Below, one piece after another: positions 1 through 64,000 of a DNA stretch of 64,000 nt. The stretch is from Octopus vulgaris. Taxonomy: Eukaryota. Position 1 is the stretch's first letter. Each line of letters begins with the position of its first letter. The stretch spans positions 17,670,001-17,734,000 of the forward strand of contig OX597818.1 in the NCBI GenBank assembly GCA_951406725.2. The letters are read 5' to 3'. A model generated the notes under the pieces. That model had not been told where the DNA came from. It searched no databases and saw nothing but the letters and a program-made list of their open reading frames with translations. Both the position numbers and the translations under genes were made by a program.

Positions 1-1030
1 AACCCTCTTGACAACTCCACGGCCGCATTTACAACAACCTTATGAGCAGATCCTGACTCCTACACCAAAACCAATTTCCCTGCTGTGCCAGTGTGGACAT
101 GGGGCAACCACACCGGGTTATTTAGATCGTATCTAGATAGAGTATTCGTTAGGTCAGTAGATACGGGTAGCGTAGGTTGTCCACAATTCAAATTGATCGG
201 CTACACAGAACATAAGTCTATGATCTGCACAGTCAAATTAGCCAGGACCCGTAGGCAGGTACCCGGTTACATGAAGCTGAACGCGTCATTACGCAGAGAT
301 TACAGGGATCGGATTAATGAAGAAGTTAAGCGGCAGTTGACGGGGCAATTGTCAACAACCGGTAGTGTGTCACTCTGAAGAGAGAGATTAGAGTAGAATC
401 GATAGCGTTTATCAAAGAGCTAGCTATAGAAAAAAATAGATTAGAGAGAGAACAAGTTAGCAAACTAGAAGAGGCGATTAGTAAAGGCATCGAGACCGAC
501 GTGCTAGCGGTGAGAATGACACTTGTCCATTTCTTCGAGGCGAAATACGAAGGCTGCGTTGTCGACCGTGGTGGAATTTGAGCGTAAAAAGCAAAGAGCT
601 GGAACAAATTCAAGGCATCAAGCCCGACATTCTTACAGTTCCCCAACCCATTGTCCTAGGACGAAATAATAACTGGTACCCTCACCCTAGTGTCTCATTT
701 TTTATCCCATTTAAAAACAAATAACAGTTGTGGATTGGCTGAACCATTAAAGCGTCAGATAAAATACCTTGCGGTATTTTGTTCCACTTCTTTGCATTCT
801 TAGCTCAAATCTTTTTATTGTCGAGCTTTTTCAACAGAAAGTTAAATTGACTTAGGGACATACTGTACAGACTAAGATACAGTGACACGGTGTCAGGAGA
901 CGCAGACGACTTCGCCGTCATGATGTCGGCTAACTCAGAAATCGAAGTGTTCTGCAACAAACTGAAGTATGGGATAATCGAAACAAGTCAGTGATCTTGC
1001 AGTTTGGCATCGGGAAAGGTAAGTCGCTGC
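1..1030 (+). mobile_element. Decayed Tx1/L1-clade LINE ORF2 fragments (endonuclease C-terminus and RT piece)
   Basis: WTW...SYLDRVFV...TEHK...PGYMKLNASL at 85-378; degenerate YADD region (GDADDFAV...NRNKS) at ~885-1020. Confidence 0.7.
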
Positions 1031-1362
1031 TAGCCAGCATAGCATTTTTCACTGAGCTGAAAGATAGGTTAAAAAGCACGAAAGATAACCTGAAAAAGAG
1101 CTTTCACATAATGTTACGTAAAGTGATCAGCCAGGGAACTCAGAACGTAAAGAACCGGGAGAAAATACCATAATGCTCTAACAATCTGCGAACCCACAGT
1201 ACTAGACTAGTATATATTATCGAACTCGGAAGGATGAAAGGCAAAGTTGACATCAGCAGGACTTGAACTGAGACCGCAGAGGAGTGAAGTAAATACCACA
1301 GTTGTTCTTACGTCCCAACGAATCTGCTACCTGTCCCCTTCATATCTCTCTCTTTCTCACAG

Positions 1363-1386
1363 TATATATATATATATATATATATA

Positions 1387-1452
<66 letters not shown>

Positions 1453-1463
1453 TATATATATAT

Positions 1464-1513
<50 letters not shown>
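1363..1513. repeat. (TA)n microsatellite
   Basis: Seen directly. Confidence 0.95.
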
Positions 1514-1515
<2 letters not shown>

Positions 1516-2620
1516 CTTAGAAAGGTTTTTGGCCAGTATTGGCCCAGGCCATGTCTAACTTAATAGCACCACCTGGCGAAGTCTTTCAGTTCAGGATTTG
1601 GGCACCAAGGCCCATTCGAGCAGAGAGTTATTGTTTGCGGAGACATATCCGGGTGTGGATGGTTTGTCCGGTACTGTTTGAAGGAATTTGTCCAAAGACT
1701 TCTTGAATTTTGTGTGGTCAGTTTCTTTTTTGACGTGTCCTGGTGTAATGTTGAAGAGAGCGGGTCCAATTGAGGTGAAATAGTTGTGCCGTATTGTCGT
1801 TATGTGATGCGATTTAGATTTTTGTTGTGGACGGATGGCACGTGGTCCAAGCCTTGGATGCATTTTGAAGGTGATGCCAACATCATTCGGACAGTGCTGA
1901 TGGAATATTTTCCACATCATACAGATAATGTAGCGTTCACGGCGTCGTTGGAGTGAATACAATTTCAGCTTCTCTAGTCTACCCCAGTAGTCAAGGTCTG
2001 ACATGCCATCTATCTTTTTTGTGATTGACCTTTGGGGAGCTTCAATTCTCATAATATTTTGTTTTGTGTAGGGAGACCACAGTGGACAGCAGTATTCAAG
2101 GTGGGGTCGGGCAAAAGTGGAGAAGAGAAGGATAATAGCGTGGGAATCTCTCGACTGGAAGGTTCTGAGAATCCAGGAACACATTCTGCGGGCCATGTCA
2201 ACTTTGCTGCTTATATGTGTAGCCCAGCTTATGTTGTTGTCCACTGTTACTCCCAGGTCTCTGATGTTGTTGGATGCCATGAGAATTTCTCCAGAAGGAA
2301 GAGAGTATGGGAGTTTCAGAGCGTCCTCCCTTCCAAAGTGGATCAGTTCGAATTTGTCTTCATTTAGCAACATGTTATTCTTTTCCGCCCATTGGACAAC
2401 AGCTAGTAGGTCTGACTGAAGGTTTATTCGGTCATCCACGCCATTGATGACCTTCTGGAGCTTGGAATCATCAGCGAAGGTTCTGATGTTGCTGTGTTTG
2501 ATGGTGTCAGTAATATCATGGTTTGATGGTGTCAGTAATAATGATGGTGTCAGTAATATCATTTATGTAGATGATGAAGAGAAGTGGGCCCAACACAGTG
2601 CCTTGTGGGACACCACTGCT

Positions 2621-2626
<6 letters not shown>
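1514..2626 (-). mobile_element. 5'-truncated CR1-clade LINE (RT C-terminal half plus 3' UTR)
   Basis: [54 protein letters not shown]. Open frame 1591-2562, small internal duplication near 2495-2562. Confidence 0.9.
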
Positions 2627-2914
<288 letters not shown>

Positions 2915-2916
<2 letters not shown>

Positions 2917-3136
2917 ATTTCAAATTTCAAATTTTGGTACAAAGCCAGTAGGTTTGGGGCAGGAAGGAAGTCGATTACATCGACTCCAGGGCTCTACTTG
3001 TACTTAGTTTATCGACCCCTAAAGGATGAAAAGCAAAGTCAACCTCAGTGGAATTTGAACTCAGAACGTAAAGACGGACGAAATGCCGCTAAGCAATTTT
3101 CCCGGTGTGCTAACGATTCTGTTAGCCCGCCGCCTT
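2915..3136 (-). mobile_element. tRNA-derived SINE family A
   Basis: Core gtcgactttgcctttcatcctttcggggtcgataaa with a B-box gagttcaaat. More than 12 copies in the window. Confidence 0.8.
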
Positions 3137-3178
3137 CAAGGATTCTGTATTATTGAGTTGTCAGATGAATTCGTTTGT

Positions 3179-3552
3179 TTATTACCTCCGCCTTATCTAA
3201 GCCGGAGGTATTGCTTTCAGTCTTGTTTGTCTGTTTCTTTGTCCGTGGACAAGATATCTCAAGAACCGCTGGATGGATTCGGATGAAACGTTCAGGGATA
3301 TTTGGCCTCGTGACTGCACGAACTGATTAGATTTGGGGATCAATCTGGTCTCGGACAAAGATTCTGTATTAATTTTCCGTTTTTTTCTTAATATTTTGAG
3401 AGCGGTCGGGGTTCACTTTTAGTATTCTCGTTTGTGAGGACGGTCAAGTTTATTTCAGATACACTTATATTAAAGATCATCTCCTGCTAATCGTTGAGAG
3501 GACGTTGGTGTTGCCTTGGCAGCGGTTTGCGCTCTCGGAGTGCACTTGTTTT
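3179..3552 (+). mobile_element. Non-autonomous Helentron/DINE-like element
   Basis: 5' ttattacctccgcc...ggaggt hairpin, gtctgt microsatellite, 3' subterminal inverted copy ccttggcagcggt plus gcgctctcggagtgc stem-loop, T-rich ends. Confidence 0.6.
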
Positions 3553-3589
3553 CCATTAATTTCAATCCTTTCCAGTGTTATCATTTATC

Positions 3590-4040
3590 TTTTATCTTTT
3601 ACTTATTTCAGTCATTAGACAGCGGTCATACTGGGGCACCACCTTAAAGGGTTTTAGTCGAACAAATCGACCTCAGGAGTTATTTTTCTTAAGCCTAGTA
3701 CTTATTCTGTCAGTTTCGTTTGCCAACCGCTAAGTTACGGGAAAATAAACACACCAACACCGGTTGCCAAGTTGTGGTGGGGGACAAACACAAAGACACA
3801 ATCACATAGATACACAGACACACACACACACACACATATATATATATGCGACGGGCTTCTTACAGTTTCCGTCTACCAAAGGTTTTGGTCGGCCCGAGGC
3901 TGTAATAGAAGACACAAGGCTTTAGTCGGCCCGAAGCTGTAATAGAAGACATTTGCTCAAAGTCCCATGCAGTGGGACTGAACCTGGAACTATGAGCTTG
4001 AGAAGCAAGCTTCTTACCACACAACCTCGCTTGAGCCTAT
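3590..4040 (-). mobile_element. tRNA-derived SINE family B (CORE-like)
   Basis: Reverse complement of the family seen at 18253-18585. Confidence 0.75.
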
Positions 4041-4666
4041 ATTTGAATTAACACGAAAAATATTTTAATCGTAGAGCTTTGTATGGTTTTTGTAGCTCTA
4101 TACGCCCTCTTCAACTTTTGTGTATGTTTTTTTTTTTTTTTTTTGAAATTTGAATAAATTTTGCCTCTTTTTCAGACAAATGACGATGGAGAGCCAAACA
4201 GAAAAAAAAAATCGAACGATTTTATCTAACGATCCGATATTATTGATTTCAAACTTTGACAGAAGGTCAACGGGTTTCGGTGAGGGGCTAAGTCGATTAC
4301 ATGAACCCCAGTGTTCAATTAGCACTTATTTTATTGACCCCGAAAGGATGAAAGACAAAGTTGATCTCGGCGGAATTTGAACTCCGAACCTAAAGACGGA
4401 TGAAATGTCGCTATGCATTTTGCCTGATGTGCTAACGATTCTCCTTGCTCGCTGTCTTACAATCCGATATTATTGTCACTGAAAATCTGCTGTCTTGCGA
4501 AATTTTTCACACCAAATCATGTGATAGGTCAAAGCATCACATGGCTTTCTCGTCTTCCCTACCCCAGACTAAAACTGTCCCTTATCCTCCTGTTTCGCGA
4601 GTGAACTCTCCTACTCTGTTACTGAATTTTGGGAGTTTTTACTTGGATTAAGAAATTTTACTCACT

Positions 4667-4761
4667 TACACACACACGCGCGCGCACACACACACACATA
4701 AACACACACGCGCGCGCGCACGCACACACACACACACATAAACACGCACACACACACACAC

Positions 4762-4860
<99 letters not shown>

Positions 4861-4892
4861 TAGACAGACAGGCAGACAGACAGATAGATAGC

Positions 4893-4953
<61 letters not shown>
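4667..4953. repeat. (CA)n/(CG)n/(GATA)n/(GACA)n compound microsatellite
   Basis: Seen directly. Confidence 0.95.
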
Positions 4954-4954
<1 letters not shown>

Positions 4955-6429
4955 TGAAGAGTTAAATCGATGAATAAGATAGATATAAATTGTACATATG
5001 CTTACTCATATAATTCTCAAAGAATTCAAATTTATAAAATCGCTTTTGGTAATTGTAGAAAATACCTTCTTTTTTTTTTTTTTTTTCAAATCGCAAAACA
5101 TGTGTCACCATGGCAACAACGCTGTATTTCAACGGTAACGGAATGCTCAAACGAATGAAATGATTGTTTGAAATCCATTCCTTCACTTAAACTTGTCTAA
5201 GTCACACTGTTTGGTGAATAGACAAAAGTAATTTATTTAGAAATGCTAGTTGAAAGCCTAGATTTGTTTTAGCCCTACAGTTTTATCCATTGTATAATCT
5301 TTTCGTTATGAAACACTCCAGGACATATAAAAAAACAGAGGGTTCATTATAATCATTTTCGTCTAATGTTACTTCCATGCTGACAATTTTTCAATTGTCT
5401 GTGATTTAAGAAACCGTGTTTAGAATTCCAGCTAAAATTTCGGCCAACTTAATAGGAATAAATATATCATTTTTAGAGCCTTTCAGAAAATAATCCTGGG
5501 CTTATCACAAGAAAATAACAAAAAGTCGAACAATATATTTAAAATATTCTACCGGAAGTCTAATTTATATTCTAAACCACAAGCTTTCAACTTGATTGAG
5601 TACCATCCACAGGCATATCTCCTGATATACTGGTATAGAAGAAGATAAAGAACAACCAAAGAGGGAAAATATCAAAATGTTTTACGAATTATTAATGGTC
5701 ATGACAATAGCCTGCTGCTTTACATTTTTAATATATTTTTGTGATGTGAGTATTGAAACTGCGTCGTTTTTGTTTTGTTGTTTTTTTATTTGCCTATTTA
5801 TATGAAAATACTTTTATTTTTCTGTAATTTTAATCCGAATTCTCCCTTCTTAAATATATCTAACCTTCAGCTAATATCATCCATGGATTCATAAATCTCA
5901 CTCTTCAACTAATTATGGCTCTGTAGGCGTTACTTCTGTTGACGCACACATTTACTTTCAGTCCTATGTTGCACAGAACACAACACAAATCTCCCGAATC
6001 TCTCCGTCTCAAACCGACGCACCCCACCATCTTACGCTCACACAAGTTAAGTACAAAAACTTCAGTGTAAAAATCTGACCGGCTCCTCCTCCCCCAAACA
6101 GCGTCCTCCATATCTAACCAGCCCATCTTCTAAAGAAGCTTTTCAACCATTCTCTCTTTCTCTGTAATCATACACTCATTTATGAAAATATGTGACAGTT
6201 GTTCTTCATCTCGAAGTCACTGCCGACTACCAGCGGAGTCTCTCGAATGAAGCACACCGACTGCCTAACTTCCGACACTTGAATGGTGGAGACAGTTATA
6301 AATAGCCATCTCATTTATCACAGTCGTCCTTTTTCACTTCTTAATAGCCATCAATGGATTTTCTTTAAAGCCATATAAGCAAAGTACCGCCATTTCTATA
6401 TCACAATACAGAGAGTATTGCTCTTAATA

Positions 6430-6646
6430 TTGAGTTCAAATTTTGGCACAAGGCCAGCAATTTCGGGGGAAGGGGTAAGTCGATTACATCGACCTCAGTG
6501 TTCAACTGGTACTTATTTTATCGACCCTGAAAGAATAAAAGGTAAAGTCGACCTCGGCGGAATTTGAACTCAGAACGTAGAGACGGATGAAATGCTGCTA
6601 AGCATTTTGCCCGACGCGGTAACGATTATCCCAGCTCACCACCTTA
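6430..6646 (-). mobile_element. SINE family A, near full length
   Basis: Same core as 2915-3136. Confidence 0.8.
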
Positions 6647-7675
6647 GATATTACTCTTAATATTAGCAAAATCTTTCATTATGTCTCACATGATAATCTG
6701 TTTAAATTTTTCCACCTATAAACTACTTCACCATGTCGTTTTAGCAAGCGATATAGTGGGAGTTTCATGTCAAACCACACCATATCTTTACAAAAGCGAA
6801 GTCGACTTATATGAGATTTAAACGCCTTCTATCCGACGCTCTATTGCCAATTCGCCATTGAACGTGCACCAATGCCATAAACGAAGAGTTTGTCTTCTTC
6901 AACATCATGGAAAGACATAGAACACAGTTATGAAGAAAAGCATAACTACCGTCTACACTTTATTTATTCTCGAACAACTTACAACTAAAATTATGACTAA
7001 TGCTAGGCTTCACAATCTCCGATAACCTTCAATGGCGAGCTTCTATCTATGACATTGCTAAAACTACATTTCAAAAACTAGGGGGTATTTTTTTCGGTTC
7101 TGAATAATTTCTGACTTAACACAAGCGTGAGCAGTATTAGAGTATGGCCAACATATTTTGGGACAGCACAGTTTCTACAAATACATACAAATGGCCTCAG
7201 TCGGATGTCATTTGGTAAATCATCAAACCCTCATTCACCAATACATTACAAGATTTACTATATTGACATGCTATGTCATCTCTGTCCTTTCTTCGTCTTC
7301 TCCTTCTCCTCTTCTTCTTCTTCTTCTTCTTCTTCTTCTTCTTCTTCTTCTTCTTCTTCTTCTTCTTCTCGTTCTCCTCTTCCTCTCCTCCTCCCCCTCA
7401 TCGTCTTCTTCTTCTTCTGGACTATTAACAAGATTAATGGTACTGCATGTGGTGACGGGCGCATGCAGCCATTCATAGCCTTATTGTTATATAATCATCT
7501 CATTAATATTCGTTTTATGTATTGTCCCCTCTGTGGTGTCCTGTCTGTTTTTGTTTGTCCCCCTCTATGTTGGGCCCTTGTGGCTAATAAAGAAACAAAT
7601 TATTATTATTATTATTATTATTATTAGGTGTCAAGTCCAGAATGTAGGACATGAGCGATCATATCCTGCCACAAG

Positions 7676-8906
7676 GAGGGGATGCGAAGGGGGGAGATGC
7701 GAAGGGGGAGGGGAGATGAAGAGAGAGGGGAGGAGGGGTGAAGAGAGGGAGGAGGAGGAATATGGGGAAAGGGAGAGGAGGAGAAGGGGAGGAAGGGAGG
7801 AGGAGAGGAGGAGGAGGAGGAGGAGGGGAGGAGGAGGAGGAGGAGGGAGGAGGAGGAGGGGAGGAGGAGAGGAGGAGGGGAGGAGGGAGAGGAGGAAGGA
7901 AGGGGAGGAAGGAGATGAGGGAGAGGAAGAGGGTGGAGGGTGAAGGAGGGGGAGAAGGAATAGGGGGAGGAGAGGAGGAAGAAAGGGAGGAAGGGGAGGA
8001 AGAAAAGGAGGGAGAGGAGGAGGAGGAGGAGGAGGAAGAGGGGGATGAGGAAGAGGGGGAAAAAGAGGAGGAAGAAGAGGAGGAGGGGGAGGGGGAGAAG
8101 AGGAGGAGGGGGAAGAGGGGGAAGAAGAGGAGGAGGGGGAAGAGGAGGAAGAGGAGGAGGGAGAGGAGGAGAGGAGGAGGAGGAAGAGGAGGAGGAAGAG
8201 GGGAAGGAGGAGGAAGAGGGGGAAGAAGAGGAGGAGGAGAGAGGAGGAGGAGGGGGATGAGGAAGAGGGGGAAAAGAGGAGGAAGAAGAGGAGGAGGAGG
8301 GGGATGAGGAAGAGGGGGAAGTAGAGGAGGAAGAAGAGGAGGAATAGGAGGAATAGGAGGGAGAGGGGAAGGAGGAGGAAGAGGGGGAAGTGGAGGGGGA
8401 AGAGGGGGAAGAAGATGAGGAGGGGGAAGAGGAGGAAGAAGAGGAGGGGGGAAGAGGAGGAGGAGGAGGAAGAGGAGGAAGAGGGGAAGGAGGAGGAAGA
8501 GGGGGAAGTGGAGGAAGGAGAGGAGGGAGGGGAGGAGGGAGAGGAGGAAGAAAGGGAGGAAGGGGAGGAAGGGAGAGGAAGGATAGGAGGAGGAGGAGGA
8601 GGAGGGATGAGGATGAGGAGGGGGAAGTAGAGGAGGAAGAAGAGGAGGAATAGGAGGAATAGGAGGGAGAGGGGAAGGAGGAGGAAGAGGGGGAAGTGGA
8701 GGAAGAATAGGAGGGAGAGGGGAAGGAGGAGGAAGAATAGGGGAAGGAGGAGGAGGAATAGGGGAAGGAGGAGGAGGAATAGGGGAAGGAGGAGGAAGAA
8801 TAGGGGAAGGAGGAGGAGGAATAGGAGGGAGGAGGAATAGGAGGGAGGAGGAATAGGAGGGAGGAGGAGGAGGAGGAGGAGGAGGAGGAGGAGGAGGAGG
8901 AGGAGG
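7676..8906. repeat. ~1.2-kb polypurine (GGA/GAG/GGAATA) low-complexity tract
   Basis: Almost only G and A. Explains the Pro/Leu/Ser and Glu/Gly/Arg ORFs in the track. Confidence 0.95.
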
Positions 8907-10059
8907 CATGGAAAGATAACGATGATAATGTGTTTGATATATATTATTTCAGCTTTATCCACAGCCGCCGCAACTGTTCAGATTTCCTTTTTGACCTGGT
9001 GAGTAATTTATTCTTTGTTTTGTTTTTGTTTTTACATTGTAGTAACATAACTGAAGTTTGATAAGGAATTTATAGTTATATGCTGTCAATACTGTATATA
9101 ATTACAAATTAGACGCACACAGTATGATTATATATTGTATATAATGCATAATTTCGCATAACGTTATGTCCTAGGATAGGTCAATTATGTTCTCTAGCAG
9201 CATTCTCGTATAGATCTCATCCGATGGGGCTGGGATAGTTTTGTTGAGTTTTCTAGATCATACAATTCCATAGTGGTAAAGAATGGTAAAGAGATGTACA
9301 GTATGTATCTGTGGAGAGTCTTCAATGAATTTGAAGTGCGCACTGCCACAGAAAACAGTTACAGTTCCTCTTCGTAATACTTGAGAACGTGTAAGTCGTC
9401 TACAAATCTGTAAGTTAGATGAATAGGGACTCGTATATTTGTCTGTGGAGTGGACATATTAATCTTTATATTCTGATACAGAGAGATATAACAGGGTGAC
9501 GCCGTAGTAGGCTGGTGAGAGGGGGTACTATGCTAAGAGAAGTAAATCTGAGCTAGGAGGAAAGAATGAACAGGAAGGAGGAGGTGATACTTACAGGGTT
9601 AGGGGTTTATCGATGGGGAAACCAAAGACTAAGAGTAAAAGACTGTAGAACTGAGCAATGAAGAGAAAACCGTGGAGAACTGACAAATTGAAAAATTTAA
9701 AAATGAAGAATTAAAAACGAAAAGAGAAAATTATTTTTGAAAACTTTAAAAATTAGAAAATGAAATTAAGATAAATAGTTGACAAGAAACTGAGGTATTG
9801 ATATAAATATATTATATGGACACTGAACAGTGAGGAGGTCTTTGGAAATCCTAGTTTGAGAAAACATAGAAAGTTTTGTTTTTTTGGGCGAATTTTTAAA
9901 CTTCAAAGGTTCAAAAGTTTCAAAAGTTTAGAAAGTTTTAAACAGTTAAAACCGCGGAAGATACCCGCTGAGGCTAGTAGTATTGTAGTAGATAATGTGC
10001 TGACACATTGTGCATTGCTTCACTCTGTATGTCATTTGAAAGCAACATAGTCAAAAACA

Positions 10060-10500
10060 GGAACTTAAGCTTCACTAATTCGAACTTTGCCATAATACCA
10101 CGGAAGCAACCAAAAACGTTTGTTGCACAAAGGGTGAAGGCGCAGTTGATCGCAGATGGTTCGAGAACTTTCGCTCGGGTTGCAAGAACATCGATGATCA
10201 GACAAGGTCAGGTAGGCCTAAAACCGTGGATTCTGAGGCCGTGCTTCAAACCACAGAGGCAAGCCTGGCGAGTAGAACTCGGATAGTATCAGACGAGCTC
10301 GGGATTTCAAGGTTGTATACCACTGTGAGGCAAAAATACCCGGCATTGTTTAACAGAAAGTGAGCTCTTCTGCAGCAAGACAACGCAAGACCTCATACCG
10401 CTCGAACCACCCAGGATGAACTCCACGAAATTGGGGAAATCGAATTGATGTCCACACCCAGCATATAGTCCAGGCCTAGCTCCCTCAGATTACTTTTCTG
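10060..10500 (+). mobile_element. Mariner transposase remnant (internally deleted)
   Basis: RWFENFRSGCKNIDDQTRSGRP (HTH region) followed by LLQQDNARPH...HPAYSPGLAPSDY (D34D motif). Confidence 0.85.
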
Positions 10501-10949
10501 ATGAGAAAATGACCAACTCGAGTAAATCCTAAAGTAGCTCTAACTTGAATAAACTCGCTTTTAAATAACCGTTAACCCAGAAGGTTCTAGAATCCTTTCA
10601 GCAGAGAAAACTTGTATGCTTTCTATGAAATTGCGGCTTTAGCCATAAGCTAAGTAGTACTAATTTGTCAAATCCTATTCGAGTAGACGAATATGATTTA
10701 TGGCAACACTTTTCCTTTTATGGAAATATATTAAGCCGTGATTATAGACTGGGAAAATTTGAGAACTATGGTTCAAATCTCAGCCGGGTTCTCGCTATGA
10801 AATAAACAACATAATGACACGAGAGTGAAAAAAAAGTATCACGAATCATTAGCACACAAAGTACAATAAATATAACAGGACCTCTGAAATTTGTTGGAAG
10901 GGGACTAGACGATTATATCCACCACCCCACCCCAGCTACTCGTTTATTG

Positions 10950-11400
10950 GCTGGCCCCACACGATCCCTGTGTGCATCCAAAACGCTGTTCTGTTCGCCT
11001 GCTAGCACGAAACCGCGACATATCTAGGAAGGCCCCCAGGCGGCTGGAAAAAATCTGCCCTCACTCCTACCCCTACCAAGATATAAACAGCAACTACTCT
11101 GAAAGCATAGCCTCTGCTAAAGGTCACTCCAACACCCCCGAACTTAACTTCTGAGTCCAGGAAGCTGGTCCTTTCCCCAGGATTAAGCCCTTTCCAAAGC
11201 AACATAGTTATTCCGCCATTCATTCCTGGCAGGCTTGGAGATGCGTACAACTCGTAACTGCCGAAGATAGGCATGAATTCTCGTGCCTCGGAAATTCTGA
11301 TCATGGTTATAATCACCACATCTTTATATTATTATCCTGGAGTCGTTGAGCAGGGGACCCTTCTTCCAAGCGTCCCCAGGCCACCTGCATTCATGCTGCT
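10950..11400 (-). mobile_element. Tx1/L1-clade LINE endonuclease N-terminal remnant
   Basis: SMNAGGL...VIIT..RIS...GGITMLL...FRVVAVY, an APE-domain pattern. Confidence 0.6.
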
Positions 11401-12782
11401 TCTTCTGAGTACGGCTATGTTCAACAAGAAGAAAAATTATTTGTAGTTGTTACCGCAAGCATTTCTTTAAAGTGTTTTCATATCCATCGGGAATCTCCCA
11501 TTCCCTTTAGATATTTTGTTTTCAGTTTGTTCCAAGTTTCTTACGTTGTTTTTCTAATTCTTATATCAGTTGCTTTTTTTTTATGTAATGTACTCATTGT
11601 GAGTAATATTTGCGTATTGATGTATATGTTCATTAGGTCCTCGTTGTTTGTGTCTATAGTTGATGATGCTTAATGTTTGTTCGGTTAGGATGTACTGTTC
11701 AAATAGTTTATGCGGATGGGTTGCGCTTTCGTTTGCTGTGCTGTTTGTAATGTCGATGAATTTTCTATTGTTGGAGTTGTTTGTGTGACTATGTTGGTAT
11801 TAGGAGCAGGAATGTGTGATTGTTTGTCAGTTTCTGTATCTCCTCATTTAAGATGATCGTTTTTAGTTCGGTACAATGTTTTTCATTTTCCTTTCATTTT
11901 TCTCTTCCACTTCACAAGTATCTATTCAAATTGATTTCCTTGCAAGGAGTTTTTGTTGTTAGAGAAATCTGTGGCAGAGGAAAAAAGTGCGTATGCGCAA
12001 TCGAATATATATCTGTTTGTAAGTCTTTTTAGAGAAATCTGTGGCAGAGGAAAAAGTGTGTATGCGCAATTGAATATATATCTCTGTTTGTAGTCTATCT
12101 GGTATGGGTGAGGGTTCTTTGGATTGTGTTGGTATTAACAATATTTTTGTCCAGGATTGTGGCGTTGGATGTTGAGTGTATTTTTCTTTTAGTGTTGTTG
12201 CTTCTATTTTTTGTGTTACCGCTTTTAGTTCTGCTACAGTTGGTGCTGTGGTTGTTGATGATGCTGTTCTTACCGCTGATGTTGATATTGTAGTGAGGAC
12301 ATCGGTACATGTACAAAAATTTCCAATTTTTACTTTATGTATCTCTATTTAAATTGACGATATATCTCACTGCTATACTAAACGTTCATCTCTCCTTTCT
12401 TCTTGTGTAAACATCAAGACTAAAACCGCAAACTACAAATGACAACGATGGTTTCTCTCAAACTTCAATTTACTATACAAGAAAAGAACACGGTTTCTCA
12501 TACAGCTGGAATTTATACAAGCTTGTAGCATATACCCAAATATCTTTGGAGCAGTACTGAATACCAACATTGAACATACAATGGAAAGCGAAATGAATGT
12601 AGCCGCTTCAAAAAGGAATCAACACAATCATGTAAATTACATCCAACATTTAACTATTACATATTGAATGTTGTAAAAAAATAATAAAAATATAACCTAA
12701 AAGTTTTAGTTTTTGTGTTTTTGAAGAACACGATGTTATCATGTCTCTTTTTGGAGTTGGGATGTATTATATGTGTGTACAA

Positions 12783-12830
<48 letters not shown>

Positions 12831-15324
12831 TTATTGAAGTTGAAAATGCACTTGAAGTCTTTTAATCTATTTTATTTACCCTGCCGGTTTCACAACTTTG
12901 TGATACGCATGTATTTTACAAAGTAAATGAGGTTACATAAAGAACAGAGAGGAAACTTGCAACACTTAAACCGTCATACACAAGCTTTTAGTGAATCTAT
13001 TCTTTTGATAGGTTTTTTTAGGCGCATGATCATTCTTTGCTATGATTGCGTAAGTAGTAAATATATAAAAATAAATATAAATTTGAAGATGTAGTGAAAT
13101 CTTTCAATCCTATATATTCCCATTTTCTCACGTTGTCCTAACCAAATAATAATCATATTCTATTTAGACTCAGCTTGTATTTCATCATAAAAACACTTTT
13201 TATTCACCATACCTGTTCAGTAGTACATCAATTTAACGAAAAACAAAACCTTGATATTTTGTGAATTTATTAGCTACACATTAGTCCAAATGTTTACTAA
13301 TGAATATTTGCCGGGTACTTTTCTGGAATTTCGTATTTTTTAATGAACAGCAACTTTCCATTAAAGTCAATCCCGTTTATCCCGTGTAATTGTCATGACA
13401 TCGGTCACATCTAAGAATATAAATTAAATTTCTAATGCACAGGTGAAGCGATTATGTGAAGTATCCATACAGATATTTAAATTCATAATCAAAGTTACAC
13501 CTTCAATATATTGGTTTCAAATTTTGGTACTAAACCAGCAATTTCGGGGGAGAGGGAGAGTCGTATACATCAACTGGTACTTATTTTATCAACCCCAGAA
13601 GAATGATAGGCAAGGTCGACGAATTGCCGCTACACATTTTTCCCGGCGTGCTAACGGTTCTGCCAGCTAGCCACATTACACCTTTAATATACTAATATAG
13701 GTTCTTCAACTAGGCCACCAACACATATTGACTAATTTTCAGAGGGTAACTTGGTGCTTATTTGTAATTTAAGAATTTTGATTGAAATTTCCTTTTATTT
13801 TTTGTGTTTCGTGTGCCCTATTCCTTCTCGGCCTTTCATTAATAATTGTATGTTTTGATGAATGATGGCATATTCTTTGGTATTTCTTGTGTTGTCTTTT
13901 ATTCTACGGTTATTAATTTATGTTACTGGATGCAATCTTTCGAGTAATATTTTCTAATTCATAAGCTATAAAATACAAACAATTACACAGATTATGTTTG
14001 CCAATGAAACGGTATATTTTTGTGTAAAGTAAAAAGAACATAAATATTGCTTTGGATGTGGTGGTTTGAAGCAGATGTCGGTTTCAATTTCCGTGTCTCT
14101 TTTAATGAAATATACAAAAAGGTAATTGTTTTTTCTTAAATTGAATAAAATTGTTTTATTAATTAGAATTATGAAGTTATTGAGACTGTGTATGCACATG
14201 ATAAAAAAAGCCATCCAAGCGTCGTTTCCAGTTGACCACTATATGTACTTATGGAACTTACTGTTGTACCTTAATCTGTATTGTCTGTATACTTGACCAT
14301 GTAAATATGTGGGGACTAAACTAAATTATCTTACGTTGGGGAAAGATTTGTTCCCATCGAGGTCCCGGATATTTGAAAATGTTGTTACTGAAACTGACTT
14401 ATTTATTTTGTTGAATGAATTTTATTCCTTCAATTATGATTATTTTTTCTAACTGCTCATATAGTTGTTAGAGAATTTTTCAATCTAGAATTTGATGGCT
14501 TCTAATCCGTATTCATGTATAAACACTCAAAACACCAGATGAGACAATAAGTATCTTTGTTGACATATTTCAGGAGATGGTTTAGCATGTCTAATGTCAT
14601 CTCTTACGAAACACGCTATGCGTCTTAGAATAAGTTTCAAAAGAATACTCGCCAAACGGATCCACTGCACTTGCTCTTTATTTAACATCATTAGGATTTA
14701 GTATATTAACACACACCTAAATTGATTCTCTACATGCATCTTTTGTTGTTTTTCTCTTATGAGTGTTTTGGAGCGGGGTCACATAAAAATTACTGCTTCT
14801 TAATTATTTCTTTTAAAACTCATTTAGTAACCACGTTCTTTGCTCGTTCAACCTCTTCTGTATAAGAGAATGAAGATGATAAGTTTGCTATTTTTTATTA
14901 TTGATTATTGGGATCTTTTTGCTTTGACCAGCAGATTTTTAAAATAATTTCTTTGTAACTAAACACTTTTAAACTTCGTATACTGGTAGAATGTGTTTAT
15001 AAAACATCTTTTTCTCTTGGCTTTCTTGAGAAAATTCTGTAGTTTGAAAGCTATTAATTGTTTAATTTCTTGCATTTCGGCAATTTCAACCAATCAGTGA
15101 GTTGAATACAATTTCTCCGAATCTTTGTCAACAACAATTATTTGCGGTGTCATTTGTCACTGTTATTTATGAGAAAAAAGATACCCTTTGGCCATAAACT
15201 GAGGGGTCACTCGTAAACAGAGCTGGATAACAAAACCGTTCCCTCTTTAGTGTCCACCCATAATTATGACCCTAGTATCGATCTATTGCATTTGAATCTG
15301 TTTTAGGATTATATATATACATAT

Positions 15325-15500
15325 ATACGACGGGATTTTTTTCAGTTTCCGTCTACCAAATCCCAAATCCACTCACAAGGCTTTGGTAGACCCAAGGCTA
15401 TAGTAAAAGACACTTGCCCAAGGTGCTACGCAGTGGGACTGAACCCGGAACTATGTGGTTCGTAAGCAAGCTACTTACCACACAGCCAATGAGCGAGACA
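15325..15500 (-). mobile_element. SINE family B
   Basis: Matches 18253-18420 in reverse. Confidence 0.8.
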
Positions 15501-15502
15501 AG

Positions 15503-15534
<32 letters not shown>

Positions 15535-15706
15535 GCTCATTGAACTGAAACCCTATCGGACTATTTTCTTGTAGAGTTAAGCCCACAAATCGATCCCAGT
15601 ACTTATTTTACCGAACCGCTACGTCACAAGAAAGTAAATAAATCAATACCGTTTTTCAAGCAATGGGAGGCTAAGACACACAAAGACAAACATACACACA
15701 CACACA

Positions 15707-15834
15707 TTTTTATTAATATTTAGCAGAGGCAACAGAGTGACTCAAGGTTCGAGAGTTTAGTGCGTTGGCACTTATCAACGCACGAAACCCTCGGACCTTG
15801 AATCCCTTTTACTTCAGCTAAATATTAATAAAAA
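15707..15834. repeat. ~128-bp imperfect palindrome, probably an inverted Penelope pseudo-LTR junction
   Basis: ttttattaatatttagc/gctaaatattaataaaa outer arms, tcaaggttcgag..gtgcgttg/caacgcac..ctcggaccttga inner arms. Confidence 0.7.
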
Positions 15835-15899
15835 TATAAATATACTCATATTTTGAGTTCTATTTTTCCTGTTAGTGTCAGCATAAGTTTACACACACA

Positions 15900-16115
15900 T
15901 TATTATTATGGCTGCCCCCTCGTTATCGAGTATGGCCATTGCACGAAGCTTAACTGTTACTGGTGCTGTGATCGAATGTGACTTTTTAGCCCAGCTAAAG
16001 ATCTAGAATGTCTTGTACAAAATTGGCAACTAAAACCATTACTGGTAATAACCGGCTGTAGTTGTAACTGGGCTTCATGAACCTCCTGCCGAATTACACT
16101 TTCTTCCACATGCCC
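15900..16115 (-). mobile_element. RTE-clade LINE 3' end
   Basis: C-terminal zinc finger CQFCTRHSRSLAGLKSHIRSQH*, short 3' UTR and (TAA)n tail. Confidence 0.7.
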
Positions 16116-16477
16116 GACATACATACATACATACATGCATACATACATGCATACATACATACATACATACATACATACATACATACATACATACATACAT
16201 ACATACATGCATGCATACATACATACATACATACATACATACATACATACATACATACATACATACATACATACATACATACATGAGGCTGAAAACATCA
16301 TAAGACTTCGACGGCAGCTCCTTAAGCAACACTCTTTGTCTGATAACCTAGAATACATGCCCAAAGAAGTCGCACGACTCTACCGCAACATATCAGATGA
16401 AAGGATGAGCCTATGTGAGCAGAAGACTATGCATGGATATGTTAGTAGGAAGTTCCGTGACGATAGTAACATCGACC

Positions 16478-16508
<31 letters not shown>

Positions 16509-17627
16509 GTAATCTGAACCAGTAGATTGGCGCGCTTCCATGAACCGTTGCTAAAATGTCAAATACTACAAGCTGCAGATCAGCTGGCATCGGAAGACTG
16601 TTTCCCCACAACGCGGAATCACAAACAGAATTATTTGGTGCCGTCATATTGCGAATCAATCCACGTGACTTGCACTGAATAATAGAGGCCGATAATTCTC
16701 GGTCAGAAGCCATTTTCATATCACCTTACACTGTTCTTGAACAGAGTGAGCGTGTTAATAAATACTTTTAAATTTCATAACATGTATTGAGTTCTCTTTT
16801 TTCATTTGTACACCTACCTACCTACTTATATAAATATACAGAGAGAGACAGTGAGAGACAGAGAGACAGAGAGACAGAGAGTAGTCTATGTTAAAAGTAC
16901 AATCGCTGTTTCCCATGGTCACCAAATATATTTTGAAAGTCCAGTAGCAAATTTCCTGTTTGTTTTGACCAGCCAACTACCAAATTTTTCAATCCTTATA
17001 TCCTACCTTCGTAACTCCCAGAATCGTTTATTTTTATTTCTATTTTTATCTATCTTCCACCCCGCGTTCTTGCTTGTCCTCCCTCCCCATTTTCTCTCCG
17101 CCTTTCTAGTCTTCTCTCTCCCCCTCTCCCTCTCTCTCTCTCTCTCTCTCTCGCTTATTCTCTCTCCCCCATCCCAACCCGCTTTACTCATATGTCTGTT
17201 TTCCTGTTCATCTTCTGCTTTTCTGCTCTTAATCTTCAGCATGGCCTTTCCTCTTGCCAGTGAAATAACTCTTCGATCATCAACCATGAGTTACAGTACC
17301 AACGCTATAAACACTTAATTACAATTCTGCTTTCCTTTTTTGACAAAAATCTTTTATTTGCTTTACCGAAAAGCTTTGTGCGCAATACTTCCTCAGCAGC
17401 CATCTTTATCTTGTTCAACTTAAGTTCCAAACATCTGATGAGCATAAGTCTTTTGACCATACGCAGATCTTGAAGACATGTACGAATGTTCGTTTAGTAT
17501 GATCGTCATTAAATTATAAGATACATCCTCGTTATTTAAGTGCCTTTCTTTTACTATGAACCATAACCGACCTCTCTTTCACATATGTTCTAGAATTATG
17601 TATTTCTGTATATTGATGAAGCGTTAC

Positions 17628-17871
17628 TCAGCTAAAAACAAAGGTCTGTTTCATACTGTCGCTGTTATCAAGTAAATTCTGCAACTGATATTGCTCACGT
17701 CTGCTCAGTCGCGGAATCCAATAATCGTTTATTGATTCTTCGGCCTTTGGTAGTAATTGAAATCGAACCATATCTGCGAGAAATTTGACGAAGAACACTG
17801 CTTGTATTTTGAAATCCAGATATCTGAGAGATTCTATCATTCTCGTAATCCGTTTAAAGTTGTTTGGGTAT
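17628..17871 (-). CDS. OGFRL1: OGFR-like gene A, exon 6 (terminal; YPNNFKRITRMIESL...KQTFVFS*)
   Basis: Acceptor ttttaatttccag, phase 2, RITR motif, stop TGA at 17630-17628. All six exons join in frame: 831 nt, 276 aa. Confidence 0.92.
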
Positions 17872-18252
17872 CTGGAAATTAAAATAAACAACATTGTGAA
17901 ATTTTGTACAATATTGAGGAACTATCGTATATCGGTAGTACGAAATACGAACCAGAAAGATAAAACACTTTTACTGGATATTTAAAGATATCATGAGGTC
18001 TTTCAGGAACGATTCACGAAGACAAGTTAGTTGATGCTGTGAATATTTTCTTTAATCTATAAATCAAATTGGTATGAGTTTCTATTCTTTTTACCCGTCC
18101 CTTTTACATACACGTCAAAGGCAATTAGTTCTAACGATATTTTTACTGTCTTTGTATTTCGTGAAAACACTGACGGCCGAATACAAAGTAGAAATGTATA
18201 AGTTTTCATTGTCAGTATATGAACTATATATTACTTATATATTATATAATTG

Positions 18253-18585
18253 TAGGCGTAGGAGTGGCTGTGTGGTAAGTAGCTTGCTTACCAACCACAT
18301 GGTTCCTGGTTCAGTCCCACTGCATGACACCTTGGGCAAGCGTCTTCTACTATAGCCTCGGGCCGACCAAAGCCTTGTGAGTGGATTTGGTAGACGGAAA
18401 CTGAAAGAAGCCTGTCGTATGTGTGTGAGTGTGTGTTTGTGTGTCTGTGTTTGTCCCCCCAACATCGCTTGACAACCGATGCTGGTGTGTTTACGTCCCC
18501 GTAACTTAGCGGTTCGGCAAAAGAGACCGATAGAATAAGTACTAGGCTTACAAAGAATAAGTCCTGGGGTCGATTTGCTCGAGTT
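18253..18585 (+). mobile_element. tRNA-derived SINE family B (CORE-like), full length
   Basis: A/B-box head tggctgtgtggtaa..ggttcagtccc, then accttgggcaag core. Several copies in the window. Confidence 0.85.
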
Positions 18586-18709
18586 AAAGAGAAGGAGAAT
18601 TCATTATTTACTAAATCATAAAAAAGGAATAACGAGAAACGAAGTGGAATGTATTTTCTTCAATTATCTCCTTAAAATAGAGTTTGTTCCAAGTAATTTA
18701 CTATAATTT

Positions 18710-19400
18710 AGGTATTTGTCTTCTGCAGATGATATATAGTCAATTGTGTGAAGATAAGATGGCGATGAAGAAATGATAATGTTTTATGAAGGTACGCAGC
18801 GTGATTTTCAGTTGAGCAGTTACGGGCAGAGATGACAAGGAATTGGAATTGTCTGGTTTGTGAATTTGGGGTATGAAGTAGATGGTGGAGGTCCAGGATA
18901 TAGTTACAGTTAGGCTGGTGGCAGAGTACGGAAACGTGATGGAAAGATAAGTCCATGCACTGTGGCGGACACGTGTTTCTGGTAATGGCTGGTGAAATCG
19001 TTTAGTATGCTGTAGAACAAAGTTTTGTGGAGCTGGTAGGGTTCTCCTTGATTAGAGATCGGGTCGCCTGATTACGATGGAGCAGCCCTTTGCAGAGTTT
19101 CCGGAGGGCGTCACGTTCCAATTGAGAAGGTTTGATCTTCTTAGTCGCCTTCTGAAGTTGAAGACGGCCAAATCTAAACTGTTTTTATTCACAGATAAAT
19201 CGATCGAGTGGTGTAGGCTCAAACTTGGTATCCAGTTGAAGTTGTGCATTTTGGGGTTGGTGAAATCGTTCTTGATCGGAGGACTAAAGTTCTGTAATGA
19301 AAGAAAGCTTTATGCTCGGGCTGACAGAGGAAACTCTCAATATTAGCGCATACGTCGAATTCTCTAAGCATCTCTTGGAGACGCTTAGATAAAGTTTAAG
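18710..19400 (-). mobile_element. Penelope-like element, N-terminal RT remnant
   Basis: ERDALRKL...SIVIRRPD and VISARNCSTENHAAYL resemble the Penelope IVIKPADKG and RPIVSA..CPTE motifs. Confidence 0.55.
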
Positions 19401-20448
19401 CCCTATTAAGAAGAGCTCGTTCGGTGTCCAAGAGAGATGATTCTTTGAGAATAGTGAAAATCACAGAAGGTGCCGTAAGCACTGTGAAAGAAGTGCAATG
19501 CTGGCAAAAAAAAAAAGCAAATTTCGCAGATATTGGGGTTGATCAAAAGGTCAAATTCGAAAATATAGTAAATTAAGTTGCATGGAAGAGAACAATAGTG
19601 GGTTAGCTCTCATATCAAGTGGTCACGTTTTGTTTACTGTCGCACTTAAAAGATGGCGAATAAGTCGGAGACTGGCAAGAGACAAATACAGAGTGACTGA
19701 CAGAATGGCGTGTTTTTGCTTTGTTTTGCTTTGCTTTGTTTTTGCTTTTTTATTTGTTTTTTGTTTGTTTGTTTTTTTGTCACACTTGACCAGAGTAGTA
19801 AATAGGAAAATCGTAAAAGGATTTAAATGAAAGTGGGTTGGAATATTACATGTTAAAAGAAGTTGCTTGTTGTGTCAGTAGTATTTTCATAAATAGAACA
19901 TTCAACAGTTAAGTAATTTATGATTCAACCAGAATAGTATGAGTGACCTTCTTACTTGATGCCACTTGCTCGTCCAGAGATTGAATTTACGCCCAAACGA
20001 AGAAACGACACCACCAAATACTTAACGCTACACTCACAATTAGACTATATATATGTATTACGAAGTTTAAACCTAAATGTTTTTGGTTGTAGGTTAGGTT
20101 TAAAGCTCTTAATTTCTTCTAATTAATTGTCCTACTAAACAGTGGGATAGTACATGAAAAAGTTGATAAAGTGTTGCTGCACAGGATAGTATCCGAGAAT
20201 ATCTCTAACATGGACAACTGAATGAGAAGAATTTAACTCTGTTACCGAATAGGACAGGCACCTGAAGAATGTTGGAGAGTTTAACTACCGAAGGTTGTGA
20301 CTATGGAAATTAAGATGTGTCGGAGTATATCACAGCATAATAAATATGTATATAAAACGTTTATTTTTGAATTGGGACGCCAAGTTTTCCAAAAGTCTTG
20401 TTCAACAAGTAGTGGTGATTTAATTTTCCAAAGATCATTTTAGAGATA

Positions 20449-20893
20449 GACCAGTTACTGTAGTATTTGTCCTAAAATAACATCTCTTATGGACTTGCTG
20501 TGTTAAAAACCACAATAAATATCAGTGAGAGACGAAAATTTATTCCAGCATTGGCCTGGGAAAGCGCCAGATACATTTCGGCCTTTTGGGGCTTTTTTCA
20601 AAGGCGTGTGCTCACAGCCAGCCACATGCTTGAACGAGAATTCGTCGTCTCTGATATAGAAATAGGTGAATAAATCATTCACTGATGTTGCGAATAGCCT
20701 CCCGGATTTAATAATCTAGTATATGCAATTGATGAGGGATTAAATTAAAAGGCCCTAAAAGGCCGAAATGTATCTAGCGCCCTCGCTGGCTACTGCTGGG
20801 ACTAACGTCTGCATTTCTCTCTAATATTTATTGTTTTAAACACAACAAATCCAGAAGAGATGTTATTCCGAGACAAATACCGCAGTAACTGGC
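20449..20893. mobile_element. MITE with ~150-bp imperfect terminal inverted repeats
   Basis: ccagttactgtagtatttgtc...agatacatttcggcc pairs with ggccgaaatgtatct...gacaaataccgcagtaactgg; TA on both flanks. Confidence 0.75.
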
Positions 20894-21006
20894 CTATCGA
20901 TTATTTGTATACATTGAGTATGATAGCCAGATGACTATTTTGATTAAACATTGCTTCAGTTGCGTACACCTGATACAACCATTATTAAATACATATGCAC
21001 ACACAC

Positions 21007-21079
<73 letters not shown>

Positions 21080-21402
21080 GAAAGAGAGAGAGAGAGAGAG
21101 AAAGAGTGAGAGAGAGAGATATATGAAAGTGTGTATGTATTTATGTATGCATGTATGTATGCATGTATGCATGTATGCATGTATGTATGCATGTATGCAT
21201 GTGTGCAAGTAGACATGTATGCATGTATGTGTATGTGCGTGTGAGTGTACGTGTTGTTTCTGTAATACCAATTTATTTTCACCAGAAATACCAGTATTTT
21301 CTAACTCCTCTATAACCGGACAGCATGACACAAACTCGAGTCGGAAATAAGGGGCGAAGTTAATGGAAGGTTACTATATTCGAAATTAAATTTGTTCATT
21401 AC

Positions 21403-21545
21403 CTTTGAAGATTATCGAATCTTTCACGGAAGTTAGGATGATGACCAAAAGCATGCGGACCAACCATTTGTATGCCATAGAATGTCAACATCATTTTAAA
21501 AGCCCGCAAAACTCTTCTTCTGAGAATAGGTTCAGTGCTGATGAT
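21403..21545 (-). CDS. OGFRL1: OGFR-like gene A, exon 5 (IISTEPILRRRVLRAFKMMLTFYGIQMVGPHAFGHHPNFRERFDNLQR)
   Basis: Acceptor ttgtttcag, donor AG|GTAATG, 143 nt. RA..MML.FYGI and RF.NL motifs of OGFr_N. Confidence 0.92.
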
Positions 21546-21659
21546 CTGAAACAATGGAAGCAATTCACTGTTTAGGACAATATCGCGTCAGTATATTAAG
21601 GATGCTGGTTTGCAGAATCGTTTGTGCGCCGGACAAAAAAAAATCCTCGCAATATTTGT

Positions 21660-22290
21660 TCCGGTCAAGGCGACAAGCTGGCAAAATCGTTAGCATGCTG
21701 GGCAAAATGCTTCGCAATATTTCGTTTGTCTTTATGTCCTGGATTCAAATTCCGCCGAGGTCGACTTTGCCTTTCATCCTTTTGGGGTCGATAAAATAAG
21801 TACCAATCAAACACTAGCGTCGATATAATATCGACTTACCCACCCACCCCTCAAAATTGCTGGCCTTGTGCTAAAATCCGAAACCAATATTTGTTCCGGC
21901 TCTTTGCATTCTAAGTTCAAATCCCACCGTGGTCTTTCTAATTTTGGCACTAGGTCAGCAATTTTGAGGGATGGAAAAAGTCGAATACATCGAACCAGTC
22001 AGTACCCAACTGGTACAAATTTTATCGACCCCCGGAAAAGTAAAGTCGACTTCGGCGTAATTTCAACTGACAACGTAAGGCGCCGAAACAAATGCTGCTT
22101 AGCATTTTGTTCGGTGCGGTAACAAGTTCAAATTCCGCCGAGGTCGACTTTGCATTTCATCTTTTCGTGATCGATAAAATGAATAAATACCGGTTGAACG
22201 TTGGGGGGGTCGATGTAATCAACTAGCCCCCTCCTCATTCCCCCACAATTTCAAACCTTTTGCCTACAGTCGGAAAGATTATTGTGCTGC
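21660..22290. mobile_element. Cluster of SINE family A copies in alternating orientation
   Basis: + copy 21660-21890, - copy 21935-22120, + copy 22124-22280. Confidence 0.75.
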
Positions 22291-23262
22291 TTGTTTATGG
22301 CAGATGTGAACAGAAAATGAAATAATCAAACAGTCACAAGACCGGAAACCGGAAATTTCGGGAGCAGGGGCTAGTTTGCTAATTCAAACTTAGTACTTTA
22401 TTCTACGACCCTAAGAGTATGAAAGTCAATGTTTGATATCGGCAGAATACGGCAATACAGCAATGTATTTTATTCAATGTTCTAACGATTCCACTTATTC
22501 ACGCACAACCCGTTAATAACACTATGTAACAAAATTTTTTAATATTTATTTAAATATCTATTTAAATACTTATTTAAATTTTAAATATTATTTCCTATTT
22601 GCTTCTATCTAGATATCAAAGGAAATTACTATTATTCTTTTCAAACTTTGCTTTTGTGACCTGGACATCAGTGTTTTGAAACTGATCTATTTTCCATTAC
22701 ATTTCAGACAGATTCAGCGCTGAATGCTGAAACAGAAATATCGTTATAGCAAATATTCTGCTCAATGCCACAGATTTGCTTGTCAGTTGCTTGACATTAA
22801 CTACTTGAGCATGTCCCTTTGTGGCTGGCAATATGTGCATCCCTGGTTATGACTAGGAGCAGTGAGGGAGCATCATAGCCATGTTTTGATTGGAATTTTT
22901 TGAGGTTTGAATACATGTAACAAAAGTAAAATCTGAAGGAAATATTAGCCATTTTTCATGCTTTCTAGAGGTAAATAAATAGGAAATAACAGTTGCTACC
23001 CAAGGACCAAAATCATGTTACACTGTGTTATTATTTGTAACACAAGCACGGGTTAGTCGATTACATTGACCCCAGTACTTGACTAGTACTTTATTCCATT
23101 GACTCTAGAGGAATGAAAGACAATACTGACATTGGCAGGGTCAGAACTTAGAATGTAGAGAGCCAGAAAAAAATATGGCAAGGTATGTTGTTCCAAAACT
23201 TGAACCAATCTGTCAGCTCGCCACCTTAAATGCAAACATAAATTATTAAAACTCAGACTTAC

Positions 23263-23332
23263 GCCTCTCTCTTTTTCTGTTAATGGCTGAGCATAAATAT
23301 TCGTCTTGCTGCTTCTCGGGAGAGGAAACAAC
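23263..23332 (-). CDS. OGFRL1: OGFR-like gene A, exon 4 (W-LFPLPRSSKTNIYAQPLTEKERG)
   Basis: Acceptor tttgcactcaag, donor GGC|GTAAGT, 70 nt. Completes the YIQWLFP motif and the A.PLT motif of OGFr_N. Confidence 0.92.
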
Positions 23333-23999
23333 CTTGAGTGCAAACAAAATATTGTTGAAACATAATTGATTGGCGAGGGAGTAAAAAAGAAGTGGGGTGG
23401 GAATCCTCAACGTTTTCCTGGTGTAAAATTTTGTGGACTATGTCAGTGGTTTTCAAACGGTCCAAATCCAGCACTCGTACAAACCCCGACCACGCAGTAA
23501 ATTCCGGGGGAGGAGACAAGTCGGTTACATTGACCTCAGTATTCAACTTTATTAATGAGATGACGTAAGATTTTTCATCCATATAAGGTTTTTTTTCTTT
23601 CTTGGCTATGATGCTTGATAAGTTTAAAAAGTATAAAGCCATCTTGACTTCATTAAACATGGTAATTTTTCCACCTGCTTTTCAATCCTCACAGCTTCCT
23701 ATGAAAAACCCCAGAGACTGCACCAAGTTCACCTATTCATTATCCCTTTGTTAAAGCTTGTTTCCAGCATAGGACATGGACGTGTTGTATGTATTCAGTG
23801 AACATAAAGTTTGCGTCTATTACGTTAGCATCTGCATAGTGCCCGTTTGTCGTGTTAGCTGCATGAATACTTTGATAAAATCTACTGCAAACATCTACAT
23901 GTTATCTTTGCCACGTCATCTATACAGTGTATCTATTTAATCACTTGCTTAGTTAAGTTTTATTCAGTCATTATTTATACAAAGTTAACCATATACAGT

Positions 24000-24140
24000 G
24001 GTTGGCGTTAGGAAGGGCATCCAGCCGTAGAAACTCTGCCAGATCAGACTGGAGCCTGGAGCAGCCCCTGGCTTCCCAGACCCCTGTCGAACCGTCCAAC
24101 CCGTGCTAGCGCGGAAAACGGACGTTAAACGATGATGATG
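24000..24140 (+). mobile_element. SINE family C 3' part with (GAT)n tail
   Basis: ggcgttaggaagggcatccagccgtagaaac...gacgttaaacgatgatg; further copies at 26190, 57135, 61543 and 62545. Confidence 0.75.
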
Positions 24141-24222
24141 ATATATATATATATATATAGTTGCTATGCGAGTACATGTCCGTAATATATATATATATAC
24201 TTGCTATGCGAGTACATCTCCG

Positions 24223-24289
<67 letters not shown>

Positions 24290-24927
24290 AAATCTGCATA
24301 GATTGACTAATAAGCAAAATCTATGCATTATTTCTACTGGGTAGACATTTTTTCACTCTTTGTCCACCAAGTCACTATTTACACCGGAGGCAAAATAGTG
24401 AGCTTGCAAGGTATGTATGTCGAGTGAACATCTTACGTACTGTTTCTATCCAGACGATTTCAGCAACATTTTTCAATTCAATTCAATCAATATCTGTACC
24501 CTATATCAATCCAATTAATAGGTATGCACAGTTCTCCCCAGTTTTCATCTATACACCTGTTCACATTTAAACATTATGTTTCTCTATGTCTATCTCTGCT
24601 GTCAAGATCTACACAAAGTGCGAATCAAACCAACTTACAAATATTCTCTGCATAATCAACGTCTACACATTGTATCAACATTTATGTATACCATCCAATC
24701 AACATCTATGTACATTTGAATGTCCCCTGTATTTATATTAATACAGTGACTATCCAATATCTACACAAAATATGTTCATTGTGTCAATCAAATCAACCCC
24801 TACATACTATATTCCTCCAGTCAATAACTACACACGTTTACTATTCAGTAAACATCGACACTCTGTGTATCTATCTACCAATCCAATCAACATATACACA
24901 CTGCCTCTACCCAGTTATCATGTAGAC

Positions 24928-25269
24928 CAGGGGTTCTGGACCATTTTTCATCAATGGGTCCCTTTGATTACTATTTTATTCTGGTGGACCCCCATAGCCG
25001 TTCAATGTTTAAAGATTAGCCTTATAGAAACTTCTTTCAAAATTCCTATATTGTTTTTAAACATTAACTTGTGTAGGATAAACTATGTAAAATGTTAGAG
25101 AAAGAATCCTAGATGTTTCTTGCAATACATACCAATACATACATCTAAAGCATTTTTAAGGGCCCTTAAAATATTATTGGGGATCTCCGATTTACTATTT
25201 TGTTGCGTGGACCCCAAAAATCTTACAGGCACTTTCAGGGGCCATATGGACCCCGGTTGAGAACCACTG
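24928..25269. mobile_element. hAT-type MITE
   Basis: TIRs caggggttct/agaaccactg, 8-bp TSD atgtagac/atttagac. Second copy at 46001. Confidence 0.8.
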
Positions 25270-25392
25270 ATTTAGACAGACGACTACCTGACCAATACAT
25301 AAAACAATATCTAGCCCGTCAAAGTACAAAGATCATGTATATTTCTCAGGCAATAAAAAAATGATAAGGCAAAAATTTAATCAGGCACTTAC

Positions 25393-25471
25393 CATTGTAT
25401 GTACCCACTATGGTGCTGGAGTATTTCAAAATCCTCAGCCCAAGATTCCAAAATTACTTCTATATAGGCAC
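25393..25471 (-). CDS. OGFRL1: OGFR-like gene A, exon 3 (GAYIEVILESWAEDFEILQHHSGYIQW)
   Basis: Acceptor ttttttaag, donor TG|GTAAGT, 79 nt, phase 1 to 2. Matches OGFr IEDILQNW..Y..LE..HSYIQW. Confidence 0.92.
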
Positions 25472-26339
25472 CTTAAAAAAAGACATTGGAAGGTAGGTCA
25501 CGGTGAGTAATGTTTACTGCGTTATTTTTTTGACTTTGAGAAAAAATATTTTCAAGGGATAGGGATAGACAGCTGAGGTTATGCAATAGCTGCGCATTTA
25601 CAACATATTTGACACATGGAAAACCTTCAAATACTATTAAGCCATAATCATTCGTGACGCAATTATTCTTATACGAATATGTGTTTGCATGCATTATACA
25701 TACATACACACACACACACACATATATATATAATGCATTCACACACACAAACACACATATATATATATATACATATACACACACACACATACATATATGT
25801 ATACATGCATACATACAAGCATACTTACATACACACATATACACATACATTACATACATACATATATATATATATATACATACATACATTCATACATACA
25901 TACATAAATACATACATACATACATAAAAAATATACACATATAAATGAATACAGTGAAGTGTTCCCCTGATGATCCATTGCGGTCAGGCATCCAAATGCA
26001 CTTGGAACATGCAATAACTGCAATGGTGAAACGTACGTAGGTACTATTAATCTATGCTTGTGGTTATCTTAATTTTCCACAACATATACTTTTTATGTCA
26101 GAACTAGTAACAACGCTAAGTACAGTGTAAACTAACCACAGCATATATACCATCATCATCATCCTCATCATCATCGTCATCGTCATCATCATCATTATAT
26201 TTAACGTACGTTTTCCATGCTGGCATGGGTAGCTTTGACAGGAACTGGCAAGTTATATGACTGTAACAGGCTCTGATGTTTGTTTTGGCATTGCTCCTAC
26301 GGCTGGATGCCCTTCCTAGCGCCAATTCTTGTATATATC

Positions 26340-26846
26340 GATATATATAAAGCAAAGGATGTTTGTGTGTGTGTGTGTGTGTCTGTGTGTGAGTCTGTGT
26401 GTGTAATACGCATGCATTTCTACAGTTTTCAACCGATTTTCACCAAACTTTACACACATTACTCATGTGCCATGGATGGTCAAACACAATGAGTTTTTTC
26501 CCAGAGCTCCCGCGTAATGCAACAAACCGACCATGAAAAAAACAGTTTTTCACGTGGATTCTTCTCCAAAAGACTGCAGTTTCCAACCGATTCTCTCCCT
26601 TTCACTTCTGCAGTTTTCAAACAAGTCTCTCCCATTTCTCTCTATTTATCTCTTTTCCTTTTTCTCACTTTCACATATACAGATATCGGCGATCTTTCGT
26701 TTGTAGTAGCACGTTTCCGTCGATGATTTCCGTAAAAAACTTTTATTTTTTTACATATGGGTTTGCGGGAAAAGTTTTTTACGGAAATCATCGACGGAAA
26801 CGTGCTACTACAAACGAAAGATTGCCCAGATATCTGTTTCTTTCAA

Positions 26847-26926
<80 letters not shown>

Positions 26927-28192
26927 TTGGCTTCAGTGTATTTCAATTTTGTCGAGTGTAAATATCTTTGTTTCACGCTATTTGTACATTCTCTCTATAA
27001 TATTACTTTACTTATTTCAAATTTTCTGTACCCCGTCTATCTAAATACACTATTTACATTTCTCCCTCTATCGAAAACCGCTGTGTAATATTGCTTCACT
27101 TTTATTCTTTTAGTTTTGTGCGTGTGTTTGTGCGTTCGATGCGTACGAGACACTAAAGGACATTTCAAACTACTACGATGACAACGTCACATATATGTGT
27201 GTATGTGTCTCTGAGTGTATGTGTGTGGATGTATTGAGTGTGTATGTCTTTCTATGTGTGTGCATCCGCGTTAGGTACGTTATTAAACGTACACACATAT
27301 CTACACATACATATACACATGTGACGACTGACATGCATGAATGTATGTTTGTATGTGTCTCTCTAACTATATGTATGTGTCTGCATGTGAGAGTGTATGT
27401 GTGCGTATCGTCACATTTTGTATACGAATGTGTATGTGTCTGTGAGTGTGTGTTTTCACGCTCGTTACCTACGTTATTACACACGCGCATACATCTACGC
27501 AAACTCTCGACAAAAACAATTACGTGGAAGGTCCAAGTTATATATAAAAAATACACATCTACCGTTCCATTAAGAATTCATAATTATCGCAGCAATAGCA
27601 AGCTTGCAAGGTATTTTTCGAAAACCACATATTGCTTATATTTGGTAACTTTACATTGCATACAAAAATATAGACATACTACATACATACAACTGCTTGC
27701 AAAAATAGAGATTAATGTATTTTTTTCTATGTATCTAATTTTTTGTTTAAAATATTGAAAAAAAATATGCCACCAAAGTGAAACCGTAATCTCTCCAGAA
27801 ACACCTATAAAGCAAAGAGGAGTGCAGAAAACTGAAGGCGAGAGTCTCAAGAGATAAGAGACACGAGACTTTCTCAACATCAGCAAAGGCATTATGCAGC
27901 AAGTCAGATGGAGTCTCAATACAGAAGGGACATGACACTTTCCAAAGATCACCAAAGGCAAATACAGTCCCAAGACAGAAGGGAAATGAGACTTTCTCAA
28001 GATCAGCAAAGGCATGCTGCAGCACTTAATGCTGAATCATTAAAACAACGTTTAGCACGCCAGATTACGCAGAGGTCCAATAGAATAGCTTTCCGAAACA
28101 GATGCAAAGCTTTAACATTTACTCCACAAATGTAATATATATATAAACAAACTATGCCGTTTTAATCCCGAACAACGCCGGGTATCTCTGCT

Positions 28193-28195
<3 letters not shown>
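26340..28195 (+). mobile_element. Non-autonomous Helitron with degenerate Rep N-terminal coding remnant
   Basis: 5' tatatataaag..gtgt..caaccgattttcaccaaact; 3' hairpin cccgaacaacgccggg followed by ctatt (decayed CTAG); MPPK..RESQE.R.TRL repeats at 27767-28135. Confidence 0.65.
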
Positions 28196-28241
<46 letters not shown>

Positions 28242-28289
28242 TCATATTCATGTGTATGTGTGCGCGCATATATATATATATATATATAT

Positions 28290-29113
28290 AATTTTTAATA
28301 AATAAAATATATGCATACATACATATATGTACGTACCGACATCTACATGTATATATACATGCATATATATATATATATGAGTACAGGACACCACAAATAG
28401 ACGTAGAACTCAACGAGAAACGAAAACATAAAAACAAACATGGAAACTGACTTTTTTTAACAACGAAAAAACAGAGTACAAGACAAACAATACAAGGAAT
28501 ATTCCCCTTCATCAGCTGTCCCTGGTTCGACTCCATGCGTGTTTCGAAGGTAAGGACAGAACACGACCCGTCGAACCAATCCTTCCTGCAAAAGAATTAA
28601 ATAAAATTCCTTTGCAGAGGGATAAAAACAAGGAAAGAAAAAATGTGACAAGAACAGGACGTAAAAGCAATACAAATAAAAATACGAATACAAAATAATT
28701 TTTATTTTATTTAGTATTCGTATTTTTATTTGTATTGCTTTTACGTCTTGTTCTTGTTACATTTTTTTCTTTCCTTGTTTTTACCCCTCTGCAAAGGAAT
28801 TTTATTTAATTCTTTTGCAGGAAGGACTGGTTCGACGGGTCGTGTTCTGTCCTTACCTTCGAAACACGCATGGAGTCGAACCAGGGACAGCTGATGAAGG
28901 GGAATATTCCTTGTATTGTTTGTCTTGTACTCTGTTTTTTCGTTGTTAAAAAAGTCCGTTTCCATGTTTGTTTTTATGTTTCCGTTTCTCGTTGAGTTCT
29001 ACGTCTATTTGTGGTGTCCTGTACTCATATATATATATGCATGTATATATACATGTAGATGTCGGTACGTCCATATATGTATGTATGTATGCATATATTT
29101 TATTTATTAAATT
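28290..29113. repeat. ~820-bp near-perfect palindrome (two ~400-bp arms, ~22-nt spacer)
   Basis: 28290-28691 is the reverse complement of 28714-29113 with only a handful of substitutions. Confidence 0.95.
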
Positions 29114-29173
29114 TTGTATGACTGAGCGCCCTCGCGTCGTTTCGTTTCTTTTCTTTTCTCCAAGTAAGTTTTT

Positions 29174-29229
<56 letters not shown>

Positions 29230-29270
29230 GTAGGTAGGTAGGTAGGTAGGTAGGTAGGTAGGTAGGTAGG

Positions 29271-29366
<96 letters not shown>
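29174..29366. repeat. (GATA)n/(GGTA)n microsatellite
   Basis: Seen directly. Confidence 0.95.
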
Positions 29367-29717
29367 AAAATGAGGAATACGAGCAGATTAAATGCAGGAT
29401 TAATTTTTTCATTTTTTTTAATTACCTCTGCTTCCGAGAAGATAAAACAATCGCTAGGTGGCAGTTAGGACTAAATCCAAATAAGGAGAAGTGCTAAGCT
29501 AATAAAATCAAGAATTCCAGGGGAATTCTTTACTGTTCACTTTTTGCCCCTCCAAACGTCGAACTACACTAGTTCAAAAACGAACTTCAAAGAGTACAAA
29601 TTTCAGTCTCACACCACACGGTAGAACTAAGGGATTCTTCCTCATCGTTCGACAAATATAAGGAAAACAGCAACACTGTCATCACTACACAGAAAGTTTA
29701 AAATCAAGTCAACGTAC

Positions 29718-29940
29718 CATTGGGAAGTGACGGTTCTTTGTTGAAGTAAAACTTTATATTCGCATTTCTATTTTCTTCAAATAAATAACTTGGAGGAGAA
29801 GAGCTCGAAATCTCTCGATAAAAAACGTTCTCTTCTTTCGGAACCGTCCTCATAAAACACTTCGGTCGCTTACATATATCAGGTCGAGAACGTGAGGATC
29901 CCGTTGTCACATGCATTATCGGAGTCATGATGTAATAGGG
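29718..29940 (-). CDS. OGFRL1: OGFR-like gene A, exon 2 (PYYIMTP...NANIKFYFNKEPSLPN)
   Basis: Acceptor tttacctag, donor G|GTACGT, 223 nt. The C-terminal NIKFYFNKEPSLPNG matches the OGFr_N start motif NLxFYxNxIxFxPNG. The symbol is a family-level call. Confidence 0.85.
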
Positions 29941-29983
29941 CTAGGTAAAGGTGATAAATGATTTACATAATTATGATTTGACA

Positions 29984-30778
<795 letters not shown>

Positions 30779-30779
<1 letters not shown>

Positions 30780-31330
30780 GAGTGAGAGAGCAGTTCATGC
30801 CATCAAAGTGACACTGGGGTAAAATATACGAAGCCCAATATACCCATCATGACTACCCGTCTGATAAAGGTACACCAGGCACATGCATCACAACCATATG
30901 TGCGCGACATGGTGATCTCATATCAAGATAAACAGCACATGACCTTGCAGGTGGGGCCCAGGTAGAATTTTCTTCAGGTTGAGTAGCCCATCCCGCTCAA
31001 ACGGTCCCTGAATAAGGGTTGTTTAAGGATGTTGAAAGAACCACCCATGTTTCCAGAGGTGAACTATTCAAACCCCAAAGAATCCCTCTCAACACATGGC
31101 TATGATGCTCCCCCACTACTTCTGCTTGTGATCAGAGATGCACATATCGTCAGCCACTAAGGGACATGCTCAACTGGTTAAGGTCAAACAACTGACAAGC
31201 AAATCTGTGGTATTGAGCAGAATAATTGCTGTAGCCCATCTTTTATACCAAGACAAAACAATGTACATGATAACACTTCCAGTCAGTTAAGACCAGAAGC
31301 CATGAGAGCCACTGCCTGGTACTGCATCTA
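30779..31330. mobile_element. Interspersed repeat embedded in an (ATT)n tract
   Basis: Flanked by (TAT)n; partial inverted copy at ~22740-22900. Confidence 0.6.
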
Positions 31331-32664
31331 TTATTATTATTATTATTATTATTATTAAAGCGGCAAGTTGGCGGAATCGTTGTTCGCATGCCGTGTAAAA
31401 TGTGAAGAAGGGGACAGTAAATATATTTCTTTACTGCCCAGAAGGAGCTAAACATAGAGGGGACAACCAAGGACAGACGAAGGGAATGAGTCGATTATAT
31501 CACCCCCAGTGCGAAAGTGGTACTTAATTTATCGACCCCGAAAGGATGAAAGGCAAAGTTGACCTCGGCGGAATTGGAACTCAGAAAGTAACGACAGACG
31601 AAATACTGCTAAGCATTTTGCCCGGCGCACTAACGTGTCTGCCAGCTCGCTAGCCCTGGAAGACACTTCACTTACAACAGAGATTTCACCATACCGTAAA
31701 TTTTAATGTTTAAAATCATAGCGAGACCAGAAAACATGACCACTGGACCGTATGAAAGGACGATGAGAATGAAGTCATTAAGGTTTAGTAACGAAATAGT
31801 GGACAAACTAGAGGAAGATCTTATTAAGAACCTAAGAAAGGGCGTTTAGGAAACGTATCGGGACCACCATGCAGGCAGTGAGATTGGACTTCGACTAATA
31901 TTACAAGTAAAACACAAAAGTTGCATTGTCAGAGCAAGGGCACGCACACGAAGACATGAAGCCGTTCGATTGGCCCGGGTGTCAGAGGCATTGTGTGGCA
32001 CACAAGTAGAAAGGCCCTTTGCTATTACGTCCAGGGCTAGTTAGTTTGGCGAGGTCGAAGTCCTATTTATGACTGAAACCCTCGCACTCTATGATTGCCC
32101 ACCAGAGTAATGATTTCTCTCTCTTCCCCACTTCTGTGGAAAGAAGGATGGTAAAGCTAACAGTATTGCGAATCCCACTGGAGATAGACTTCTAGAGGAT
32201 CCTGACCTGCATAGTGTTGAAGGGGTGTAATACCGTACTGGACGTTATGAGAATGAGATGGAAGAATTGGTTAAAGATCAAACTATAGGTCCCTCCTCAT
32301 ATAAAATCTGAACACCTAGAAAAGATCTCATGCTCATCTTCCTGTCAAATGGGATGGTGCTGTGAGTAACTTTTGGCCACACAACCAAAATCACGTAAGG
32401 GAAGAGAAGGGCCGCACTGCTGCCGACACCATCGCGGCAACAACAACAACGTGCAATAACAAAGGTTGTAGCAAGAGCAGCAGCGAGAGGGTAAACAGAA
32501 GCAACAATAACAACATCGGCAATAGCCGCAGCAACCGTAGAAACAGTAAAAACAGCAGCACTAACAACATCAACATATAACCGCTAGGCGTACAAACTGC
32601 GGTGGAGGAAATTAACAATTGCAACACCAAAATCTCCACCCAGGGGATATCTCAACCCAGGTCT

Positions 32665-32727
<63 letters not shown>

Positions 32728-32731
32728 TCTC

Positions 32732-32774
<43 letters not shown>

Positions 32775-33189
32775 CTGCTTTCCCCTATTTCTCTATTTCT
32801 CTCTCTTCCTACATGTATAAAGACATACGCAGAGAAGGAAGCATATACTTTTCCATGTCCGAGTCGGGGTTTTTCGATCATACAACCAACCTTTTGTGGT
32901 GGAGTGAGGGGACGGGAAGGACAAAAATGAAAAATAAAAGAAAAAAGGAACAAAACACAAAACAGCAAAAAATAAAGACCTACAATCGTACTCGGCAAAG
33001 TGAAGACATAGAGACAGTGAGAAGGCTTTCAATAAATGTACAGTGAAAGTCAGTGGTGACTTAAAGTTACCAATCGAGAAGCACATGAATATGAGAGAGA
33101 TTTCCACATGACATTAGAAAACCCAGCGTCGTGGCCTCGGTTTTTTCAACTAGTGATGTGGAGTTCTGTAAAAAGCCAATAATAATTGA

Positions 33190-33870
33190 AATATAAGAAG
33201 CTATGGCTGGCTGCACGGGGGAAAAGGTCTGGATGGTCTGTCCAATGAGTTTTATCGTCATACGCCAGACTTCTTCTGATGCCTATTGCAACAAGCAGCA
33301 GAACGAGAGAATTATCAGTCCTGTGAAAAGAGGCGTGTTAATGCTGCTGAGAACGGACCCAAACAAGAGGAGTGATTTTTGATAATTTTAGGCCCATATC
33401 TCTGCTAAATGCAAAGCTCAAATTTTACGACAACGTGTCAGCCTAGAAGTTGGCGCTTTTCATCGATACTCTGGTCGGCGATGTTCAGTCATGCACCATA
33501 CCAAAGAGATCTAACTCCGACAGCCACCCTACGCGATACAACAAAAAGGATTGTGTAAGGAACTTGGCATGGATAGAGCCTTTATAAATTTAGATCAAAA
33601 GAAAGCTTTCGATTAGGTTGAACAATACTTTAAGGCTGTCCTTACAGGCGGTTGGATTTGAGCTCGTCTTCTGAGGCTGTATCGTTGTCATGTACAGTAA
33701 GTATGCTCAGTAGTCAGAGTGAAGGTCACCTATTGGAACTGTTCAGTGTCATGTGTTCGTTCCGTCAAGGATGTTTCCTCTCGCCCCATCTGTACGAGCC
33801 ACTACTGCAGAAATTGCAGTTTTCCAGGGGCATCCCATGTGAAAGAACCATGTCAGTATATACGGGCGAC
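33190..33870 (+). mobile_element. Tx1/L1-clade LINE RT remnant
   Basis: LDGLSNEFY, NFRPISLLNAKLKIL, INLDQKKAFD, RQGCFLSPHLY motifs, with stops and frameshifts. Confidence 0.8.
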
Positions 33871-34429
33871 GAATATGAAGGAAAGTATGTGATGCGCATG
33901 CCTTCCTAGAGGTTTTTAATGACCAGCCTGAAGTGGAATAGCACCAACCACAAATTTAATTGATACGTTGAATCTTACACAATATGAGCTAACTCAAACA
34001 ATGAACTATTCAAAGTATATACAACACTATTAAAAAAGAGCAAGAATATGTTCTTGCCGAGAGAGGTCCTCCACTCATTATTAGTAAATTTCTGTGTTGC
34101 TTATAAAGTTTTGCATACTCCTACTTGATGCATTTCTTGTTAATATCATCCCCTTCTTTCAGCAAGAAACAACATTCTCAGATTAAATAACAAATCATAT
34201 GAGTAAATTTAGAGTAGCGAATGTTATAAAGTTTTGGATCAGGTACTACATACTAGGAACGATAAGGTGAGTTTATTTTTGCTTCTTTCTTCCTATTTCT
34301 AGCGGGGTGGGACTAACATTTTCGTATGCATTGGTTAATATATAGTTAACCTGTGTAATATATTAACCGGACACATTTGGTCATAGGTCTTCTTGATCAG
34401 GGCTGACCAAGAGCTAAACAACAATAATA

Positions 34430-34572
34430 CACCAGCGTAGCTGGGGAGGGGGTGCCTAGGGATGGTTCGCCCCGAGTGGTACTTTTGGGTCTACTGTAGG
34501 TAATATGTGTTTTTTGTGGGGCGACAAACGGAAGGGCCGCCTCGGGTGGCAGAAGTTATAGCTACGCTAGTG
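34430..34572. mobile_element. Short hAT-like MITE
   Basis: TIRs caccagcgtagct/agctacgctagtg. Confidence 0.55.
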
Positions 34573-34638
34573 CAACAATAGCAACATTCCTGATTCACTG
34601 AGAACACCAGTATCTAAATAAAGTAAAGCAAAACTTAC

Positions 34639-34710
34639 CTTTTTTAATAAGTTACAGAAAAAGAACATAAACACGAATATCAGCAGCGTAATCAATAACC
34701 AGAATAACAT
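34639..34710 (-). CDS. OGFR-like gene A, coding exon 1 (hydrophobic signal-anchor MLFWLLITLLIFVFMFFFCNLLKK)
   Basis: ATG at 34710, 72 nt, ends AAG|GTAAGT (consensus donor). Phase 0 matches exon 2. No acceptor upstream, so read as the first coding exon. Confidence 0.7.
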
Positions 34711-34857
34711 TCTCGTATGTGTGCGTGTGTCCCACTGTCTCTATTTGTCCGTCTGTCTATCTGTCTGTCTTTATTTCTCTTTTCTTTCTCTTTAACTCAC
34801 ACCTCTCTTGCATTCAGCATCACCTCTCTCTCTCTTTCCTTCTCTCTCTTTCTCTCT

Positions 34858-34913
<56 letters not shown>

Positions 34914-36008
34914 CGCTCGCTCTCTTGCAGTATGAAGTATTGTTCAGAAATTAATTCTAGGTCTTTATATGCTACAAACTGTTTACCAAAACCCTTCGAA
35001 ATTTCGTTAATCTGAGATTCTCCAAACACTAAAGTATACCTGATATTTCAGGCTTTTTTTTTTTTTTTTGGTCTTTGTTTTTGTTTTCTCATGTGGACTT
35101 AAGGGCAGCCATGTCTCCATGTACATACAATAATAATATTAATAATTATTTTTAAAAGATTAGAAATCTAAAATATATATGTATATATCGATCGAAATAT
35201 TGGAATACAAATTAAAAGAAGAATAAAGAAAATACAGCCGGGTCGATATTCAAATAAAAACGTTGACTTCACTGAAGAAGGTTCGAATATTCTTAATTAG
35301 AAGAACAACATCTTGGGTAAGGTGGCATCACACCTCAACCAAAGTCGTTGCCAAGTACGAAAGTTTTCTAGTGAGTACTAGAAATCATTATTTCGATGTC
35401 CGGAAAATGAATTCCTTTTAGGACCAACAAACAGGCGAAAAAAATTGTTTATTTTTTGTTTGTTTCTTTGTTTGTTTGGGTTTTTTTTTTTTGTTAGGGA
35501 ACAGGTTGTTTTGGTTTGGTTTCTTTTTTTTTATGTTGGAGATTTTGTATTTGCGACTAGGTGGTTATTGTTATTGTTATTGTTGTTTTACACAAGCTGG
35601 TTCGGTTGTTCACTCACTCACGCACACTGTCAAATGCAGCCTAAATAATTCCCTTTCAAGCCTATTTCGTAATCGATATTGATATTCATATTCCAGCAGA
35701 TCCCAAAATACCTAATACTTTGACTAGTTGGGAATAATACAAAAACAACAACTAAGCCGAAAATGTTGTTTACCGAGTTGCGTTGTTGCTATGGTTACTC
35801 AAACTTCAACTGTCCAGCATGGAAGATTTTAACTAACGCCGTTCGTTCACACCGCTTCTACTGTATTGCTGGATTCTGATCTCTCTGTTTAATACTTATT
35901 TGCTTCTCGTCCTTGGCCTTTTGTTCTATAATATTGTCATTACACTAGTGAGGATTTTATTTTGGAAAATTATATTATGTAAGATAGAAGACTTAAGGGA
36001 AATCACTC

Positions 36009-36065
<57 letters not shown>

Positions 36066-36357
36066 TCTCACACTACATATATATATATATATAGACATCG
36101 CAGGATTACTCATTTTACCAGCTGAGTGGACTAGCGCAGTGTGAAATGAAGTGTTTTGCTGAAGAACACAACATATCGCCCGGTACAGGACAGGAGTCGA
36201 AATCACAATCTTATGATCATGAGTCCAGCACCCTAACCACTAAGCCATAGACCTCTACTCATTATATATATATTACATAGATATATTATACTGTATGTAT
36301 GTATACATACACACATACTTGTAAATACATACATACATACATACATACATACATACA

Positions 36358-36426
<69 letters not shown>

Positions 36427-36764
36427 GAGTCGAGAGCTTCTCTGGAAATACCCTAACTTTACATTGCATCAGGACCTTAGACTCTTGCTCTATAGTGAAT
36501 ATATATATATTTCTCTGGAAATACCCTAACTTTACATTGTATCAGGACCTTAGACTCTTGCTCTATAGTGTCCTGATACAATGTAAAGTTAGGGTATTTC
36601 CAGAGAAGCTCTCGACTCGAATACTGGGCTATCAACACTGTCGGATTCCACATATATATATATATTTGTTTTTGGAAAAGGTTGATACTGATTTCGAAGT
36701 TTCTGCTTAGTATGTTGTTATACATAAATATGCACAGAAACACACTCGCCGCACACATACACAC

Positions 36765-36817
<53 letters not shown>

Positions 36818-37074
36818 ATACACAAACGCACACACCCTAACACACAGTGTAATGGGTCGGTTACGAGTTGATTTCCGTCACGTACATATACATTTCTATA
36901 TAACATGTGAGTGTATGTTTCTCTCTGTATGTGTGTATGTGTGTATATATATGTGTGTGCGTGTGGGTGTTTGTGAATGTGTGTGTGTGTGTATATGTAT
37001 GTGTTGCGGTGTTGCATATGTCGTGGATCGAGTCCCCTATTATGAAACACCGTCTTAGATGATCTGGTCATCTT

Positions 37075-37485
37075 ATTTCTTTATTGCCCACAAGGGGCTA
37101 AACACAGAGAGGACGAATAAGGACAGACAAAGGATTAAGTCGATTACATCGACCCCAGTGCGTAACTGGTACTTAATTTATCGACCCCGAAAGGATGAAA
37201 GGCAAAGTGTACCTCGGAGGAATTTGAACTTAGAACGTAACGGCACGGCAGACGAAATACCTATTTCTTTACTACCCACGAGGGGCCAAACACAGAGGGG
37301 ACAAACAAGGACAGACAAACGGATCAATTCGATTACATCGACCCCAGTGCGTAAATGGTACTTAATTTATCGACCCCGAAAGGATGAAAGACAAAGTCGA
37401 TTCGGCGGAACCCGAACTCAGAACGCAACGGCAGACGAAATACCGCTAAGCATTTCGCCCGGCGTGCTAACGTTTCTGCCAGCTT
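37075..37485 (-). mobile_element. Dimeric SINE family A
   Basis: Two tandem cores. Confidence 0.8.
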
Positions 37486-37489
37486 GTCC

Positions 37490-37830
37490 GGTTGTATGGT
37501 GAGCAGGAGCAAGGAAAACGTCTCCATCACAAACCACGCGAGTGTTTCAAAGACAATCTTAAACACACACACTTAAAAGGCTCAATACTGATACTAACAC
37601 CTTGGAAGATCTTACAGAAGATAGAAAGCAATGTAGGTATCTGATCACTGTTGGTGTCAAAGAATTCGAGAACAACAGGGTTGCGTTACTCAACTGAAAC
37701 ATGTTGGTAAATATATGAATGATGTGGACACTCTCCTTGAGAAGGGCACAAAAGAGTCTCCGTGTGGCCAGTGTGGTCATATCTGCTTCTCAAAGGCAGA
37801 ACGACACAACCACAAACAAACAAGAAGAAA
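37490..37830 (+). mobile_element. RTE-clade LINE C-terminal remnant
   Basis: LYGE..QGKR...KP..CFKDNLK...EDR...CGQCGHIC. Confidence 0.7.
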
Positions 37831-38319
37831 ACGTTGTCATGTCCCAGAATCAATGAGGTGTTACATCATATCAAAAACCAATGGATATATCAAACTAGGA
37901 TCATCGGCCGTCTACTAATATGATATCTAGTGTGGTCTCTCCTGCATCTTGCATAGCAGAGTGTATCGGTCGGCCAGTGGATTCATTCGGTATTGTAGAT
38001 CCTAAACATACAAATAGCCGGGTTGCTGATGGGAGTACGTTTGTGTGTGTACGTGTGAGTGTGTCTATGTATCTTGTATTTGTCAGGGTGGTGTGTGTAA
38101 TTGTGTGTGTGTGCATGCTAGTGTGTATGTGTGTGTGCGTATGTCTGTGTGTTTCTGATTGTTTGCTGTGATTGTTGAGCTTGTATTGCGTGTATATATA
38201 TGTGTGTTTTTTCTTTGAGTGTGTGTGTGTGTGTGATTTTTTACTGGGGAACGGGCATATTGTGTTTGTGTGTGTGTGTGTACATACGTGGGTATATATG
38301 CGTGGGGGGTCCCACACAC

Positions 38320-39349
38320 TTGACCAACTCAATGATTTCAAAAATTTAATCGACAGTGTCAACAACCATATCCAATTTACAATATAGTCAAAATATAGTC
38401 AATATAGTCAAAACCAACTTCCTTTTCTTGACATTCTTGTTATATAAAAAAAAAGGTACCAACATTGAAACTGATATCCACTACAAATCAACTGATTCCA
38501 AACAATACCTCCTGTTCACCTCCAATCACCCAAAGCACACGAAGACAAACCTCCCCTTCAACCTAGCGAGAAGAATCTGTACAATTGTCTCAAATTATAG
38601 GACGCGAAATAAAAGACTCCAAGAACTAAAGGCACTTCTTCTCGAAAGACATTATCCAGCACCATTAGTTGACAATGGAATAGAATGGGCCAAGACAATC
38701 GATACCCAAGACTTAGGAAAACTGAAACACACTCAAGGTACATTAAATATTCTCCCATATCTCTCAACACACAATCCAAGAAATGCAGAAGCTTACACAA
38801 TTATATACAAGAACATCCTACTACTGAGTCAAGACCCACTCTAAAAAAGGCACTCAAAACCCATAAAATAATAAAAAGCAAGAGACAACCCAAATCCTTA
38901 AGAAACCTACTCACCAATGCAAAATTATCCAACACAAGCCCACCACCCAAAATATGCGGTCGATCTAACTGCAGGACTTGCATCCACCTCATTGAAGGAA
39001 CAATATACAAATTCCAGTCGGGACACACTTTTGTCGTAAAAAATAACTTCACCTGCGCATTAAAGAATTTACTTTATGCTATAAGGTGTGAAGGATGCCA
39101 CAAAACTTACGTAGGGCAAACGAGTCTTACCCTCAGAGAAGGACGACAGCCCACCGCCAACAATTAAGGGACCCCTCCACAAGACAGATACCACTTAGTG
39201 TTCACTTAGATCTCTATGCACAAAACAAGTCCCCCAAATTCCTAGTTTTCCCACTATACCAATGCCCAGACAACACCACTGACCAAACACGAATAAATAG
39301 GGAAAATAATCTTATTCAAAAATACAGACCACAACTCAACATACTCTAA
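38320..39349 (+). mobile_element. Penelope-like element: RT thumb plus GIY-YIG endonuclease, frameshifted
   Basis: TDIHYKSTDSKQYLLFTSNHP, NLARRI, CGRSNCRTC, FTC...LLYAIRCEGCHKTYVGQT..L, RE..LI.KYRPQLN. Confidence 0.9.
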
Positions 39350-39922
39350 CGTACCCCAATCATAACCATCACTCACACGCACGCACATACACACATACGT
39401 GAACACTACATACACACATTTACACATACCACCCTGACAATTACAAATCACACTCACACCAACACACCCACACATACACACCACTCGGATAAATGCAACA
39501 CACATGGACGCACACAAAACTCCTGATAAATACAACACACCCACACACACATATACACATACCCCCACACACACATACATATGCACCCTCACACACACAT
39601 ACGGTTGCTCTCACACACACACCACCACCACCAGGACAATTAAAACAACACAAATATATTCAGACAGAGGCACACACACTCACGTACACACATGTAACAT
39701 CTCCACCAACACAAAACACACATAAACATACATACGCACACATACATGCGAACAAACACATACACACACATGCGCACACACAACACCCTGACAAATACAA
39801 ATCACACACAAACGTGCACACATATACACACACCATCCTGCTAAATATACACAGACCCATACACACACCACACTAAACACTGAAACCGATCAAAAATGGC
39901 CCACACACACAAACACAAGCAC

Positions 39923-39953
<31 letters not shown>

Positions 39954-40214
39954 TAGGAGACGTGCACAGCCACACACACACTCTCACACCATTCTGACCT
40001 CTGAGACCAGTCCCTAAAACCACTGAACCATGACAGACCAGCCCAGAAACAAAAAAAATCCTTTTGATTCCACATTGCCCTTCCCCGCCCAAACAACCTC
40101 CCACACTATTCCTTAAAAATCAAACATTCCTTAGCTACACACAAGACAGAAAATGTCAGACAGACAGGTCAGTTATTCCACTTCAATTTTTTGTAAATTC
40201 TTAAATATATCCCC

Positions 40215-40270
<56 letters not shown>

Positions 40271-40582
40271 TACCACACAAATATGATTTTTATTGAACTC
40301 AAAATACTTACTATGTTCCCTTTCTTGAATACTTTCATGCAAACTGTTTTTAACATTTTCTTATCATGATCAAAGACTGTATGACTGTATTTTAATACTT
40401 TTATGCTAACCATTTTTTAACACAACAAAGCTTATACAAAGCTTTACATTTTACTTTTGATAATCTTTTTCTAAAAAAAGTGAAACCGGTTAAGTCAATA
40501 AACATCGCTAAAAGACCGTTGCATTTTCAAACCTTCGTTCATATATATTTTCACTCGTGCGGTTCCTTACAACTTTACTTTG

Positions 40583-40694
<112 letters not shown>

Positions 40695-41479
40695 TAGAAA
40701 AAACCCCACCTTTTATCAATTCAATAATGAAAAATTAAATTATACCATTCTAGAAAAATTACATATTATAGAAAGATTAAATACAAGATAAAATATATAA
40801 CTATGATTAAGTAATGTGCAAAATAATAAATAAAACGTATATATACACATATACACACATATATATAATAGTGCATGTATTTATTTGGCAAAAAAAATGA
40901 CCATTCCGAAATATAATGATATAGCAATACACACAAACACGGACACTCATATACACAAACACACACAAACACATACATACATGCATGCATGCATGCATAC
41001 ATGCATACATGCATACATGCATGCATACATATATACATACATACATACATACATACATGCATGCATGCATGCATGCATGCATACATACATACATACATAC
41101 ATACATACATACATACATACATACATACATGCATGCATACATACATACATACATACATACATACATACATACATACATACATACATACATACATACATAC
41201 ATACATACATGACAAGTCAAATTAGCTGCTCCGGCACAGAATGTGTCCGCCTTCTCAGATGTAGTGAGCTGGGATGAAGAGAATGTAAAAAATGTTTGAA
41301 TGGTGGGAATATTTAGATCTCCATTGGTCAATTCAATTCAAGTGGATACTTTGGCTTAGCAACATGAAATTTCTTTCAAATTCTCCTCAATCCATCTCTG
41401 TACTTACAACCCTTACTGAATGTGCTTAATTCTCCTTTTTTCATTTCTTCTCCTTCGCATATAACTGCTCTAATCTCTA

Positions 41480-54303: not shown

Positions 54304-54559
54304 TTGTTTGTGTATAGCTTAAAGCTATACTTGCATATCAATTTGTATATATGTGTATATTTGTATGTATGTATGTAGGTAGGTATGTATGTATGCTTTG
54401 GATCATGCTTTGTAGTTCAGAGAGTAGGATTAGTTCTGTGCAAAACTTTTTCCTCGCTTTAAAAAGAGTCAAGAACAGATATTGCTTGAAAGGAATAGGA
54501 AAAGGAAAAGAATATCTTGCATGTATATGCAGAACCTTAAGAAGGAACAATCAAACAAC

Positions 54560-56450
54560 GGAAGTCAATACTGATACTGAAGTAAATGACAAAAAGTACT
54601 CTGGAACATTTTGTTCTATGGTCTGGCCCAGCAGGTGTCCCAGGGCACCGCAGCCTGGGTCCGGTCGTCATCCTGCAACTATGAGTAAATTCAGGTTAAG
54701 GTGCAAGCCTATGAAATTAGGATGTTGAAATCTCGCCCGGAGAGATGATCCACACTTGGTGCAAAAGAGTTACAATGATATGATATAGACGTTGTTGCAT
54801 TAGCCGAGAAAAGAATTCACAGAAAAGGGAATTTTGTTGAGAAATCTGCTGGGTATCATTTATTTTGGAATGGTCAAGATGAGTACTGTAAGAGAGAATC
54901 AGGAGTGGGATTTGCAATTAAAACCATTCTAGTTTCGAAACTTGAAGAGCTGCCATATTGTCATTCTGATCGCTTGATGTCTTTAGGAGTTCCATTAACA
55001 AAGGATCGCCATGCAACACTCATAAGTATGTATGCTCCAACTATGAATTCGTCTGAAGATGCTAAACTTGCCTTCTATCTGTCACACAGATTATTCGTAG
55101 TACCCTCCTGATGACAAAGTCATCATTTTAGGTGATTTTAATGCTTGCACTGGTGCAGATTGGGAGACTTGGGGTGTTTTAGCTTGGGGTGGGAGTTCCA
55201 ACAGTAACGGTTTACTGCTATTAGAAATATGTGTAGAGATGGATCTTTGTGTCATGAACACAATGTTTCAACTAACAAATAAGTATAAAACGACATGGAT
55301 GCACACTTGATTGAAAAAATGACACCTAGGAAACGTGATATTCAGGACTTAGATATTATGCGAGTTGTACGTGGTGCAAAGTGCCAGACGGGCCATAGAT
55401 GCATGTTAAGGTGAATTTTGTTGTCAAGCCTAAGGTTAGAGCAAACAATGTCAAGCTACCTAAACAGATCAATATCAATAAACTTAAGATACCGTCAGTA
55501 CACAGTGATTTTGTGAGGGAGATAAATAATTTATCTTGTGATGGAAGTTGGAATTCATTCAAAGAGAGAATCTGTGAGATTTGTAGTAACTCTCTTGGTT
55601 TTGTTGTGAAAAAGCACCAGGATTAGTTTGACGATAATGATAAAGAAATTGGTATTATCTTAGAGAAGAAGTGAAAGGCATTCAACATGTTGATAAATAC
55701 TGAACTTTCAATGAACAGGAGAGCAGCTACAAGTTTTAAGGAAGTAAAAGCAACAGTGTAGAAGAAGCTGAGGATGATGCAGGAAAATTAGTGGAGTAAT
55801 AGATGTGATGAAATCCAAGAAGCTTCAAACGCTAACAATTCAAAACTTCTTTACTCTCACTTTATGGTCCAGATTAGGGTCCAACTCCATCAATGGCTGC
55901 TCCATTTCATAGCAAAGATGGCACAGAAGTATTAACAAATCCTAAAGATATTGTTCGGAAATGGAAAGAGCACTTTGATGAGTTACTCAACAGACCCACC
56001 AAAGTTGATCTCTCTCTTCTTGATAATATTTCTGAAATACCAACAAAACATTTTTTAGCAGAGGTTCCAAACCTGGCTGCAATAAAAGTGGCTACTGTGA
56101 AATTGAACAAATAAAAGGCCCCTAGCATGGATGGATTAGGTGCAGAGATATACCAATATGGTGGTGAACATCTCTGTACAATGGTGACAGGTGTAATCAG
56201 AGAGTTTGGCATAGTAAAGTGGTTCCTCAGGATTGGCGTGATGTGATTATGGAGATACTCTATAAATCAAAAGATGGAAAGGACGTCTGTTAACAGGCTG
56301 GAAAGAACCTTTGTAAGATAATACTTGATAAATTGCATCTCCACATTGCTGATGAGGTTCAACCAGAATCACAATGTGGATTTAGAGGTGGCACGAGTTC
56401 TATAGATATATTTTCAGCTAGACAGAAAAATGCATTGAACAGGATATGGA
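54560..56450 (+). mobile_element. RTE-clade LINE, endonuclease and RT N-terminus, degenerate
   Basis: IDVVALAE, GVGFAI, SDRLM, ISMYAPT, ILGDFNA, KWKEHFDELLN, PESQCGFR. Confidence 0.88.
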
Positions 56451-57134
56451 CTTTTTACTTAAAATATTGCAGCTAAAATTAAAATTTGAATATTAAAACC
56501 TATTTTATTATAGTTTACAAATAACATTATACTTACTTAAGTAGAATTTGGCTAATTTACTACCTTAAATACAGAAAAAAAGTGACTAATTAGACAAACT
56601 TACAAATTAGCTGAACAGTTTTGTACAATAAATTTAAAACATGATAACTATAAAGAGTGATAAATTAGAAGAACTGGCATTCTTTGCTGCAATATTTTAA
56701 GTAAAAAGTTTCTTATTCTTTAATTTACTAGAAGTAATAGCTTGTGCTATACTTTTACAGGTGTAATAACTTGTCCTGTACTTTTCCAGATTTATAATTG
56801 TAAGAATATTACTTTTCATACTCGCATTTTTCCATGTAATCCATGATTTTCCAGGCATTGCTGTTATAAGATAATTAATAATATGTCAATTAATAATTTA
56901 AGATTTTACCTTATAAAATATTGAAAGATAATATTTCAATTTTTCCATGTGATGATAATAATTTCAATTTTTAATAATTTCCAAGAGATGATATTTCAAT
57001 TTTTTTCATGTTTAATTTAAATATATGTTGTGATTGAATTATACTTTTACAGGTGTAATAACATCCTGTACTTTTCCAGGTTTATAATCTTAAGAATATT
57101 ACTTTTTATGCTTGTATTTTTCCATGTTATATAT

Positions 57135-57830
57135 CATCATCATCATCATCATCATTTAGCGTCCGTTTTCCATGCTAGCATGGGTTGGACGGTTCTACTG
57201 GGGTCTGTGAAGCCAGAAGGCTTCATCAGGCCCAGTCAAATCTGGCAGTGTTTCTACGGCTGGATGCCCTTCCTAACGCCAACCACTCCGTGAGTGTAGT
57301 GGGTGCTTTTTACGTGCCACCCGCACTGGTGCCAGACAGAGCTGGCAAACGGCCACGAACGGATGGTGCTTTTTATGTGCCACCGGCACGAGGGCCAGGC
57401 GAGGCTGGCAACGGACACGAAACGGGGCGGTGCTGGCAACGGTCGCGAAACGGAAAGTTCTCTTACATGCCACCGGCACTGGTAACACATCTGCAATTTC
57501 CATTGATCGATTTCCATTGATCGATTTCCATTCTGATCCTCACTTGCCTCAATGGGTCTTCACAAGCAGAGTTTCGACATGCCACCGGCACTGGTAGCAC
57601 ATCCGCAATTTCCATTGATCGATTTCGATTCTGATCCTCACTTGCCTCAACACGTCTTCACAAGTAGAGTTTTGTGTCCCAAGAAGGGAAGGTATGCATA
57701 CGTAGGCTGGCTCCATCCCATGTAGAAGGCCACGGGTTGTGGACTCACTTGTCCTGCCGGGTCTTCTCGCGCACAGCACACTTCCAGAGGTCTCGGTCTC
57801 TAGTCATTTCCTCAGTGAGACCTAATTTCC
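57135..57830 (-). mobile_element. SINE family C, long form with internal tgccaccggcac tandem units
   Basis: (CAT)n tail, ggatgcccttcctaacgcc core, internal duplications. Confidence 0.7.
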
Positions 57831-57938
57831 TCAGTGAGACCTACTAATAATAATAATAATATTTGGGATTATATCCAAACTTACAGGGAAAAATGAGATT
57901 TAGGATTAAATCAAATTTCACAGTATAAATATAAATTA

Positions 57939-59100
57939 AGAAATATTAAATTTCTAAATCTCTCATAGAGATATGTACGGTGGTGGGGCGACAGAATGGT
58001 TGTATACTGTCAATCTAACGTGAACGTGACAGTAGGGGGTTACACCACCGCTGTTTAGCCCTAGGAAGCATCAACGCTTCCTGCTGGCTTCGACACATTT
58101 TTCCTGTGTCCTTATATACATTTACAAAGGGGAGACAAACACCCCCAGCAGCCAGGCCTGCATCTAGAGACATGCATGTTTCAGGATCATTGTCCATCAT
58201 TGGTCTAGAGTAGCAGACACCCGCCAGCTGTTGATATCTGCCCCGATTCGCAAATGTATATATCGATGCTTCCTAGGACTAAACAGCGGTGGTGTAACCC
58301 CCTACTGTCACGTTCACATTAGATTGACAGTATACAACCATTCTATCGCCCCACCACAGTACATATCTCTATGAGAGATTTAGAAATTTAATATTTCTGA
58401 TTTTGATAATCAGTGAATAAACTTCACTGAAAATTAGATATATACATTTGCGAATCAGGGCAGATATTCTCGGCTGGCGGGCGTCTGCTACTCTAAACCG
58501 ATTATGGACAATGATCCTGAAACATGCGTGTCTCTAGATGCAGGCCTGGCTGCTGGGGGTGTTTGTTTCCCCTTCGTAAATGTATATAAGGACACAGGAA
58601 AAATGTGTCGAAGCCATCAGAAAGCGTCGATGTTTCCTAGGGCTAAACAGCGGTGGTGTAACCCCCTACTGTCATGTTCATGTTAGATTGACAGTATACA
58701 ACCATTCTATCGCCCCACCACCGTACATATCTCTATGAGAGATTTAGAAATTTAATATTTCTGATTTTGATAATCAGTGAATAAACTTCACTGAAAATTA
58801 GATATATACATTTGCGAATCAGGGCAGATATTCTCGGCTGGCGGGCGTCTGCTACTCTAAACCGATTATGGACAATGATCCTGAAACATGCGTGTCTCTA
58901 GATGCAGGCCTGGCTGCTGGGGGTGTTTGTTTCCCCTTCGTAAATGTATATAAGGACACAGGAAAAATGTGTCGAAGCCATCAGAAAGCGTCGATGCTTC
59001 CTAGGGCTAAACAGCGGTGGTGTAACCCCCCTACTGTCATGTTCATGTTAGATTGACAGTATACAACCATTCTATCGCCCCACCACCGTACATATCTCTA
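57939..59100. repeat. 364-bp unit: one inverted plus ~2.3 tandem copies with hammerhead-like motif (Penelope pLTR/retrozyme-like)
   Basis: Period 364 (ORF starts at 58504 and 58868); inverted copy 57939-58264; motif tctaga-ccRatKa-t-gga-caatga-tcc-t-gaaac-atgcRt-gtc-tctaga. Confidence 0.85.
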
Positions 59101-59192
59101 GAGATAAAACCACTATTAGGCAACTCAAGCAGTGATAGACATAAACCAATACATAAATAACATACAAATATAATTAATGCAATATATAATAT

Positions 59193-59410
59193 CTAGTGGT
59201 TAGGGCAGCGGACTCGCGGTCGCAGGATCGCGGTTTCGATTCTCAGACCGGGCGTTGTGTGTGTTTATTGAGCGAAAACACCTAAAAGCTCTACGAGGCT
59301 CCGGCAGGGGGTGGTGATCCCTGCTGTACTCTTTCACCACAATGGCGGTGCCCCAGCATGGCCACAGCTCAAGAGCTGAAACTGGAAAAACAAAAAAAAC
59401 AAAAACAAAA
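59193..59410 (+). mobile_element. SINE family D
   Basis: Near-identical to the reverse complement of 46760-46975. Confidence 0.8.
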
Positions 59411-59550
59411 AAAAAATATATAAAATATAAAATTTTAATTTTTTAATTTTTATATTATTAAATTTTTATATTTTGAAATTTTGAAATTTTTTTAAAATTA
59501 TTATTAACCAAAAAGTATAAAAAAGATAAATATAATATAATAAGTAAAAA

Positions 59551-59650
59551 CACTACGTACGTTTCATGGCTATAATTAAATTCGAATTACAATTAAGTTT
59601 AAATTCAATTGAAAATTCGAATTAAAATTATAGTCAATCTTCAGGTTAAT
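59551..59650 (-). ncRNA. Hammerhead ribozyme-like motif with long stem II
   Basis: CTGAAGA...~75-nt hairpin...GAAAC-GTAC-GTA; stem I weak. Confidence 0.5.
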
Positions 59651-60537
59651 GATAATAGTTAAATAAATAAGCAAATAGAGTTAAACAATATTTTTTGAGA
59701 AATAAATAAAAATAATAATTTTTTTTATAAAAAAAACCCTATTATCTAAATTAGAAACTTAAAACATTAGGATTATGTCATAAAACCCATATATTATGTT
59801 AAATATTTATTTTTAAATAGAAATATGTATTTATCTATTAAGATATAATATGGCTATTAAAAAATCATAATAAACTCACAAATGTTGTTAACTCAGTTAT
59901 AGTCCAATATATAATTACCAAATTATTTAACAAAATAATCACTATTCATATTTTTAGATTAAAGTTCACATCTAATAATTATAAAATATTTAAAAATAAT
60001 AACTAAATTATTATCAACAAATAAAGTAATTAAAATCTAAAATTTACTCTATCAATAAATATATAGACATAGAATGAAAATTAAATAAATAAATTAGTCC
60101 ATTTTTATTTACATAAATATTAAATATTAATATAATATATTTAAGAAATACATTAAAAAATTAAAGATTAAAAATCAAATTATAAACGTATAACCTATAA
60201 CTATTTTACGATCTATATATCTCATTGGCTAAGTAACATCTTACAAATAACGTACAGTTATAATCTAATAATTAAATACATATTTTCAACAACTAAATAG
60301 TTATAGAATAAAATATATGAATATATATATATATATATGTGTATGTATGTATGTATGTATGTATGTATGTATGTATGTATGTATATATGTATGTATGTAC
60401 GTACGTACGTATGTATGTAGGTAGGTAGGTATGCAGGCAGGCAGGTAGACTGATCAATCATACACACACATATATATATAGATTGATAGCTCTCACACAC
60501 ACACACACACATACACACAAACACATACACACACATA

Positions 60538-60568
<31 letters not shown>

Positions 60569-61039
60569 GTGTGTGTGCTTGTGTGTATATTGTAGAAGTA
60601 TTTGTATGTGATTATCTCCATGCATATGTATGTTACTGTGTGTATGTCTGTGTATTCCTGCAGCCATGTGTGTGCATACCTGTGTGTGTATGTGTGCCTG
60701 TGCATGTGTGTGTGTATGTACGTGTGTATACATGCATGCGTATGCAGTGTATGTGTGTATGTACGTATGTTCATGTCCTTGTGGGTATGTTAAGGTGTGC
60801 ATGTACGTGCATGTGTCTGTACTATCTATGTACCTACCTATTTATCTACTTGCCTGTCTCCCTACCTATATAACTATCTACATACAAAACAACCTATCTA
60901 ATTAACTAACAATTTACTTAATTAATCTAATCACCTAAATACCAACCTATTTATTTATCTATCTACCCACCTATTTGCTTACCTGACTGTCTACCTGCCT
61001 ACCTACCTACCTACCTACCTACCTACCTAACTACCTACC

Positions 61040-61262
61040 TATTTCTTTATTACCCACAAGGGGCTAAACATAGAGGGGACAAACAAGGACAGACAAAGGT
61101 ATTAAGTCGATTACATCGACCCCAGTGCGTAACTGGTGCTTAATTTATCGACCCCGAAAGGATGAAAGGTAAAGTCGACTTCAGCGGAACTTGAACTCAC
61201 AATGTAACGGCAGACGAAATACTGCTAAGCATTTCGCCCGACGTGCTAACATTTCTGCTAGC
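61040..61262 (-). mobile_element. SINE family A
   Basis: Same core as the other copies. Confidence 0.8.
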
Positions 61263-61694
61263 TACCTACCTATCTATCTATCTATGTGTCTAAGTATGAT
61301 GCTGCTTAGTAGGCATGTAGGTGGGCGTCCACACAGATACACATATGCATGTACACTGCATGAGTGGTATCCATGGCATTGAGGTCAATATGAGTAATGT
61401 TTCATTTATGAAGACATATTCTTGTACTTGTCTAAGTGACCAATCCCTTGGGTATTTGGACAAAATTCAAATGTCATTTTGGTCTTGCATGCTGCCATGT
61501 TGGTCTTTGGCATGCTGATAGAATATGGAAAACTGTTTCCCATCGGCGTTAGGAAGGGCATCCAGCTGTAGAAACACTGCCAGATCAGACTGCGCCTGGT
61601 GCAGCCTTCTGGCTTCCCAGACCCCAGTTGAACCGTCCAACCCATGCTAGCATGGAAAATGGATGTTAAACGATGATGATGATGATGATGATAC

Positions 61695-61900
61695 TCTCGC
61701 CAGTGTTCGTTTAGCCTCTCTGTTAAAGTTGTAGGAGTCTTCCCAATGTATGCCATGTTCCTGTCCTTAAAAACCCCTTCCATGCACCACCTTATGCTAC
61801 ATTCCTAGTCCTATTTGTGCATGTGGTATTGTTGAAGGGGTACATCTTCCATAATGGTGATCCAATCAACCTCCCAGGTTTCTCAACGATCTTAATGCTA
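61695..61900 (-). mobile_element. Penelope GIY-YIG fragment
   Basis: AYIGKTPTTLTERLNEH. Confidence 0.55.
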
Positions 61901-62203
61901 TGTCTGATGTGACTTCAGAGACTTACTAAGTGTACAGAGCTAACTAGACTTTTTCCAGAAAAGCAGTAAATTCAGAAATCTGGGACACCTTCAGTTCCAA
62001 ATTTGCAGAACAACTGGTCTGGTACTGATCTAAAAATTGTATGGTGGAAGAAACAGATGATTCAGTTTATATGCAGTATGTGACCCAGGGAGGTATGAAA
62101 TTTAAATCAGAACCTGGCGAAATTTGAAACTAATATGTGAAAAAGGAAGTTATTGAATATTATAAGGCACATATAAAATTATAGAAATCACAATAAACTG
62201 CAT

Positions 62204-62417
62204 CTAAAATTCATTAATGTTTTCAGAATTTGAACTGAGTTCAAACTCTTGAACAACTGGAATCCAGAAATTTTTAAGAGAATAGTCAGCTTCTTTAAGA
62301 ATTCCACTATCAACTTCATGCTTCAGGAAATCTAACCAGTTTCTCTGTTCTGTCTTCAAACCAAATTCTCCAAGGGCTATTAGGATTCTGGTGATTCTCA
62401 AGAAATTATGATGTCTT
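62204..62417 (-). CDS. OGFRL1: OGFR-like gene B, terminal exon (RHHNFLRITRILIALGEFGL...NINEF*)
   Basis: Acceptor tttatttctag, same phase 2 and position as gene A exon 6. Canonical HNxLRITRILxxLGExG motif. Upstream exons presumably lie beyond the window. Confidence 0.88.
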
Positions 62418-62807
62418 CTAGAAATAAACCAAATAATGAAAGTTTATTAAATTATGAAAATATAAAAAGTACACTTCAGTTTCAAATACAAAACAAATAG
62501 GATGTTGTCATCATCATCGTTGTTGCCCTTATTGTTGTCAATCCTCATCATCATCATTTTAACATGCACTTTTCTATGTTTGTAAATGGGTCAGATGAGG
62601 TCTATTGAGGTAGATTTTCTATGGCTGGATGTCCTTCCTGTCACTAACTGTCACTTTTCTCCAAGTAAGGTAATATTTTCCCTCGTGACCACAGAATATT
62701 GAAAATGAATAACATTTAATTACAACATTCATACAATATCAAGACAAAGAGGCACAAATACTTTCTCTCCCTCTATTTCTATCTCTCTCTATATATATAT
62801 AAATATG

Positions 62808-62844
<37 letters not shown>

Positions 62845-62922
62845 CTTATAAATGTGCTCATGACTTAGTGTTTGCTTCTTCCATGGGTATGAGTAAGTAT
62901 CTCATTTACTTCTTTGCCACAT

Positions 62923-62978
62923 GTATCACTGACGAAGGGAGGGTTCTTTTTTAACTAACCCTGAAATCGGTCCGATAT
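62923..62978 (+). ncRNA. Type I hammerhead ribozyme motif (Penelope pLTR type)
   Basis: gtatca-CTGACGA-a..gggtt..aaccc-t-GAAA-tcgg-TC-cgatat: intact core, minimal stem III. Confidence 0.55.
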
Positions 62979-63213
62979 GGTAATAATGGAATTTTTTAGA
63001 GATTTCTGTCGGCCTTTTTACAAGTACCGTGCGTACTGGGGAAAAAAATTATATGGTAAATGGACAATATGTCCAATTTTTGGTATATTTGGCATTAGAA
63101 ATTTTTTCATTTGCCCTTATTTATAAGTTGTTTATAATTTAACCTTTAAAGGTATTTTTTAATATGCTCGCCATTGATAGAATTTTTTTTCCGAAAAAAT
63201 TTTATCCTACATT

Positions 63214-63259
<46 letters not shown>

Positions 63260-63485
63260 GAAATATTAAAATTACTAAGTCTCTCTAAAAGAGAACAGCG
63301 GCAGCATTCCCGGAAAATAATAGTTATCGCCATACTAATATGGCATTCTTATAAAAATAAGAATAAAGCTGTCCGCTTATTAGCTCCATGAGGCCATCGC
63401 CTTAAGTTAGCTATTTGATACACAAACTGTATCCATATAACCTTTGAACAAGGGAGGTCAGTCGCTCCACACTACTTGACCGGCA

Positions 63486-63528
63486 GCTACAGATGCGTTT
63501 CGGGGTATTGCCCCTTTTCAATGCAGCG
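63486..63528 (-). ncRNA. Degenerate hammerhead motif
   Basis: gctgca-ttgaaaa-gggg-caata-cccc-gaaac-gc-atc-tgtagc: stems I and II present, core mutated. Confidence 0.4.
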
Positions 63529-64000
63529 TAGCCAGACCAGTAGGTGTCGCTTCTGACAATCTCTGTTCGAAGGTTTTATTTATATATCCCTCCCTTCCTT
63601 CTAAGAAGTATTGGATACCCTAAAAAAGGATCATGGCTGTTGCACTTCATCCTCTGACAAAACATTTAATAATAAAAAAATTTTTGCAACAAGATGTTAA
63701 ACTCACAATCAATTATTCCCCTCATGGGGTTAAAATAGAGGTTTTCAAACATAGAACAATGAGACTAAGAAGAGGTAGAAAAAATAAAGTAGTAAACATA
63801 AATGGCAATTACAATTTATAACAACTGTTTCGTTAGAATTTTATCTGAAGTAGTCATAAAAGATTACATTGTAATATATAATCCACTATCATCAGTAAAA
63901 GAGTAAACGAGTAGTTGTACAACAGGTTCAGCGAAAGAAACCACTAGAATAAGTAGCAGACTTAGAAATTAAGTACAAGGGTTGATTTGTTCAAGTAAAT

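What the first reader, a model, noticed from the sequence alone, without database searches (positions are those of the whole stretch)
17628..34710. OGFR-domain protein with an N-terminal membrane anchor
Seen: six exons splice in frame to 276 aa: ~21 hydrophobic residues, KK, a ~65-aa linker, a full OGFr_N domain and no long C-terminal tail. Established: vertebrate OGFr and OGFRL1 are soluble proteins without a transmembrane helix. Inference: no basic residues before the hydrophobic stretch and KK after it suggest a P450-style N-lumen/C-cytosol anchor, or else a signal peptide. Either would place this poorly understood domain in a new compartment.
Basis: partly seen in the sequence, partly recalled or inferred. 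Interest (0 to 1): 0.72.

Follow-up and report, generated by a model that had tools for sequence, protein, structure and literature searches.

The report
Membrane-anchored OGFR-domain genes in octopus
An octopus gene, one of four tandem copies, encodes a relative of the human "opioid growth factor receptor" that begins with a hydrophobic stretch likely anchoring it in a membrane with the domain facing the cytoplasm; this copy lacks three residues that almost all relatives keep, so it is likely a disabled version of a predicted, still unassigned enzyme.

Summary
Six GT-AG exons give 276 aa. Spliced contigs from three runs (one study) join the hydrophobic first exon to exon 2. RefSeq proteins of two Octopus species start the same way. 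The gene is copy C of a four-gene tandem OGFr_N array; copies A and D and a Sepia homologue also begin with a hydrophobic helix. An uncleaved anchor with the domain in the cytosol is the best reading (about 65%); it was not tested by SignalP/TMHMM or experiment. The 'new compartment' claim is overstated: human OGFRL1 is reported as myristoylated, and 18 of 140 relatives start with a myristoylation-like motif. The helix probably replaces a lipid anchor. New here: copy C has lost three near-invariant polar residues (E>Q117, H>S120, H>N199), while copy A keeps them, which suggests an enzyme/pseudo-enzyme pair. Viral and bacterial fusions (NADAR, ADP-ribosylglycohydrolase) point weakly to ADP-ribose chemistry; the scan noted that lead before on other DNA. 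A helix-type anchor is rare among relatives (5 of 149). I found no paper describing it in nine literature searches.

The parts
34711..34821 (-). 5' untranslated part of exon 1 as far as contigs reach; in-frame stop at 34743-34741 upstream of the ATG in the window sequence
   Evidence: contigs X17-X19 cover 34639-34821; sequence
34639..34710 (-). coding exon 1, 24 aa: hydrophobic run (residues 1-22, 34710-34645) plus KK; phase-0 donor AAG|GTAAGT; predicted uncleaved signal-anchor
   Evidence: helix 2-21 in the AlphaFold model
29718..29940 (-). exon 2: low-confidence linker (residues 25-79) and start of OGFr_N
25393..25471 (-). exon 3: LQHHSGYIQW motif; carries E>Q117 (25418-25416) and H>S120 (25409-25407)
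   Evidence: exon 2/3 junction seen in contigs
23263..23332 (-). exon 4: LFP...LT..E
   Evidence: matches RefSeq protein P0004
21403..21545 (-). exon 5: MLTFYG motif
17628..17871 (-). exon 6 to the stop codon: NNFKRITR in place of HN.LRITR; H>N199 at 17864-17862
40312..40413 (-). minor alternative first exon (open frame of 34 codons, phase-0 donor) giving an anchor-less isoform; only its last 30 bases were seen in RNA contigs
62204..62417 (-). last exon of tandem paralogue B (HHNFLRITRIL intact); the rest of B and all of A lie beyond the window end, D beyond the window start

Best explanation
This is an expressed octopus OGFr_N-family gene, one of four tandem copies, whose first exon encodes a hydrophobic helix that likely acts as an uncleaved anchor holding the domain on the cytoplasmic face of a membrane, and whose loss of three near-invariant polar residues likely makes it an inactive, binding-only copy of a predicted enzyme. 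Shown: gene structure, splicing of exon 1, the array, the shared hydrophobic first exon, the three substitutions. Inferred (about 0.65): SRP-type insertion into the ER with N-terminus in the lumen (type III, as in cytochrome P450), the helix taking over the role that N-myristoylation plays in OGFRL1 and many other members. Inferred (about 0.35): OGFr_N acts on ADP-ribose or an ADP-ribosylated target. Inferred (about 0.6 if the family is an enzyme): copy C has lost catalysis and binds substrate or tunes the intact membrane-bound copy A.
For: Splicing and start site. Orthologues with the same N-terminus. All four copies start with a small hydrophobic first exon (A 26 aa, B 19 aa and only moderately hydrophobic, C 24 aa, D 22 aa), with phase-0 donors seen for A, C and D. 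Sepia CAE1264559.1 has charge difference C minus N of +8 and a sequon before the helix; its unnamed relative P0045 has +5. Copy C: +1, no A/G/S in 22 residues, no sequon anywhere. Membrane targeting recurs in the family from the cytosolic side: 26 of 140 relatives start MG, 18 of 140 fit a recalled myristoylation pattern; human OGFRL1 is in a myristoylome; a giant-virus protein joins FYVE, OGFr_N and NADAR (L044). Residue loss: E at 117 in 156 of 161 domain rows and 78 of 78 bacterial rows (Q in 0); H at 120 in 144 of 161 and 79 of 79; H at 199 in 153 of 161 and 79 of 79 (N in 0); copies A, B and Sepia keep all three; O. bimaculoides C has Q, N, N. The copy is still constrained: 169 of 186 domain residues are identical between the two species, after a long stem branch (0.93), and the domain models at pLDDT above 90. 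ADP-ribose context: 5 of 25 viral loci examined have NADAR fused (2) or Macro, PARP or NUDIX within two genes (3); 2 of 27 bacterial loci have a Macro-type or ADP-ribosylglycohydrolase gene next door; an Atlas cluster of 99 fuses OGFr_N to ADP-ribosylglycohydrolase; an RNA-virus-like polyprotein holds it between methyltransferase and helicase (L061), where Macro domains sit in related viruses (recalled).
Against: No SignalP or TMHMM and no localisation was run; the topology rests on rules of thumb. The charge rule is weak for C (+1) and is zero or negative for A (0 and -2) and D (-2), which also have possible (-3,-1) cleavage sites. A nematode protein with a working signal peptide and a short OGFr_N match (residues 35-62) is published (PMC5876317), and a rotifer member has a signal-peptide-like start (P0128). 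No activity is known for any OGFr_N protein, so 'pseudo-enzyme' presumes an enzyme; I could not inspect model coordinates to show that the three residues share one pocket; H119 next to S120 might compensate. 25 of 27 bacterial and 20 of 25 viral loci showed no ADP-ribose gene, and no background rate was measured. Deubiquitinase fusion also occurs (UCH in L041). Fold searches found no ADP-ribose enzyme among the top rows. The bacterial set is mostly cyanobacteria fished with the YIQWLFP motif. The myristoylation control does not correct for the known excess of Gly at position 2 or for kinship.
Confidence: 0.5

Rival explanations
1. The hydrophobic segment is a cleaved signal peptide or a type II anchor, so the domain ends up in the ER/Golgi lumen or outside the cell; the lost residues reflect a new extracellular binding role.
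For: The segment starts at residue 1; copies A and D have (-3,-1) sites and neutral or acidic C-flanks; two linker cysteines (47, 52) are kept in both species; a secreted nematode protein with a partial OGFr_N match exists.
Against: No small residues and no site near the helix end in C; KK follows the helix; no sequons in the domain; the Sepia homologue has a 17-residue acidic leader with a sequon and a strongly basic C-flank; the family's other anchors work on the cytosolic side.
Confidence: 0.2
2. The helix is a signal-anchor for the mitochondrial or peroxisomal outer surface rather than the ER; the domain is still cytosolic and copy C still degenerate.
For: N-terminal helix followed by basic residues is also the layout of Tom20/Tom70-type anchors (recalled).
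Against: Hydropathy of 2.6-3.9 over 19 residues in A, C and D is higher than usual for such anchors (recalled); the Sepia leader carries a sequon.
Confidence: 0.1
3. Copy C is a fully active membrane-bound enzyme whose three substitutions changed its substrate rather than removing catalysis.
For: It keeps Q124, W125, F127, P128, N136, N200, R203 and R206 and is conserved between species.
Against: Q at 117 and N at 199 occur in 0 of 161 related domain rows; two histidines and a glutamate are the residues most typical of catalysis (general knowledge); copy D lost a different subset, as drifting sites would.
Confidence: 0.12
4. It is a membrane receptor for a Met-enkephalin-like peptide, as the family name suggests.
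For: The vertebrate OGFr literature as summarised in PMC11062026; a scallop OGFR paper exists (reference line only).
Against: Opioid precursors and classical opioid receptors were not found in the O. vulgaris transcriptome (PMC12919962, passage); the domain is conserved in bacteria and viruses; a type III anchor leaves no extracellular part.
Confidence: 0.04
5. Copy C is a decaying duplicate without a function.
For: Long stem branch and loss of conserved residues.
Against: Open frame and same N-terminus in two species, 91% domain identity, deep RNA contigs.
Confidence: 0.04

Closest known systems
Vertebrate OGFR and OGFRL1 (Pfam PF04664 OGFr_N)
   Same: Full-length OGFr_N match; same motifs F-Y, YIQWLFP, ML.FYG, N..RITR; OGFRL1 is reported myristoylated, so it too probably sits on membranes.
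   Different: Helix anchor instead of lipid; no long acidic or repeat tail; three conserved residues lost; the cephalopod copies lie outside the vertebrate-type clade in the tree, so the RefSeq name 'OGFRL1' is not shown orthology.
Type III (N-lumen/C-cytosol) signal-anchor proteins such as microsomal cytochrome P450 (recalled)
   Same: No basic residue before a long hydrophobic run at residue 1, basic pair after it, proline-containing linker, then a soluble domain.
   Different: Unrelated domain; weak charge bias in C; topology untested.
MiISE6 of Meloidogyne incognita (PMC5876317)
   Same: Published N-terminal secretory signal in front of an OGFr_N match.
   Different: Only residues 35-62 match the domain; it is secreted and goes to the plant nucleus; homology to this gene was not tested.
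DUF1810 / Rv1873 (PF08837, PDB 2JEK)
   Same: Appears in both fold searches over nearly its whole length (Z 6.6, rmsd 4.3, 120 of 140 aligned, rank 9; Z 6.2, rmsd 3.9, 126 of 140, rank 4); H.YIQWLFP aligns to HWMWFIFP; 1 of 12 DUF1810 loci was opened and is fused to PARG-type and ADP-ribosylglycohydrolase domains.
   Different: Z is within the range of unrelated helical proteins; profile match is weak (probability 6.8%, E 0.005; 1.5% with the eukaryotic profile); DUF1810 has no known function either.

Membership tests
OGFr_N family (PF04664) | HMM score over the curated cut-off across the profile | tested here: met
   133.8 bits against cut-off 22, profile 3-199/208
OGFr_N family (PF04664) | near-invariant polar residues of E..H.YIQW and HN..RI.R | tested here: not met
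   E>Q117, H>S120, H>N199; Q124, N136, N200, R203, R206 kept. A degenerate member, not a typical one.
Vertebrate OGFR/OGFRL1 orthology group | groups with vertebrate-type sequences in a tree | tested here: not met
   vertebrate-type clade (100/99) excludes the octopus copies, which sit with other cephalopod sequences at 91/92; most rows carry no taxon label and the vertebrate label is partly recalled
Type III signal-anchor membrane protein | N-terminal hydrophobic run long enough to span a bilayer | tested here: met
   22 uncharged residues, hydropathy 2.83, helix 2-21 in the model
Type III signal-anchor membrane protein | more positive charge after the helix than before | tested here: inconclusive
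   +1 for C, +8 Sepia, +5 P0045, 0 to -2 for A and D
Type III signal-anchor membrane protein | not cleaved by signal peptidase; domain cytosolic | not testable with these tools
   only a (-3,-1) rule of thumb was applied: no site before residue 30 in C
ADP-ribose-processing enzymes (NADAR, Macro, ADP-ribosylglycohydrolase) | shared fold or sequence profile | tested here: inconclusive
   no such family among Pfam matches or top fold rows; the link is by fusion and neighbourhood only
ADP-ribose-processing enzymes (NADAR, Macro, ADP-ribosylglycohydrolase) | hydrolytic or binding activity | not testable with these tools
   needs an assay
DUF1810/Rv1873 superfamily link | significant structure or profile match | tested here: inconclusive
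   Z 6.2-6.6; hhalign probability 6.8%

The most novel reading that the evidence does not exclude
OGFr_N is an unrecognised family of ADP-ribose-processing enzymes that eukaryotes place on cytosolic membrane faces (myristoyl in OGFRL1, FYVE in a giant virus, a transmembrane helix in coleoid cephalopods). Octopus expanded it into a membrane-anchored array with an intact enzyme (A) and pseudo-enzyme partners (C, D), whose natural substitutions mark the catalytic residues E117, H120 and H199 for the whole family, including human OGFR and OGFRL1.
Probability: 0.22. Interest if true: 0.75.

Novelty: new variant of a known kind. Interest (0 to 1): 0.42.

Why it matters
OGFR and OGFRL1 have no agreed molecular function, although OGFRL1 loss is reported in recessive cherubism families (PMC11062026). 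The octopus array offers short proteins made of little more than anchor plus domain, with intact and degenerate versions side by side. That names three candidate catalytic residues and suggests the domain works at cytosolic membrane surfaces, not as an opioid receptor. The anchor itself is a modest, lineage-level variation that is already present, unremarked, in RefSeq models.

Tried and rejected
Chance hydrophobic frame: rejected by RNA contigs. No run on record as RNA was listed; splicing in the contigs is the evidence that they are RNA. Word-based protein searches found only Octopus proteins, which does not show absence elsewhere; no squid or cuttlefish orthologue of copy C was seen among the best 150 of 1865 hits. 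No solved structure by sequence or by Foldseek; NADAR, Macro and ARH were not listed in the fold searches, which does not exclude them. The second Atlas search gave no usable hit. Independent origin of the anchors in P0101 and P0139: they fall elsewhere in the tree and the anchor needs 6 changes on the 52-row tree, but holding them with the cephalopod group was not rejected (p-AU 0.098). The group table only set anchored rows against bacteria and is not informative. No further OGFr_N gene outside the array was found in G000, a lower bound. A link of OGFRL1 to tankyrase through cherubism is tempting (SH3BP2 mutations hit its tankyrase-binding motif), but the authors found no genetic interaction in mice; I do not count it as support. 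DUF1810 was not found in 5 OGFr_N-bearing genomes. Literature: nine searches showed no paper on helix-anchored OGFr_N proteins or on an ADP-ribose role; subscription papers, including the scallop OGFR paper and Zagon 2002, were not seen, and the supplements of PMC12955691 (site-level myristoylation) were not opened.
Full report
1. Observation. The first exon needed outside proof, because 24 ATG-started hydrophobic stretches occur in this microsatellite-rich window. Contigs from runs X17 and X18 continue from exon 2 into exon 1. Contigs from X17, X18 and X19 cover 34639-34821 and splice to exon 2; these three runs are one study of a very close relative. An in-frame stop lies 11 codons upstream of the ATG in the window. 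RefSeq proteins of O. sinensis (274 of 276 identical) and O. bimaculoides (86%) have the same N-terminus. One run also shows a minor first exon ending at 40312, with a non-hydrophobic frame (depth 7.55 against 712.3); contig depth is only a rough guide to level.

2. Surroundings. The gene is copy C of four OGFr_N genes in tandem on the minus strand over about 170 kb of G000:C5, with matching intron positions where checked (A, B). Named proteins map to A (P0171), B (P0170/P0172) and D (P0157). A and D begin with strongly hydrophobic first exons; B has a moderately hydrophobic one (1.49) and a long polar linker. A Sepia protein (CAE1264559.1) and an unnamed close relative also have an N-terminal helix. 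Among the best 150 of 1865 representative hits, 5 of the 149 other than the orthologue have a clear N-terminal hydrophobic peak: three in the cephalopod group and two unnamed ones elsewhere in the tree; one more is marginal (1.91). The cephalopod sequences group at 91/92 with one extra row and apart from the vertebrate-type clade; support is short of the tool's threshold. So the anchor probably predates the octopus duplications and is shared with cuttlefish; this is inference from an unlabelled tree.

3. Topology. No predictor was on hand, so I applied rules of thumb. Copy C has 22 uncharged residues with no A/G/S, no (-3,-1) site before residue 30, KK directly after, and no sequon. The Sepia protein is a textbook type III layout. 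A and D are ambiguous by charge and have possible cleavage sites, which keeps a lumenal or secreted domain open (about 0.2). Family context favours the cytosolic side. 26 of 140 Met-started relatives begin MG and 18 fit a recalled myristoylation pattern, against 74 and 19 of 1274 internal Met positions (not corrected for kinship or start-codon context). Human OGFRL1 is named among myristoylated substrates (PMC12955691, two passages). A giant-virus protein carries FYVE with OGFr_N. The helix is therefore best read as another way to reach a membrane face that the family already uses.

4. The domain. AlphaFold gives a confident helical domain (residues about 76-270, pLDDT mostly above 90), a disordered linker and an N-terminal helix. 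Against 161 domain rows from the representative hits and 80 bacterial rows, copy C keeps the core but has Q, S and N at three near-invariant positions (E117, H120, H199); O. bimaculoides C has Q, N, N; D has lost a different set (H120, Q124, N136, R203); A, B, Sepia and Argonauta keep all. C has a long stem and short tips, with 169 of 186 domain residues identical between species. That pattern fits a duplicate that lost catalysis and then stayed constrained. It presumes an enzyme, and I could not check the pocket geometry.

5. What the domain may do. No solved relative was found by sequence or Foldseek. Rv1873 (DUF1810) recurs in both VIA searches at Z 6.2-6.6 over nearly its whole chain, within the range of unrelated helical proteins, and the profile match is weak. 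Context gives a lead. Of 32 viral loci I examined 25 and scanned 73 proteins: NADAR fusions in 2, Macro, PARP or NUDIX nearby in 3. Of 80 bacterial loci I scanned neighbours for 27 (75 proteins): 2 have a Macro-type or ADP-ribosylglycohydrolase gene adjacent. Three plasmid regions showed none. An Atlas cluster fuses OGFr_N with ADP-ribosylglycohydrolase, and one DUF1810 protein is fused to PARG-type and ADP-ribosylglycohydrolase domains. OGFr was captured into the Pol frame of amphibian endogenous retroviruses (bioRxiv 2021.11.23.469661, passages). No background rate was measured, and most loci show no such neighbour, so I put ADP-ribose chemistry at about 0.35. Three earlier notes of this scan reached the same lead on other DNA; they are not independent support, and one is marked as partly fallen.

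6. Comparison and novelty. It is a member of OGFr_N by profile, a degenerate one by residues, and not shown to be an OGFRL1 orthologue. It works, by inference, like a P450-type anchored protein. A secreted nematode protein with a partial OGFr_N match is in print (PMC5876317, passages). An OGFR is mentioned for O. vulgaris without detail, with opioid precursors absent (PMC12919962, passages). OGFRL1 is described as of largely unknown function (PMC11062026, passages and Discussion part 1). Nine searches of the open library showed no description of helix-anchored OGFr_N proteins; for the other listed papers I saw listings and abstract openings only.

7. Verdict. Real gene, real and conserved anchor exon, new variant of a known family. 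The compartment is probably not new; the intact/degenerate pairing and the three residues are the useful result. Interest 0.42.

Noticed in passing
G000:C5 about 17,632,600-17,805,800 (window -37404 to +135792): Four tandem OGFr_N genes; A and B are close duplicates sharing even intron sequence, D is degenerate at different conserved positions than C and has a CC..C.H.H motif in its linker.
   Followed up: partly
window 40312-40413 (-): Minor alternative first exon that swaps the hydrophobic anchor for a lysine-rich start, seen in one run.
   Followed up: partly
window 30208-30327 (-) and dispersed copies: The 23-aa insert of O. bimaculoides isoform X1 (P0005) resembles a dispersed repeat present many times in the window (E 0.024); probably an exonised repeat (SINE label recalled).
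   Followed up: no
window 51239-53685 (+): Several short frames that look by eye like reverse transcriptase and integrase of a broken Gypsy-type element (recalled motifs); Pfam gave no match at 1e-3.
   Followed up: partly
window 38350-39167 (+): Two frames that look by eye like the end of a Penelope-type element with a GIY-YIG motif (recalled); no Pfam match.
   Followed up: partly
L044:2581-4983 and L052:2362-3429: Viral FYVE + OGFr_N + NADAR and NADAR + OGFr_N fusions.
   Followed up: partly
L061:166-5247: RNA-virus-like polyprotein with OGFr_N between methyltransferase and superfamily 1 helicase.
   Followed up: no
L041, L050, L053, L058: Giant-virus OGFr_N proteins fused to a UCH domain (L041, Pfam) or to OTU-like motifs seen by eye (recalled, not called by Pfam); L053 and L058 lie next to DVNP genes.
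   Followed up: no
L162:1477-3393: DUF1810 + microbial PARG + ADP-ribosylglycohydrolase fusion.
   Followed up: partly
L075: Labelled Lachnospiraceae, but the OGFr_N protein looks eukaryotic and lies beside a proteasome subunit; probably a binning contaminant.
   Followed up: no
P0006-P0016: Eleven of the best hits carry two or three OGFr_N domains in tandem, one named as Dreissena.
   Followed up: no
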